64,000 nt of DNA. It comes from Candidatus Hermodarchaeota archaeon. GTDB taxonomy: Archaea > Asgardarchaeota > Hermodarchaeia > Hermodarchaeales > Hermodarchaeaceae. The notes beneath the pieces were generated by a model, which was not told the DNA's origin, made no database searches, and worked only from the letters and a program-made list of their open reading frames with translations. How positions within the stretch are numbered: the stretch's first letter is position 1; every line of letters begins with the position of its first letter. The stretch is from the NCBI GenBank assembly GCA_016839805.1, contig JAEOTO010000022.1, forward strand, positions 1 through 64,000, in the 5' to 3' direction. Made by a program: the position numbers and the translations under genes. Of the stretch, positions 1 to 64,000 are shown in pieces.

Positions 1-1008
1 ATAAAGCCAGACCAGTTACGCCAATACGACCTGAAAAACCTCATATTCAACCGCGTCATAACTGACCCCAACTGGCCCGGACATCAACGCATGATTGATG
101 AACGTGTTCCCGAAATGCTCCAAACCCCTCGACCTGGCTATACTCACGTTGACTTTGCCCTCGAAGAAGCCGCCTGGACCCTCCACGATACTTTTCAAGG
201 CAGTTTCGCCCGTTCCCGCATCCCGAAATATCGACAACCAGCTGCTGAACTCGATCATGATCTTTCTAAAATTCCATATGAAATCGAGGATCCAGCTAGA
301 ATGAGTATCTACATCAAACGTGCTGCACAGTTATTTGGTGCTTCTTTAACCGGAATCTGCCGATTGAATCAAAGCTGGCTTTATACAGATGCTGAGATGC
401 CGAGTAATTGTAATACCGTAGTCGTTATGGCGATTGAAATGGATCCTGCAGGCATTGCCACTTCACCGGCAATCCCTGCGGCAAGTGCAACTGGTGTAGG
501 CTACTCGCGTATGGGATTTCTACTAGCTCTCATGGGTGAGTTCATTCGGAATCTTGGGTATGATGCCATTCAGTGTGGAAATGATACTGGACTCAGTATT
601 CCTCTCGCAATCGATGCAGGACTAGGTCAGCTTGGTCGTCATGGTCTACTCATCACTCCACAATATGGGTCTCGAGTCCGGTTATGTAAGCTCTTTACAA
701 ACCTACCTTTGAGTCCAGATAAGCCCATTGACTTCGGAGTTACAGAAACCTGTCGATACTGTAAACGGTGTGCTGAGGCGTGTGAAGTCGATGCCATTTC
801 TTTTGAAGACGAACCCACTTTTACGCCCAAGTGCTCTTCAAATAATAGCGGGGTTCTCAAATGGTATGTCGACTCGGAACGTTGCTATGAATTTTGGTGC
901 GATAATGGCGGCGATTGTTCAACTTGCATCTCAGTTTGTCCCTACACCAAACACACCTTTAACAAAGTACCTTTAACGCCTGAGGAATTTTGGACTCTCA
1001 AGACGTAA
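1..1008 (+). CDS. Reductive dehalogenase-like cobalamin/2x[4Fe-4S] protein (RdhA family), 5'-partial
   Basis: Frame is open from base 1 (IKPDQLRQYDLKNLIFNR...). Motifs: K-x-AA-x-x-FGA, FIRNLGYDA, IPLAIDAGLGQLGRHGLLITPQYGSRVRL-x-K-x-x-TNLPL-x-x-DKPIDFG, CRYCKRCAEAC and C..FW...CSTCISVCPY. Confidence 0.85.
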   Translation: MKPDQLRQYDLKNLIFNRVITDPNWPGHQRMIDERVPEMLQTPRPGYTHVDFALEEAAWTLHDTFQGSFARSRIPKYRQPAAELDHDLSKIPYEIEDPARMSIYIKRAAQLFGASLTGICRLNQSWLYTDAEMPSNCNTVVVMAIEMDPAGIATSPAIPAASATGVGYSRMGFLLALMGEFIRNLGYDAIQCGNDTGLSIPLAIDAGLGQLGRHGLLITPQYGSRVRLCKLFTNLPLSPDKPIDFGVTETCRYCKRCAEACEVDAISFEDEPTFTPKCSSNNSGVLKWYVDSERCYEFWCDNGGDCSTCISVCPYTKHTFNKVPLTPEEFWTLKT

Positions 1009-1017
1009 CACGATGGA

Positions 1018-1791
1018 ATGCTGATTCAAATGACCGTATTCGAAGACCTTGCTCTCATCTACGATCAAGTCATTGATTGGGCACACCGCCTAAACCATGA
1101 ACTACCCTTCTTCTCTACTCTCCTCAAAGGTCATAAAAAAGCCCGCATACTCGATTTGGCTTGTGGTAGTGGTCGACATGCAGTCGCCCTAGCCTTAGAG
1201 GGATTCGATGTCATAGGGCTTGATTTGAGTTCAACAATGATAGCAGCTGCGGAACAACATGCTCAACTGAACCAAGTTAACATTGAATTCATTATTGCTG
1301 ATATGCAAAAAGCGACAGAAATCGTTGAAGATTCCTTTGATTTGATTCTATGTATAGGAAACTCACTTGCTCTACTTCCAACGCTCCAAGCAGTACAAAC
1401 CACCCTGGAAGGAGCTCATTCGCTTCTAGGAGAAAAAGGAAAATTCGTAGTCCAAATCCTAAATTTTGATGAAATACGCCACTCTGGCTTCCGGTTCTTC
1501 CCTCTAAAATCCGGTGAAACAGCCAAAGGAGATGAAGTAATATTCACACGATTCTTTGAACCTATCTCCAATACGGCACATGCTCAACTCGTTTTTACTG
1601 GATTCATCAAGACAACAACCAGCTGGCAGACCAAGACTGTCTCTCAATCCGTCTTGCAATTAGATAAACCAATACTCGAATCGTTTCTACAAGAAGCTGG
1701 ATTTACAAGAATCTCTTCCTATGCTGATTACCAACAAAATCCCTTTTCACCACTAGAAAACAGAAATCTCCTCTCCGTGGCCTCTAACTAA
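1018..1791 (+). CDS. Class I SAM-dependent methyltransferase (glycine/sarcosine N-methyltransferase-like)
   Basis: ILDLACGSGRH motif I, GLDLS, ADM, FDLILCIGNSL. Confidence 0.85.
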   Translation: MLIQMTVFEDLALIYDQVIDWAHRLNHELPFFSTLLKGHKKARILDLACGSGRHAVALALEGFDVIGLDLSSTMIAAAEQHAQLNQVNIEFIIADMQKATEIVEDSFDLILCIGNSLALLPTLQAVQTTLEGAHSLLGEKGKFVVQILNFDEIRHSGFRFFPLKSGETAKGDEVIFTRFFEPISNTAHAQLVFTGFIKTTTSWQTKTVSQSVLQLDKPILESFLQEAGFTRISSYADYQQNPFSPLENRNLLSVASN

Positions 1792-1809
1792 CTAATAATC
1801 AAAAGATAA

Positions 1810-2136
1810 TTACTTTGCGTTTGGGTCGCCTTGCATCATTCCAAAGATGTTACCTTCCGTATCTTCAGCATAGGCGAGCCAGCCCACACCTGGGACTGCC
1901 ATCTTGGGAACCGTGATTTTTCCACCCGCTTTTTTGATATTCTCGATATGCATGTCAAGATCCTCAACACCGACGGTATTCACCGTGGGCTGTGGGGCAT
2001 CCTTACGAGGTTGTAAGGCTCCATCGATGCCGGGCTCCTTTTCGTCACCGGTATAAACCAGCCAGTACTCTATGGGGCTTTCCCACTTTTCAATTCGCCA
2101 ACCAAACACAGATTTATAAAATTTAATCAAAAACAT
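1810..2136 (-). pseudogene. VOC/glyoxalase family protein, apparently 5'-truncated
   Basis: IKFYKSVFGW...GIDGAL...AGGKITVPKMAVPGVGWLAYAEDTEGNIFGMMQ is typical VOC sequence. The usual N-terminal strand carrying the H-F-E metal ligand is absent upstream of about 2128. Confidence 0.6.
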
Positions 2137-2142
2137 CTTGAC

Positions 2143-2550
2143 ATGATAGAGGAATTCGGAACAAGAAGAATAAGTGACTATGGATTCGAAGACTATGAGC
2201 GACACAATATCACTCTGAATTTTTCTACAATTAAAAAATTACAAATGAATGGCAATCTGAGAATATCACGAATTGCAGCAGAGATGATTGAATGTATAGA
2301 AAAGAATTCGCCACTCTTATTGTTGGATGAAGTCGGATTAACTAAGAGTCTGGGAATGAAGATGAGTTTGCATCCAGATATGATCACACTTTTCACAGAA
2401 ACTGGACGCGTTTCAGTCAAATGGACAGCTTCGACGAAAGGACATGCATCAGGAATCAGATGGGCCTTAATGGTACCACCTAATCATGAACGAAAACGAA
2501 AAGCCGTTGCAGATTGGCTAGCAAAACACTTCATTGAACCCAAAAAATAA
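2143..2550 (+). CDS. Hypothetical protein, possibly the 3' remnant of a longer gene
   Basis: 135-aa ORF with protein-like composition, stop abuts the etfA stop, no recognisable motif or RBS. Confidence 0.45.
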   Translation: MIEEFGTRRISDYGFEDYERHNITLNFSTIKKLQMNGNLRISRIAAEMIECIEKNSPLLLLDEVGLTKSLGMKMSLHPDMITLFTETGRVSVKWTASTKGHASGIRWALMVPPNHERKRKAVADWLAKHFIEPKK

Positions 2551-3741
2551 CTACTTTTGAGCCTTTACACGCTTCAACTCTTTTACAATCGCAGGTACAA
2601 CCCGAAATAAATCACCTACAATAGAAAAATCAGCTACTTGGAAAATGGGTGCATCGGGGTCGTTGTTGATGGCTACGATGGTGTCGCTGGTGCGCATGCC
2701 GACGAGGTGTTGGATGGCGCCGCTGATGCCGCAGGCGATGTAGAGTTTGGGGGCGATGGTGCGTCCGGATTGGCCGACTTGTTGGTGGTGTTTCATCCAG
2801 CCTTGGTCGACGATGGGACGGGAACCACCGAGGGCGGCGTTGAGTTCGCTGGCGAGTTCGCCGACGACTTCGATGTTTTCGGGGGTTTTGATGCCGCGAC
2901 CACAGGAGACGACCATATCGGCTTCGTCGACTTTGAGGGCGCCTTCTTCTATCTCGACAATAGTATCAACAATTTTTGTATGTACTGCGGCCTTGTTGAC
3001 TTCAATGGCAACGTCCCGAATTTCAGTTTGCTTTCCGGCATCCTTAAGAGGTTTGAAGACGTTGGGTCGGACAGTGGCCATTTGCGGGCGGGTATAGGGG
3101 CTGAGAATAGAGGCCATGATGTTGCCACCAAAGGCGGGGCGGGTTTGGACCAATTGACGTTTATCATCAATGTCTAGACCTGTACAATCTGCAGTAAGGC
3201 CGAGTTGTAGACGTGCAGCAATTCGGGGTCCTAGGTCCCGTCCATTGGCAGTAGCTCCAAACAGGACAATATTCGGTTTTTCAGTGAGAATTAGGGCGGA
3301 AATAACATCGGTGTAAGCGTCAGTTGTATAGTGAGTAAGAATTTCTTGATCGCTGACGTATACAATATCTGCCCCGTTTTGTGCCAGGATATTAGATAGT
3401 TCTCCCACATTGGAGCCTAATAGAATGGCACAGAGGGGTTCACCGAGTTTATCTGCGAGTTCGCGTCCCTTGCCAAGGAGTTCGAGGGCGACGTTACGAA
3501 GTTTGCCATTGATTTGTTCGGCCCACACCCACACGCCTTTGTAGTCCTTAAATTTGGAGGGATCGACCCGTTTGCGTTCGATGAATAATGCATCGACAGG
3601 GCAGACTTTCACACAAGCTCCGCATAGGGTGCAAGCCTCATTGGCTTCTGCCTTCTCATTGACTATCTTCATTGCATCAAAGGGACAGACTTTTACACAG
3701 AGTCCACAGCCAGTGCATTTCTCTACATCAATATTGAGCAT
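2551..3741 (-). CDS. etfA: Electron transfer flavoprotein alpha subunit with N-terminal 2x[4Fe-4S] ferredoxin domain
   Basis: [12 protein letters not shown] and [12 protein letters not shown]; [43 protein letters not shown]. Confidence 0.95.
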
Positions 3742-3758
3742 AGCATGTCACCTCTCCG

Positions 3759-4556
3759 TTAAATCGCTCCTTTTTTCAGTAACCACTCCACGAGTTGTTT
3801 CGCGGCACCTTCAGGGTCTTCGGTTCCATCGATTTTGATACCACCAGTACGTTGTTCCGGTGTAAACACCTCGACAACTTGAGTGGGGGAACCGGGCAAA
3901 CCAAATTGCTCATGATCTCCGCCAAGTTCGTCGGCGGTAACTAATTTAATCTCTTTTTTACTGGCTTTCATAATCGCCATTAAACTTGGAAGTCGGGGCT
4001 CATTAAGACCCTTGGTCGCAGTTAATAAGGCAGGTAATCGGCATTCTAACACCTCAAAACCCTCATCGGTTTCCTTGCGTACTTTAATGCGTTTCTTATT
4101 TTCGGCTACCTCAACCTCAAGGGCGTAGGTGATTTGAGGAATGCCAAGAATTTCCGCAATTTCCGGACCCACTTGGGCAGTATCACCATCAATAGCCTGT
4201 TTGCCACAAATCACCAGATCAAATGGTTCAAGACTTTTAATGGCTTGAGCAATCGTATAAGCAGTAGCCCAGGTATCTGCGCCAGCAAAGGCACGATCGG
4301 AAAGGTGAATGGCCCGGTCACCACCCATAGCTAGGCACTTCTTGAGGGCTTCCTCTGCTTGAGGAGGACCCATCGTGATAATTATGACCTCTCCTTCACC
4401 GAACTTTTCCTTGATTCGAACAGCTTCTTCAACAGCGAATTCATCAAAGGGATTGAGGATTGATGGCACACCGGCTCGGATCAGGGTTTTCGTTTCCGGG
4501 TCAATTTTAACTTCGGCAATTTCTGGTACTTGTTTAATTGGAACGATTATTTTCAC
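3759..4556 (-). CDS. etfB: Electron transfer flavoprotein beta subunit
   Basis: KQVP, NPFD, LSDRAFAGADTWAT, GKQAIDGDTAQVGP; GTG start at 4556 preferred. Confidence 0.95.
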   Translation of the reverse strand: MKIIVPIKQVPEIAEVKIDPETKTLIRAGVPSILNPFDEFAVEEAVRIKEKFGEGEVIIITMGPPQAEEALKKCLAMGGDRAIHLSDRAFAGADTWATAYTIAQAIKSLEPFDLVICGKQAIDGDTAQVGPEIAEILGIPQITYALEVEVAENKKRIKVRKETDEGFEVLECRLPALLTATKGLNEPRLPSLMAIMKASKKEIKLVTADELGGDHEQFGLPGSPTQVVEVFTPEQRTGGIKIDGTEDPEGAAKQLVEWLLKKGAI

Positions 4557-4760
4557 GCATCTTGCCCCCAACATTTGGGTGGACGTATGATACGACTAGC
4601 GCTAAACCGAAGCGATTCCACTTAAAAGTCTTCTCTGCCAATCCTTGAAAAAATCGCGAAAATCGCGACAAAAACTTCAGAGCGTCGAAGGTAAGGGAAA
4701 CTCATTAATTAGGTTTTTTGGTAGTTTAGAAAAGAGTATTCAAGTGGGAGGCACTGTACT

Positions 4761-5669
4761 GTGAATGAAAGATCCGATTACCGCATCATTTTGGATGGAA
4801 TTGAAAAACGCCAGAGGTTATTCACGGGGAATAAGAGTTTTGATCAATATTTTGGCATCATGTCAGGAACTATCACCATAGTGTATGTGCAGAATCAAAC
4901 CTTTACAGATCCGATTAATCTCATGATCGAATGGCTTACAACTGATGTTGAGGATCACGAAACTATTCTCCTAGTTACTACCTATGCAGATCCAATTGCA
5001 ATCGCTTCATGGTGTGAGCGAAAACTTCCCAATGCCTTCAAAACGTTCGTGGAAACCAGTAAAACAAATCGGTTCCACTGGATTGACATGTTTACTTATC
5101 GTGGGTTTGGCGATCACGAACGGGATCTTGTGAGGGTTAGTTATCCCGAACGAATTAAGGATATGGGGGGTAATCCCGATCTCCTCATTTCCCCCCGAAA
5201 ACCCGAAGAAATCCAATCCGTCGATGGGTTACCTGCCACAATTAGCAATATTACATCAGATATTCACGGAAAAGGACGTATACGCATGGTGATGGCATAT
5301 ATTGACGATTTCATCGACGATGTTGGTCCCACACGTGCCCTCAACTTCCTCCGTCGGCTCATCAATCAAATGCGAAAATTCGGTCATACTCTGGTCCTTT
5401 TCATGGGGTGGCGAGGTACACTTCCTGAAGTACACACCGGTTTTGAACGAACCGTGGATCAAGTCATCCGTTGGGGCTATGGGGATGTCCCCGGAATAAA
5501 ACAACCCTCAAAATTTGTTCAAATATTAAAGACCACAGCTCCAGATGAAGTCACCACATATGTGAAAGTTCCCTACCATATTCGGGGTGGGAAACCAACT
5601 GTTGGGTTGGGAACGCCTCTTGAAGGGCAGCCTAGTTCTCGATTACGCCGAAAACGTAATTCTTCTTAG
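4761..5669 (+). CDS. RecA/KaiC(RAD55)-fold protein with degenerate Walker A
   Basis: FTGNKSFDQYFGIMSGTITIVY resembles the KaiC TG-x-x-x-LD...G start; WIDMF, a DD at the Walker B position, VDQVI and QILKT are present; no GKT/S. Confidence 0.55.
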   Translation: MNERSDYRIILDGIEKRQRLFTGNKSFDQYFGIMSGTITIVYVQNQTFTDPINLMIEWLTTDVEDHETILLVTTYADPIAIASWCERKLPNAFKTFVETSKTNRFHWIDMFTYRGFGDHERDLVRVSYPERIKDMGGNPDLLISPRKPEEIQSVDGLPATISNITSDIHGKGRIRMVMAYIDDFIDDVGPTRALNFLRRLINQMRKFGHTLVLFMGWRGTLPEVHTGFERTVDQVIRWGYGDVPGIKQPSKFVQILKTTAPDEVTTYVKVPYHIRGGKPTVGLGTPLEGQPSSRLRRKRNSS

Positions 5670-6631
5670 GTATCCTGCGGTTGAATTAACTGTAAAATAA
5701 GTCGTTCCGCCGCCGTATACGGGTCAGTTTTCCGCTCACAGACTTCCTGAACTAGTTTCTGGAATAATTTTCGCTCTTCGGGATCCACAAAGAGTTTTCG
5801 CATGAAGCTGTGCTCTACAATTGTTTCCAGTTGGGCACAAAACCGTCGTTCCTGGTTCTGTTTAATTTTGCCACTCGTAACTAGGTATTCATGGTGTTGT
5901 TGAATCGCCTTAACTAATTCTTCTACGCCCTCTCCGGTGGTAGCAATGACTTTGATTATAGGGTGTTCCCAGCCATCGCTTGTTCGATCAAGACCTAAAG
6001 CCATTTCGAGTTCAGCGTACCGACGATCAGCTCCATCAAGATCTGCTTTGTTTATGGCAAAGATATCACCGATTTCCATGACGCCAGCTTTGATTGTCTG
6101 GATATCATCACCTAATCCAGGTATAGAGAGCAGTACAATGGTCTCAGCAATCTGGATAATGTTAACTTCAGCTTGACCAGCACCAACAGTTTCAACAATA
6201 ATGATGTCTTTACCTAACGCGTCAAGGATATGGACAATATCATAAGTCGCCCAGGCTAGACCTCCTAGACTCCCCCGAGATCCCATACTCCGAATGAAGA
6301 CTCCTGGATCGGTGGAAAACCGACTCATACGGATGCGATCACCGAGTAGAGCGCCACCAGTAAATGGGCTACTAGGGTCAACAGCGACAACTCCAACGGT
6401 TTTTCCTTGGTCTCGGTATTCTTTGATTATTTTATCAACTAAGGTACTTTTTCCTGACCCTGGTGGACCAGTCACTCCGATTATATGAGCAGATCCTGTA
6501 TGCGGGTATAACTGTTTGATAGCTGCATGGGCTTCGGGGGACATGGATTCAGCTAGGGTCATCAACCGAGCCGCAGCACGTCGATTGCCCTTCAGTAGCT
6601 CTTTGACCAATTGATTTGTATCGATGGTCAT
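5666..6631 (-). CDS. meaB: Acyl-CoA mutase-associated GTPase MeaB
   Basis: GPPGSGKST, AVDPSSPFTGGALLGDRIRM, ETVGAGQ, NKAD. Confidence 0.95.
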   Translation of the reverse strand: MTIDTNQLVKELLKGNRRAAARLMTLAESMSPEAHAAIKQLYPHTGSAHIIGVTGPPGSGKSTLVDKIIKEYRDQGKTVGVVAVDPSSPFTGGALLGDRIRMSRFSTDPGVFIRSMGSRGSLGGLAWATYDIVHILDALGKDIIIVETVGAGQAEVNIIQIAETIVLLSIPGLGDDIQTIKAGVMEIGDIFAINKADLDGADRRYAELEMALGLDRTSDGWEHPIIKVIATTGEGVEELVKAIQQHHEYLVTSGKIKQNQERRFCAQLETIVEHSFMRKLFVDPEERKLFQKLVQEVCERKTDPYTAAERLILQLIQPQDT

Positions 6632-6685
6632 GGAAATCCCCTTACCCCTATCGCCCTAAAGCGTACAGTCTGACCTCCTAGCGGT

Positions 6686-7087
6686 TTACCTTATTTTTTT
6701 TCGAATATATTCAACGATTTCAGTCGTGGGTGTTCCAGGTCCAAAAATTGCTTTGATACCCATTTTCTTTAAGGGCTTGATGTCCTCTTCTGGGATAATA
6801 CCTCCGGCTATGACGAGGACATCATCTATTCCCTTTTCTTTCAATAATTTCATGATTTCCGGAAACAGACGCATATGTGCACCTGAGAGGATACTGAGAC
6901 CGATAACATCTACATCCTCTTGTAATGCGGCTTCAGCGACTTGTTCAGGTGTTTGCCGTAGTCCTGTGTAGATTACTTCAAATCCCGCATCGCGTAAGGC
7001 TCGTGCCACCACTTTGGCACCCCGATCGTGTCCATCAAGGCCTGGTTTAGCAACCAACACCCGAATTTTCCGTTCAGATTCCGTCAT
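6686..7087 (-). CDS. Acyl-CoA mutase small (cobalamin-binding) subunit
   Basis: [12 protein letters not shown] (DxHxxG), [19 protein letters not shown]. Confidence 0.95.
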
Positions 7088-7116
7088 AGGTTTCAACTCA
7101 TTCTATAATCTGTTAG

Positions 7117-8793
7117 TTAGAAGATGATTGGTTCCTGATATTCACCATACACGTCACGTAACGCGTTGCAGACTTCTCCTACAGTGGCATACTCTCTTAC
7201 AGCTGCTAGGATATGGGGAAGCAAATTCTCCGTTCCCTCTGCTGCCTTCTGCAATCGATTTAACAACTGCTCCACTTTGTTGTTATTTCGGGATTTTCGT
7301 GTTCTTTGTAATCGCGCAAGTTGTGTTTTTTCAACTTCGGGGTCAATTTTTAGAACTGGAATCTCTAGCCTATCATCGGTTAGGTATTCGTTGACCCCTA
7401 CAATAATTCGTTCCTTTTCCTCAGTCTCTCGTTGATAGCGAAAGGCGGAATCAGAGATTTCGCGCTGGAAAAAGCCCTTCTTAATAGCTTCTACAACGCC
7501 ACCTAATTTTTCAATCCGGTCAAAATACTTGTAGACTTCCTCTTCCATTTCATCAGTTAGTGCTTCAACGAAATATGCGCCACCCAAGGGATCAATCGTG
7601 TTCGCAACGCCACTTTCATGGGCAAGAATTTGCTGGGTTCGTAATGCTATAGTCGCAGCTTTCTCCGTGGGTAATGCCCATGCCTCATCCATCGAATTGG
7701 TGTGAAGCGACTGGGTTCCTCCTAAAACAGCGGCTAGTGCCTGAAGTGTCGTCCGAATGATATTATTCTCCGGTTGCTGGGCTGTAAGGCTAACACCCGC
7801 TGTTTGCGTATGAAATCGAAGTAAATAAGATCCACGTTTTTCGGCATTAAAGCGCTCTCGTATCTCCCGTGCCCAAATACGCCGCGCCGCACGAAACTTC
7901 GCAATCTCTTCAAAGAGGTCGAGGTGGCTATCAAAAAAGAAGGATAATCGAGGAGCAAAATCATCAACAGCAAGTCCAGCATCCACGCCAGCCTGAACAT
8001 AGGTTAAACCGTTGGCAAGAGTGAAAGCGAGTTCCTGGACTGCAGTACTGCCTGCTTCTCGGATATGGTAGCCACTAATACTAATTGTATTCCACCGTGG
8101 CACCTTCTTTGTGCAAAACTCCAAGATATTTGTAATTATGCGCATGGATGGATCGGGGGGAAAGATCCAGGTTTTTTGAGCCTGATATTCCTTGAGAATA
8201 TCATTTTGAATTGTTCCACCGATTTGGGTAGAGGATACTCCTTGTTTTTCTGCGGCGGCAATATAGAGGCAGAGAAGAATGGCTGCGGGAGCATTGATGG
8301 TCATAGAGGTTGTCACTTTGTCAAGAGGGATTCCCGAAAACAGAATTTCCATATCTGCTAATGAATCGATGGCAACTCCACAGACACCAATCTCGCCTGT
8401 TGCCATGGGATCATCTGAGTCCAGACCTTGGATGGTTGGGAGATGAAATGCAACGCTAAGTCCTGTTTGTCCCTGTTCAAGCAAATACCGGTACCTTTCA
8501 TTTGTTTGTTCAGCAGTGCCAAACCCTGCAAACATTCGCATTGTCCATAAGCGACCACGATACATGGTCGGGTAAACACCACGTGTGTAGGGATATTGCC
8601 CAGGAAAGCTAAGGTCTCGGTCATAATCAAGGTTAGCAATATCTGTGGGGGTGTATAACCGTGCAATGGGACGACTAGAGGTGGTTATGAACCGTTCACG
8701 ACGTTCCGGGGATTTATCCAATGTCTTCTTCAAAGTATTATTTTCCCAATCACGTTTTTGCTGGGAGATATCCATCTTTTCTTTCGTGACCAT
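7117..8793 (-). CDS. B12-dependent acyl-CoA mutase large subunit, isobutyryl-CoA mutase-like signature
   Basis: TIM-barrel mutase motifs ([26 protein letters not shown]); WTMRMFAGF (Phe) and KEYQAQKTW (Gln). Confidence 0.9.
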
Positions 8794-8985
8794 GCGAATA
8801 CGCCTTCCTTCAAAGGAAAGAGAGTGTTATACTGCATCAAGTGGTATTAATACTCAAGTGTGCTATTTCAGATACATCGCTTTTGTTTTAATGGTTTTGG
8901 CAATATGCATAATTGCTGATAATGCATAGTTTCTGGTCTGAGATAGCATTACAATCCTTTGAAAAAGAAATGAGCACCAATCACT

Positions 8986-9120
8986 CTAAGAGTTCATCAT
9001 TACGATGGGGCATTTAGAGGGATCGTTGACGAATTCACAGGGCGTTTGGGCTCCTTCAGGGAAATTTTTCTGTAGTTGTTTGCACATATTATTCTCTGCG
9101 TCAAACATTGGGCAAGCCAT
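8986..9120 (-). CDS. 44-aa four-cysteine microprotein (not in ORF track)
   Basis: MACPMFDAENNMCKQLQKNFPEGAQTPCEFVNDPSKCPIVMMNS*; GGGGT RBS-like sequence upstream; co-oriented with flanking genes. Confidence 0.6.
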   Translation of the reverse strand: MACPMFDAENNMCKQLQKNFPEGAQTPCEFVNDPSKCPIVMMNS

Positions 9121-9220
9121 GTCTATCATTACCCCAAAAAATGCTGGACTAATTTTGTTATTAAATTCTTCTCCACATTGAAAAAGTGTCTAATGTTCTT
9201 TACAATAACCGCAAGTCCCT

Positions 9221-9802
9221 TTATTCAATAGTAATCATGGGTTGACCCTTTTCCACTGCATCTCCAACCCGAATATGAACTTTCTTGACCTTGCCTGACT
9301 GTGATGCTCGGATTTCATTAGCCATCTTCATGGCCTCAAGGACAAGAAGAACGTCACCTGCCTTAATAGTTGCATTTTCTTGAACTCGTAATTCGAGTAC
9401 ACGGCCTGGTAAAGGTGCTGTCACGGATCCTGGTTCTGCAGGTTCCCGGACTGTTGGAGTTGGTTCCGCCGTCCTACTTGCAGTACTGGGCGTAGACGAA
9501 CGTATTGTCATCGGGCGATAGCCGGGTGTCGGTTGTATGGCCAGGGCTTTGAGTCCAACGGCATACTTTTGTTTTTTTATTCTGAGTGTGTATTCGGAAG
9601 TTTTAGGGTCAGGAGTGAGTTGGAGGGTGTGCTTCAGGTCACCTATTGTAACGCGGTAAGTACCAGAACTGTGATTTCCATCAGCAATCTTGACTGGGAA
9701 GGTTGCTTCCCCAATCGTTACATTGAGGATTCCATTGCTTGGACCATCCACTTCGACGTTAATAGTGGTGCCGTTGATTTTAAGCTCATATTTGCGTGGC
9801 AA
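9221..9802 (-). CDS. Biotin carboxyl carrier protein (transcarboxylase 1.3S-like)
   Basis: EAMKM biotinylation motif, Pro/Thr/Ser linker, AAGGAG RBS before the TTG start. Confidence 0.95.
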   Translation of the reverse strand: MPRKYELKINGTTINVEVDGPSNGILNVTIGEATFPVKIADGNHSSGTYRVTIGDLKHTLQLTPDPKTSEYTLRIKKQKYAVGLKALAIQPTPGYRPMTIRSSTPSTASRTAEPTPTVREPAEPGSVTAPLPGRVLELRVQENATIKAGDVLLVLEAMKMANEIRASQSGKVKKVHIRVGDAVEKGQPMITIE

Positions 9803-9823
9803 TGGTTTTTCTCCTTGGGGAAT

Positions 9824-11335
9824 CTACTCGTATCCCATAGCTTCGCGGCGTCCTGCCAAGACCCAGGGGTTGGAACCATTCGTGTTTGATCGACGAATAG
9901 TGGGTAATTCGGGTCGCTGGGGTTGTAAGTCAATAAGAGTTGCCGTAATTGCTGCGAGTAGATCCGGTGTCAATTGAGACAAGGCTTTCTGTTCTTTTCG
10001 ATATTCGAAGTATTCGATGGCAGGTTGGGGGAATAAGATGTAGGCAATGACGTCCTCAATTTTTTGGGTAATTCCTTTTAGTTCCTGTCGTGCCTTGGGA
10101 ATGGCTGGTTCTAGTAAATCCGCTGGTCGGCAAGTGATTGGCCCCTCTTCGCCGATAACCAGTTTCTGGATCTTGGGGTCAATTGGGGCAGGAGGACGAC
10201 CATAGTGACCCCGAACATACTGTTTGACTTCTTCTGGGATGGTTTTGTATCGTTTTCCTAACAGGACATTAAGAGTGGCTTGTGTACCTACAATCTGACT
10301 GGAGGGTGTCACCAGAGGTGGATAACCGAGTTCTTTTCGTACTCGTGGAACTTCATCAAGAACATCTTGAAGACGGTCTAAAGCATTTTGTTCCCGAAGT
10401 TGGTTCACCAGATTTGACATCATTCCTCCAGGAACCTGAAATTGTAATACATTGGTATCAACGCCAACTAGACCACATTCATAAGCTTCGTAGCGTTCAC
10501 GGACATCCTGAATGTACTGGGCAATTTCTGATAAGAGATCAAGGTCGAGTTTAGAATCCCAGGGTGTTCCTTCTAAGACGGCTACCATTGATTCACAAGG
10601 AGGTTGTGAGGTAGACTGTGCTAGCGAGGAAATTGCGGTATCAACAACGTCCACTCCTGCCTGGATGGCTTCTAAGTAGGCCATACTAGCCATTCCCGAC
10701 GTATAATGTGAATGGAGTTGGATTGGAACCTGAATTTCTTCTTTCAGCTGAGTAACTAGTTCTCGGGCGATAAAAGGACTCAGAAGCCCTGCCATATCCT
10801 TGATACAAATGGAATCAGCTCCCAAATCCTCAAGGGTTTTAGCTTGTCCCACGAAGGTTTCTACGTTATGGACAGGACTGATGGTGTAACTAAAGCTCAT
10901 CTGGGCATGAGCTCCGGCTTTGTGAACCGCTTTAATTGCTGTTTCCATGTTTCGTGGATCGTTTAACGCATCAAAGATACGAAAGATATCAATTCCATTT
11001 TTAGCAGCTAACTCAACGAATTTCCGGACGGTATCATCTGGATAGTGTCGATAGCCAACTATGTTTTGTCCTCGCAACAACATCTGTAATTTGGTTTTCT
11101 TAATCGCCGCTCGAAGTTGGCGAAGGCGCTCCCAGGGATTTTCTTTAAGAAACCGGAGAGGTGCATCAAAAGTTGCGCCACCCCATACTTCCATGGAATG
11201 GAAGCCCACTTGGTCCATTTTCTCTGCAATGGGCAGCATATCCTCAGTTTTCATCCGTGTTGCGAGTAAGGATTGATGGGCATCACGAAATGTTGTGTCT
11301 GTAAATTTAATTGGTTTAGTTGCAGGTTTTGGCAC
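9824..11335 (-). CDS. Pyruvate/oxaloacetate carboxyltransferase (transcarboxylase 5S / OadA-like) without biotinyl domain
   Basis: RDAHQSLLATRM, WGGATFD, CIKDMAGL, HSH, QVPGGMMSN, GYPPLVTPSSQIVG. Confidence 0.92.
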   Translation of the reverse strand: MPKPATKPIKFTDTTFRDAHQSLLATRMKTEDMLPIAEKMDQVGFHSMEVWGGATFDAPLRFLKENPWERLRQLRAAIKKTKLQMLLRGQNIVGYRHYPDDTVRKFVELAAKNGIDIFRIFDALNDPRNMETAIKAVHKAGAHAQMSFSYTISPVHNVETFVGQAKTLEDLGADSICIKDMAGLLSPFIARELVTQLKEEIQVPIQLHSHYTSGMASMAYLEAIQAGVDVVDTAISSLAQSTSQPPCESMVAVLEGTPWDSKLDLDLLSEIAQYIQDVRERYEAYECGLVGVDTNVLQFQVPGGMMSNLVNQLREQNALDRLQDVLDEVPRVRKELGYPPLVTPSSQIVGTQATLNVLLGKRYKTIPEEVKQYVRGHYGRPPAPIDPKIQKLVIGEEGPITCRPADLLEPAIPKARQELKGITQKIEDVIAYILFPQPAIEYFEYRKEQKALSQLTPDLLAAITATLIDLQPQRPELPTIRRSNTNGSNPWVLAGRREAMGYE

Positions 11336-11470
11336 GCTAGTTACACCTCAATTTATACTTCTAATCTCGGGTAGGTGGTAATGTCAGGTAGCGGTTTTTA
11401 GGTCTTCTCCTTTCCTTTATTTGCACTATCGTATCATGGTTCTTTATCTGATAGATAATAATAGGCTTGT

Positions 11471-13030
11471 TTAAAGCGGACAATTGCCATGTTTCTTTTT
11501 GGGAAGCGATTGCCGTTTTGTACGCAGCATTTCAAAGGCTGCAATAAGGCGGGTTCTAGTTATTGCGGGCTCAATTACCTCGTCAATGAATCCACGCACG
11601 GCTCCTGAGTATGGATTAGCAAAGCGTTCACGATATTCCTGGATTTTCTTTGAGCGGGTTTCTTCAGGGTCCTTGGATTTCTCGATTTCTCGGCGAAAAA
11701 TTATGTTAGCTGCTCCCTCTGGACCCATAACTGCCATTTCAGTAGTAGGCCAGGCGTAGACAACATCAGCACGTAGATGCTTAGAACCAAGCACTACATA
11801 TGCACCACCAATGGCTTTCCGTGTGATCACTGTCACTTTGGGAACGGTAGCTTCAGCATACGCAAAAAGGATCTTCGCTCCATGGCGGATAATACCTCGA
11901 TGTTCCTGATCAACACCTGGAAGAAATCCAGGGACATCCATGAAGGTGAGAATAGGGATATTAAACGCATCACAGAAGCGAACAAACCGAGCACACTTAT
12001 CTGAGGCATCGATATCTAAGGTTCCCGCTAAGTAATTCGGTTGATTAGCAACAACTCCAATTGAGTGGCCGTTCAATCGGATAAAGCCCACCACCATATT
12101 TGGAGCGAAGTATTCATGCACTTCTAAAAACGCATTATTATCTGCAACACTTACGATTGCTTGTTTCATATCATAGGGTGTAGTCGGATCTTCAGGTAAG
12201 AGTTCATTTAACCTAGGATCTGTTCGCAAAGTGTCATCAGTAGACTCAACTAAAGGTGGATCTTCAATATTATTTGAAGGCAAATATGAAAGAAGGTTCC
12301 GAATTAGTTGTAGGCAATGCTCCTCGTTCTCAGCTGCAAATTGAGCGACTCCACTCTTCACGTTATGAGCCATGGCGCCACCTAGTTCCTCAAAAGAAAT
12401 TACCTCTCCTGTCACAGCTTTAATCACATTGGGACCTGTAATGAACATCCGGCTCGTATTTTTCACCATTAATGTAAAATCAGTTACAGCAGGACTGTAG
12501 ACAGCTCCACCAGCACAGGGACCCATAATCGCACTGATTTGGGGGATTACGCCCGAAGCGATTACATTGCGGTAGAAAATTTCCCCATAAGCACCCAAAC
12601 TGGCAACTCCTTCTTGAATTCGAGCACCACCCGAATCGTTCAAACCAATTACAGGAGCTCCAGCTTCCAAGGCTAAATCCATAATTTTCGTTACTTTTTC
12701 ACCGAACATCTCGCCAAGAGCTCCACCAAAGACGGTGAAATCCTGGCTAAAGATAAAAACGAGACGACCATCAATGGTTCCATATCCTGTGACGACGCCA
12801 TCACCTGGAATCTTCTGTTTGTCCATTTTAAACTCTGTACAACGGTGCTCGACTAGCGCATCAAATTCCATGAAACTCCCCGGATCTACCAGCTTGTCAA
12901 TCCGTTCCCTCGCCGTCATTTTCCCAGCTTTATGTTGGCGATTAATCCGTTCTTTGCCTCCACCGAGTTTAGCTTTCTCCAGGCGTTTTCTAAGCTCCTT
13001 GAGCTTCTTGTTCATGACTTCAGAAGGCAT
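11471..13030 (-). CDS. Methylmalonyl/propionyl-CoA carboxyltransferase (transcarboxylase 12S / PccB-like)
   Basis: GDGVVTG, QDFTVFGG, DSGGARIQEG, GPCAGGAVYSPA, DVPGFLPG, KKHGNCPL. Confidence 0.95.
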   Translation of the reverse strand: MPSEVMNKKLKELRKRLEKAKLGGGKERINRQHKAGKMTARERIDKLVDPGSFMEFDALVEHRCTEFKMDKQKIPGDGVVTGYGTIDGRLVFIFSQDFTVFGGALGEMFGEKVTKIMDLALEAGAPVIGLNDSGGARIQEGVASLGAYGEIFYRNVIASGVIPQISAIMGPCAGGAVYSPAVTDFTLMVKNTSRMFITGPNVIKAVTGEVISFEELGGAMAHNVKSGVAQFAAENEEHCLQLIRNLLSYLPSNNIEDPPLVESTDDTLRTDPRLNELLPEDPTTPYDMKQAIVSVADNNAFLEVHEYFAPNMVVGFIRLNGHSIGVVANQPNYLAGTLDIDASDKCARFVRFCDAFNIPILTFMDVPGFLPGVDQEHRGIIRHGAKILFAYAEATVPKVTVITRKAIGGAYVVLGSKHLRADVVYAWPTTEMAVMGPEGAANIIFRREIEKSKDPEETRSKKIQEYRERFANPYSGAVRGFIDEVIEPAITRTRLIAAFEMLRTKRQSLPKKKHGNCPL

Positions 13031-13197
13031 TCTACCGACACTCCATGCAAAACCTTATTTCAAACCCTACAAAGCTGTTGTCCCTACTGATCTTCACTCC
13101 TCTTAAACCCAATCGGTTGCGTAAATCCAGCGGCAATCAGAAATCACAAAGATTCTTAACCAGAATATCAGTCATAATCCGACCGAGGTAAGAAATC

Positions 13198-13782
13198 ATG
13201 TCCCAAACACTCATTGGACTCATGCAAGCCTTTATCGGCGAAAGCCAAGCCCGAAACCGATATAACATCTATGCGAAAATCGCCAAAAAAGAGGGCTTTG
13301 AACAAATCGCTGAAATTTTCAACGTTACCGCTGATAACGAACGAGTTCACGCCAAGAACTTCTGGCGGGCAGCCCAAACAGTGATGAAAGAAACAGGGAA
13401 ACCCATGCCTGAAATCACCGTCGACGCTCTTGCTCCCCTGAAGGTTGGCAAAACCATCGACAATCTCAAAGCCGCAATTGAAGGAGAAACCTACGAACAC
13501 ACCAAAATGTACCCCGACATCGCTAATACCGCAGAAAAAGAGGGATTCAAAGCTATCGCCGAACAAGTCCGTGCTATTGCCCAAGCCGAAGTCCACCACG
13601 CCACACGCTACACCGTCCTCCTCAAAGAAATCAAAGCTAAGACTGTTTTCAAGAAAAAGAACCCCACACAGTGGCTCTGTTTGGAGTGTGGTTACATTCA
13701 CGAAGGCGTTGAAGCCCCCGATCAATGTCCATCATGCTTCCATCCCCAAGCCTACTTCTCCGTCTTATGCGAGACCTACTAA
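13198..13782 (+). CDS. rbr: Rubrerythrin
   Basis: AFIGESQARNRY, NERVHA, GETYEHT, AEVHH diiron ligands; C-terminal CLECG...CPSC. Confidence 0.95.
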   Translation: MSQTLIGLMQAFIGESQARNRYNIYAKIAKKEGFEQIAEIFNVTADNERVHAKNFWRAAQTVMKETGKPMPEITVDALAPLKVGKTIDNLKAAIEGETYEHTKMYPDIANTAEKEGFKAIAEQVRAIAQAEVHHATRYTVLLKEIKAKTVFKKKNPTQWLCLECGYIHEGVEAPDQCPSCFHPQAYFSVLCETY

Positions 13783-13852
13783 AGCAGTTCAAAATCATAA
13801 TACCCAAACAATAATAACCCCAAACGAAACCACAAAAACCAGGTGACCTACC

Positions 13853-14017
13853 ATGGCACAAAAGTACGTCTGCACAGCGTGCGGATACATCTACGATCCC
13901 ACAGTCGGAGACCCCGATGGTGGCGTCGAACCCGGCACCGCATTCGAAAACATTCCCGACGACTGGGTCTGTCCCGTGTGCGGCGTAGGAAAGGATATGT
14001 TCGAGCCCACCGATTAG
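13853..14017 (+). CDS. Rubredoxin, 54 aa (not in ORF track)
   Basis: [54 protein letters not shown]; AGGTGA RBS. Confidence 0.97.
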
Positions 14018-14032
14018 ATCTTTGAATGAATT

Positions 14033-14087
14033 TGGCGGGGGTAGGCCCCGAGTGTGGAGTGCCGAATCCGCCCTTTTCTTGTTTTTT
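14033..14087 (+). terminator. GC-rich hairpin followed by oligo-T downstream of rubredoxin
   Basis: GGCGG...CCGCC stem then CTTTTCTTGTTTTTT. Confidence 0.55.
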
Positions 14088-14145
14088 CACGAATGCGATT
14101 CTTTTTAGGGCTCTTTTCATCATTGTGGTATACGGTGATCTATTC

Positions 14146-14406
14146 ATGACAACAGTCGGTGAACCAGTAGTTCTACCCCGTAGTGAAACTGAAAAAATCT
14201 GGGTATCGGTATCGGAGTTTCGTGGATTCGCTGGACTCGATATCCGAATCTACTATAATGCCGGTGAAGTAGACTGGCGACCCACGAAAAAGGGTGTTCG
14301 CATCTCTTTGGAGCTAAAGGATCAGTTGATTGCCGCGATTGAAAAAGTTGTAGCCCAGTATGAGGCTGCTACAGAATCTGGCGACGCTGGCGAAGCTAAA
14401 GATTAG
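14146..14406 (+). CDS. PC4/p15 (YdbC-like) single-stranded DNA-binding protein
   Basis: SEFRG...LDIRIYY....WRPTKKGVRI; GGTGA RBS before ATG 14146. Confidence 0.85.
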   Translation: MTTVGEPVVLPRSETEKIWVSVSEFRGFAGLDIRIYYNAGEVDWRPTKKGVRISLELKDQLIAAIEKVVAQYEAATESGDAGEAKD

Positions 14407-14479
14407 AAAAAGGGAACCCGTTCACTTTGCAAAAGGGGTGGGAGCAGCTTATATGTCTCATTGATGAATTTCAGTCATC

Positions 14480-15751
14480 GTGATTATTTACCGCGCCTAT
14501 AAAACAGAGCTAAAACTGAATAATCGGCAGCGCGTAATTTGTAAAAAACATGCGGGCTGCGCTCGATTTGCTTATAATTGGGGGCTCAAACGAAAAATCG
14601 ATGTGTTTGTTAAAACAGGAAGCTCACCTAGTGCTATTGATTTGCACAAGGAACTCAACCGACTCAAACAAACCGAGTTTTCATGGATGTATGAGGTTTC
14701 CAAATGCGCACCTCAAGAGGCCTTAAATAATCTTGAAAATGCGTTTAAACAATTCTTCCGAAGAATCAAAAATGGACAACTATGTGCATTTCCACGATTC
14801 AAATCACGGAAAAAGCGAATTGGATCATTTAGATTAACGGGAGTCATTCGAGTATTCAATGATTCGATCCAACTACCCAGGTTGGGGCGACTGCGGTTAA
14901 AAGAACACGGATACCTACCTCCCGAATCAGATCATGTGCATATACTCTCTGCGACTATATCTGAGAAAGCAGGTCGTTGGTTCGTATCACTACAAGTGCA
15001 AGAGGAAATAAATCCGGTTAAGAATACAGGACCTATGGTGGGTGTAGATATCGGGATTCATCGGCTAGCTACTCTTTCAGATGGTACTTCTTTTAACAAC
15101 CGTCGTCCATTGGCGCGTTTTGAACGAAAACTGAAGCGGATTCAAAGGGCTCTTTCACGAAAACAAAAAAGAAGCCAGAATCGTTTGAAAACAAAACTTG
15201 CCCTGCAAAAGCTCCATGCCCGAATCGCAAATATTCGTCGGGATGCTATTCACCAGGTGACATCAAAGCTGACGAAATCCAAGTCAGTCATTGTCATCGA
15301 AGACCTATGTGTACAAGGAATGCGGAAGAATCAAACACTAGCCAAAGCAGTTTCTGATGTAGGTTTCGCTGAGTTTTGTCGTCAACTTGAATATAAAACT
15401 CAGTGGTATGGATCGCAATTAGTGTTGGCTCCTCGGTTCTTTCCATCTTCGAAACGCTGTTCACGATGTGGGTATGTCAAGACAGAACTTTCTTCAGGTC
15501 GTATCTATACGTGTGGACAGTGTGGTTTGGTTTTAGATCGAGATATTAATGCTAGCAAAAATTTGTTACTTGTCGCCGTGGGTTTCACGGAGACTATAAA
15601 CGCCTGTTATGAGACGGGAAGTGACAGCTCCTTGGAGCAGTGCTCGTCGATGATTCAGGAACCGAACAGTGAACTACCAGGTTCTCATAGGATTCGGAAA
15701 ACCGAACGCATTATAAGCTCAACGGTGTTAACTCCTGAGCGAGAACCATGA
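14480..15751 (+). CDS. tnpB: TnpB RNA-guided endonuclease (IS200/IS605/IS607-type OrfB)
   Basis: HTH AYKTELK...GCARFAYNWGL; RuvC VGVDIG / VIEDL / DRDINA all intact; CSRCG...CGQCG zinc finger; no tnpA nearby. Confidence 0.95.
   Translation: MIIYRAYKTELKLNNRQRVICKKHAGCARFAYNWGLKRKIDVFVKTGSSPSAIDLHKELNRLKQTEFSWMYEVSKCAPQEALNNLENAFKQFFRRIKNGQLCAFPRFKSRKKRIGSFRLTGVIRVFNDSIQLPRLGRLRLKEHGYLPPESDHVHILSATISEKAGRWFVSLQVQEEINPVKNTGPMVGVDIGIHRLATLSDGTSFNNRRPLARFERKLKRIQRALSRKQKRSQNRLKTKLALQKLHARIANIRRDAIHQVTSKLTKSKSVIVIEDLCVQGMRKNQTLAKAVSDVGFAEFCRQLEYKTQWYGSQLVLAPRFFPSSKRCSRCGYVKTELSSGRIYTCGQCGLVLDRDINASKNLLLVAVGFTETINACYETGSDSSLEQCSSMIQEPNSELPGSHRIRKTERIISSTVLTPEREP
15572..15720 (+). ncRNA. Putative TnpB omegaRNA (reRNA) scaffold plus guide, overlapping the tnpB 3' end
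   Basis: Nested stems CCGTG/CACGG, CCTG/CAGG, GACGGG/CTCGTC and GCTCC/GGAGC, then AGGAACCGAACA, as typical of tnpB right ends; boundaries approximate. Confidence 0.65.
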
Positions 15752-16023
15752 AGATTATCGATGACTGCCCTGGTGCTGCTCCATTAAAACGACCTACTAT
15801 TATCTTCAAGGCCTGTCCAAAATGCGGGGAAGAAGTTGAACTCTTTTCCAGCGATGTGAAGATGGATTGTGATAACTGTGGTTTTACCATCTACAATGAT
15901 ACGATGTCCTGTGTACAGTGGTGCGAGTATGCTAAAGGGTGTGTAGGTGAAGAGACCTACAATGATGTCATGGAAATGATCAAACGAAAGAAACAACAGG
16001 AGACGCAAGACACAACTGGGTAG
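15748..16023 (+). CDS. Small Cys-rich metal-binding protein
   Basis: CPG...CPKCGEEVELFSSD...CDNCG...SCVQWCEYAKGC (8 Cys). Confidence 0.8.
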   Translation: MKIIDDCPGAAPLKRPTIIFKACPKCGEEVELFSSDVKMDCDNCGFTIYNDTMSCVQWCEYAKGCVGEETYNDVMEMIKRKKQQETQDTTG

Positions 16024-16066
16024 CCATCGACAATACATCAACGGTTCGGAATATTTGGTGATTATC

Positions 16067-16444
16067 GTGACCGAATTATTACAAATCTACAAATGTAAAA
16101 CATGTGGGAATATCATCGAAGTGTTGCATAGTGGTACGGGATCGCTCGTTTGCTGCGGGGGGCCCATGCAGCTGATGGAAGAATTCACGGCAGACTTTAA
16201 GACCGAGAAGCATGTCCCCGTTGTCGAGGAGACCAAAGATGGCATTCATGTTGTAGTTGGCTCTACTCCTCATCCTATGGTCGATGAGCACTGGATTGAA
16301 TGGATCCAAGTCGTCAAGGACGGGACCATCATGCGTCAGTTCCTTGAACCCGGCCAAAAACCTGAAGCCGATTTCCCCATGAAAGGCAAGCCTGATTATG
16401 CACGTGAATACTGCAACATTCACCTGCTTTGGAAAACTAGCTAA
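16067..16444 (+). CDS. dfx: Desulfoferrodoxin (2Fe superoxide reductase)
   Basis: CKTCGN...CCG desulforedoxin domain; EKHVP, HPM, HWIEW, CNIH; GGTGA RBS before GTG 16067. Confidence 0.95.
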   Translation: MTELLQIYKCKTCGNIIEVLHSGTGSLVCCGGPMQLMEEFTADFKTEKHVPVVEETKDGIHVVVGSTPHPMVDEHWIEWIQVVKDGTIMRQFLEPGQKPEADFPMKGKPDYAREYCNIHLLWKTS

Positions 16445-16467
16445 AAACCTGATTTCGAAAATCGGTT

Positions 16468-16508
16468 GGTGGCTAGCTCTACGTGCTGGTCACCTGAACT
16501 CTTTTTTT
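16468..16508 (+). terminator. Hairpin plus oligo-T after dfx
   Basis: GGTGGCTAGC/GCTGGTCACC stem (with G-U pairs) followed by CTCTTTTTTT. Confidence 0.6.
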
Positions 16509-16902
16509 AATACGATTCAGTGACCACAGTTTCCTCTAGATCCACAACATTCCCACAATATGGACACTCGGCTCGTCTGGGGCCTACCCATTTAACTTCG
16601 TTGTATCTGAGAGGAGCATCACATTCGGGGCATTCAGCAGGAAGACTTTCACGAACAACTTGACGTTCATGATGCGAATCGACTGTTGCAGGGATGCTTG
16701 TTAGTGATATGCTTTTAGCAGTACTTCTCATTGACTTGCAAATCATGTAAAATGCAAAAATAAAGATACCAACAAAAATGACGATAAAGAGAATGAATAT
16801 AAAGCCAAAAGCACCAAAAATCATGTTGAGAAAGATATCAATGGCATCTATTTGTGCGGCTAAGGAGATTGGCAGTAATAGATGATATAATTGGAACATC
16901 AT
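16507..16902 (-). CDS. Membrane-anchored zinc-ribbon protein
   Basis: Long hydrophobic helix, then CPECDA...CPYCG. Confidence 0.75.
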   Translation of the reverse strand: MMFQLYHLLLPISLAAQIDAIDIFLNMIFGAFGFIFILFIVIFVGIFIFAFYMICKSMRSTAKSISLTSIPATVDSHHERQVVRESLPAECPECDAPLRYNEVKWVGPRRAECPYCGNVVDLEETVVTESY

Positions 16903-16951
16903 GGTTTGTCATTTTGTTCTGATGATTACATGCCTAAAAGAATTGTTGACG

Positions 16952-17782
16952 TTATTTATCTTCTCCAGTGTGCCTTGCGGAAATCACGTCACCAGTCCGA
17001 ATGAGTTGGCGACCTGATCCAGTCTCCAGAACAAGACTGCCATCAGGTTCAATATCCTTGGCGAGACCCTTTAATTGCCCATCCCCCAGTTCAATGACAA
17101 CATGTTTTCCCAGGGTCGTACAAAGAGGTCGATAATGGGGGCTAATCGCTTTGAAACCCTGATCACGTAACCGGATATACCAAAATTCTAATTGCCCAAT
17201 TAGATAGCTGAAAAGTCGTGGTAACTCAATGCGGTGTTGAAGGCACTCTTGAAGGGTTGTTGCTGTGGTCTGCAGTGGTTGAGGAAAATCAATCAAGGCC
17301 ATATTTGCATTGATTCCAATTCCTGCTACAATATATTCGATGTCATCGCCAATGAGGGTCGCTTCTGTTAGTATTCCTGCCACCTTCTTATTGGCGATGA
17401 GTACATCATTTGGCCATTTCAGGGATGGTTTGAGGCCTAAGGCGCTTTGGAGCACCATTGCCACGGCCAGTCCAGCAGTGAGAGTAATGAGGGGGGCATC
17501 ACTTGCTTTAATCGTCATTGGGCGAAGGAGGATCGAGAAGTAAAGGCCACCGACCGGTGAATGCCAAGGTCGGGTTAACCGGCCAATTCCGGCAGTCTGT
17601 GTATCTGCTAAGATGATGAGCCCTTCGCGTTCTCCTAGCGCGCCCCGGTCTTTAAGGTAGGCATTCGTTGAAGGCAACGATTCGAAATGTAACAGCCGTT
17701 TTAAAATAATTTGTGAAGTGTTTCTTAGAGCTTGTTGATAAGGATCATTTCGCGGTTCCAATGGGATAGGTGGCTGAGCCAT
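16952..17782 (-). CDS. birA: Biotin-protein ligase
   Basis: STN, QTAGIGR, LKWPNDVL, KKVAGILTE, GIGIN; no N-terminal HTH. Confidence 0.95.
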   Translation of the reverse strand: MAQPPIPLEPRNDPYQQALRNTSQIILKRLLHFESLPSTNAYLKDRGALGEREGLIILADTQTAGIGRLTRPWHSPVGGLYFSILLRPMTIKASDAPLITLTAGLAVAMVLQSALGLKPSLKWPNDVLIANKKVAGILTEATLIGDDIEYIVAGIGINANMALIDFPQPLQTTATTLQECLQHRIELPRLFSYLIGQLEFWYIRLRDQGFKAISPHYRPLCTTLGKHVVIELGDGQLKGLAKDIEPDGSLVLETGSGRQLIRTGDVISARHTGEDK

Positions 17783-17815
17783 CTTGCACACATCAACAGT
17801 ATCTAACAAGGCTTA

Positions 17816-18220
17816 TTAGGTTGATTTTGCTGGTTGACATAATTCGATGAGTACGCCGTTTGTGCTGCGGGGATGGATAAACGCAATCAGCATATTGCCC
17901 GCTCCGGGACGTGGTTTTTCATCAATCAATTGGTAACCAGCAGCTTTCATTATCTCAAGGGTATCTCTGATATCCTCAACTTCTAGAGCGATGTGATGAA
18001 TTCCTTCTCCTCGCTTCTCAATAAACTTGGCAACTACACCATCCGGGCTAGTCGACTCTAAGAGTTCGATACTCGATTCACCAATTGGAATATGAATGGT
18101 TTTCACTTTCTGGCTTTCAACAGTTTCTATGCTCGAAGGTTCCAGACCAAGAACTTTCTGGTATAACTTGAGTGCCGCATCTGCGTCTTTAACTGCAATA
18201 CCAATATGTGCAATTCGCAT
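17816..18220 (-). CDS. mce: Methylmalonyl-CoA epimerase
   Basis: HIGIAV, IELLE, GEGIHHIALEV, AFIHP, GVLIELCQ. Confidence 0.95.
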   Translation of the reverse strand: MRIAHIGIAVKDADAALKLYQKVLGLEPSSIETVESQKVKTIHIPIGESSIELLESTSPDGVVAKFIEKRGEGIHHIALEVEDIRDTLEIMKAAGYQLIDEKPRPGAGNMLIAFIHPRSTNGVLIELCQPAKST

Positions 18221-18332
18221 ACATCACACAACTCCAACTTCTCTTCTTGGGGGAGATTGAAAAGATTTCTGTTCTAATACTTATGTAAGCCACAAACGTT
18301 TTTATCTTCACTGAACGGCTTGGGCATTTAAT

Positions 18333-19559
18333 ATGAAACCTGACAAAGCTCCGATTGGAGACAAACTAAGAGAAAAACCGGCTATTAATGCTAATCTCCT
18401 CATCATTTTTGGAGTTACATTGGTAGCGGTGTTAGGCGTAGCTAGTATTACTCCAGCCTTTCCTACTATTGGAATCCAACTTGGAGTTCCATCTGAAATG
18501 ATGAGTCTTGTAATAATTATTTTCACAATTCCTGGAGTAATATTCACACCTTTACTAGGTGTTGCTGCCGATCGTTATGGGCGAAAACGCATTCTCATCC
18601 CCTCACTAATCCTATTTGGAATTGCAGGATTTGCTTGTGCCTTTTCGCAAACTGTCGGAATAGTTTTCGGGCTCTCTCCTTTTCTCGTGTTACTCATTTT
18701 CCGTTTCTTTCAAGGAGTCGGCGCAGCCTCATTAGGGGCACTTAACGTGACAATTATCGGAGATTTGTATAAACGACAAACACGAACCCAGATAATGGGA
18801 TATAATGCAAGTGTCCAAAGTGTTGGCACAGCCGCCTATCCGACGATAGGTGGATTTCTTGCGCTTTTTGGCTGGTATTTTCCCTTCTTTCTCCCTTTAA
18901 TCGCCATTCCCATTGGGGTTGGGGCACTGATTAAACTAGAAAACCCAGAACCAACTGAAGTCACCTCATTACGAGGTTATTTTCACGACGTTGGACAACT
19001 GTTAAGGGATAAACGAGTGGCGGGGCTCTTTGTTATAAGTACAACGTTGTTCATTATGCTGTACGGAGCCATCATCTACAACCTCCCCTTTTTAGTGACA
19101 ACAGTCTTTTTCGTAAACTCACTTATTGCTGGGTTGGTCGTTTCGCTGATTTCGGTGGCATCTGGCATCATTGCCCCACTTGTTGGGATTTTAGCCCGCA
19201 GATACTCACTGAAAATCTTATTACTAGTGGCTTTCCCATTTTTTGCTGTCGGATTATTTCTTATTCCAATTGCACCCACCCTTTGGTTGTTACTGATTCC
19301 TGTCTTTCTTTACGGAATTGGAATGGGGCTAGCGATGCCTAGTGTTCAAACTTTACTTGTGGGGCTTGCACCTCTTGAATGCCGAGCAGCTCTAATGTCG
19401 CTCAATGGCTTAGTATTACGATTAGGTCAAACTCTGGGACCTCTCATCATGGCTATTGTCATTGGCTTTTGGGGAATCACTGGCGTCTATTGGGTTGCAG
19501 CCATACTAGCTCTCCTAATGATTCCTGTGGTTATTACAACCATATCCTCTCTACGGTAA
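18333..19559 (+). CDS. MFS transporter
   Basis: About 12 TM helices; GVAADRYGRKR motif A; RFFQGVG. Confidence 0.92.
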   Translation: MKPDKAPIGDKLREKPAINANLLIIFGVTLVAVLGVASITPAFPTIGIQLGVPSEMMSLVIIIFTIPGVIFTPLLGVAADRYGRKRILIPSLILFGIAGFACAFSQTVGIVFGLSPFLVLLIFRFFQGVGAASLGALNVTIIGDLYKRQTRTQIMGYNASVQSVGTAAYPTIGGFLALFGWYFPFFLPLIAIPIGVGALIKLENPEPTEVTSLRGYFHDVGQLLRDKRVAGLFVISTTLFIMLYGAIIYNLPFLVTTVFFVNSLIAGLVVSLISVASGIIAPLVGILARRYSLKILLLVAFPFFAVGLFLIPIAPTLWLLLIPVFLYGIGMGLAMPSVQTLLVGLAPLECRAALMSLNGLVLRLGQTLGPLIMAIVIGFWGITGVYWVAAILALLMIPVVITTISSLR

Positions 19560-19573
19560 ATCATCATAGAGGA

Positions 19574-21259
19574 TTAGAATAGCTGTGCTGGTTTGTATTC
19601 CCCAAAGATTTCGCGGAACACATCACAAATTTCACCCAAAGTTGCTCTTACCTCAACGGCTTGCAAAATAGGTGGAAGTAGGTTTTCACTTCCTTCAGCC
19701 ATCTCGTGTAGTCGATTCAGTGCCGTTTCCACTGCCATGGCATCACGTTCTTGACGGAGTCGTTTCAACTTCTGAATTTGCGCTTTTTCAACAGCAGGAT
19801 CAACTCGTAAATAGTCGATGGTGCGATCTTCCTCTGATACTGTGAATTGATTTACCCCAACTACTACCCGTTCATTGGACTCGATTTCCCGTTGATAGCG
19901 ATATGCACTTTCATGGATTTCGCGTTGAATGAAGCCTGTTTCAATGGCTCGGAGGACACCGCCTATTTTATCGATTCGATCAAGGTACTTCATTACTCCT
20001 TCTTCGATATCATTCGTAAGAGTTTCAAGGAAATATGATCCTGCGAAGGGATCGATGGTATTTGGCACACCACTTTCATGGGCAAGAATCTGCTGCGTCC
20101 GTAATGCAATGGTGGCTGCCTTTTCGGTAGGTAGCGCTAGTGCTTCATCCATCGAGTTGGTGTGGAGTGACTGGGTTCCTCCCAGAACTGCAGCTAGAGC
20201 TTGTAATGTGACTCGGACAATGTTATTCTCAGGTTGGTGGGCAGTAAGGCTACAACCTGCCGTTTGGGTATGAAACCGTAACAACCAGGACCGGGGATTC
20301 TCTGCATTAAATCGATCCCGCATAATCTTATACCATAAGCGTCGGGCCGCCCGAAACTTTGCTACCTCCTCGAAGAGATCGTTATGAGCACCGAAGAAAA
20401 AGGATAGACGAGGTGCAAACTCATCTACTTGGAGCCCAGCATCAATAGCGGCTTGCACATAGGCTATTCCGTTAGCAAAAGTAAAAGCAACTTCTTGAAC
20501 CGCGGTGCTTCCGGCTTCCCGGATGTGGTATCCGCTGATACTGATGGTATTCCATCGGGGTAATTCTTCACGACAATAAGCAAAGGTATCGGTAATGAGA
20601 CGCATCGAGGGTGCTGGGGGATAGATGTAAGTTCCCCTTGCGACATATTCTTTGAGAATATCATTCTGGATTGTTCCACGGAGCAGTTTGGGATTGACAC
20701 CCTGGCGTTGTGCAATAGCAATATACATAGCAAGAAGAACAGATGCTGGTGCGTTAATCGTCATACTGGTACTCACTTTATCCAAAGGGATATTATGGAA
20801 GAGGATTGCCATGTCCTCTACCGACGGAATCGCTACGCCACATTTCCCAACCTCTCCCGCCGCCATACGGTGGTCTGAGTCATACCCAATTTGTGTGGGC
20901 AAATCAAATGCCACACTCAAACCAGTCTGACCCTGGTTCAAAAGATATTGATATCGCTCATTCGTCTGTTCTGCGGTTCCAAATCCTGAATACATGCGCA
21001 TAGTCCACAAGCGCCCCCGATACATCGAAGGATACACTCCCCGTGTAAACGGTGGTTCTCCCGGGAATCCCAAATCTTGGGCATAATCGAAGCTAGGAAT
21101 GTTCAGTTGCGTGTAAAGACGATCTACGGGTTTACTTGAAGTTGTAATGAATTGTTCTCTCCACTCCGGCGTCTTTTTCAAATTGGGCTTCAGCACGCCT
21201 TTTTCCCAGGCGCTCTTTGCTTCCTCTACTGGTTTTTTCCTTGATTTTTTACCAGGCAC
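19574..21259 (-). CDS. Methylmalonyl-CoA mutase large (substrate-binding) subunit
   Basis: WTMRMYSGF (Tyr) and [13 protein letters not shown] (Arg) match the methylmalonyl-CoA mutase signature. Confidence 0.92.
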
Positions 21260-21420
21260 AGGGCATCCACTCTTGTTACCTTACAACCCTAGATTTCGTT
21301 TAATTTAATACTGCTGATTTATCATGATGCGTTTTCCAACAGTTTCAAATGAACCTCAAATTAATGACACGAACACAATCTTTAATCCTCTGACTACCCA
21401 TTGCATCTACGGTAGATGTA

Positions 21421-21846
21421 ATGACCGAAGAATCCTCTACCAGCTCTGGCTGGACACGATTAGCCTCTATTTTTCTAATCATACTACTCGTTCTTCTAGC
21501 AATAACAATGATATACGGCTATTTGATCGGCATGTTGTGGGCCGTGGGAGTTGGATTATTGTATGTAGTCTTTCAACCCCTAATCTTTTTCATTAATCTT
21601 CGAACTACACGGTATAAGATGATCCTGACAACAGTAGTGCAATTTGCTATTATAATACCTATTTTCTGGGTCTTTGTTACCTTTGCGGATACACTGATTG
21701 GACCTATTCCGGAGTTATACATTGCTGCTCTCATCATATTCGCATTAACAATCCTATTTGCCGGAGGCACGCTCTACATCGTTTTTGACAGAATAATCCG
21801 ACCCCGATTCACCCCCAAACCCTTAGATGAATCCAGCGAACCCTAG
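21421..21846 (+). CDS. Hypothetical 4-TM membrane protein
   Basis: Four hydrophobic segments; fills the intergenic gap. Confidence 0.7.
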   Translation: MTEESSTSSGWTRLASIFLIILLVLLAITMIYGYLIGMLWAVGVGLLYVVFQPLIFFINLRTTRYKMILTTVVQFAIIIPIFWVFVTFADTLIGPIPELYIAALIIFALTILFAGGTLYIVFDRIIRPRFTPKPLDESSEP

Positions 21847-21850
21847 ACTT

Positions 21851-22396
21851 TCACATTTCACAACCTAAACGTGCACCAACACCCTTCTGGTAAGGATGTT
21901 TTACTTCCCTTATTTCACTCACCAAATCCGCAAGCTCCAGTATTGCAGGATGTGCATAACGACCAGTTAATATCAATTCCATATGCGGAGGACGATTCTC
22001 AATGAGGTCGATGATTTCCTTTTCAGATATTAACCCCCAATCAACAGCACAATTCACCTCATCTAAAATCAGAAAATCAACTTTATCTTGCTCCATGAGT
22101 TCCTTTGCATGAGACAGCGCTGCCTTCGCGAATTTAATATCGCGTGGATCAGGATTCTCACGGTCGACAAACTCGGGGCGACCAAATTGGCGAATCGTGA
22201 AATTTGGAATCTGTTTCACGGCCTCCAATTCGCCATAATTAATTTGACCTTTCATAAATTGGATCATATACACGGTGAAACCATGTCCTGCTGCTCGAAG
22301 ACCAAGACCCAAAGCTGCTGACGTTTTTCCCTTTCCATCTCCCGTATATACTTGAACTAAGCCTTGATGTTTTTTCTTCGTCCTTTTTGGGTTCAT
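21851..22396 (-). CDS. cobO: Cob(I)alamin adenosyltransferase (CobO/BtuR)
   Basis: VYTGDGKGKTSAALG, QFMKG, ILDE, ELILTGR, KHPY. Confidence 0.95.
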   Translation of the reverse strand: MNPKRTKKKHQGLVQVYTGDGKGKTSAALGLGLRAAGHGFTVYMIQFMKGQINYGELEAVKQIPNFTIRQFGRPEFVDRENPDPRDIKFAKAALSHAKELMEQDKVDFLILDEVNCAVDWGLISEKEIIDLIENRPPHMELILTGRYAHPAILELADLVSEIREVKHPYQKGVGARLGCEM

Positions 22397-22407
22397 TTTC
22401 TACTTCC

Positions 22408-22926
22408 TCATTTCTTCTCTGTTGGTGAATCTTGTAATAGGTGAAGATGTGGTTCCAATCGTTGATATGTGGTTTCAGCATCCATAACCAGAGTACGGGT
22501 GTCAGCTGTAGTTTCCATGAATCCTAATTCACGGGGATAACGTGGAACGATGTGGAGATGTAGATGTTCGATGCTGGCACCTGCTGCTGAGCCAATATTC
22601 AAGCCCATATTTACTCCCGTCGGGTTGAATGCTTTTTCGACTAATTGAATCGTTTTGGTTCCCATCCAGAAGAAGGCTTCCAATTCAGTTCGGCTCAACT
22701 CAGACAGGATCTCCACATGCCGAAGCGGAACCACCATCACATGACCTGGATTAAAAGGAAACATGTTTAAGATGACCATGAAGTCCTCATCACGATATGC
22801 GATTTTGGTGATGACATGCGGGTCTCCTTGGATGATGGCGCAAAAAATGCAAGGAATTTCGGTCCGTTCCTTGCCTTCAATGTAGGCTAATTTGTGTGGT
22901 GCTGCGATATAATCTCGAAAAGGCAC
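22408..22926 (-). CDS. HIT family nucleotide hydrolase
   Basis: CIFC, NMFPFNPGH, AGASIEHLHLHIVPR. Confidence 0.92.
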   Translation of the reverse strand: MPFRDYIAAPHKLAYIEGKERTEIPCIFCAIIQGDPHVITKIAYRDEDFMVILNMFPFNPGHVMVVPLRHVEILSELSRTELEAFFWMGTKTIQLVEKAFNPTGVNMGLNIGSAAGASIEHLHLHIVPRYPRELGFMETTADTRTLVMDAETTYQRLEPHLHLLQDSPTEKK

Positions 22927-23034
22927 GGTGAATCTGCCTCCTTACTTGGACTTATGTTTTGGCTTTAATTCAAAGAAGACTGGAACGCAATTAATCCTTC
23001 CGTTTAGTCCCTTAATGTAGCCCGAATATGGCTG

Positions 23035-23925
23035 TTACCCACCATGACGGTGGATTTCGTCCTCAAGACCACGAATCGCTGCCTTTAATCGAAGTCGTTC
23101 TTCAACGAATTCGTCGCCTGTAAGCTTTCCATCCCGGAATTTTTTATCTAAGGTTTTCATCTCAGAATTAAGATTCTTAATTCGCTGGCGCATCTGATCG
23201 ACGTAACTAACTACGCGTCCTTCTGCGTCAGCTTCGAGGTCAGCAGGAGTATAGGCGGCTTTAATTACCCCGTCATCGATTCGGAGAATCCGCTCTGTGG
23301 CTGCGGCGACGATGGGATTGTGAGTGACGAGAATGGTGGTTTTGTTATACTTCTGGTTGATATTAACCAAGAAATCAACTACTATCTGAGATGTTTCAGA
23401 GTCCAACTCACCCGTAGGTTCATCGGCTAGGATGATGGGTGGATCATTAGCTAACGCTGCGGCAATGGCTACACGCTGTTGTTCTCCACCACTGAGTTCA
23501 TCAGGTTTGTGCTTCGCCCGATCAGTCAATTGGACCGTCTCTAAGAGTTCATCGATGCGTTGCCGACGCTCTCCGCGTGGGACCTGATTCACAATCATGG
23601 GAAGTGCAATGTTTTCAGCAGCACTCAGAGTTGGCACCAGGTTAAGCGTTTGAAAGATATGACCAACGACACGTCGTCGAAACATTACTAGCTGTTTTCG
23701 GTCTAGGAAGGTTACATCAATATCGCCTACCATTGCTTCACCAGCTGTAGCACGATCTAACCCGCCAAGGATATTTAGCAACGTTGTTTTTCCAGACCCT
23801 GAGGGACCCATCACAGAAACCAATTCGCCCTCGCGAATACTCAAATTCAATCCACGCAGTGCACGTACTTCAACAGGACCCATACGGTAAACGCGAACTA
23901 AATCCTTGACTTCGATATATGACAT
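23035..23925 (-). CDS. ABC transporter ATP-binding protein (LolD/MacB type) with C-terminal helical extension
   Basis: [32 protein letters not shown]. Confidence 0.95.
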
Positions 23926-23931
23926 TTCATT

Positions 23932-26757
23932 TCACCTCAATACGGATAGATCATATCGGGCAACACGAGCCTCAATAAGAATCGGGATAATTGTTGTCAA
24001 AATCAGGAGACCCACCATGGTTCCCACTTGTAAACCAATGATGCTAAGAAACGCTGGTGGAAAGAAGAGTGGTGTAAGGAGTTGTGGGATGGTGGTAACT
24101 GTGCCACTACTCACGAGTCCATAATAGATAATCAACCCCACGATGAAACCAATAGTAATTGCAAATACAATCATCGTCAGAATTTCTGCCATTAGAATAA
24201 TTACCGTTTGAGAATAGGTCATACCCCGTGCACTCATCAAAGCAGTCGTGGTACGCCGTTCTCGAAGTGTGAGAAAGATTATCACCAATGTACCAATCGA
24301 TGCTAACAGGAAGGAGAATGCCACCCCCAATTGCATCATATTCGTCGTTGAGCTTTGAAGAACATTAGTATTATACTCTTCGATTCGAGTTGGTGCGGAG
24401 TCGACGTTAAGAACATCCTCGAGAGCTTCAATAGCTTGGATGACTTCCGTATTATATGCGGGTGAGTCAAGAGATACCAATATGTGCCCCGTCGAAGACG
24501 ATATTTCAGAAGAATGCTCCTCCATTAGTTCAACTGGTACATAAGACCAAGTTTCTTCTGCTTGCCATTGGCTACCCCATCCCCAGGGATCTTGAATTAA
24601 TTTTGGTTCAGGTCCCATATAACCAACAATTGAAAGTGGATAATCGGTCCCACTTGATGAAAATTGAACTGAAATCTGATTACCAATATTAAGGTTTAAT
24701 TCCACCGCATAGATTCTTTCAAGGATAATGGTGTCATTATTCGCGGCCAGGGCATCAAAGGCCACCATAGCAGGAACACCTAGAATCCATGTTTGCTCCC
24801 AATATGCAACTCCCAACCAATCACTCACGTTAATCGCACGTACATCCATATTGAAACCAATTATACTCATAGTGAATGTGAATTGGCCCGCTGCTCCACG
24901 CACCCCTTCGATGTTTCGAATCGTCGGCAATAAATCACTCACATTCTCTGGAAGATTTACGATTACATCAAGGTCAGCTCCAACCTGAGTGTAAGCGTTC
25001 CTAACCGCGAGATCTTGGCTAGTTCCTAAGACTCCTATTGTCTGAACGCCATATCCCACGAGAAGTGCGGTTATGAAAATTATGGCTGCTGTTCGAGCTG
25101 GTCTTCGCCTTATATTATGAGAAGCTAGTCCTCCTAATTCACCTAGTATACGACTAATGAAACGTTCTAAGTAGCGATAGAAGCTTGGCCAGCCTTTGAT
25201 GATAATGGTAGTTAGACCCCAAAGGAATAGGAGGGGGGCCCAAAATGTAATGAATGAATCAAAGATGACCCAATACGCCACAAGAGAGCCCAAAATAGGA
25301 TTCGTGAAGATTACGTCAAGGAGAATTTCCGAGACGTTAATACCCAATAACCAGATGACGAGTTTGTAACTACCTAATATGAGGGCAGTCCAGGCAAGCA
25401 TTCTCGGATAACTTGTACGCATAGCGGTTAGTCCAGAGGAACTTGTAGACTCTCCTGCCAAGGTGTATTCTTTGATCGCGTCTACTGTCGTTATTTTCGC
25501 AGCTTTCCGAGCAGGTAGATACGAGGCAAACACGGCAAGGATGACACCGAATATGATGGTGATAAAGATGGTGTCAAATCCGATGCCCGTGGTTAGCATT
25601 GAAGCCCAGGTAACTGCTGGAATAAAGAAAGGAATAATCGCGAAACCGACTAGGATTCCCAGAATGCTCGCAAGTAGTCCAATTAGCAACGCTTCCCATA
25701 TGAATAAACTTGTTATGGTACTTCGAGTCACGCCTTTAGTGAGAAGTAATCCGATTTCACGACGACGGATAGAATATGACACGTCATTCAGTGTGACACC
25801 CATATAAAGAGCAATGAAAAAGACGGGTATAGACACCTGAAGAAAGACCATCCGAAAATTCTCTGAGATATACGAAAATAGTTGGAGGGAGAAAGCAAGT
25901 TCATTACTCAGGTATCCTTCATATTGGTAGGATAATGCATTCATAATTTGGTTACCGAGTCGTTGAATATTAGCGGCTGTTTGTTGGATATTATACGGGT
26001 TAATGAGTGATGCCCTATCTACGTAAATATTGATTCTTTGTTCTAGGTCGATTCCATCAACATCAGTTTGGTTTCGTGCATAATAATAAATTGGCAAAAA
26101 AGTGGTCTCGACATCAACGATAAAGAAGGATACATGTTGAGTTAGCCAGCTTTCGTATTCGTAGCCATAGTATGGAAGATAGGATCCTGCAATGAGTATA
26201 CCTCGAGCCAACGGTGTGAGTTGGACATGGCCAATTACTTTGAGCGTGAGATTATATATTATTGGTTCTGCTGTTTGCCTCCAAATCATGATCTCGATGG
26301 AATAATTACTACCTACCGGAAAATCGTTTATCATAGGAGAGCTTGTTGCAATGAGTGTTTCGTTCGCTCCGAGGCTCATATTTCCAGATACGAGTGTCAT
26401 GCCATCGTAGACAGTTGAGTTATGCTGGATTCCCGTGGTATACTGATATTGTTGAGTCTCCCAAGAAGTGTTGCTATGTTGGACTACTAGCTTAGTACTG
26501 GATACCTCACTAAATTGTTCGATTTCTTGGCGAATCTCGAAAAAGGTTGAGGGGTCTGGGACTTCTCCCCAGCTCCACATTCGCCAAGTCATGTCAACGG
26601 GTACATCATCTAATACGTCAAAAAGCATGGCGCCCATAAGGGAATTAGCTCCAATATTTGACGCGGCAAAGAGGGTGGTGGCTATCATCACTCCGACCAG
26701 GATGGCAAGGAACAGTTTTTTGTTCCGACTCGTTCGCTTTGCTGCGTACCGATACAC
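23932..26757 (-). CDS. FtsX/MacB-like ABC permease (duplicated)
   Basis: Two repeats of TM + large extracellular loop + 3 TM; RRREIGLL..KG and ERR...ALM.ARG. Confidence 0.9.
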   Translation of the reverse strand: MYRYAAKRTSRNKKLFLAILVGVMIATTLFAASNIGANSLMGAMLFDVLDDVPVDMTWRMWSWGEVPDPSTFFEIRQEIEQFSEVSSTKLVVQHSNTSWETQQYQYTTGIQHNSTVYDGMTLVSGNMSLGANETLIATSSPMINDFPVGSNYSIEIMIWRQTAEPIIYNLTLKVIGHVQLTPLARGILIAGSYLPYYGYEYESWLTQHVSFFIVDVETTFLPIYYYARNQTDVDGIDLEQRINIYVDRASLINPYNIQQTAANIQRLGNQIMNALSYQYEGYLSNELAFSLQLFSYISENFRMVFLQVSIPVFFIALYMGVTLNDVSYSIRRREIGLLLTKGVTRSTITSLFIWEALLIGLLASILGILVGFAIIPFFIPAVTWASMLTTGIGFDTIFITIIFGVILAVFASYLPARKAAKITTVDAIKEYTLAGESTSSSGLTAMRTSYPRMLAWTALILGSYKLVIWLLGINVSEILLDVIFTNPILGSLVAYWVIFDSFITFWAPLLFLWGLTTIIIKGWPSFYRYLERFISRILGELGGLASHNIRRRPARTAAIIFITALLVGYGVQTIGVLGTSQDLAVRNAYTQVGADLDVIVNLPENVSDLLPTIRNIEGVRGAAGQFTFTMSIIGFNMDVRAINVSDWLGVAYWEQTWILGVPAMVAFDALAANNDTIILERIYAVELNLNIGNQISVQFSSSGTDYPLSIVGYMGPEPKLIQDPWGWGSQWQAEETWSYVPVELMEEHSSEISSSTGHILVSLDSPAYNTEVIQAIEALEDVLNVDSAPTRIEEYNTNVLQSSTTNMMQLGVAFSFLLASIGTLVIIFLTLRERRTTTALMSARGMTYSQTVIILMAEILTMIVFAITIGFIVGLIIYYGLVSSGTVTTIPQLLTPLFFPPAFLSIIGLQVGTMVGLLILTTIIPILIEARVARYDLSVLR

Positions 26758-26840
26758 ACCAAATCCCTGCTCTTAGAGTTCTTCTTACTTAGTACATAAA
26801 AGCTTTAAGGTTCAATTCATCATTCAACCTCAGCAGTCTC

Positions 26841-27347
26841 ATGGTATTGGAGGTGGAATGTGTGTTCTCGGAAAAACGCACGCCCATCAGCGAACTCGTC
26901 AAAGGAACGCCAGATCGCCCCCTGCGTGAACCAGCCCTTGTTTTACTCGCCTGTTTGTTTAATGTCTTTCAAATCTATCAGCTTTCAGTGAGTCTTACTC
27001 AAACACCCATTGTCGATCCCTGGATGGGTGAGTATTGGCTAATAATGGTTATGGGTACCGTAACCGCGTTAATTGGGTGGTATGTCGCCTTTAGCATTAT
27101 TCTACTTATCGGAGCTGGAGTTGTGTATTTCCTAAATCGACGGGCAGGTAGCGCTGTTATTCTCGTCATTTCAATAATTGGTCTATTAGTAGGATTCGTT
27201 AGTTTTGGTATGGGATTCATGTTAGGGACGAATGCCATGCGAATCATTATTGGTTTTCTATCTCCCATTTTTGGATTGATAGCAGGTATCAATGGTGTTC
27301 GTGCTGAAAAACCACCCATGACCCAAGACGCTCAGGAAATCATCTAA
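26841..27347 (+). CDS. Hypothetical membrane protein
   Basis: 4-5 hydrophobic helices. Confidence 0.7.
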   Translation: MVLEVECVFSEKRTPISELVKGTPDRPLREPALVLLACLFNVFQIYQLSVSLTQTPIVDPWMGEYWLIMVMGTVTALIGWYVAFSIILLIGAGVVYFLNRRAGSAVILVISIIGLLVGFVSFGMGFMLGTNAMRIIIGFLSPIFGLIAGINGVRAEKPPMTQDAQEII

Positions 27348-27356
27348 TTGCTCATA

Positions 27357-28133
27357 TCAGTCCATGGACGCAACCTTTTCAATGAAGGCCACCATACGCT
27401 CAATGGCTGCATCAACAATTATCTGGCCTTTTTCCGGGCTAGCACGCGTTGCGTACCCAATTGTTCCTGAATCAGTAAAATCAGTCGTATCCCAAACAGG
27501 CATGATTTGCGGCTGGGACGGAAACATCGTCGCCTTAGAAAAACCAGGAACCGGTTCTCGACCCGGTTCATCCACTCGTTTTTTATCAAGGACACGTTGA
27601 CCCAACGCCCAAGCTACGGAGGTTTCCATTTCATCAGCATGAAAATGGGGTGGCTCAAAGGTTTTCTGTACGAGGTCTCCTGCGATTTTCCACCATTCGA
27701 TTCCCACGCAAAATAGGGCGTCCTCATCATGTAACTTGCGTAACGCAATCGAGAGTGCCGCGGTGTTACCACCGTGGCTGTTCATTACGATGATTTTCTT
27801 GACTCCATGCTTTGCCAGGCTTTTCCCAATATCTACAATGACATCGATGAACGTTTCATGTCGAAGTGTAATCGTACCCGTAAAGGGCATGTGATGGGGT
27901 GATACTCCATAGGAGACTAATGGAGTGACAATGGTTTTCACCTTTGGCCATAAACGATCTGCAACAAGATACGCGAATTCCTGGGCTTGATATGCATCGT
28001 TATCGAGTGGTAACGCTGGACCATGTTGCTCCTGGGAACCAACAGGAATGATAGCGATATCCGTTTCTTCATACAAGGCCTTTGCTTCTTGCCACGTTAA
28101 CTTCGTTAATAGAAATGGCTTTACATCTGGCAA
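27357..28133 (-). CDS. Creatininase/creatinine amidohydrolase family protein
   Basis: PVGSQEQHGPALP, GVSPHH, NSHGGN, HADEMETS. Confidence 0.92.
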   Translation of the reverse strand: MPDVKPFLLTKLTWQEAKALYEETDIAIIPVGSQEQHGPALPLDNDAYQAQEFAYLVADRLWPKVKTIVTPLVSYGVSPHHMPFTGTITLRHETFIDVIVDIGKSLAKHGVKKIIVMNSHGGNTAALSIALRKLHDEDALFCVGIEWWKIAGDLVQKTFEPPHFHADEMETSVAWALGQRVLDKKRVDEPGREPVPGFSKATMFPSQPQIMPVWDTTDFTDSGTIGYATRASPEKGQIIVDAAIERMVAFIEKVASMD

Positions 28134-28220
28134 CCAAATTCACCTTCAATTCGTCTTTGAAGAGAGTATCCTAGAGGGAACTATTAGATAAATTCCTATG
28201 CAATTGCAGATCGTAAAAGG

Positions 28221-29477
28221 CTAAGTGCCTTCAGCGTAATCGGTCTTGTACCGTTCCTGATCAGAAGTTAATTTATCGATGGCAATTCCCATTGATTCTA
28301 ATTTGAGTCGAGCCACTTTCTCATCAATCTCTCGGGGAAGTACATGAACAGTATTCGTGAGTTCTTTCCCATGCTTCTTCAGGTACATCATAGCGTGGAA
28401 CTGGTTTGCAAAGGACATATCCATCACCGAGGAAGGATGCCCTTCAGCAGCAACAAGGTTGACAAGGCGCCCTTCTCCAAGTAAATATAATCGTCGCCCG
28501 TCTTTCAAGGTAAATTCTCGGTTGTTCTCTCGGATAACGCGTTCACTTTTCGCCATCTTAGCAAGGACTTCACCATTGACCTCTACATTAAAGTGACCAG
28601 CATTGGCAAGGATGGCTCTATCCTTCATCTTTTCAAAATGTTGCCTAGTCAAGACATCACGCATACCCGTCGCTGTAATAAAGACATCGCCCAAAGCTGC
28701 AGCGTCCAGCATAGGCATTACTCGGAAACCTTCCATTCTCGCCTTCAAGGCTTGAAGGTAATCGACCTCCGTGACAATTACATCGGCACCTAATCCACGA
28801 GCGCGAAAAGCAATTCCGCGTCCACAATGCCCGAATCCAGCAACGACAACAGTACTTCCAGCAAAGAGAATATTCGTCGCCCGCAAAACCCCATCCAAAG
28901 CCGATTGCCCCGTTCCATGGATATTATCCATCTCCCATTTAGTCACTGAATCATTCACAGCAATAACAGGATAGAGGAGTTTGCCATCTGCAGCCATGGC
29001 CCGAAGACGATGCACACCAGTTGTAGTTTCCTCAGCAGCACCAATTACCTTCTCTGCTAATTTGGGTTGCTTCGTGTGAACGGTAAAAATCAGATCTGCG
29101 CCATCGTCTAATGTTAATTGCGGTTCAATACGAAGCGTCTGATCGATACACCAATAATACTCATCTTTGCTAAGATTATGCCAGGCAAACACGGGAATAT
29201 CACTCGCCGCCAACGCCGCTGCGACATCATCTTGTGTTGACAGCGGATTACACCCACACCAGGACACTTCTGCACCCGCAGCAACAAAGGTTTCTACCAA
29301 TACAGCTGTCTCTTTGGTGACGTGTAAACATCCAGAAATCCGCATACCCTTCAGGGGTTGTGATTTCGCATATTTCTGGCGAAGTTGCGTTAGAACAGGC
29401 ATTTGGGATTCCGCCCAATCGATTTTCTTCCGACCCTGTTCAGCCAGACTAAGATCTCGGACTTTGTAATCAGTCAT
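28221..29477 (-). CDS. ahcY: Adenosylhomocysteinase
   Basis: CLHVTKETA, CNPLSTQDDVAA, DDGAD, EETTTG, NAGHF, GRLVNL..AEGHP; ATG 29477. Confidence 0.97.
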   Translation of the reverse strand: MTDYKVRDLSLAEQGRKKIDWAESQMPVLTQLRQKYAKSQPLKGMRISGCLHVTKETAVLVETFVAAGAEVSWCGCNPLSTQDDVAAALAASDIPVFAWHNLSKDEYYWCIDQTLRIEPQLTLDDGADLIFTVHTKQPKLAEKVIGAAEETTTGVHRLRAMAADGKLLYPVIAVNDSVTKWEMDNIHGTGQSALDGVLRATNILFAGSTVVVAGFGHCGRGIAFRARGLGADVIVTEVDYLQALKARMEGFRVMPMLDAAALGDVFITATGMRDVLTRQHFEKMKDRAILANAGHFNVEVNGEVLAKMAKSERVIRENNREFTLKDGRRLYLLGEGRLVNLVAAEGHPSSVMDMSFANQFHAMMYLKKHGKELTNTVHVLPREIDEKVARLKLESMGIAIDKLTSDQERYKTDYAEGT

Positions 29478-29614
29478 CGTTGAACACCTGTACCTGCAAA
29501 GGCAATATCTTCCCTTTAAGAATTTCACCACTTGTTAGAGTAGTAAAAGGTTGAATATCAGAACAAGCCTGTATCTATTTATCAACGTGAGTCTAATTGG
29601 TTTCAGGTATGTAA

Positions 29615-30397
29615 ATGAGCTTATTTCTAATCTTGGCTGCAGTGGCTGGAAGTCTAATCGCCATTTTGCCAGCTTTTCTAATTTTTCTTTATATTGCACG
29701 ATTTAAGGGAAGTATGTGGATTTCAGCTCTCCTTGGTGGAATATTTTGGTTTATCGCCCTATTAGCCCGCACTCCGGTTCTTCTAGTCTTGGAATTTTGG
29801 GGACTGACTATTCCTCCATCATTCTTTGCCATATATGCGGCTATTCTGATTTTCCTTGGAGCACTTATGGCGGGGCTATTTGAGGAAGGGATCAAGTTCG
29901 GCTTCCTCAACAAGTACCCACAATTTATTAAAACACTAAAACATGCACTCTGTTTCGGGCTTGGCTGGGGACTATGCGAAGCACTCTTAATTTACGTACT
30001 TACTGTGCTAGCTTACGGGTTTTTATATGAATTAATAATCATGTTTGTTCCCCTTCCCCCTGAACCTGTACTCATTTTAAATTTCATTCTTGGTGCCTTT
30101 GAACGAAATGTTGCAATCCTTTTACATGTCTCTGCCACCATAATCGTAGCGCTCGCCATTTGGCATCGACGCTACCTCTTTGTGGCAGTTGCTATCCTTG
30201 CCCACTTCCTCTTTGACTTTGTTCCACTCATATTATTGCAATTCGTTCTCTATCCCCTTCTCCCATACATGAATGCTATCATAATAGTCGAAGGTCTCTT
30301 AGGTGTTTTTGCCGTTCTCTTTGTTCTCCTTGCCTACTTTTTATGGAAACGAGAGGGTGGTCCTCGAGAACTGGATACAGATGCGGAACTCACATAA
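29615..30397 (+). CDS. YhfC/PrsW-like intramembrane metalloprotease
   Basis: AGLFEE, GLGWG..EA, ER....LH, H..FD in a multi-TM protein. Confidence 0.8.
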   Translation: MSLFLILAAVAGSLIAILPAFLIFLYIARFKGSMWISALLGGIFWFIALLARTPVLLVLEFWGLTIPPSFFAIYAAILIFLGALMAGLFEEGIKFGFLNKYPQFIKTLKHALCFGLGWGLCEALLIYVLTVLAYGFLYELIIMFVPLPPEPVLILNFILGAFERNVAILLHVSATIIVALAIWHRRYLFVAVAILAHFLFDFVPLILLQFVLYPLLPYMNAIIIVEGLLGVFAVLFVLLAYFLWKREGGPRELDTDAELT

Positions 30398-30434
30398 GAA
30401 TGAAAATGCAAGAAGAGTCCGCGAGCTAACTGTC

Positions 30435-31247
30435 GTGCCAGAACTTCCTGACCTTGAAGTCGCTAAAAATATTCTAAATCGTACCCTTTCAGGGTTGACC
30501 ATCGATGAAGTCGAAGTTGGCAGTCCTATTCTATTGCGTCGTCCTACAGCAGAAATTTTTGAAACGACACTTAATGGATCGTCAATTAGAGAATACATGC
30601 GATATGGTAAATTCCTTAATTTCCACTTCGAACCTCCTGCTCAGTTATACATTAATTTCATGCTTGCTGGACGACTCAGACTCCAATCGCCCTCAGATCC
30701 TAAACAGAAAAAAATGGGATTTCGGTTCAAGTTGGAAAATGGCTTGGATTTACGGTACCTTGATGCTAGAAACATGGGTAAGATCTATTTGCTTCTTAAA
30801 GAGGAATCAACAGCACTCATTCCAAATTACGATGAACAAGGTCCTGATGCGCTTGATCCCCAATTAACGCTTGATGTGTTTTGTCGACGGATTAAACGGT
30901 TTAACGCCGTAATTAAACACGTGCTGGTTAACCAACGATTTATTGCCGGCTTAGGGAATGCCTATGCTGATGAAATCCTCTTTATTGCTCATGTGATGCC
31001 GTTTCGTAAACGTTCAACCCTGACCGATGCAGAAATCGCGGCTCTATATAACGCAACTAAATCAGTACTCCAAAACGCTATTACCACCATCACAGCCCGC
31101 ATCGGAGATACTCTTCAATTTGAGGTCCGTGATTTCCTCCAAGTCCATGGAAAAGGCGGAGAACCCTGTCCCAATTGTGGCTCACCCATTTCCTCGGTGA
31201 AATCTGGACTTCGTGTAGCAAATTTTTGTCGAAAATGTCAAATTTGA
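30435..31247 (+). CDS. Fpg/Nei (MutM-like) DNA glycosylase/AP lyase
   Basis: GTG start gives N-terminal PELPD; RYGKFL, GPDAL, AGLGNAYADEIL (H2TH), CPNCG...FCRKCQ. Confidence 0.92.
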   Translation: MPELPDLEVAKNILNRTLSGLTIDEVEVGSPILLRRPTAEIFETTLNGSSIREYMRYGKFLNFHFEPPAQLYINFMLAGRLRLQSPSDPKQKKMGFRFKLENGLDLRYLDARNMGKIYLLLKEESTALIPNYDEQGPDALDPQLTLDVFCRRIKRFNAVIKHVLVNQRFIAGLGNAYADEILFIAHVMPFRKRSTLTDAEIAALYNATKSVLQNAITTITARIGDTLQFEVRDFLQVHGKGGEPCPNCGSPISSVKSGLRVANFCRKCQI

Positions 31248-31273
31248 TCCATTTCGTGAAATTCCATTTTCTA

Positions 31274-31415
31274 GTGCCAATAGTGGCTGGATGAACACCG
31301 TTAAAAATGATATTCGGCACAGACTGAAATGATGAAGGGTGCATTAATTGCGGCTGGTGCATTCTTCTAATTCCGTGGGAACTGAAAGACACTCAATTTG
31401 GAATTAGTGCCTTCA
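31274..31415 (+). other. Putative structured RNA leader (three hairpins) upstream of the longin-domain gene
   Basis: Stems 31274-31282/31311-31320, 31334-31345/31356-31367 (12 bp including G-U pairs) and 31382-31415. Confidence 0.4.
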
Positions 31416-31434
31416 GAGTTCGAGGTGTGAGCCC

Positions 31435-32808
31435 GTGGTACTTTATGGAATCTGGCTCATTGATGCAAACAGTGGATTACTCCTCTCGCATGTCACTATA
31501 CCGGGGTTTACCTTTAACCCTGATCTCTTTTCAGGATTCATCGCTGCAAGCCACGATTTTGCACAAGAAACCTCTGGAGGCAAGCTTAGCACCATTGCCA
31601 TGGGGAATTTCAAACTCTTAATTCGGCGAGGACGAGTCCTCATGAAGGTTCTCGCCGTTGGTGCCCGCGATCCTGAAACCCGGTATGACCAATTTTTCAA
31701 AGATATTGAGGAGAAAGTAGATCCCGCTTTAGCACATCTACATCGTGAACCCAATGGGTTTAAAGCCGTCACTATCGAATTTCGCAAACAACTGATAGAA
31801 ATAATTACCAAAGAACTTAACCGCTTTGTCACAAGGAAAGCGCCATCTGATTTGTCAGATTTAACGATTTTACAAGAAGACGAAGCACGTACGCTCATAC
31901 AAGCCTTACTACAACGCCAAAGTGCTGAGCTAGTCCCCAAACTCGCTACCACTAAAATGGGGTATTCATATCCACTCGCATCCTCAATCACAGGACTTGA
32001 TGATGAAGCTGCCTTGCAATTACTCGAACACCTCGCGGATTATGGATTACTGCTTGCTGAAGTCACCGATTCATCACTGGCTTGTCCCCAATGTGATTCG
32101 TTGCATCTGCATCCCCACATACTCTGTCCTGGTTGTCAAACTCCTGCCCAACCAGTTGGGCTCTTCGAACACCTCCCATGTGGAACCATTAGCGTAAAAC
32201 TAGATAACGAACAGGAACTCTACTGTAACCGGTGTGGAACCCGAAACGGGGATGACTCTGAATTCCGGGTATTTCGGGGATACCAATGTCAACAATGCAA
32301 CTCTTTTTTCAAAAAACCCCAAATGGTCTTCACCTGCCATTCCTGCCATACCATTACTGAACCCGAAAACGCGAAAGTAAGGGTTTTAAAGAAATACGTT
32401 TTGAATCCCGCTCTCATCTCTGATCTCGAATTCATCCTAGCAAAACCAAAGAAACCATTACTACATCAAGCAAGCACAACAGAAATCATGAAAGAACCCC
32501 CACCGCTTGACCCGTCCATATCTGTCACAACAGAAACGATTCCTCAGATTGTCAGTCAATCTAATGCAGATGAATTTCTTGAACCCACAGTGCTTACTCC
32601 GGTACACATTGACCCTATCGAACCAGTTAACTCCCCAACAGAACCAATGGAGAAAATAGTCACCAGAGATGAAGCTCAACTGGTTCAAGAGCTTAACTCG
32701 CTTGAATCAGCGCTTCGCTCAGGGGCTATCACTGAAGCTGAGTACGATCGGAAATTCGTCCGAATTAAACTCCAACTCCGCCGAATCCGGTCACAAGAAA
32801 TCCTCTAA
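31435..32808 (+). CDS. Multidomain protein: longin-like + TackOD1-like multi-Zn + Pro-rich linker + C-terminal helical hairpin
   Basis: N-terminal IWLID..SGLLL...DLFSGFIAA..FAQE (Asgard longin pattern); GYSYP...CPQC..CPGC..EHLPCG..CNRC..CQQC..CHSC; C-terminal LESALRSGAITEAEY. Confidence 0.75.
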   Translation: MVLYGIWLIDANSGLLLSHVTIPGFTFNPDLFSGFIAASHDFAQETSGGKLSTIAMGNFKLLIRRGRVLMKVLAVGARDPETRYDQFFKDIEEKVDPALAHLHREPNGFKAVTIEFRKQLIEIITKELNRFVTRKAPSDLSDLTILQEDEARTLIQALLQRQSAELVPKLATTKMGYSYPLASSITGLDDEAALQLLEHLADYGLLLAEVTDSSLACPQCDSLHLHPHILCPGCQTPAQPVGLFEHLPCGTISVKLDNEQELYCNRCGTRNGDDSEFRVFRGYQCQQCNSFFKKPQMVFTCHSCHTITEPENAKVRVLKKYVLNPALISDLEFILAKPKKPLLHQASTTEIMKEPPPLDPSISVTTETIPQIVSQSNADEFLEPTVLTPVHIDPIEPVNSPTEPMEKIVTRDEAQLVQELNSLESALRSGAITEAEYDRKFVRIKLQLRRIRSQEIL

Positions 32809-32952
32809 AACTCCCTACTTTTTCAATCCTAGATCGAAGTTCCCTGGAAAAGACAACTTTCTACCATTAGTGGGATTAAAATAGAACCTCAAAGTTCCGC
32901 ATACACACTTTAACATACACTACAAGATCGAATACCATTAAGGTGAAAAAAA

Positions 32953-33804
32953 GTGGAAATCAAACGCATCGCCGTTATCGGTGCTGGTGCCATGGGTACA
33001 GGAATCGCCTACCAGGCCGCCCGATTCGGCATCGAAGTCAACCTCAACGACATCAAACAAGAATTCATCACCAACGGCATGAACAAAATCAAATCCATGG
33101 TCAAAACCGGCGTCGATAAAGGCAAACTCGATCTCAAAGGCGCTAAAGCGATCGTCGAAGGCATCAAACCAGTCCTCGACGTTACAGAAGCCGTCAAAGA
33201 TGTCGACCTAATCGTTGAAGCTATCTACGAAAACATGGAAGCCAAGAAAGAACTCTTCAAAAAAATAGACGCCGCTGCCCGATCTGATACCATCTTCGCT
33301 ACTAACACCTCAAGCCTCAGCGTCTCTGACATGGCTACAGTAACCAAACGTCCCGAGAAAGTGGTTGGAACACATTTCTTCAATCCTCCATATACGATGA
33401 AATTGGTCGAGATTGTGGTGGGGGATAAAACGGCGGAAGAAACGATTGAAACAGCGATTGCGTTCAGTAAAAAGCTCGATAAAACACCGGTGAAAGTGAA
33501 AGATTCTCCAGGTTTTATTGTTAACCGCGTTCTTGGTGCTCTAATGGGTGAAGCTATCAGGATTCTCCAAGAGGGCCTTGCCACAGCAGAAGATATTGAT
33601 ACAGCTATGCAACTTGGAGCCAATCATCCAGTGGGACCATTAACCTTGGCTGACTTTGTCGGGTTAGATATCGCTGTCGCCACCGCTAACACTCTTCATG
33701 AAGGTTTTGGTGAGTGTTATTCAACACCAAAGTTGCTGTTGGAAAAAGTGGAAAAAGGCGAACTTGGTATGAAATCCGGTAAAGGATTTCACGAATACAA
33801 GTAA
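32953..33804 (+). CDS. 3-hydroxyacyl(butyryl)-CoA dehydrogenase
   Basis: GAGAMG, VEAIYE, TNTSSL, HFFNP, PGFIVNR, G.KSGKGF. Confidence 0.95.
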   Translation: MEIKRIAVIGAGAMGTGIAYQAARFGIEVNLNDIKQEFITNGMNKIKSMVKTGVDKGKLDLKGAKAIVEGIKPVLDVTEAVKDVDLIVEAIYENMEAKKELFKKIDAAARSDTIFATNTSSLSVSDMATVTKRPEKVVGTHFFNPPYTMKLVEIVVGDKTAEETIETAIAFSKKLDKTPVKVKDSPGFIVNRVLGALMGEAIRILQEGLATAEDIDTAMQLGANHPVGPLTLADFVGLDIAVATANTLHEGFGECYSTPKLLLEKVEKGELGMKSGKGFHEYK

Positions 33805-33836
33805 AAACCCAAGAAATAGGAGGAAAAATACGAAAA

Positions 33837-34649
33837 ATGACAGATTATGAAACCATTACCTATGCGGTTGAAGGGCATTTTCTCGCTGAAAGTGAACAAA
33901 TCGGCGTCATCACCCTTAACCGCCCTGGAAAACTCAACGCGATTGGACCCGAACTCATCAAAGACATGAACGCTGTTCTGGATAAAATCGAAAAAGACGA
34001 CAACATTCGTGCTGTTATCATCCGATCCGCCTCCGAGAAGGCTTTCTCAGTGGGTGCAGATCTCACAGCAGCGGCACAAATGGCTCAAGATAGGAAAATG
34101 GCGAAAGAATTCATGGAATCCGGACAACTGCTCTTCCGGCGTATTGAAAGCTTTCCCAAACCCCTTATCGCTGAAATTCATGGTCTCTGTATGGGCGGTG
34201 GATTAGAAATGAGCCTAGCTTGTGATCTTCGCATTGCTTCGAAGGAGACAAAATTCAGCAATCCCGAAGTGAAACTCGGTCTCATCCCCGGCTGGGGTGG
34301 AACCCAACGCCTACCACGAGTCGTTGGCATGGGCAGAGCTAAAGAAATCGTTCTGACAGGCCGTGATGTCCTCGCTGATGAAGCATTCGAAATGGGCCTG
34401 GTGAACAAAGTGGTCCCCAGTGACGAACTCCACGGTGAAGCCCTCTTTATGGCACAATCCCTTGCAGATAACGCACCCATTGCTCTCAAACTTGCTAAGG
34501 CTGCCATCAACCACTCTTTCGACGTTTCCGTCGAGAAGGGAAACGTAACTGAACTAGAAGGTATGCTAGCAACCTTTGACACTGAAGACCTTTCAACCGG
34601 AATCGCTGCTGTGTTCTCTAAATCCAAGCCCAAATTTAAAGGCAAGTAG
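33837..34649 (+). CDS. Enoyl-CoA hydratase (crotonase)
   Basis: LNRPGKLNA, AFSVGADL, GGGLE, PEVKLGLIPGWGGTQRL (both catalytic Glu). Confidence 0.95.
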   Translation: MTDYETITYAVEGHFLAESEQIGVITLNRPGKLNAIGPELIKDMNAVLDKIEKDDNIRAVIIRSASEKAFSVGADLTAAAQMAQDRKMAKEFMESGQLLFRRIESFPKPLIAEIHGLCMGGGLEMSLACDLRIASKETKFSNPEVKLGLIPGWGGTQRLPRVVGMGRAKEIVLTGRDVLADEAFEMGLVNKVVPSDELHGEALFMAQSLADNAPIALKLAKAAINHSFDVSVEKGNVTELEGMLATFDTEDLSTGIAAVFSKSKPKFKGK

Positions 34650-34735
34650 ACACAGCTAAACTAAGACAATAAAAGAATCTATTAGCGAAAACCGCGATAG
34701 AAACATCAAAACAAGAATAAAAAAGGTGAAAAATA

Positions 34736-35947
34736 GTGGCAATTCCAAAAGTCGCCATTGTGGGCATTGGCCACAGCAAATATGGTAAACGCGGCAAATT
34801 AATCAACGAAGATATTGAAGGTGAGAAAGCCACCTACCCGGCAGTAACGATACGTGAACTCGCTCACGAATCATACTTTCCCGCACTCGAACATGCAGGA
34901 ATTACAAACAATGACATCAAAGCTAGTGTCATCGGCATCGCCGCAGAAGCTTTTGCAGGTCAAGGCGCTGCTGCAGCCCTTATCGCCGATGAAGTTGGTA
35001 TCATCGGCAAACCCACAATGCGTGTTGAAACTGCATGCGCCACCGGCTCCACCGCCATCCGAACAGCCTGGGCACAAATCGCATCTGGGCAATTCGATGT
35101 TATGGCTGCCATTGGCGTTGAAACTATGACCTGGGTATCGACTGCTTATGCAACTGAACTGATGTCAGTGGCTGGAGATCATAGGTGGGAGTATCCTTAT
35201 GGAATTAGTTTTCCAACTTTCTACTCTCTTTATGCTGCACGCAAGATGGCTGTTGATGGGCTTACCCGTGACCAACTTTCTGCTGTTTCTGTGAAAAGTC
35301 ATTACTATGGCTACTACAATAAATTAGCACATCTGCGTCGAAAGGTATCAATTGAGGATGCCAATCAAGCCGTTCCCATTGCTTTACCTCTTCGGCTCTA
35401 TGACTGTTGTTTAATTAGCGATGGTGCTGCAACTGTTATCCTTGCTAATGAAGAAAAAGCCAAAGAAATGTCAAGCGATCCACTCTGGATTACGGGTCTT
35501 GGCTGTTCTTCTGATACCATGCGTGTCACGGATCGTCCCAATCTTACCAATCTAGGTGGATCGGTTAGAGCTGCTGAGATGGCGTATAAACAATCGGGGC
35601 GCTCGCCAAAAGATATCGATGTGGCATACGTTCATGACTGCTTTAGTGTCGCAGAAGTCATGGCCTATGAAGATCTTGGCTTTTGTGAACGTGGACAGGG
35701 AGGGAAATGGGCTGAAGAACGCGGACCCTACATCGACGGACCTGGTGTCCCAGTAAATGTCGATGGCGGCCTTAAATCCAAAGGTCACCCACTAGGGGCA
35801 ACAGGTATCGGTCAAGTCGTTGATGCCTATAAACAAGTCTTTGGGACAGCAGAAAAGGAACGTCAAGTTCCCGACGCTAAAGTCGCTTTGTGCCACAACG
35901 TGGGGCAGCATGGTCAGTTTGTGAACGTGTTTATCTTGGAGCCCTGA
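34736..35947 (+). CDS. Archaeal/SCP2-type thiolase
   Basis: ETACATG catalytic Cys, HDCF, KGHPLGATG. Confidence 0.93.
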   Translation: MAIPKVAIVGIGHSKYGKRGKLINEDIEGEKATYPAVTIRELAHESYFPALEHAGITNNDIKASVIGIAAEAFAGQGAAAALIADEVGIIGKPTMRVETACATGSTAIRTAWAQIASGQFDVMAAIGVETMTWVSTAYATELMSVAGDHRWEYPYGISFPTFYSLYAARKMAVDGLTRDQLSAVSVKSHYYGYYNKLAHLRRKVSIEDANQAVPIALPLRLYDCCLISDGAATVILANEEKAKEMSSDPLWITGLGCSSDTMRVTDRPNLTNLGGSVRAAEMAYKQSGRSPKDIDVAYVHDCFSVAEVMAYEDLGFCERGQGGKWAEERGPYIDGPGVPVNVDGGLKSKGHPLGATGIGQVVDAYKQVFGTAEKERQVPDAKVALCHNVGQHGQFVNVFILEP

Positions 35948-35958
35948 GGTGAGATGCA

Positions 35959-36396
35959 ATGAGTGAACCCCAATTAGGTTTAGTACAAGAATTGTCGTCT
36001 GATGTGAAGCATCGACAACGAATGACTGCAGAATTTCGAAAATTCATTGATGGGCTCAAGGAAGGGAAATTCCTTGCTACCGAGTGTAAGTCGTGTGGGA
36101 AGAAATTCATGCCCCCCAGATTTACGTGTCCTTGTGGTGGTAAGGACCTAGAGTGGTTTGAAGTGAATCCTGAAGGCACTCTTTATACTTGGTCCATTGT
36201 GCACTTTGCCCCCGAAGGTATTGCAAAGAAAACTAATGTTCCTTATGCGGTTGGCGTAATCGAGTTTGAAGACAACCTTCTCCTTACAGGTCACATTAAA
36301 GGATTAACCAGTAAACCCAAAGTTGGCATGAAGGTGAAAATTGAACCGCAAGAACTCGATACCGGCGACCTCGCCTACTTCATCAAGCCTGCTTAG
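35959..36396 (+). CDS. DUF35 Zn-ribbon/OB-fold thiolase partner
   Basis: CKSCG...PPR..CPCG, GTLYTWS, PYAVG; directly follows the thiolase. Confidence 0.92.
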   Translation: MSEPQLGLVQELSSDVKHRQRMTAEFRKFIDGLKEGKFLATECKSCGKKFMPPRFTCPCGGKDLEWFEVNPEGTLYTWSIVHFAPEGIAKKTNVPYAVGVIEFEDNLLLTGHIKGLTSKPKVGMKVKIEPQELDTGDLAYFIKPA

Positions 36397-36427
36397 TCAT
36401 CGCTAGCAGGCTCCCTTTCTCCTTTTT
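36386..36427. terminator. Hairpin between convergent operons
   Basis: AGCCTGCT/AGCAGGCT perfect 8-bp inverted repeat followed by a pyrimidine tract. Confidence 0.55.
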
Positions 36428-36440
36428 AGAGAAGTACTTT

Positions 36441-37304
36441 TTATGTTAGTTCTTGGAGGAATTCTGAAAATCCCACAGCTTTGAGGGGTTGCTTGATAAG
36501 TGGAGTTTTTTCTAGCTGGGGAAGGGAACTACGGTATATGGGACGATCTACTTGGTAGAAGATACCGATGGGAATCTTGTCGCCCCATTCATCGGCTCGT
36601 TGCATCGCTGCATAATAATCAGAGGAATCATGTCCTTGTTCTTTGAGTTTGTAGATGCGGTCACGGTAGAATTGGTAGTTTTGGATACGATTGAAAGTAA
36701 TGCACACTTGGAGTATGTCGACGAGGGCGAATCCCTTGTGTTGGATGGCAGCCTTCATGAGTTCTTTAAGATGGTCGACGTCGCCGACCCAGCCACGGGC
36801 TACGAAGCTGGCGTTGCTGGCTAACGCGATTTTAAGGGGTTCGATGCGCGGAGGGAAAACGCCTCTAGGTGTGGTTTTGCTCACATAACCTTGAATGCTG
36901 GTGGGTGAGGTCTGTCCGGTGGTGAGTCCAAAGACTTTGTTGTTATGGGTAAAGAGTTTGACATCAATATTGCGGCGTGCCGCGTGAGGGAAGTGTCCAA
37001 GGCCTTCATCGTATTGGTCGCCATCTCCAGCATGACCAATAACAGTGAGGTCGTGGTTAACCAATTTAATCCCAGTCATAACGGGGAGAACACGTCCGTG
37101 GATGCCATGAAAACCATTAACATTGACGTAGTTGTAGATTTTTCCGTGGCAACCAATTCCGGTCACTAACATGACTTGTTCTCGGGGGATACCTAAGTCA
37201 ACGATGGCGCTTTGCAGGGCTCGTAGAACACCAAAATTCCCACAGCCGGGACACCAGGTATTGGTTTCGTCTGTTTTGAGGTTGATTCGTGTAGGTCGTT
37301 CCAT
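36441..37304 (-). CDS. 2-oxoacid:ferredoxin oxidoreductase beta subunit
   Basis: WCPGCG, GIGC, HGR, GDGD TPP motif, GLTTGQTSPT. Confidence 0.95.
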   Translation of the reverse strand: MERPTRINLKTDETNTWCPGCGNFGVLRALQSAIVDLGIPREQVMLVTGIGCHGKIYNYVNVNGFHGIHGRVLPVMTGIKLVNHDLTVIGHAGDGDQYDEGLGHFPHAARRNIDVKLFTHNNKVFGLTTGQTSPTSIQGYVSKTTPRGVFPPRIEPLKIALASNASFVARGWVGDVDHLKELMKAAIQHKGFALVDILQVCITFNRIQNYQFYRDRIYKLKEQGHDSSDYYAAMQRADEWGDKIPIGIFYQVDRPIYRSSLPQLEKTPLIKQPLKAVGFSEFLQELT

Positions 37305-39055
37305 TACATCTCCTCCTTGATTCGTCGTGTGAGTTGAAGCGGATTGAATCCTCGCCCATCATAACGGAGTATCTTCTTGGTGAGATCAATGCATGTGTAC
37401 TCTTTGATGAGGCTACCTAGTTGCGCGGTTTGATTACCCTCGACAAGAATCGGGTTCTGTCCTTCCAGTGCAGCTTTTACATCCTCTGCAGGAAAGGGTG
37501 TAAGATAGATAACTTGCAAAAAGTTGGCCTTGATATTATCTTTTTCGAGGAGGCGAAGCGCTTCAAGGGCGACACCTTTAGTGGATCCCCAACCAACTAG
37601 GGTGACATCCGCTTTCTTGGAACCATACATCCTGGTGCAAGGTTGCTTTTCAAGTCGTTTGAGGAGGTGAGGTAGTTTTCGATATCGTTTGTCCGCCATT
37701 TCTGTGGCAATCGAGCATTCGTCACCGTGGAACCCACTTTCCTTATGTACAGCAGAATCTGAGTGAATAAGTGCGCCAGGTGTTCCGGGTATTAGACGGG
37801 GAGAAACGCCATCTGAGGTTAGCTTGTGACGCAAGTAAGGTTCTTTCTCAGAATATGGCGTCATTGGAAAGAGTTTGCCACGATTAATTACGACATCATC
37901 AATAGTGAATGGTTGGGTGGAAACGTGACTTTCAATGAGATGCTTATCGGTCAGAAGAATTACAGGAATTTGGAACTCATCAGCGATGTTGAAGGCATCA
38001 ATCGTGAATTCGTAGCATTCGTCAACGTCGCCTGGAGCCATGACAACTCGAGGAAACTCGCCATGTGAGGCGTGAATCGCAAACCGAAGATCACTTTGTC
38101 CAGTATAGGTTGGTAACCCCGTGCTGGGTCCAGTCCTCTGACCTAACATAATAACGAGTGGTGCCTCAACTATCCCTGCCATGCTCAAAGCCTCGGTCAT
38201 TAAACAGAATCCACCACCAGAAGTACCTGTCATGGCACGAACACCCGCATAAGATGCCCCCACGGCCATATTGATGGCAGCAATCTCACTTTCAGTTTGA
38301 ACAGTTATTATGCCAAAACGTTCCGCTTGAGCGATAAGAAAATGGAGCAATGGTGATGCCGGCGTCATTGGATACGCTGCATAGAATTTGCACCCAGCTG
38401 CGATGGCACCCAAAGCGACCGCCTCATTGCCCGTGAGAAGAATCCGATCCTTACGAATCTTCTTGGATGGTTCCAATTTGTAGGTTAGCTTGTCAACGTG
38501 GTGTTCCTGGGCGTAGTTGTATCCTGCGTGAGCTGCATTCACATTCATGGCGACAATCTTGTCACCCTTACTGATGAATAACTCTCGCAGTATCTCTTCA
38601 AGAATTTCGATATTATATCCCAAAATTCCTATTGTGGCCCCAAGAGCGGCCGTGTTACGTACAACGCGGCGTGCTCCTACTTCTTTAACAATTGTTTCAA
38701 AGGGAACCGGAAAGAAGTTTTTCACATCTTTCGGAAGGTCAGGACTATCCATTGCAACCTCATCTGAATCGTAGATAATTCCTCCTCCAGGCTTGAGTTT
38801 CTTCCAATGACGTTGAATCGTATTCATATCCAAGGCAAGGATTAGATCAAAATTATCCCACTGACTATATACCGGACCTGTTCCTGCCCGCACCATGTAG
38901 AAATTATGGCCACCTCGAATTAACGAGGGATAATCCACAGCGCCGAAAACATGTAAACCACCACGCATGAAGACCTTTCCGAGAGAGAACCCAGCGGCGG
39001 AGATACCAGCACCAGCTTCACCACCAACCAAAATCGAAATCTCCAAGTCTGTCAT
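37304..39055 (-). CDS. 2-oxoacid:ferredoxin oxidoreductase alpha subunit (gamma-alpha fusion)
   Basis: GGEAGAG, SLIRGGH, YPMTP, ESEIAA, TSGGG, RTGPSTGLPT. Confidence 0.95.
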   Translation of the reverse strand: MTDLEISILVGGEAGAGISAAGFSLGKVFMRGGLHVFGAVDYPSLIRGGHNFYMVRAGTGPVYSQWDNFDLILALDMNTIQRHWKKLKPGGGIIYDSDEVAMDSPDLPKDVKNFFPVPFETIVKEVGARRVVRNTAALGATIGILGYNIEILEEILRELFISKGDKIVAMNVNAAHAGYNYAQEHHVDKLTYKLEPSKKIRKDRILLTGNEAVALGAIAAGCKFYAAYPMTPASPLLHFLIAQAERFGIITVQTESEIAAINMAVGASYAGVRAMTGTSGGGFCLMTEALSMAGIVEAPLVIMLGQRTGPSTGLPTYTGQSDLRFAIHASHGEFPRVVMAPGDVDECYEFTIDAFNIADEFQIPVILLTDKHLIESHVSTQPFTIDDVVINRGKLFPMTPYSEKEPYLRHKLTSDGVSPRLIPGTPGALIHSDSAVHKESGFHGDECSIATEMADKRYRKLPHLLKRLEKQPCTRMYGSKKADVTLVGWGSTKGVALEALRLLEKDNIKANFLQVIYLTPFPAEDVKAALEGQNPILVEGNQTAQLGSLIKEYTCIDLTKKILRYDGRGFNPLQLTRRIKEEM

Positions 39056-39374
39056 GTTAACTCATCGCTCCGATACACAAGGAGTGTGCAATATCTCAAA
39101 ATTCTTTTGATATTCTTAGAATGGTCAATGTGGCATCTGTGCAAAAGGAGTAACATATTTTCTTACACAGCCAATGCTTCTTCAAGAACTACTTTGCTTT
39201 AATTCCAGAATAACAGAATCACCTTCGCCTGACGTTGACACAAGAGTTTAAAATAAAGCAACTGCAGACGTGCTAACAACCATAGGTTTCTATCAGCTAC
39301 GAAAACAAACACAACTGTTGGAATATCAAAATCTTTGGCACTTCACACTTACTGTCCATACAGAGGATGTTCAC

Positions 39375-40163
39375 GTGAAAATTCAAGTCATACCCACCAC
39401 CTTCGCTTCGGAAGGTGAAATCATCCGGGGACATTTTGTCTTACCAAAGGGTTCGGGTCCATTTCCAGGAATCTGTAAGTATCACGGTCTCCCGGGGTCC
39501 TCAAATCAAGTTAGTGGTATTGCTTCAGAATTAGCAGTTGCGGGATTTGCGGTACTTACTTTCAACTTTCGCGGCTTTCGAACCAGTGAAGGGCGATTCA
39601 GCCTTGCTGGAGAAGTCAAAGATGCCCAAACCGCAATCACACACCTACTTGAATCCAAGTACATCACTGGTGACTGGATTGGCGTGTTTGGACCAAGTTA
39701 TGGTGGAGCCATTGCAGTGTTAGCTGCAGTTAGGGAACCTAGGATAAGTGCAGTAGGCATACGGGCCCCAGTTTATAATACACTGGAATTCGCGCAGTCC
39801 CCTATTTTTGACGCTGGAGTACAAGACCTGCTTCGAACTGCTCCCAAAGAAATGCATGGACTCACTGACCCCCAAGAACGTAAGAGAATAATCGAACAAC
39901 TGATCCATGAATCAAAAACACTCAATCCGATGACCGAAATCGCGAAAATCACACCCCGTCCACTTTTCATCATCACCGGCGATAAAGATCGAGGAATCCC
40001 TGTTGAGGGAGTTCGCCGCCTCTTTGCTAAAGCCCAGGAGCCGAAGGAATTGGTCATCATAAAAGGTGCAAACCACCATCTTTCCAATCCTCTCGCGTAT
40101 GAACAAACTACCGATGCCATCATCACATGGTTCAAACGTCAAGTCGAATTATCATTCCTGTGA
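39375..40163 (+). CDS. Alpha/beta hydrolase
   Basis: HGLPG, FNFRG..SEG, GPSYGG nucleophile elbow, GDKD, GANH; GTG start after GAGGA. Confidence 0.88.
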   Translation: MKIQVIPTTFASEGEIIRGHFVLPKGSGPFPGICKYHGLPGSSNQVSGIASELAVAGFAVLTFNFRGFRTSEGRFSLAGEVKDAQTAITHLLESKYITGDWIGVFGPSYGGAIAVLAAVREPRISAVGIRAPVYNTLEFAQSPIFDAGVQDLLRTAPKEMHGLTDPQERKRIIEQLIHESKTLNPMTEIAKITPRPLFIITGDKDRGIPVEGVRRLFAKAQEPKELVIIKGANHHLSNPLAYEQTTDAIITWFKRQVELSFL

Positions 40164-40301
40164 AGGATTTTTACCCGGATTAAACCTACTCATTCATTTC
40201 ATTTTTTGGCAAGTTCACTTATCAAGCGGTTCTTTTTCGCACCCATAAGTTTACGGAAGTTTTTAGGGGTGAACTTACCGCTTTTCCTATGGGTGATCGA
40301 C

Positions 40302-40457
40302 ATGAATCACTGTCCACACTGCGAACAGAAACTACCTAATCACGTTGAGGTATGTCCAACTTGTGGTACTCCAATCAGCAAACTCATCAAAGAACCTGAA
40401 TATCACGGCTTTCACTATCTCGTCATCAACCCAATAGAAATTCCTAATGATTGCTAA
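40302..40457 (+). CDS. Small zinc-ribbon protein (51 aa)
   Basis: MNHCPHC...CPTCGTP; GGGTGA RBS. Confidence 0.7.
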   Translation: MNHCPHCEQKLPNHVEVCPTCGTPISKLIKEPEYHGFHYLVINPIEIPNDC

Positions 40458-40468
40458 ATAAATGAGAA

Positions 40469-41773
40469 TTACGGATTAGCTTGCTGTGTAAGAGGAGAAG
40501 AAACAGGTTCAGTAGTTATTTCTTTCTGCAATAATATAGCCTGGGCTGCAATCCGGAGTTTGTCAAATTCCTCGTAATTCGAGATTGCTAACGGATTGTT
40601 TATTGGAAAGGGCAGACTTTCCACCACGGTTTTCGTCAAGTCATGCACAAAGAACCGACCCTTCGCAGTAACTTGGTTCCCCTCCACATTTCCAGTCAAC
40701 CTTAACAGAGATAGCACAAATTTGATGCTCCTCGGCATTTCCTGAATCACCTTAGGGTCCAATCGAAGGTTATACAATTCATGAGCAAATTTTCGCCAAT
40801 TCTCTGAGTTCTCGTCCACGGTTGTTCGGAATGCTTGTGACCTTCCATTCTGGAGCATATCTAAGTACAATGCTAACGGTGGGTTCACCATCTGCAATCC
40901 ACCCACCTTACTAAAGGCTGCAGCGCCAAATCCCAGATAATCAATCACCAGCTCATCTCGAGCTGAATCATAAATTTTCTTTGTCTTAGAAAACACCCAC
41001 ACATTTTCTCGGAAATAATTATGTCCAGCTAGAATCTGTCCGGCCTGTTCAATGAGATCAAACATACTCCGCGAATCCATTGCTGGAGCAACCCGAACCC
41101 CAGGGATCTCCATAAACGGATACGTAGTAATCTGTTGTGGGTTAATTATACCAATACGATCCACATCAAACAGAAAATCCTCACGTGATTGTTTGGGAAG
41201 CCCTACCATCAAATCCACATTCACTGTCAATCCTAACTCCTTCGCAAGATCCACAATGGATTGAATGTGGGCTTCATCTGCTTTTGCTCGGTTCACGTGC
41301 TGTAGCGTGTCTGGTTTTAAGGATTCGACGCCTGTGCTTAATTTCTCTATGCCTAGTTCGCGAACCTGTTGAAGATACTCCGGTGTAAACTGCAACGGAT
41401 TCCCCTCCATCCCAATATTCGCTAAATCGACATGTTCACGTAACGCGTTGAGAATGCGACCAATCTCTGTGGGGCTTAGCAAGTTGGGCGTTCCCCCGCC
41501 AATGTATACCCACTCCACCTTTCCTCCTACACCTCTGGTGTGAATTTCTTTTTCAATAGCCTTCAAGTAGAGGTCTTTCAGCTCTTTACGATAAACCACC
41601 TTATGAAACGGGCAAAACGCACAGAGTTGCTCACAAAAGGGCACGTGAATGTAGATTCCTACATGGTTCGTATAAATTTCATTCCAGTCGACAGCAGCAA
41701 AAGTAAACTTGATTTTGGAAAAGCTGTTAGCAAGTCGACGGTTGGCGATACGGTTCAACATGGTATTACTCAC
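40469..41773 (-). CDS. HemN/HemW-like radical SAM protein
   Basis: YIHVPFCEQLCAFCPF, YIGGGTP, GVES, DLMVGLP, YLGFG. Confidence 0.9.
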   Translation of the reverse strand: MSNTMLNRIANRRLANSFSKIKFTFAAVDWNEIYTNHVGIYIHVPFCEQLCAFCPFHKVVYRKELKDLYLKAIEKEIHTRGVGGKVEWVYIGGGTPNLLSPTEIGRILNALREHVDLANIGMEGNPLQFTPEYLQQVRELGIEKLSTGVESLKPDTLQHVNRAKADEAHIQSIVDLAKELGLTVNVDLMVGLPKQSREDFLFDVDRIGIINPQQITTYPFMEIPGVRVAPAMDSRSMFDLIEQAGQILAGHNYFRENVWVFSKTKKIYDSARDELVIDYLGFGAAAFSKVGGLQMVNPPLALYLDMLQNGRSQAFRTTVDENSENWRKFAHELYNLRLDPKVIQEMPRSIKFVLSLLRLTGNVEGNQVTAKGRFFVHDLTKTVVESLPFPINNPLAISNYEEFDKLRIAAQAILLQKEITTEPVSSPLTQQANP

Positions 41774-41810
41774 AGCTAAAAAAGTAATACTGATATCATA
41801 TAAATATTAC
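41763..41810. promoter_or_regulatory. Putative NikR operator (two overlapping palindromes)
   Basis: GTATTACT-N12-AGTAATAC (41763-41790) and GTAATA-N15-TATTAC (41784-41810), between the divergent radical SAM gene and nikR. Confidence 0.65.
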
Positions 41811-41848
41811 AGTCCTTACCATAGAGCACTCAACTGAAGTGATGCTTT

Positions 41849-42289
41849 ATGTCAAAATCTGGTGTCGCCCGTATCAGTATCTCCCTCCCCCCGGGTCTGC
41901 TTGAAGAATTTGATCGAGTAACTTCAAATATCGGATATGATCGCTCTAAGGCAATTCAACAAGCAATGCGGGATTTTGTATCAGAGTATCGGTGGGAATA
42001 TGATAAGTTAGCCTCGGCGGTGGGAACAATCACGATTATTTTCGATCATGATATTCCTGGATTAGAGGGTGAACTTACAAGTATTCAGCATCAACATACT
42101 GACCTCATTACTTCAGCGACACATATTCACTTGGATAGTCATCATTGTCTCTTAGTAATCGTGGTGAAAGGAGAGGCATCAAAAATTAAGGGGTTGGCAA
42201 CTCAATTACAGAGTTTGCGGGGTATTCATCAGTTGAAGATTACAAGTATGATGGATGAGGGGTCTGCCAAAAGCCCTCATTCCCATTAA
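41849..42289 (+). CDS. nikR: Nickel-responsive regulator NikR
   Basis: RISISLP...FD...GY.RSKAI..AMRD ribbon-helix-helix; QH..., THIHLD..HC Ni ligands. Confidence 0.93.
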   Translation: MSKSGVARISISLPPGLLEEFDRVTSNIGYDRSKAIQQAMRDFVSEYRWEYDKLASAVGTITIIFDHDIPGLEGELTSIQHQHTDLITSATHIHLDSHHCLLVIVVKGEASKIKGLATQLQSLRGIHQLKITSMMDEGSAKSPHSH

Positions 42290-42382
42290 TCATTCAGGTA
42301 TTAGAGTAACTATAAACACAATGTCTGGGTGCTTTTCACTCTACGAACAATTTAGGTTTCATACTTTGATTAACAGGATTAG

Positions 42383-42778
42383 TTAAAGCCTTGACCACGC
42401 CCGTTGCACTGCTTCTCCTGTCATCTCGATTACGGGTTGCATCTTATCAGCTGGAGCAAATCCAAGTTCCGGAGCGATTTTCATAATTGATGTATGTGAC
42501 ACGTACACTTCCCTTGCTTCTTCATAGACAACAAAACTACACGGAAATAGGAGTCCTACATTGAATGAAACATCCAGTGCTGCTTTAGCAAATTTCGGTC
42601 CACAAACGCAAATCATCATGAAACGCGGATAATCTTTGACTCCTAATTTTTGTTCGAAAATCGTATGAAGCGATTTGCTTGCTAGTAATCCAAATCCTTC
42701 TTCTTGCACAATCTTCTCCACGTGTCTTACCGCCTCATCAAAATCCATGTTAAGTTTTTTCTTCAGAATCTCAACCAT
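42383..42778 (-). CDS. DUF302 domain protein
   Basis: FDEA...EEGFG, VCGPKFA..AL, GLLFPC..VVYE. Confidence 0.85.
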   Translation of the reverse strand: MVEILKKKLNMDFDEAVRHVEKIVQEEGFGLLASKSLHTIFEQKLGVKDYPRFMMICVCGPKFAKAALDVSFNVGLLFPCSFVVYEEAREVYVSHTSIMKIAPELGFAPADKMQPVIEMTGEAVQRAWSRL

Positions 42779-42795
42779 TTCAAACCACTTTAATG

Positions 42796-43149
42796 CTACT
42801 TTGTAAACTCATCAATTGCTTTGAGTGCATAATGAGTGGACATCAGGGAGTGCCCACCACCTACCATAGCTGCAACCTGGCACGCTTCCAGTATTTCTTC
42901 TCGGTTAGCACCCGCTTCCATGGCGCGTTTCACATGCCATGCTGTGCAGAACTGGCATTGAATATACACTGAGATAGCTATTCCGATTATTTCCTTGATC
43001 TTTTTCGATAACACGCCATCAGCTTTTACGCTTTCCATGAATGTTTGAAATCCTTTCATGGCTTTGGGATTAAATTGTCCTAAGGCTTTGAGAGTCTTGC
43101 CGGCAGTCAAGAAATATTCGTTCATATCATCATCCAATGATATCACCAC
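42796..43149 (-). CDS. Carboxymuconolactone decarboxylase/AhpD-like protein
   Basis: GVLSKKIKEII..AISV..QCQFC..WH...A..AGA.REEILEA. Confidence 0.88.
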   Translation of the reverse strand: MVISLDDDMNEYFLTAGKTLKALGQFNPKAMKGFQTFMESVKADGVLSKKIKEIIGIAISVYIQCQFCTAWHVKRAMEAGANREEILEACQVAAMVGGGHSLMSTHYALKAIDEFTK

Positions 43150-43291
43150 TATTTGCTCGAATAGTAATATCGCGTTCTTAGTGATTATAAGAGGTTGGGT
43201 TTACCAAACCGAGGAAGTGGTTGAGGAATTGGCATGCCACCAGAAAAACTCTTGAAGCTTAACGCTTTGCTGTCTATTTGGAAGAGATCCT

Positions 43292-44041
43292 GTGGATGAC
43301 CGAGAGCAAGACAAACCCGTGGCCCTGGAGGCATACGAATTGATGGCAGAAGAATACAACAAGAGAGTACCAACAAAAGATTATAATGCCTTTCTTGAAC
43401 GCCCTGCCACCTTATCACTTCTGCCCGATATCAAAAGCAAACACGTTTTGGATGCAGGCTGTGGACCTGCAATATATGCTGAAATCTTCCTTAACCGAGG
43501 GGCAAAGGTCACAGCGATTGATGTTAGTCCCAAAATGATTCACTTCGCGAAAGAACGTTTAGGGAATCATGCCACAATACGACAAGCCAATCTTGAAGAA
43601 CCCCTAGATTTTTTGTCAGACAAGACAGTGGATCTTGTCTTCTCTTCGCTCGTGTTGGACTATGTCAAAGATTGGGATTCCCTCTTTGCCGAATTTTCCC
43701 GTATACTCCGCGACGATGGGTATTTCATCTTCTCCACAGAACATCCGTTTAGCAAATTCACATACAAAGATCATCCACGGTGTGAGGTTTTACCAAAAAA
43801 CTACTTCGAGACTGAATATGTCGAATTCACATGGACAGGATTTGGTAAGGCGATTCTCGTTCCGTCATACCGCAGGCCATTAGGTACATTCTTTGAGTGC
43901 CTACATACGGCAGGATTTTGCGTAGAGAAACTCATTGAACCTCGTCCAACTGAAGACTTCAAACGTCAGAATCCAGATGGTTATCAAAAAGCTTCTCGTA
44001 ATCCTAGTTTTCTTTGCATTCGGGCCCGAAAAACGCTATGA
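43292..44041 (+). CDS. Class I SAM-dependent methyltransferase
   Basis: [29 protein letters not shown]. Confidence 0.88.
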
Positions 44042-46135
44042 ACGCAGGATCTCTAACATTTTCTGGGTGTCGGTTGTTGGGTTTTGGCATACATGATTTG
44101 AACAAATATACGCAGTTGGCTTACCGTCAAGAGCTGTGTAATCTTTGACAAACGGTGCTAGCTGTACTATATGCTCAGCTCTATCATCTGTCGGAATTAG
44201 AAGGCTTACCTTATTGGGAATGAACTGGTCATTGATGGCTTTTATCATCGTCTGAGTGTCATCTGCTGCAGGATCGCCAACAATGACGATTTCAAAACTT
44301 GGACCAACTGCAAAATCCACGCTGCTAATCATTAGTGTGAACCCGGGTGGAGCACTAAGCACATCGCCCGCAAAGGCTTGACCAATCTTTGTTGCCTTCG
44401 ACTCAAGTTCCGATTCAGCAGTGAGCCGAGCGATTCGGAGGAGATTCATCATGGCAACAGAGTTACCCGACGGGATGGCTCCATCATAGGCGTCTTTCTT
44501 GCGAACCAACAGATCTTCTGCATCATCCGCTGTGAAGAAGAATCCACCATGGTTTTCATCCCAAAAATGAGTCAACAGTTCTGTGTTCAAATCAATGACC
44601 TTCTGCAAATACTCAGGTTCCAGGGTTGTTTCATAGAGTTCTAGTAATCCCCAAATCATGAAAGCGTAATCGTCAAGAAAGGCGGGAATTGCCGCTTCGC
44701 CATCTCGATATCGATGAAGCAGCCGCCCTTCCTCGTTCTGCATTTGGGTTAACACAAAAGTTGTGGCGCGTTTCGCTGCTTCGATAAAGGAAGGCTCATC
44801 TAGGACCCTTGCTGCCTTAGCCAATGCCGCAATCATGAGGCCATTCCAGTCAGTAAGAATCTTGTCATCCTTATGGGGATGAATACGCTGTTCTCTCACT
44901 GCGAAAAGTTTCTCTCGAGCTCCCTCCAGAATTTGTAGGAAGGCTTTCGCCGTCATCTTCTGCGCTTTTGCCTCTGCTGCCAACGAATTTTGAAGGTGCG
45001 GAATGTTCGTACCCATCCGTTTTCCCGTCGCTTCTTCCAAGAAATTTCCGTCAGCTGTGAGATTATATACCCTCAGATACGCATCTGCTTCCTTTTTTGA
45101 TAACACCTTACGGACTTCTTTCACAGTCCACACGTAAAACTTCCCTTCTTCACCTTCACTATCCGCATCCTCAGCTGAATAAAAGCCCCCTTCAGGACTC
45201 GTCATATCCCGGCTCACATAGGTTATGATTTCTCGCACTGTTTGACCATATTCGTCTTTTTTCGTTGCCTGATAGGCTTCAGCATATGCCATCGTCAACA
45301 TCGCTTGATCATACAACATCTTCTCAAAATGTGGAAGCAACCACTTCGGATCCGTGGAATAGCGATGAAACCCGAATCCCACATGGTCAAAGATGCCACC
45401 CAACCGCATCGCCTGCAAAGTTTTTTCTACCATCCGCAGAGCGTCACCGTTTTGTGTGCGTTTCCAATACCGGAGTAAGAACAGAAGATTATGTGGAGAA
45501 GGAAATTTTGGACGAAAACCAAATCCTCCATACTGTTCATCAAACCTCTCCTTCAATCGATCAAATGCTAATTCCAAGACCCCTTCCTCTAACTGGGCGC
45601 CAGACGATCCCTGAGCTGAAGTCTCGAGGCTTTCTTGGATATTCTTAGAAATGGTGTCCAAGCGTTTGCGGTCCTGCTTCCATAATCGTTGGATTTCCGG
45701 AATTAACTCATCCATTCCAATGCGACCAAACCGCGATTCCGGTGGGATATACGTCGCAGCAAAAAATGGTCGCTTGTCCGGTGTCATAATAATCGTTAAC
45801 GGCCAACCTCCACTCCCGGTCATCATCTGAGCAACCGACATATAAAGTGAATCAATATCAGGGCGCTCCTCTCGATCTACCTTGATATTGACAAAGGCAT
45901 TATTCATTAGCTTTGCAATGCGTGGGTTTTCAAAGGATTCTCTTTCCATGACATGGCACCAATGACAGGTGCTGTAGCCAATGGAAAGGAAAATGGGTTT
46001 ATCCTCTTTCTTGGCCGCTGTAAATGCCTTGTCACCCCAAGGAAACCAATCCACAGGGTTGTATGCATGTTGTAAAAGATAGGGGCTCTTCTCATGAAAA
46101 AGCTGGTTCGTGTGGTTTTTCGTTTTCTTTTTCAT
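44036..46135 (-). CDS. YyaL/SPATA20-like thioredoxin-domain protein (DUF255)
   Basis: [59 protein letters not shown]. Confidence 0.95.
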
Positions 46136-46286
46136 ATACTCAATTCCCAAGATGAGAATCGGGTGTTCGTTTTTTTATACTAGCGTTTTACTAATACTGA
46201 TTCCCGGCAAAAATACCATTTTCTAGCCTATCGAGGTTATGCCGGCACTCAAAAATATGATATCAGTGACATAATAGTTACAGGAA

Positions 46287-46841
46287 GTGAGTTTGATGTC
46301 GGAGTATCTGTTATTAACTGTGTATCGTCGATACTTAGAAGCTAATGGGTATGAGGTCGAACAAAAGGCTACAATCACTGGCGGGGTAATCGTTGATATT
46401 CTCGCTAGGTCTGAAAACCGAACGTTATTGGTTGAGGCGAAATGGATTCGTAGCCCTGGAGATGCTTATGAAGCCGTTGGACGTGCTGTTCAAGACAAAG
46501 TAGCTATGCCTGAGGGGACTCCCGTTGTCGTTATTCCAATTGGAGTAGCTTCAGAAGAAATCCGTAAACGCATTTTAGGTGCCTGTTACAAGTATGGTAT
46601 AGAAATTCATTATATTGCTGTGAATGAACGGGAAGTGTTTCCCGACTACTTAACAACGCAAGTGTATCCTGCCATTCAATCTCTTATTCAACAAGCACGA
46701 AATCTATTCGAAAAAGGGCTTTCTCGACCTCAAATCAAAGCGGTTCACACTCTTCTTACAACGTTTCAAGCCATCGAAGAACCACCCGAACTTATCGATG
46801 ATTTGAACAATGTGTTAGGCGAACTGATACCTGGAAAATAG
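46287..46841 (+). CDS. PD-(D/E)XK restriction-endonuclease-like protein
   Basis: GYEVE...VDILA...LLVEAK; no cognate DNA methyltransferase adjacent. Confidence 0.65.
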   Translation: MSLMSEYLLLTVYRRYLEANGYEVEQKATITGGVIVDILARSENRTLLVEAKWIRSPGDAYEAVGRAVQDKVAMPEGTPVVVIPIGVASEEIRKRILGACYKYGIEIHYIAVNEREVFPDYLTTQVYPAIQSLIQQARNLFEKGLSRPQIKAVHTLLTTFQAIEEPPELIDDLNNVLGELIPGK

Positions 46842-46935
46842 GCTTCCACTCATTGATCATGCAAATTATTCTGGTATAATACTTTCCAGCTTGGCAAACA
46901 GCTAGTTATTTGATTAGATGCTGGTTAAACGAGAG

Positions 46936-47862
46936 TTATAAGCGCTTTCCTTGGGTTTCTAATTGCTTAGCAATCCAGGTCTTCAGACTTCTTTTCGCTG
47001 GGATTTTTTTGTACCACTCGGGCTCTTCATAAAATCCTTCATGGCGAACTGTAATGAGTTCTTCTAGCGTGGATGGACGCGTATCAGACATGTCCTCTGC
47101 AAAGAGATGGAGTGGATAATTGTACGTGGGGGGTAGTTCTTGGAGTTCATCGGTTGGAAACATGGAGAGAATCACTCCAGAAAGTGCAGCCTGGTGGACA
47201 AAGATTTCGTATCGTTTGTCTTGTTGATAGAACTCCTGGCATGCTGGTTTCTGATACAGTTCGAAGAAGGTATCGTGCCATATTCGGAATAATCGGTTCG
47301 TGGGACGTGTAATGAGAAAACCCGCATTGAAGTATGGGCGCACTTGCGTCGCGTCGACATGCGTTACCATGGGAAAAACGCGGTCTTGTGGTACCTGGCA
47401 AGAACGATAGATTTGGGTCCAAAATGGGTCCAGCGGTTCATCATATCGGGATCCAATTAAAGTGTGATGAACGGGGCGATATCCCAGACTTTTTTCATCG
47501 GGTAGGAGAAGGTCCTTGGGTTCATTTAGGACAAGTGTATTGGCATCCAGCCAGGCTAACAATGCCGTATCTCTCTCCGCCATGGATTCTGCGAAGGCAA
47601 TAACTTGTATTGTGTCCGCGAAAAAGAACGGCAGCTTAGATTCATCAAGTTCAAATGAAATAAGTTGGGCATCAAGGGCTTGTAATCTCTCTTTGGTGCT
47701 GGTTGAGAGTTGCTGGGAGGATTCGGGTGTGAAAACCCAAATGGGTGTTTCTGATAAGGTTCCGGCAAAGGTCCGAATGCTTTCGACAAGAAGCAGTGTA
47801 TTGGTTTCCGAACTTTTTTGGGGGAAAGTGATGGTTGTGAAGATGAGTTGTTCGGGCATCAT
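46936..47862 (-). CDS. Hypothetical protein, GT-A (GT8-like) glycosyltransferase fold
   Basis: LLVESIR, AWLDANTLV (DxD-like), YFNAGF, QAALS, LPPTYNYP. Confidence 0.55.
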   Translation of the reverse strand: MMPEQLIFTTITFPQKSSETNTLLLVESIRTFAGTLSETPIWVFTPESSQQLSTSTKERLQALDAQLISFELDESKLPFFFADTIQVIAFAESMAERDTALLAWLDANTLVLNEPKDLLLPDEKSLGYRPVHHTLIGSRYDEPLDPFWTQIYRSCQVPQDRVFPMVTHVDATQVRPYFNAGFLITRPTNRLFRIWHDTFFELYQKPACQEFYQQDKRYEIFVHQAALSGVILSMFPTDELQELPPTYNYPLHLFAEDMSDTRPSTLEELITVRHEGFYEEPEWYKKIPAKRSLKTWIAKQLETQGKRL

Positions 47863-47956
47863 CAGAATGACCGATATAATTCGTCTCCGCCTCTTCTTTA
47901 ATTAAACCCAAAGGTCAATATAGGGTTTCAAGGCAACTTTGCACTTGAGGGTTTTT

Positions 47957-49579
47957 ATGGAAAAGACTGCGTCTGAAGTTCTGGTTGATCAGCTAGCTAA
48001 GGCAGGTGTGAAATACATCTTTGGGATTCCAGGTCACAGCATCTTAGGTGTTGTTGAGGCGCTTCGAACTAATGATGATGTTACGTTTGTCACAGTTCGG
48101 CATGAGGAAACCGCCTCTCTGATGGCATCAGCTTATGCAAAGCTTACTGATGAATTGTGCGGCTGTCTTTCCATCGCTGGTCCCGGTGCAACTAATCTCA
48201 TGACGGGGCTGTATGATGCGAAAATGGATCGGGCGCCTGTTCTAGCCATCACTGGTCAGGTGGCGTTACAATTTCTCCGGCGAGATGTACTACAGGAAAT
48301 TGATCAGCATGACCTATTCGAATCGGTTTCGCTCTTCAACAAGGTCATTACGACTGCCAAAGAAACTTCTGAAATCACGCTCCTCGCAGTGAAGAATGCT
48401 GTTGTTCACCATGGTGTATCGCACCTGGGTGTCCCAATGGACATTCAAAATGCAAAAACCAAAGTTATGGCTAAGCCAGTTGAAGGTCGCTGGCCTGTTC
48501 ACCGTTCACGACCTCCAAAAGATCTAATTGAGAAAGCTACAGATCTCGTCAATGCCGCTGATTCCCCCATGATCATTACTGGATGGGGCGCACATTATGC
48601 TCCCGAAACTGTGTTACAATTAGCTGAGAAAATCGACGCACCAATTGCCACCACCTTCAAGGCGAAAGGTTTGATTTCAGAGTTCCATCCCCAATCGGTC
48701 GGTGTGCATGGCTCCGTGGGATGGAGTTCGGCTCGTAAAGCTGCTCAACGGGCAGATCTATTAATAGTGTTGGGCAGTTCCTTTTCGCAACAAACAGCAC
48801 TTCCTCCTTCCAAACCGATACTCCAAGTTGATTACGATCCTTTAGTGATCGGAAAACGCTTTCCAGTCAAACTAGGACTTTGGGCGAGTGTGGAAGACAC
48901 CCTTCCCGAGCTCATATCTAAAGTTAATGAAAAAAATAACGAAGAGACACTCCGCTTCATCAAAGATGCTAAAGATGAATGGATGCAAAAAATCGAGCAG
49001 ATGACATCATCTGATCAAGTTCCAATTCATCCCGCTCGGATTCTTAAGGCCCTTCAATCGACCATACCCGATGATGCCATCGTCTCAATTGATGTTGGTG
49101 ATAATTCATACTGGTTCGGAAAATACTTCCAAATGAAGAGTACCCAAAACCTCCTTATTTCAGGTTATCTGGCCACTATGGGATTTGGGTTCGCTGGTGC
49201 CATTGGTACAGCTTTTGCCCATCCTCAGCGAAAATCCATCAGTTTAACAGGTGATGGTGCTTTCGCCATGCTCATGGCTGACTTTACCACAGCTGTAAAA
49301 CATAACTTACCCGTAATCGTGGTTGTATACAATAATAGTGAACTCTCGATGATCACTCATGAACAAGCTCTCGAAAAGTTCCCCAAATATGCAACAGAGT
49401 TCATCAACCCGGATTTCGCCAAATTCGCTGAAAACAGTGGAGGAATCGGTTATCGGGTCACCGATCCAACTGAATTGGCTCCCGCATTCGCAGGTGCATT
49501 CAAAGCCAAAAAACCTGTGATTATTGACGTTGTTACGGATCCCACGCAGTTCTGGATGGAACGCGGTCAGAAGCTCTAA
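47957..49579 (+). CDS. Thiamine pyrophosphate enzyme (pyruvate oxidase/acetolactate synthase family)
   Basis: FGIPG, RHEETA, GPGATN, DVGD, GYLATMG, GDGAF..NN. Confidence 0.9.
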   Translation: MEKTASEVLVDQLAKAGVKYIFGIPGHSILGVVEALRTNDDVTFVTVRHEETASLMASAYAKLTDELCGCLSIAGPGATNLMTGLYDAKMDRAPVLAITGQVALQFLRRDVLQEIDQHDLFESVSLFNKVITTAKETSEITLLAVKNAVVHHGVSHLGVPMDIQNAKTKVMAKPVEGRWPVHRSRPPKDLIEKATDLVNAADSPMIITGWGAHYAPETVLQLAEKIDAPIATTFKAKGLISEFHPQSVGVHGSVGWSSARKAAQRADLLIVLGSSFSQQTALPPSKPILQVDYDPLVIGKRFPVKLGLWASVEDTLPELISKVNEKNNEETLRFIKDAKDEWMQKIEQMTSSDQVPIHPARILKALQSTIPDDAIVSIDVGDNSYWFGKYFQMKSTQNLLISGYLATMGFGFAGAIGTAFAHPQRKSISLTGDGAFAMLMADFTTAVKHNLPVIVVVYNNSELSMITHEQALEKFPKYATEFINPDFAKFAENSGGIGYRVTDPTELAPAFAGAFKAKKPVIIDVVTDPTQFWMERGQKL

Positions 49580-49595
49580 TTCCAATTGGATTTAA

Positions 49596-50378
49596 TCATT
49601 GAAATGTGAATGATGTTCCTGATCCATTCTCCCGGTACGCTTCTTCCCCTACAACACTACGTATTCCTGCTTTCGCTTCCTTGCTTGTACAATGGCAAGG
49701 GGAAACTAACCTAAGCTCCTCTTTCACGAAAAGCTCTCCCACCTTTATTCCCTCCTCTTCGGTTTTCAGATGGAAGCCACCAATCATTGCTTGCAGGGGA
49801 CGACCTGGAAATACCTTCTTCGATGATTTAATCATTGGTCCCACTTTGGGATGTGCACACCCTGTCAAAAGCACGAGTCCATATGATTCCACGTTAATGA
49901 CAAGTCCCTGTTCTTTGAGCCTGGCTGATCCTAAGGAACCAGTCGTGGCTACCCCCGACCGAATCATTTTACTTTCCTCTGCAACCTGACTTCGCACATG
50001 CAATTCACTAAGTGTGTGTTCAATCGTATCATGATGGGCTGGTAGATACACCACAAGGTCCCTATGTCCGATAAGTTCCAAAGCAGGTTCAAGAGCACCA
50101 AAATGATCATGATGAAAATGGCTGATAACCACTGCCCGAAGATTTGCAAAGTCCATATTCAAAGCTTGAGTATTATGGCGAAAAACTTGAGCACTGCCAC
50201 TAGTGTCCATGAGGATCGCTTCACTCCGGCCCGGAAATTGTACTTCAATGTGCAGGGAAAGCCCGTGAACGCTACTGAAGCTAGATTGGGCAGATTGGTT
50301 ATCCACCAATGTAGTTACAATGACGCCCAGTACCTCTTCACTGATTGTTTCAGTTGCCATTGCTGTTTCTAAAGCCAT
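49596..50378 (-). CDS. MBL-fold metallo-hydrolase
   Basis: HGLS, SHFHHDHFG, TGCAHP, GGFH, PCHCT. Confidence 0.88.
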   Translation of the reverse strand: MALETAMATETISEEVLGVIVTTLVDNQSAQSSFSSVHGLSLHIEVQFPGRSEAILMDTSGSAQVFRHNTQALNMDFANLRAVVISHFHHDHFGALEPALELIGHRDLVVYLPAHHDTIEHTLSELHVRSQVAEESKMIRSGVATTGSLGSARLKEQGLVINVESYGLVLLTGCAHPKVGPMIKSSKKVFPGRPLQAMIGGFHLKTEEEGIKVGELFVKEELRLVSPCHCTSKEAKAGIRSVVGEEAYRENGSGTSFTFQ

Positions 50379-50477
50379 CTACATCTACCCCAGCACTTTT
50401 TCGTCCTAGCCTTCTTAATCCTTCTGTTCCCCCTCTAAACAGAATCGAAGGTAACCATCTATTATTTCCATCATTGG

Positions 50478-50870
50478 TTATCGTTTTTTCTTCTCAATAT
50501 GATGGTAAATCTTGTTGACAATCTTCCAGCCATCATCAGTTTTGAGCATATGATACAAATCAATATAATCAACGGGATCACTGGAAAAACTCAACTCTAT
50601 CACCACTGATGCAGCATTTCCAAATCGCTCAAAGGCTTTAATCTCGAACCAAGCTACATTATCGGTATTGTCAATCCCCTCTGCAAATTCTAGGTCTCGC
50701 ATTTCCTTCCAATGATCCCGGCGTGCATAGGAGATTTGACCATCCTGTACTCCTATAGATAATCCATCCTCATAGAAAATCTGGGAAATCGTCGCATAGT
50801 CTAGTGTCCGAAGTCCTTCCACAAAGGTAGCTATGCTCTTGTGAATATTCGCATACTCAGGATCTGACAT
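50478..50870 (-). CDS. NTF2-like (putative lumazine-binding) protein
   Basis: GNAASV...YIDLYHMLK..DGWKIVNKIY. Confidence 0.82.
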   Translation of the reverse strand: MSDPEYANIHKSIATFVEGLRTLDYATISQIFYEDGLSIGVQDGQISYARRDHWKEMRDLEFAEGIDNTDNVAWFEIKAFERFGNAASVVIELSFSSDPVDYIDLYHMLKTDDGWKIVNKIYHHIEKKKR

Positions 50871-50944
50871 AACTCCACCTCCTTGCCTGAGCTTTAAAAG
50901 ACTAAATGATATGGCAACACCTCATCTCATACTACCAAATCTGG

Positions 50945-50984
50945 AAAAGAAAAACCAACAGGGGCCTGGAGATACGCCAGCCCC
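50945..50984 (-). terminator. Hairpin plus T tract downstream of the flavoenzyme gene
   Basis: Minus strand reads GGGGCTGG...CCAGGCCCC then TGTTGGTTTTTCTTTT. Confidence 0.6.
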
Positions 50985-51011
50985 TTATTATCTTACTACG
51001 AAAGTATTGTA

Positions 51012-52070
51012 CTAATTTACTAGTTTGGTAACAGCCTTAAGCCGCATTTCAGCTTCTTTGACGATACTGTCCACAACCTCTTTCACAGTTGGGATATCAC
51101 CGATACCACCAATGGTCTGCCCAACAAGGATTGGACCTTTCTGGACATTACCGCGGTAAACCATTTCATAACTTTCCATTTCATTTAGGAGGTCATCAGC
51201 GGTCATTGATGCTTCTTCAGCCATCCGGGCATCACGATCCGGAACTGCTACACCATGTTTCTTAGAATATTCATTCTTCAGTAGGCGAATCGGACCAAAT
51301 GCACCGGTGGTCATAACCGTATCTTCGTCGGTTGCTGGGAGGATGAGGGCTTTGTAGTCGTCATGGAATTCGCATTCTTTGGTGGCGATGAAGCGTGTAC
51401 CCATTTGAATCCCAACGGCTCCCATGGCAAGGGCGCCAGCAAGCCCTTTACCATCGTACCATCCACCACACGAAACAACAGGAACATCACCTGCGAATTC
51501 CACCATTTCCGCCGTAAGAACGGTGGTAGCGACTTTTTCATAGCTGTTGTGGCCACCTCCCTCATAGCCTGTAGCGACGATGCCGTCAAGGATGCCTTTG
51601 GTTCCCGGGAATTTTTTCTGGAACCAAGCAGGGTTAAGGGCTTTTTCGGCAAGCCATTTAGCGGGAATCACGTGGAAGACGAGGAGGTCAGGATCTACGT
51701 CTTTGAAGTGGTGGGCCCCAGGGCGTGGGTCACCTGCTGAGGTGATGACGAGTCGGAGTTGTTCGCCAACTTTTTTATTTTCTTTACGGACGCGGGGAAT
51801 GAGCTTGATGAGGTCAGGGTAGTCAATTTGGAGTCGTGCGGTACGAATGTTAACTCCAAAGGGCTTATCAGTATTTTCAACGACGTCGAGAATATTTTTT
51901 TCCATTTCTTTAATGGGATCAAGGTTACGTAGGTTGGTGTGAGAGACGATGCCAAAAGCACCGGCATCGCTAACAGCTGCGCAGAGTTTAGTTGTGTAAA
52001 AGGGCCCCATCGCGGCTTGGATGATGGGGTGTTTGCAGCCAAGCATTTCTGTGAGTTTTGTTTTAATCAT
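51012..52070 (-). CDS. Nitronate monooxygenase / FabK-like FMN TIM-barrel oxidoreductase
   Basis: PIIQAAM, KPFGVN, GYEGGGH, GG..DG.G..GALAMGA.GIQMGTRF. Confidence 0.88.
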   Translation of the reverse strand: MIKTKLTEMLGCKHPIIQAAMGPFYTTKLCAAVSDAGAFGIVSHTNLRNLDPIKEMEKNILDVVENTDKPFGVNIRTARLQIDYPDLIKLIPRVRKENKKVGEQLRLVITSAGDPRPGAHHFKDVDPDLLVFHVIPAKWLAEKALNPAWFQKKFPGTKGILDGIVATGYEGGGHNSYEKVATTVLTAEMVEFAGDVPVVSCGGWYDGKGLAGALAMGAVGIQMGTRFIATKECEFHDDYKALILPATDEDTVMTTGAFGPIRLLKNEYSKKHGVAVPDRDARMAEEASMTADDLLNEMESYEMVYRGNVQKGPILVGQTIGGIGDIPTVKEVVDSIVKEAEMRLKAVTKLVN

Positions 52071-52291
52071 ACAGTTCACCTTGGAGGAAACAAATTCTTT
52101 GATTTAGAGAATTTGCCTCTCATTTAACTGGAAGATAATTTAAGTGTGCGCATTGTTACGATTTCCCCCAAAACGTCAAGCTTATAGTACCGTACACAAT
52201 GATTACTTTGGGAACTTAGGCGTCATTGACGCCAAAGAATCGGCTACAGTATTCGAATAGTGTTTTGAAGCGTATTGAAGGTGGTCTAAGG

Positions 52292-52501
52292 ATGACAAAC
52301 CTTGGAAAACTCGACATGGCTTGCATTGGATTGATGGTAATTGTGATTCTCACCGCATCAGGATACTGGGCAGTGTTTGCAGGTGTTGTATGGATTGGAG
52401 GCACCCTTGTCTGGATGGGATGGGTCTGGTGGGTTGTATTCGCTGTAATCCTTATCTCATTGATCTTAATGGCGGTGACCTCACGTCATCGAAGGCGATA
52501 A
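52292..52501 (+). CDS. Small 2-TM membrane protein
   Basis: Hydrophobic, Trp-rich, basic C-terminus. Confidence 0.6.
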   Translation: MTNLGKLDMACIGLMVIVILTASGYWAVFAGVVWIGGTLVWMGWVWWVVFAVILISLILMAVTSRHRRR

Positions 52502-52599
52502 AAATAGTCTTTTAAGAAATGCCTGTCTTGGGGTTAGAATGCATTTATAATGTAAAGTAGAAAAACTCCTGTGAGTTAAAATAAGTAGATGTGATTCGA

Positions 52600-53709
52600 A
52601 TGGTAGATTTTGGGCAACAACTCTTTTTCTCTCGTTCCTGGGATTTGGTGAAAAAGAAAGTCGCGATGATGGTTGAGCAAAAAAACTGGAGATCGTGTTG
52701 GGTTCCGGATCACTTACGGGGTTTACCTCCCTTTGCCATCGATGATTTTCTATCACCCTGGACGATGCTCGGTGCTTTTGCCGAACTAGCACCCGATATG
52801 ACTTTAGGAGTGGCTGTCACCGATAGTATTCGGCTTCATCCAGCTATTACTGCCCAAAATGCTGTTTCACTTGATCATCAGACGAATGGTAAATTCATCC
52901 TGGGTATTGGAGCAGGGGAAAAAATGAATCTTGCTGCTTACGGGTTTAGTACAAAACGGGCTGTAAGCCGGATGCGGGAGTGCATCGATGTGATGAAACT
53001 TTTATGGACGCAACAAGGACCAGTAGATTTCTCAGGTGATTTTTTCAATCTGCGACAAGCTGTGTTAGTTCCAAAACCTGTACAGCAGCCCTCAGTACCC
53101 GTTTGGGTAGCTGGGAATGGTACCGTCACACGGCGCATAACCGGTGAAGTCGGTGATGGCTGGTTTCCCTTCCCTGGATTACCTCGTGTTTACAGAGAAG
53201 GTTTAGAAGATATTCATCAACACATGAAACGGGTTGGTCGTGATCCCAAAGAATTAGCTTGTGGGTTCTGGGGACGGGTATATATGCACGACGATCAGGA
53301 CAAAATTTCGCAATTTGTGAATCGGTTCCGTGGTGAACTTGCTTTGTATCCTTGGCTTATTCGGCTAATGGGATATTGGAAAGAGGAATTTGCTGATATT
53401 TACAAAGACTCGAATATCGATCCAAATCGATTAAGTCTACTAACCTTCGATGCAGATGATTTGGCGAAACTCAATATTGGGAAATTATTGCCGCTTGTTT
53501 CAGACATTCCTGAATCCGAACTTAAAACAGTCATGTTAGTAGGTTCACCTGAAGAGGTGACAAGGAAGATTCAAGCGTTTATTGATGTTGGTGTTGAGCA
53601 TTTTTGTTTTGAAATTATCAACGGAATGAGCAGACAAAATGCGCCGTTCACTTATTTCGATGTCTCCCGAATTCTTGCTGAAGACATCTACCCAAAATTA
53701 ACGATTTAA
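52600..53709 (+). CDS. LLM-class flavin/F420-dependent oxidoreductase
   Basis: WVPDHL, LG.AVT, HPA..AQ...LD...GKFILGIGAGE, DGW, GSPEEV. Confidence 0.9.
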   Translation: MVDFGQQLFFSRSWDLVKKKVAMMVEQKNWRSCWVPDHLRGLPPFAIDDFLSPWTMLGAFAELAPDMTLGVAVTDSIRLHPAITAQNAVSLDHQTNGKFILGIGAGEKMNLAAYGFSTKRAVSRMRECIDVMKLLWTQQGPVDFSGDFFNLRQAVLVPKPVQQPSVPVWVAGNGTVTRRITGEVGDGWFPFPGLPRVYREGLEDIHQHMKRVGRDPKELACGFWGRVYMHDDQDKISQFVNRFRGELALYPWLIRLMGYWKEEFADIYKDSNIDPNRLSLLTFDADDLAKLNIGKLLPLVSDIPESELKTVMLVGSPEEVTRKIQAFIDVGVEHFCFEIINGMSRQNAPFTYFDVSRILAEDIYPKLTI

Positions 53710-54941
53710 CGTTCTACTTTGCGACTGAGAATGAATACGAAGAGAGCAAGAAAGAACTTACCAACAAATGCAGTGACACTAGCAATCCAAAATTGTGGTA
53801 TCGCATCAAATGGAATTGGCGGGGCTACTGCAAAAGATACTAAGGCGATAGCGAGATTGGAAATAAAGTTGATAATGGGATTAGTCTGAATAAGACCTTG
53901 CGTCATATCAATCAGGAAAAGAGTTAGGGCTGTAAGAAATACAGTGAAAATAGTCCAGCCCATTAATTTCGATGGTTCCTCACCATACCCAAAGAATGTG
54001 TCCAGTAATTTACTCATACTTCCACGAATAGTCCATCGAAATCTTTCACCCCTCGTGAGAGGTTCAACATCTTTTTCTTGATTCTGATTGAATGCACTGC
54101 TCCAATAGGATTGGCGCATTGATCGCATTTCATTGAGATAGTGTTTACTACTGAGGTCTAATCGCCCCTCCTGTTTGAAGTAAATTTTAAGGACTCGATG
54201 ATCACGTGCGATATCACGAGCGTTACGCTTCTCCGTGTTGTAGTCTTCAATAGTGAAGGAACGGAGAAGATCACCAGTCCCAACCTCCGATTGCAGACCT
54301 TGCCGCTCTTGGTGCGCGACCAAGTTGTTTAATGATGCCGCGTTTTTTAAGGTGCAGAGCATCAATTGCGCTGATCCAAACTTCCCGGAAAAATATACGT
54401 TCTCTACATTGGTGCTATCAAAGTGTGCTGATACAAGATTTGCTCCCCGCAAATCTGTGTATTCAAGTGTGGCACCATCAAGCATGGCACCCTGCAAATC
54501 CGCTCGGACCAGATCCGCAAATTGAAGTTGTGTGAGAATTAGCTGAGCACGTCGTAAATTCGCTCCCCATAGAATGGCACCTTTCAGGTTTGCGCCCCAA
54601 AGGTCCGCTTCGAGAAGATTGGCTTGACTAAGATTGGCACCCTGTAGGTTGGCCTTTGTCAGAGATGCGCCATGCAGATTGGCATCATGGAAAAGGACTT
54701 CTAATAGTACGGCGTCATCAAGTCGTGCGTCGACCAGATACGCTTCACATAGGTGTTTCTGTTCGTCCTCACTTTGACTAAAGTCGATGTCGCGGAAATC
54801 TTTATCAGGTAAAACTTGGTGCCACCGACAGTAGGGGCTACCCGGGACGGTTGGGTGTGTACACCGTTCTCCGCGCTTGTGGCAGGGTCGTTCGTGACGA
54901 TAGATGTATGTACAAACAGCGGGTGGCACCTGTCCAGACAC
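53706..54941 (-). CDS. Pentapeptide-repeat protein with N-terminal Cys/His motif and C-terminal 2-TM channel-like domain
   Basis: About 20 A(N/D)LxG repeats; C..C..C..CRWH at the N-terminus; GYGEEP-TM...TM-RK tail. Confidence 0.85.
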   Translation of the reverse strand: MSGQVPPAVCTYIYRHERPCHKRGERCTHPTVPGSPYCRWHQVLPDKDFRDIDFSQSEDEQKHLCEAYLVDARLDDAVLLEVLFHDANLHGASLTKANLQGANLSQANLLEADLWGANLKGAILWGANLRRAQLILTQLQFADLVRADLQGAMLDGATLEYTDLRGANLVSAHFDSTNVENVYFSGKFGSAQLMLCTLKNAASLNNLVAHQERQGLQSEVGTGDLLRSFTIEDYNTEKRNARDIARDHRVLKIYFKQEGRLDLSSKHYLNEMRSMRQSYWSSAFNQNQEKDVEPLTRGERFRWTIRGSMSKLLDTFFGYGEEPSKLMGWTIFTVFLTALTLFLIDMTQGLIQTNPIINFISNLAIALVSFAVAPPIPFDAIPQFWIASVTAFVGKFFLALFVFILSRKVER

Positions 54942-55167
54942 TGACTGATTACCCCCTAAACACAGAATTTCTGAGTGTCTTTCTAATTTAGATGGGTCTC
55001 GCGTTACTACTGACTGTGCTTTTAAGTTGTTATTAGCCTTTGGGATACTGAGAAGGTCGTTCCGGAAAATCGCGGTTTTTTTTGAGATTGCATTAATCTA
55101 TTTAACGGATTACCCTTTGTAGCATCCTTGAAATGATAGTTCACTAACAAGTTAAGGTTGAATTATT

Positions 55168-56313
55168 ATGACCATTGCTGAGGCTTTTGTTGAGCATAAC
55201 GGGCGCATCCGTTCTGTTGATGTTCTTCGAGGTGTGGCACTGGTTTTTATGGTTATCAACCATTTTGGTCAAACCTTTGTGGGTGGCGGATATCATTCGC
55301 CGGTTGCTGCTGCGATTCTCTTCTTTGGAATCATTCCAGCTCCGCTCTTCTATATTGTGGCAGGAATTAGTGTAGTCTTAGTTAATAATCGCTTCAAACG
55401 AAAAGGAGCGACATCGGAAACAGTGTGGCAGTGGGTGCTTTCTCGGGGCCTTCTAATCATGGGTTTGGGCTATCTCTTCTCGGTTGTGCTGTTTGGCACC
55501 GTCTGGTGGCTAGACTGGAGCATTCTTCAGCTAATCGGGCTCTCCCTGATTGTTAGTCAATTGGTGTTATATATTCCTCGACGTTACCGTATCTTGCTAC
55601 CAATTATTTTCATCGTAGCTGCGCCTTTTCTTCGGATTTGGCTCAATTATGAAGGTATCGTCGGCACAGTTGGAAATCTTCATTATGCCCCTCCCTTGAC
55701 ACTGCTGGATCATCTTTCAGCCATTATTGCCACCGGAAAAGCTCCTATCTTTCCCTGGTTGGCTTGTCCAATTATTGGCACGATAGTCGGTGAGGCCTTC
55801 GTCCATCCGACTCCAAATCCTCGTCAACTCGTCTATCAGACCCTGTCAGTTGGCAGTATAATGTGCATTTTGGTTCCACCTTTGATGTTCTTTATGAGTG
55901 ATCCCGTTACACAGTATCCCCTAACCAATGGCTTCTTTCTCCTATCCACCGGAATGACCTTACTGGCTATTGCCAGTGTTGTGACCACCGTTGACGCATG
56001 GCACTGGTGGAACCCTTTAAGCCGATTCTTCGAAGTTAATGGACAAATTACTCTGATTTCTTATCTAGCCCACCATCTATACGGCATCGTCTTCTTCGGC
56101 GTTTTACTCGGTTTCTATCGTGCTATTGATGTGATAGGGTATATGGCAATTACGCTGAGCTATCTTATCCTCTCGCTAATTTTTGCGTATTTCTGGCTAC
56201 CCTTTCGAAATAAACGGTCCTCGTACTGGGATATCCTCGTTTCGTATCTCATCCTGATAATTGCTTTATACGGACGATGGATTTTTGCCGTCTTAGGATT
56301 CTGGGTCTTTTAA
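55168..56313 (+). CDS. DUF1624/HGSNAT-like membrane acyltransferase
   Basis: RIRSVDVLRGVALVFM..NH, APLF...AG.S, ILQLIG, PIFPWL. Confidence 0.82.
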   Translation: MTIAEAFVEHNGRIRSVDVLRGVALVFMVINHFGQTFVGGGYHSPVAAAILFFGIIPAPLFYIVAGISVVLVNNRFKRKGATSETVWQWVLSRGLLIMGLGYLFSVVLFGTVWWLDWSILQLIGLSLIVSQLVLYIPRRYRILLPIIFIVAAPFLRIWLNYEGIVGTVGNLHYAPPLTLLDHLSAIIATGKAPIFPWLACPIIGTIVGEAFVHPTPNPRQLVYQTLSVGSIMCILVPPLMFFMSDPVTQYPLTNGFFLLSTGMTLLAIASVVTTVDAWHWWNPLSRFFEVNGQITLISYLAHHLYGIVFFGVLLGFYRAIDVIGYMAITLSYLILSLIFAYFWLPFRNKRSSYWDILVSYLILIIALYGRWIFAVLGFWVF

Positions 56314-56416
56314 GAATTCGAACAAGAGAATTGTATCAAAACCAACATCGTGAAAATTCGTGTAAAGTTTACCTGGGAATAAAACATAAGTGGTATCAAA
56401 GGAGAAGAAATGCAAC

Positions 56417-57361
56417 ATGAACGAGCTACGAATTGGACACCTCTCCACTGCTTATCACACAGCGTTTATTTTAATGGGCGGTCGGTGGGTGGAGGAGAAA
56501 ATGCAGGTTAAAGCTGCTTGGAACCTATTTCCGACGGGACCTGCCATGATACAGGCTTTCAAAAAAGGTGAACTGGATATCGGGTATATTGGACTTCCCC
56601 CAGCAATGATTGGGATGGAACAAGGATTGAATATCAAATGTGTTGGCGGTGGACACGTAGAGGGCACTGTGGTTACTGCGCTAGCTGGATTCCAAACCAT
56701 TGATGAACTCGGCTCAGTGGAAGCGACATTAGCACAATTTGAAGGCAAGAAGATTGGCACCCCTTCTCAGGGATCGATTCATGATGTCATTATCCGAAAA
56801 CTCGTTACGGATGCCCAGCTAACTGATTCTGTGATAATCGAAAACTTTGAGTGGGCTGATTTTATCCTCGAAGCTATGGAAGACGAAGAGGTCGCCGGTG
56901 GTTGTGGGACTCCACCCCTCGCGGTATTAGCAAACCGGTATCTCAAAGCTCCCCTGGTTCTTCCTCCTAGCTCGATATGGCCATACAACCCAAGTTATGG
57001 GATAGTTGCGACTCACACAATGATCGAAGAAAATCCCCCCCTCGTCGAAGGTTTCCTTCAGATTCATGAAGATGCCTGTAACCTTATGCGCCTCAAACCC
57101 AACGAAGCTTCTAAGCTAGCTGTAAAAGAAATTGCCATTATTGGAGAAGATTTCTTACAACAAGTCTTCCGTGTTTCTCCCAAATATTGTGCTAGTCTTC
57201 CCTCCGAATACATCGAATCAACACTTGCTTTTATACCGGTTCTCAAGAAGATGGGTTATATCAAACGAACCTTAACAGAACGGGACGTCTTCGAAAAAAG
57301 TCTCATCGAAAAGGTTCATCCCGAAGCACCTCATTATAATGATCCAGGAAATCTCGCTTAA
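56417..57361 (+). CDS. NitT/TauT-family substrate-binding protein (orphan, no signal peptide)
   Basis: RIGHL, FPTGPAM..AF..GELDIGYIGLPPA, GTPSQGSIHDV. Confidence 0.82.
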   Translation: MNELRIGHLSTAYHTAFILMGGRWVEEKMQVKAAWNLFPTGPAMIQAFKKGELDIGYIGLPPAMIGMEQGLNIKCVGGGHVEGTVVTALAGFQTIDELGSVEATLAQFEGKKIGTPSQGSIHDVIIRKLVTDAQLTDSVIIENFEWADFILEAMEDEEVAGGCGTPPLAVLANRYLKAPLVLPPSSIWPYNPSYGIVATHTMIEENPPLVEGFLQIHEDACNLMRLKPNEASKLAVKEIAIIGEDFLQQVFRVSPKYCASLPSEYIESTLAFIPVLKKMGYIKRTLTERDVFEKSLIEKVHPEAPHYNDPGNLA

Positions 57362-57642
57362 CCACCTGCAACAGGTGGAATGAGTACCAGTTCACTTTTA
57401 TCATGAACGGACGTGTTGAATCCTCTAAGAGTGTCGATGTTTTTTCCATCAACAAAATACACAATTTGTAATCCACGAATATCTCGACCTGATCGAATCA
57501 TCCGTTGAAAAGATTTCCCATATTTCTTCGAAAGACGTTGAAGAACATGTTCAACCGTTGATCCGTCATCGATTTCGATCACCTCTTCTCGTGTCCCAGT
57601 AACCTCGCGAATCACACTGAGATAACGGATCGTTACATACAT
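57358..57642 (-). CDS. MoaD/ThiS/SAMP ubiquitin-like protein
   Basis: Beta-grasp pattern; C-terminal IPPVAGG. Confidence 0.92.
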   Translation of the reverse strand: MYVTIRYLSVIREVTGTREEVIEIDDGSTVEHVLQRLSKKYGKSFQRMIRSGRDIRGLQIVYFVDGKNIDTLRGFNTSVHDKSELVLIPPVAGG

Positions 57643-57823
57643 CAGGGTTCAGCTGTTCCTCTGCAGGCATATTAGATATAAACATCACGAAGGTTCTATG
57701 TTCAAAAATCAGACGTCGAATCCACTTAGTAGGATATTAATGCTAGACGTGGAGTAACACTAATTAGTTTCTCTGAAATGGTGTTCATCAACCCCTGAGG
57801 TGTGGTGAACAGGTGAACAGCAT

Positions 57824-59254
57824 ATGATTCCCACCCGGTCAAAAATAGTTTGTACAATTGGTCCAGCATGTGAAAGTAAAACAAAGCTCCTCCAGATGGC
57901 AAAAGCCGGGATGGATGTTTTACGGTTAAATCTCTCACACGGAACTCTCGATGAACATCGAGCCCGTTTCAAACGAATTCGCAAATATCTACCTGAGCAT
58001 CCGATTCTCATGGATTTAGAGGGTCCCCGAGTTCGAATTGGGGAAATGGCAAAAGCCGTCACCTTACTAGAGGGGGACAAGATTCGGTTAACGACAGAAG
58101 AAATTGAAGGCAATGCAGACCGGGTCTCTGTATCTTTAAAGACGTTGCCTAATAAAGTTGAAGAAGAACAGAGCATCTTCATCAACGATGGAATCGTAGA
58201 ACTACGTGTTGACAAAGTGAAGAATCGGGAGGTTTATTGTACTGTTGTTACCGGGGGTGAAATTAGTCGACACAAGGGTGTAAATGTGCCGGGAGTGGAT
58301 TTGGGAATGTCGGTACCCACACCCCAAGACATCGAACATCTCAGGTTCATTGCGGAATTAAGTCCCGAGTTTGTTGCTGTTTCAGCTGTCAAAAGAGCAA
58401 GTGAACTTGAAACTGTCAAGGGCTTCCTCCAAAAGAAAGGAATTGATATCCCAATTATTACCAAGATTGAACAAAAAATGGCCGTTGAGAATTTTGATAC
58501 CCTCCTCAAGGCTAGCTACGGTATAATGGTGGCTCGAGGAGATCTTGGAGTCGAGATTCCCCCTGAACAAATTCCACTTCTACAAAAGGAGATAATTCGA
58601 AAGTGCAATCAAGCAGGTAAACCAGTTATCGTAGCAACTCAGATGCTAGAGTCGATGGTGCGTAATTCACGACCAACACGAGCTGAAACCAGTGATGTTG
58701 CCAATGCTATTCTAGATGGTGCTGATGCAGTGATGCTATCAGCCGAAACAGCGGTGGGAAAACATCCTGTAAAGGCTGTCCAGGTGATGGAAACTATTGG
58801 TCGAACCATAATTCCTTCCTTTCCACAGCGCGACTTATCCTACTATGCATCCGATCAACACTTGATTGCTGAAGAACTGGGTCGCGCTGTCGTATCCATT
58901 GCTAAACACCTTGGTGTACAGACAGTCCTGGTGTTTACCATGGCGGGATATTCGGCTCGCATGGTTTCAAAATATCGTCCACCCGTACGGATTGTGGCTA
59001 GCACTCCACATGTCCGTGTTCAACGTCAATTACGTTTATTATGGGGAGCCGAATGCATACTAATCCAACACCACGAAAACATGGATGCGCTGCTTCTTGC
59101 GGCAATTAAACGGCTTCATGACGATGGGATAGTTAAATCTGATGAAGAAATCATCGTTGTTCGAGCTTCAGCACTTGTCCCTGGAAAAACGAATGTCCTG
59201 GAAGTGTACACGATTAGCGATGTGCTCGAAGCCAAACTGTTACGCAAGCGCTAG
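57824..59254 (+). CDS. pyk: Pyruvate kinase
   Basis: KIVCTIGPA, RLNLSHG, DLEGP, KIE, MVARGDLGVE, ATQMLESM, PTRAE.SDVANA. Confidence 0.97.
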   Translation: MIPTRSKIVCTIGPACESKTKLLQMAKAGMDVLRLNLSHGTLDEHRARFKRIRKYLPEHPILMDLEGPRVRIGEMAKAVTLLEGDKIRLTTEEIEGNADRVSVSLKTLPNKVEEEQSIFINDGIVELRVDKVKNREVYCTVVTGGEISRHKGVNVPGVDLGMSVPTPQDIEHLRFIAELSPEFVAVSAVKRASELETVKGFLQKKGIDIPIITKIEQKMAVENFDTLLKASYGIMVARGDLGVEIPPEQIPLLQKEIIRKCNQAGKPVIVATQMLESMVRNSRPTRAETSDVANAILDGADAVMLSAETAVGKHPVKAVQVMETIGRTIIPSFPQRDLSYYASDQHLIAEELGRAVVSIAKHLGVQTVLVFTMAGYSARMVSKYRPPVRIVASTPHVRVQRQLRLLWGAECILIQHHENMDALLLAAIKRLHDDGIVKSDEEIIVVRASALVPGKTNVLEVYTISDVLEAKLLRKR

Positions 59255-59284
59255 CTTACTCATTGAAGTTTTTTGGTCCTTGTT

Positions 59285-59800
59285 CTAATGGTTCTCGTCA
59301 ATCTCTCTAATTCGTTTAAGCTGAGACTTAGCCTCTTCCACTCGAATATTTCCAAGAAATAGCAAGGCAAGTTCAGCGCGTTTTCGCACATTATAATCTC
59401 TGTCCTGCAGGACCTGGTTGAGTGGTGTTATTGCCCGTGAATCTCCAAGAATCCCCAAAGCTAAGGCTGCTTGGTCGCGCACAAGGTTATGCCGATCATG
59501 GAGGGCATCGATAAGCGGTTCTAAGGCTCGGGAGTCCTTAAGAAGGCCTAGTGAAAGAGCTGCACAACTACGCACTCCAAATGATTGGTCCTTAAGCGCA
59601 CGAATCAGTGGTTCGACCGCCCGTGGATCACCGAGCTTACCCAACGTTGAAGCTGCTTGCCGCCGCTTACCCGCAACTTTACTTTGAAGGGCTCGAAGGT
59701 AGCGTTCGACTCGTCCACTCCTTGGAGGCGGTGTGCTTGAATCTCGCTCCTTTAGGCTAGTGTTTTTCCAGTCGCCTTGGCCCAACCTGAAATCTCCCAA
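59285..59800 (-). CDS. HEAT (PBS-lyase-like) repeat protein
   Basis: Repeats of R..AA..LG.L.D.RA..PL..AL.D. Confidence 0.88.
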   Translation of the reverse strand: MGDFRLGQGDWKNTSLKERDSSTPPPRSGRVERYLRALQSKVAGKRRQAASTLGKLGDPRAVEPLIRALKDQSFGVRSCAALSLGLLKDSRALEPLIDALHDRHNLVRDQAALALGILGDSRAITPLNQVLQDRDYNVRKRAELALLFLGNIRVEEAKSQLKRIREIDENH

Positions 59801-59961
59801 ACGTGATGAATCACTATTAGTGTTCTTTAGCTTAAAAATTCCTCTTATGTTTTACATAGACCGAAGTAGTCGGGGATAGATAATACTGGTCTCAAATGAA
59901 AGGAAGCCTTTTATGACCCACTGTAACCGTTGAGTGTAAAATGTTTAATGGGTGAAAAAGG

Positions 59962-60873
59962 TTGACAGAACCATCCATTGAAGACAAACGAATCACGCTA
60001 GAGGAAGCTGCACAGAAAATCCATGACGGTGCACATATTGCATGGGGTGGATTCGGATACCAACGCCCACCGGAAGCACTCGCTATGGAGCTTATTCGCC
60101 AGAAAAAACGTAATCTCCGCATCTACACCTGTGGAAGTGAACATGACCTTGATATTCTCGTAGGTGCGGAAGCATGTCTTGAATTCGAGGTAGCCTTCTT
60201 TGCAATTGAAGCGTTGGGGCTTGCGCCAAATTTACGGCGACGAACGAAAGAGGGGAAGGTGCAGTTTGAAGACTATTCTAACCTGGCGATGGCTTTACGG
60301 TTTTTAGGTGGGGCTTTGAATGTGCCTTTCATGCCGATTCGGCATATGATTGGTACGAATATGATGGATAAAACTCGGTTACGTAAGGATAAGGCGAAAG
60401 TGATTGATTGTCCTTTTACGGGCACACCAATTGTTTTACTTCCCTCTGTTCAAGCAGATTTTGGTGTGATTTGTGCCCAGAAAGCGGATGTGGAAGGAAA
60501 TGTCCAGATTTTCGGGATTAAAGGAGAGGATAACGAAATCGCTCGTGGGTCGAAAACGACGATAGTCTTCACTGAAGAAATCATTTCAAACGAAGTGATT
60601 CGTGAAACTCCTGACTTAACAACAATTCCAGCTCTCTTTGTGGATTATATCGTAGAGGTCCCATTTGGGAGTTGGCCTATGCAGTCTTATGGTGTTTATG
60701 ATTATGACTTACCTCATCTCCAGATGTATATGGGGCAGTGTAAAACTGAGGAAGGCTGGCAGGAATATCTGAATGACTGGATCCTAGATGTCGAAAACCA
60801 TGATGGGCTCTTGAAGAAGATTGGTGAGAAACGACTCAAGGAACTGCGGGCTGACAAACGATATGGGTATTGA
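59962..60873 (+). CDS. Family I CoA-transferase subunit A (glutaconate CoA-transferase-like)
   Basis: GGF..R.P.A...ELIRQ, GGALNVPFMP, CPFTG, AQKAD.EGN. Confidence 0.9.
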   Translation: MTEPSIEDKRITLEEAAQKIHDGAHIAWGGFGYQRPPEALAMELIRQKKRNLRIYTCGSEHDLDILVGAEACLEFEVAFFAIEALGLAPNLRRRTKEGKVQFEDYSNLAMALRFLGGALNVPFMPIRHMIGTNMMDKTRLRKDKAKVIDCPFTGTPIVLLPSVQADFGVICAQKADVEGNVQIFGIKGEDNEIARGSKTTIVFTEEIISNEVIRETPDLTTIPALFVDYIVEVPFGSWPMQSYGVYDYDLPHLQMYMGQCKTEEGWQEYLNDWILDVENHDGLLKKIGEKRLKELRADKRYGY

Positions 60874-60884
60874 GGTGAAAAAAG

Positions 60885-61658
60885 ATGGAAGAGTATACAT
60901 CAACGGAAATGATGGCAGTTTGTGGAGCAAACGCAGTTCGTGATGGTGAACGCGTGTTTGCGGGAACAGGACTCCCAGTTCTTGGGGCAATGTTAGCAAA
61001 AGTGACTCATGCCCCCAATGCCATCATTATCTATGAGGGAGGCAATGTCGATACACAAAATAAAGATCTTGCCCTATCAGTCGCAGATAGTCGATTGGGT
61101 TATCGAGCGGCTGCATCCATCGGGCTCATCGAAACCTTGGGATTTCTTATGATGGGTGGTCGAGTAGATGTTGGGTTTCTCGGCGCAGCTCAAATTGATG
61201 AATATGGCAACATCAACACTTCTTATATTGGTGACTTTGACTCACCCAAGGTTCGACTTCCGGGCAGCGGTGGAGGAAATGACATCGCTAGCTCAGCTGG
61301 ACGGATTATCCTAATGTTCACGCACGACGCTAGGAAATTTGTGAAAAAACTGGATTATCTGACTAGCCCTGGTCACCTTTCTGGTCCAGGTAGCCGAGAA
61401 AAACTTGGATTGATTGGTGGAGGACCCGCACTGGTTGTAACAGATAAATGCCAAATGGATTTTGATCCGAATACCAAAAAGATTCGATTAAAATCCGTGC
61501 ATCCAGGTGTAACAGTGGATTGGGTAAACGAGAATGTGATGTTTGACCTTATTATCCCCGGTAAGGTACCGACTACGCCTGAACCGACAAAGGAGTATCT
61601 TGATAAGCTCCACCAACTGGACCCACAGGGTATCTATCTGGGAAAGGGGCAAAAGTAG
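60885..61658 (+). CDS. Family I CoA-transferase subunit B
   Basis: GTGLP, IYEGG (catalytic Glu), GAAQIDEYGNINT, RLPGSGGGND. Confidence 0.92.
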   Translation: MEEYTSTEMMAVCGANAVRDGERVFAGTGLPVLGAMLAKVTHAPNAIIIYEGGNVDTQNKDLALSVADSRLGYRAAASIGLIETLGFLMMGGRVDVGFLGAAQIDEYGNINTSYIGDFDSPKVRLPGSGGGNDIASSAGRIILMFTHDARKFVKKLDYLTSPGHLSGPGSREKLGLIGGGPALVVTDKCQMDFDPNTKKIRLKSVHPGVTVDWVNENVMFDLIIPGKVPTTPEPTKEYLDKLHQLDPQGIYLGKGQK

Positions 61659-61669
61659 TCTTAGTGGAT

Positions 61670-62089
61670 TCAATCACCAATTGCTTGAATGATGATGTGT
61701 CGATTTCGTGGTCGCACGTCTAATTCTAAGAACACAATTTGTTGCCATGTCCCTAATGGCATTTGCCTGTCAATTATGGGAATCGTCAGACTTGGACCAA
61801 TGATTGATGCACGGACATGACTATGGCCATTTCCATCTTGCCAGCGTAAATGATGCTCATACACTGCATCGTGTGGGGCAAAGCGTTCCATTGCATTTGG
61901 TAGGTCTTTGAGCAGCCCAGGTTCATACTCAATAGTAGTTATTGCGCCTGTTGATCCTGTACAAAACACAGTGACTATCCCGGAACGAATTTTACTGGCT
62001 TTTACCTCTTCTTTCACTTTGGTTGTTATATCAATGATGTCGGGTTCACCTTGGGTTTCAAACTGAATTTGACCGGAATATGTTACCAT
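61670..62089 (-). CDS. YjbQ family protein (UPF0047)
   Basis: DITTKV, EYEPGL..D, NGHSH, LGTWQQIVF.E.D. Confidence 0.92.
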   Translation of the reverse strand: MVTYSGQIQFETQGEPDIIDITTKVKEEVKASKIRSGIVTVFCTGSTGAITTIEYEPGLLKDLPNAMERFAPHDAVYEHHLRWQDGNGHSHVRASIIGPSLTIPIIDRQMPLGTWQQIVFLELDVRPRNRHIIIQAIGD

Positions 62090-62191
62090 TGTATTGACAC
62101 CTAAGAATCCATGGCATATTGCCTTGCTAAAAATCCTGTGTGTTCATGATAACAATAAAAGGGAAGAATGATGGAAGGAGGGCGATTCCGC

Positions 62192-63100
62192 ATGATTGTT
62201 ATCGGATTATTTACAGCACTTCTCGCCGCATTTTCCTGGGCAGCAAGTGCCGCATTCTATAAAACTGGGGCCAAAGATGTTTCAGCTCTCACCTCTAACC
62301 TCATTCGGATTCTCCTCCCGCTCCTCATTTTATCAATAGTCACCCTCATTTTGAACATCTATCCATTCATAGCTTTTCTCACGTTTTGGGAGATCCTCTT
62401 CATCTTGGGAAGTAGTCTTTTTGCATTTGTCATTGGAGACGCGCTTTATTTTGTCACAATTCAAAATATTGGAGTCAGTCGGGGTGTGCCCGTGACTTCG
62501 ATCTATCCTTTTTTCATCCTCCTGTTACAGATTCTCTTTCTCTCTCAGCCGATTCACCTTCTCATGATTCCTGCGGTGATTATCACTATTGTTGGTGTTG
62601 CTATTCTTGGACGGCAACTAAATCCTGACTCTAATAACCAAGTCACGTTAACGCGTCGACAACTCTTGATTGGACTTATTGCAGGAATTTTGACAGCCTT
62701 AAGCTGGAGTATCAGTACCCTCCTTTTGGACACAGTTTTGGAAACAACCAATTTATTTCTCATAGCAGTTATTCGGCTATCATTTGCACTAGCAATCCTC
62801 TCACCCGTTGTATTGGGACAACAAATCGTCTGGAAAAAAGATAGCCTCACTCAAAGACAATTGCTCTTTTTGAGCATTGGTGGAGTGTTTGCCCTCGTCA
62901 TCGGATATATTGCTTTTGCCCTCTCCTTACAACTCGTGGATATCACCTCTGCCACCGTTCTCTCGTCATTAACACCTCTCTTTGCCCTCATTATCGGATG
63001 GCGTACACTAAAGGAGCGAGTAACTTGGATGACCGTGGTGGGTGTTATGGCATGTGTGATAGGAATTATTTTCATCGCCATTGCCGTCTCATTAGTCTAA
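62192..63100 (+). CDS. EamA/DMT transporter
   Basis: Two 5-TM repeats; GD..YF...IGVS, PLFA......LKE. Confidence 0.9.
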   Translation: MIVIGLFTALLAAFSWAASAAFYKTGAKDVSALTSNLIRILLPLLILSIVTLILNIYPFIAFLTFWEILFILGSSLFAFVIGDALYFVTIQNIGVSRGVPVTSIYPFFILLLQILFLSQPIHLLMIPAVIITIVGVAILGRQLNPDSNNQVTLTRRQLLIGLIAGILTALSWSISTLLLDTVLETTNLFLIAVIRLSFALAILSPVVLGQQIVWKKDSLTQRQLLFLSIGGVFALVIGYIAFALSLQLVDITSATVLSSLTPLFALIIGWRTLKERVTWMTVVGVMACVIGIIFIAIAVSLV

Positions 63101-63169
63101 TCTAACAGATTTTTTGTTGTGATTAATAACGGTCACTTTTTTAGGATGATCATATGGGTAAAATGATTA

Positions 63170-63823
63170 CTAGTGGGTTTTGGGGTATGTTGCTATTCTA
63201 TCTCTCATGTTAGGTTTCTTCATGTTGGTCTTCCTCATAATGAAATAGTCTGAAACCACGCCAACAACTGCACCGATACCATGGGATAAGAAGCTCAATG
63301 GGGGAGCCATTGCAAATAATGCCAATATGAAGAGTGCACCAAACATAACTGATTGTAATTGTCGCATTATAGTGGCTCCTGCAATACCAAAAATAGCTGC
63401 TGACGCTCCAATAAAGACAAGTAGAGGAAAAAGAATAAGCGAGAGCACATTAGTGAGGAGACCTGCCATAAAATAAATAATCAAGAAATTTTTTCGCCCG
63501 CCTTCCTTTTCGAACACCAATCCGATTACCGCTAACGCGAAAATGTTTAAGCCAAAATGGAGGAGATCCTGATGGACGAACATTGCTGTGAGTAATACAT
63601 AATATCTCCCTTGAGCAAACGCTGGTGCCGAGACGCCAAAGAATTCTAACACTTCAACACGCATTACTAAAAAATTTCCACTAAGTAAAGCTGTGAAACA
63701 ATACATCGCGAAATTTGCCAGAAGAATCCAGACAGTGATTGGAATCCGGAAAAGAATTTCTCGGATATTTAAAGGTCTATACTCTTCTGCTCCTGCTTCT
63801 GATATGTTGTCATTGGCATTCAT
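63170..63823 (-). CDS. Rhomboid intramembrane serine protease
   Basis: TAMFVH..LLH...N, GASAAIFG (Ser), SHGIG (His). Confidence 0.88.
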   Translation of the reverse strand: MNANDNISEAGAEEYRPLNIREILFRIPITVWILLANFAMYCFTALLSGNFLVMRVEVLEFFGVSAPAFAQGRYYVLLTAMFVHQDLLHFGLNIFALAVIGLVFEKEGGRKNFLIIYFMAGLLTNVLSLILFPLLVFIGASAAIFGIAGATIMRQLQSVMFGALFILALFAMAPPLSFLSHGIGAVVGVVSDYFIMRKTNMKKPNMRDRIATYPKTH

Positions 63824-64000
63824 ATTAGACCCTAGAGGCTCTATGCCACTAATCAAGACTACATATTTAGTCCCATATTAATTTCAGGATACCGGTAAAT
63901 GCGGTTATTCGCACTATTTCATGGTTGCTCAGCTGAAAACTGAACTGCTAGGTTACATTAATCGATGTTTCCGCTTTTTCCCACTGCAAAGGCAGATTGA

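Follow-up and report, generated by a model that had tools for sequence, protein, structure and literature searches.

In the window, that is, the whole stretch of 64,000 nucleotides analysed here, we identified a gene encoding 457 amino acids plus a stop codon at 31435..32808 (+), exactly the coordinates given in the original prediction. This delimitation is supported by the open reading frame, by the homologs and by a start that is kept in relatives. The start codon is GTG, and a Shine-Dalgarno-like GAGGTG was read directly from the sequence 7 nt 5' of it (31422..31427, +); GAGGTGTGAGCC also precedes the ortholog in L096. In the protein alignment, the M/V-V-L-Y start is identical in 34/34 relatives. 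The gene product belongs to an Asgard-specific family and is a soluble protein in four parts: a longin, a TackOD1 domain, a disordered linker and a SHOCT-class hairpin. It is conserved across Asgard MAGs, and 50 full-length homologs were recovered (E 1e-94 to 1e-274). All of the motifs quoted in the original prediction were located: SGLLL (residues 13-17), DLFSGFIAA (30-38), FAQE (42-45), GYSYP (176-180) and LNSLES...IKLQ (420-447). An NCBIfam search of the protein and a phmmer search of PDB sequences with the whole protein gave no useful match, and the supplements of PMC10936438 contain no entry linking the longin-TackOD1-SHOCT family to an asCOG. A k-mer comparison of the region 5' of the gene among four divergent orthologs revealed no common motif.

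The N-terminal domain (residues 1-133; 31435..31833, +) was modelled by AlphaFold2 as a longin fold. Its elements are ordered strand-strand-helix-strand-strand-strand-helix-helix (E5-10, E16-21, H29-47, E53-55, E59-65, E69-76, H81-100 and H114-131), and this is the topology published for longins, a five-stranded sheet without an N-terminal helix and with an extra C-terminal helix (PMC10933270). Foldseek assigned a probability of 1.0 to AP sigma, TRAPP, Sec22b, Mon1-Ccz1 and LAMTOR. VIA-align superposed 118-128 residues of the domain on longins including Fuzzy, Mon1/Ccz1, VAMP7, Sec22 and the Lokiarchaeal 8yqg_B, with Z 11-13.4 and rmsd 2.5-3.3, whereas roadblock domains scored lower (Z 9-11) and covered residues 1-100 only. 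The earlier assignment of the N-terminus to the longins is therefore supported by the model and by both structural comparisons, and as modelled the domain is structurally closer to a longin than to a roadblock domain. Pfam longin or roadblock models did not match this protein at E<=10; the N-domain of one paralog matched Robl_LC7 at E 6.5e-4, below the Pfam cut-off. The nearest Atlas clusters are Asgard proteins of ~140 aa, one of which carries Fuz_longin_1, and we regard this as a lead only. When the full model was searched with Foldseek, the top rows were tri-longin RabGEFs aligned over 260-460 columns. These were rejected and taken as longin matches stretched over unrelated parts because TM was ~0.2 and rmsd >13.

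The middle of the protein had been described as a TackOD1-like zinc array, and residues 146-322 (31870..32400, +) do match Pfam TackOD1 (PF18551) well above the curated cut-off (E 2.8e-24; 86.1 bits against a cut-off of 32). The match spans profile positions 5-187 of 188 and was recovered at the same place by a whole-genome scan. Given this score and the 50 full-length homologs, the architecture is far beyond chance. A helical core modelled as a winged helix, which includes the GYSYP motif (residues 138-205; 31846..32049, +; pLDDT 91.7 in the domain model) is followed by a beta-rich putative zinc module predicted to lie inside the wing (residues 206-323; 32050..32403, +), which is delimited by the models and by its invariant ligands. 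The unit is completed by a closing helix (residues 324-338; 32404..32448, +), seen as helix 325-336 in the full model and 188-199 in the domain model. All six predicted Cys/His pairs were found, namely C217/C220, C231/C234, H246/C249, C264/C267, C285/C288 and C301/C304, and none of the twelve ligand residues varies among 32 sequences, distant paralogs among them. The published eleven-Cys signature of TackOD1, five CxxC and one HxxC (PMC5847659), is thus complete in this protein. We infer zinc binding from these six knuckles, which predict three Zn sites.

Although Foldseek found no PDB match to the TackOD1-only model at E<=0.001, wHTH proteins made up nearly all of the 50 best VIA-align rows, at middling scores (Z 7.4-9.0). 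These were mostly ArsR/MarR/HxlR-type regulators such as CadC and CzrA, together with TubR and the Rio2 N-terminal wH. The alignments appear to skip the zinc insert, because they span model residues 1..203 with only ~80 residues aligned. These models suggest a new description of TackOD1, as a winged helix whose wing would carry a beta zinc module of roughly 100 residues.

The original prediction had also anticipated a Pro/Thr/Glu linker of ~70 aa and a terminal helical hairpin, and both were recovered. Residues 339-405 (32449..32649, +) form a disordered linker (18% Pro, 12% Thr, 10% Glu) with a pLDDT of 27-34, well under 50. Its length and sequence differ among orthologs, and its column identity is 0.30 compared with 0.68-0.77 in the folded parts. 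No P(T/S)AP-type motif is conserved in the linker, as judged by eye from the ortholog alignment. The C-terminal two-helix hairpin (residues 406-457; 32650..32805, +) consists of helices 406-429 and 434-456, both confidently modelled by AlphaFold2 (pLDDT ~90), the second being basic; its column identity is 0.68.

On profile evidence, the hairpin is best classified as a SHOCT-class module. Pfam SHOCT, with its core at residues 419-440 (32689-32754), matches 31/34 family members and GvpG matches 34/34, in all cases below the curated cut-offs (SHOCT 16.8-20.9 bits against a cut-off of 27, GvpG slightly better). At E<=1, Pfam SHOCT matches nothing else in the genome. In hhalign comparisons with Asgard SHOCT sets it reached 94.6-95% (P 4e-8 to 7e-8), where the value of 94.6% (P 7e-8) refers to 12 Asgard SHOCT domains that pass the Pfam cut-off, and 0/120 column shuffles equalled its score. 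The hairpin profile retrieved nothing useful from PDB sequences, and when it was run by hmmsearch on every six-frame ORF of the genome, this protein was the sole hit. According to a published proposal, SHOCT-like bihelical domains position a variety of other domains on the inner side of the membrane (PMC11237479).

Around the gene, the neighbours in four contexts are AdoHcyase, YhfC, Fpg and beta-oxidation genes, and gene order is kept over at least 12 genes on both sides. The gene lies directly upstream of 3HCDH-ECH-thiolase-DUF35 even in orthologs with identity as low as 45-59%, and ahead of this beta-oxidation-like operon a TATA-like box is followed by a conserved element containing a GAAC-N6-GTTC repeat. 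The intergenic DNA downstream of the gene occupies 32809-32952. Neither in the window nor in three divergent orthologous contexts were ESCRT, GTPase or roadblock genes found next to this gene. The paralogs sit in unrelated gene contexts.

We also compared the ways in which TackOD1 is combined with other domains. In the published form, found in TACK archaea and bacteria, TackOD1 follows a REC domain (Galperin et al. 2018, PMC5847659), and an Atlas cluster with TackOD1 carries REC in 100% of its members. Other Atlas fusions join TackOD1 to GGDEF and Mrr_cat, and in other Asgard families it precedes a whole Lrp/AsnC regulator that brings an HTH of its own. TackOD1 thus behaves as a portable signalling module, and because of this range of partners it need not be the DNA-binding part. 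Response_reg (REC) has no match in the present protein at E<=10 in Pfam, and a longin-TackOD1 fusion was not found in the literature searched. The earlier statement that a longin replaces the receiver is accordingly a fair architectural description. The N-domain and TackOD1 profiles match paralogs in L050, L099 (two in tandem), L100 (two in tandem) and L101, and the hairpin profile matches the same paralogs except the second gene of L099. Such recurrence of the three-module design suggests that the combination has been selected for.

In this genome, which encodes 23 Ras-family proteins, a shorter TackOD1 paralog and a Ras-family GTPase gene are arranged tail-to-tail. The pair is retained in 4/4 sister-genus genomes and is conserved only within one taxonomic family. 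By hhalign, the N-domain of this shorter paralog has no similarity to the N-domain described here (probability 0.1%).

Based on this anatomy, we lean on balance towards a signalling adaptor whose longin takes the position that the receiver domain has in TackOD1 response regulators. There the longin would act as a regulated input platform, and we infer that it is probably dimeric and binds a partner, for example a small GTPase. TackOD1 may then serve as a zinc-stabilised partner-binding or sensing module that relays the state of the platform, while the flexible linker could allow the SHOCT hairpin to cluster the protein or to keep it near the membrane. We counted several observations against this adaptor: GTPase, roadblock and ESCRT genes are missing from the neighbourhood, the winged-helix match is middling (Z up to 9.0), and the Ras adjacency belongs to a paralog with a profile-unrelated N-domain and to a single taxonomic family.

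The original prediction had proposed an ESCRT-I-type adaptor, and this is not supported: the best match of the hairpin is generic SHOCT with no confident ESCRT-I interface, an outcome that the prediction itself had named as refuting it, Pfam Vps23_core matched 0/34 members at E<=1, and there are no ESCRT genes nearby. A whole-genome Vps23_core scan at E<=1 likewise missed the ORF while recovering the genuine steadiness-box proteins, the UEV one on C47 and the Zn-ribbon-PH one on C29, and the Vps28 C-terminal four-helix domain is absent from the protein. It is most likely not a core ESCRT-I subunit. The proposed likeness to the steadiness box was upheld as a resemblance but not as ESCRT-I membership, since the Asgard steadiness box is itself SHOCT-like (84-97%). 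It might still be argued that the protein is an accessory subunit, whose hairpin is a working steadiness-box-class module that docks on the ESCRT-I headpiece (UEV-steadiness-box plus Vps28) or on other steadiness-box proteins, recruiting the longin and TackOD1 and so coupling longin/GTPase signalling to ESCRT recruitment in Asgard archaea; in a wider sense, prokaryotic SHOCT would be the ancestor of the ESCRT-I steadiness box. We consider this improbable. Weak hhalign similarity to 30 Asgard steadiness boxes (64%, P 6.5e-5, 42 columns) and to the Vps28 N-domain (29%, P 5.7e-4) is in its favour, with 0/200 column shuffles equalling either score, as is a sub-threshold match of Pfam VPS28 (PF03997) in 7/34 hairpins (profile positions 6-43, E 0.002-0.08). 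SHOCT nevertheless fits the hairpin much better, and by hhalign the similarity between hairpin and steadiness box is lower than that of either side to SHOCT. The hairpin also superposes on the CdvA helical hairpin (Z 8.9, rmsd 1.9), and CdvA has been tied to the steadiness box by HHpred (PMC10936438), although this Z is within background for a helical hairpin. The same survey describes proteins with winged helix, steadiness box and three Zn ribbons, and proposes that the many Asgard multidomain steadiness-box proteins dock on ESCRT-I (PMC10936438). An ESCRT-I/II/Vps4 cluster does exist in this genome, on another contig. Against the accessory-subunit reading, three proteins of the genome are already detected by ESCRT Pfam models (UEV-steadiness-box, Vps28 and Zn-ribbon-PH-steadiness-box), the gene never adjoins ESCRT genes in four orthologous contexts, and the hairpin profile fails to retrieve a steadiness-box protein or Vps28 from the genome ORFs at E<=50. 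Longin-like or TackOD1 relatives also occur in family f6, with no Vps28 match in 17 genomes. A three-chain complex prediction (UEV-protein steadiness box, Vps28 N-domain and hairpin) scored 0.01-0.02 against a mark of 0.32 and counts neither way.

Most response-regulator output domains bind DNA. TackOD1 was described as such an output domain (PMC5847659) and its top structural matches are ArsR/MarR-type repressors, so the protein could instead be a local transcription factor that binds DNA through the TackOD1 winged helix and regulates the downstream beta-oxidation-like operon, with the longin as sensor or dimeriser. The position directly upstream of this operon and the conserved repeat element before it would suit such a role, as would the fusion of some TackOD1 proteins to an Mrr_cat nuclease domain and the precedent of DUF2089 proteins, which join a Zn ribbon, an HTH and a SHOCT-like domain (PMC11237479). 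Nevertheless, the winged-helix core is acidic (K+R 4, D+E 11), and the would-be recognition helix, as read from the sequence, begins with a conserved acidic LDDE. In addition, the fusions of TackOD1 to an entire Lrp/AsnC regulator, HTH included, suggest that TackOD1 is not the DNA reader, the paralogs occur in unrelated contexts, and the conserved gene order, which extends over at least 12 genes to either side, resembles lineage synteny more than the pairing of a regulator with its target. A transcription factor is thus unlikely, though somewhat less so than ESCRT docking. Even less probable is a metal or redox sensor, in which the eleven-cysteine zinc module would be the input, its fold altered by oxidation or metal loss, and the longin and SHOCT the outputs. 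The twelve invariant ligands, the location of TackOD1 N-terminal to outputs such as GGDEF and Lrp/AsnC elsewhere, which is the usual place of a sensor, and the presence of the metal-sensing ArsR/SmtB repressors CadC, CzrA and SmtB among the best structural matches are consistent with sensing. Against it, redox or metal genes were not found nearby. Zinc ribbons of the TackOD1 kind are usually structural. A structural role has also been suggested for them in the original description, where TackOD1 follows REC in response regulators, which is the place of an output (PMC5847659).

The family wires a longin, one of the 'eukaryotic signature' folds expanded in Asgard archaea, to the prokaryotic signalling domain TackOD1 at the usual position of the phospho-receiver. 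This makes the protein a concrete system, and one that can be expressed, in which to ask what Asgard longins sense or bind. The function of TackOD1 was called obscure in its first description; the models give the domain a structural reading, as a putative winged helix whose insert would hold three zinc ions. A side result is the clear profile similarity between the Asgard ESCRT-I steadiness box and SHOCT, which suggests that the hairpins of the ESCRT-I headpiece have a prokaryotic source; the most recent survey called their origin hard to pinpoint (PMC10936438).

In comparison with known systems, the N-domain shares its fold and helix order with the longins of eukaryotic trafficking and of Asgard archaea (Fuzzy, Mon1/Ccz1, TRAPP, VAMP7/Sec22 and the Roadblock-Longin 8yqg), although it is only 6-15% identical to the matched longin and roadblock chains and lacks a Pfam match to either. 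The TackOD1 core superposes on ArsR/SmtB and MarR winged-helix regulators over about 80-87 residues (Z up to 9.0), from which it differs by the ~100-residue zinc module predicted in the wing, its acidic surface and the lack of a sequence-family match. The hairpin resembles SHOCT (PF09851) and SHOCT-like domains (DUF1707, DUF2089; PMC11237479) in its C-terminal position, its two helices and the motif L..L...G.IT..EY, but its second helix is longer and more basic and its score of ~21 bits is below the cut-off. With the ESCRT-I steadiness-box proteins, namely Vps23/TSG101, the Vps28 N-domain and the Asgard UEV-steadiness-box, Znr_PH_CC_SB and winged-helix, steadiness-box and three-Zn-ribbon proteins (PMC10936438), the protein has in common a C-terminal hairpin with a shared motif, the order globular domain, linker and hairpin, and a profile similarity that is weak yet above shuffles. 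Unlike them, it has no Vps23_core match, UEV, PH domain, coiled-coil stalk or ESCRT neighbourhood. The protein shares the TackOD1 domain and its full Cys/His signature with the REC-TackOD1 response regulators, and differs from them in having a longin fold in the receiver's stead, a long disordered linker and a SHOCT-class tail.

The gene at 31435..32808 (+), which has a GTG start with a GAGGTG motif 7 nt 5' of it, encodes a protein of 457 residues. The original prediction had described a longin domain, TackOD1, a Pro-rich linker and a helical hairpin in one chain, and this four-part protein is confirmed by the ORF, by domain matches and by 34 aligned relatives of 43-90% identity that have the start and layout in common. 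Searched against 5.8 billion clustered proteins, the protein gave 50 homologs (E 1e-94 to 1e-274), mostly full length; those with a named record all come from Asgard MAGs, under the labels Promethearchaeota, Odin-, Thor- or Hermodarchaeia. The source genome comprises 2.3 Mb in 50 contigs and is 87% complete; the sample of 121 Asgard species genomes includes 13 others of the same genus, and 12 of these have a full-length match. Two of the orthologs are interrupted (L043, G060:C2:73870-75246; L048, G110:C9:22960-24343), one by an in-frame TAA and one by a split over two frames, which could reflect a pseudogene, a sequencing error or recoding.

Within the window, the gene is preceded by genes for creatininase, AdoHcy hydrolase, a YhfC protease and Fpg, and followed by those for 3HCDH, enoyl-CoA hydratase, thiolase and a DUF35 protein. 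The same gene order surrounds orthologs of 59%, 48% and 45% identity, which we read as lineage synteny because the common order runs over a dozen genes. Positions 32876-32908, upstream of the 3-hydroxyacyl-CoA dehydrogenase gene, hold a TATA-like TTAAAATA, then GAACCTCAAAGTTC (GAAC-N6-GTTC) and CGCATACACAC; this element is conserved in the orthologous loci L096 and L097 and may be a promoter and operator for a beta-oxidation-like operon.

Residues 1-145 have no match in Pfam or NCBIfam, and an exhaustive phmmer search of 1.8 billion representatives with this segment found just 17 proteins, most of which continue into TackOD1, two into a winged helix (HTH_47), while a few are short. Over residues 1-133, an AlphaFold2 model built from the 34-sequence alignment (pLDDT about 83-89 here) places two strands ahead of a helix, then three strands and a pair of helices, the same element order as that defined for longins (PMC10933270). 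Foldseek matches in the PDB at probability 1.0 are exclusively longin and roadblock proteins, including AP sigma and mu, TRAPP Bet5/Trs23, Sec22b, Mon1-Ccz1, Fuzzy-Inturned, BLOC-3 and LAMTOR. Exhaustive structural alignment with longin domains gives Z 11-13.4 and rmsd 2.5-3.3 over 118-128 residues, with Z 12.4 for the solved longin domain of a Lokiarchaeal Roadblock-Longin protein (8yqg_B), whereas roadblock domains score lower (Z 9-11) and align over residues 1-100 alone. The element order, the Foldseek matches and these Z scores therefore bear out the predicted longin, confirmed at the level of the modelled fold.

The assignment of the middle region to TackOD1 also holds (Pfam, residues 146-322, E 2.8e-24). 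Even paralogs of 24-30% identity keep all twelve ligand residues of its five CxxC and one HxxC motifs unchanged, and the pattern agrees with the Cys/His signature described by Galperin et al., who termed the function of the domain obscure (PMC5847659). Modelled alone, TackOD1 reached a pLDDT of 91.7 and gave no significant Foldseek match. The best 50 rows from an exhaustive aligner are nearly all winged-helix proteins, mostly regulators (among them CadC, CzrA, ArsR, MarR, HxlR, TubR and the Rio2 N-domain), at Z 7.4-9.0, with about 80-87 aligned residues scattered across model residues 1..203. We read TackOD1 as a winged helix, these middling Z scores making it a model rather than proof. The proposed wing strands would be residues 206-216 and 314-323, with a beta module of about 100 residues and three predicted zinc sites inserted between them, and the unit would close with a helix at 325-336. 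The putative core is acidic (K+R 4, D+E 11) and its putative recognition helix begins with a conserved LDDE, features of the sequence that argue against direct reading of DNA. In Atlas clusters TackOD1 follows REC, precedes GGDEF or stands together with an Mrr_cat nuclease domain, and in other Asgard families (L051:1039-2154 (-) and L053:1021-2175 (-)) it is fused to the N-terminus of a complete Lrp/AsnC regulator, which has an HTH of the HTH_AsnC type and an AsnC ligand domain of its own. Given such varied partners, TackOD1 is a portable signalling module and not a fixed 'output'.

Paralog profile searches found the three-module layout again in other subfamilies, namely in L050, one L099 gene, two tandem L100 genes and L101; the second gene of the L099 tandem has no hairpin match, and the longin domain is absent from other TackOD1 proteins of Asgard archaea. 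Tandem TackOD1 pairs are frequent (L099:5959-8772; L100:4539-7269; L101:385-2818, with a gap of just 4 nt). A KaiC/RecA-like ATPase (PF06745) comes after the pair in L099 and L100, and an Arf/Ras GTPase lies about 2.4 kb downstream of that in L099. The source genome has a second, shorter TackOD1 protein of 304 aa (L103:7357-8825, contig C10:75356-76824), outside the window and about 43 kb past the gene studied here. It stands tail-to-tail with a Ras-family GTPase gene, about 5 bp away, an arrangement kept in 4/4 sister-genus genomes and not in two other families. By eye its N-domain appears to run strand-strand-helix-strand-strand-strand; no profile similarity to the longin domain of the 457-aa protein was found.

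The Pro/Thr/Glu-rich linker (residues 339-405) is disordered in the model and is the sole poorly conserved segment (column identity 0.30 vs 0.68-0.77 elsewhere). The tail (residues 406-457) forms two helices with pLDDT about 90. When 34 tails were scanned singly against Pfam, every match fell under the curated cut-offs: GvpG in 34/34 (best 5e-6), SHOCT in 31/34 (best 1.6e-5), the SHOCT-like DUF1707 in 14/34, VPS28 in only 7/34 (best 0.0023, profile positions 6-43) and Vps23_core in none. Across the whole genome, this protein is the single SHOCT match, and a Vps23_core scan finds two other proteins and not this one. The best non-self matches to the hairpin profile, insignificant at E about 1, lie near the C-termini of two proteins, each about 295 aa long (window 23035-23925 (-) and contig C6:42207-43091), and these too may have SHOCT-like tails.

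The original prediction had likened the tail to ESCRT-I hairpins and proposed a GTPase/ESCRT-I adaptor. Contig 47 of the source genome does carry a compact cluster of ESCRT genes, which encode a UEV protein whose C-terminus is a steadiness box (L004:1211-1417), Vps28, Vps22-like, Vps25-like and Vps4 proteins. From 121 genomes of the phylum we gathered 30 Asgard steadiness boxes (including that of L004) and 30 Vps28 N-domains, and we compared the tail by hhalign with these and with 26 SHOCT domains, 12 of which, above Pfam's cut-off, formed a strict set. The tail matched SHOCT at 95% (P 3.6e-8; strict set 94.6%, P 7e-8), the steadiness box at 64% (P 6.5e-5) and the Vps28 N-domain at 29% (P 5.7e-4). 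The steadiness box itself matched SHOCT at 96.6% (P 6.8e-10; strict set 84%, P 7e-6) and the Vps28 N-domain at 96% (P 4.2e-9). No column-shuffled control scored as high as the observed alignments (0/200 and 0/120), and with unrelated helical regions the probability was at most 1.9%. These comparisons argue that the steadiness-box resemblance is real and is owed to a shared SHOCT-like module, with the tail closer to plain SHOCT. The adaptor proposal itself is not supported, since the tail compares best with SHOCT and none of the tails matches Vps23_core; this is the outcome that the original prediction had itself named as refuting it, a C-terminus with matches to generic SHOCT alone and no confident ESCRT-I interface. 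Across families in the 121 genomes, Vps28 and this protein family show no co-distribution. A SHOCT scan across the phylum places matches (E about 0.004-0.005, the range of our tails) directly beside Vps28 in three genomes, where other ESCRT clusters have the steadiness-box gene. At the profile level, the Asgard ESCRT-I steadiness box thus shows clear similarity to SHOCT, a combination that we did not find in the literature and that may indicate that the hairpins of the ESCRT-I headpiece have a prokaryotic origin.

Taken together, the protein is most likely a signalling adaptor, and past its anatomy we infer a mechanism in which the longin platform would stand in for a receiver domain ahead of TackOD1 and the SHOCT tail would cluster or tether the protein. 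SHOCT-like domains have been proposed to keep domains at the inner membrane face (PMC11237479). We found no longin combined with TackOD1 or zinc ribbons in the literature, and no entry in the lists of PMC10936438 that maps to this family. Contig 29 encodes a 508-aa protein (L006:1453-2976 (-), C29:23849-25372) that carries zinc ribbons at its N-terminus, a PH domain (bPH_3) and, at its C-terminus, a hairpin resembling Vps23_core; its domain composition matches that of the Znr_PH_CC_SB family, a proposed Asgard ESCRT-I component (PMC10936438). The published parallel to the ESCRT-I idea comes from Makarova et al. 2024, who described many patchy Asgard multidomain steadiness-box proteins and proposed that they dock on ESCRT-I (PMC10936438).
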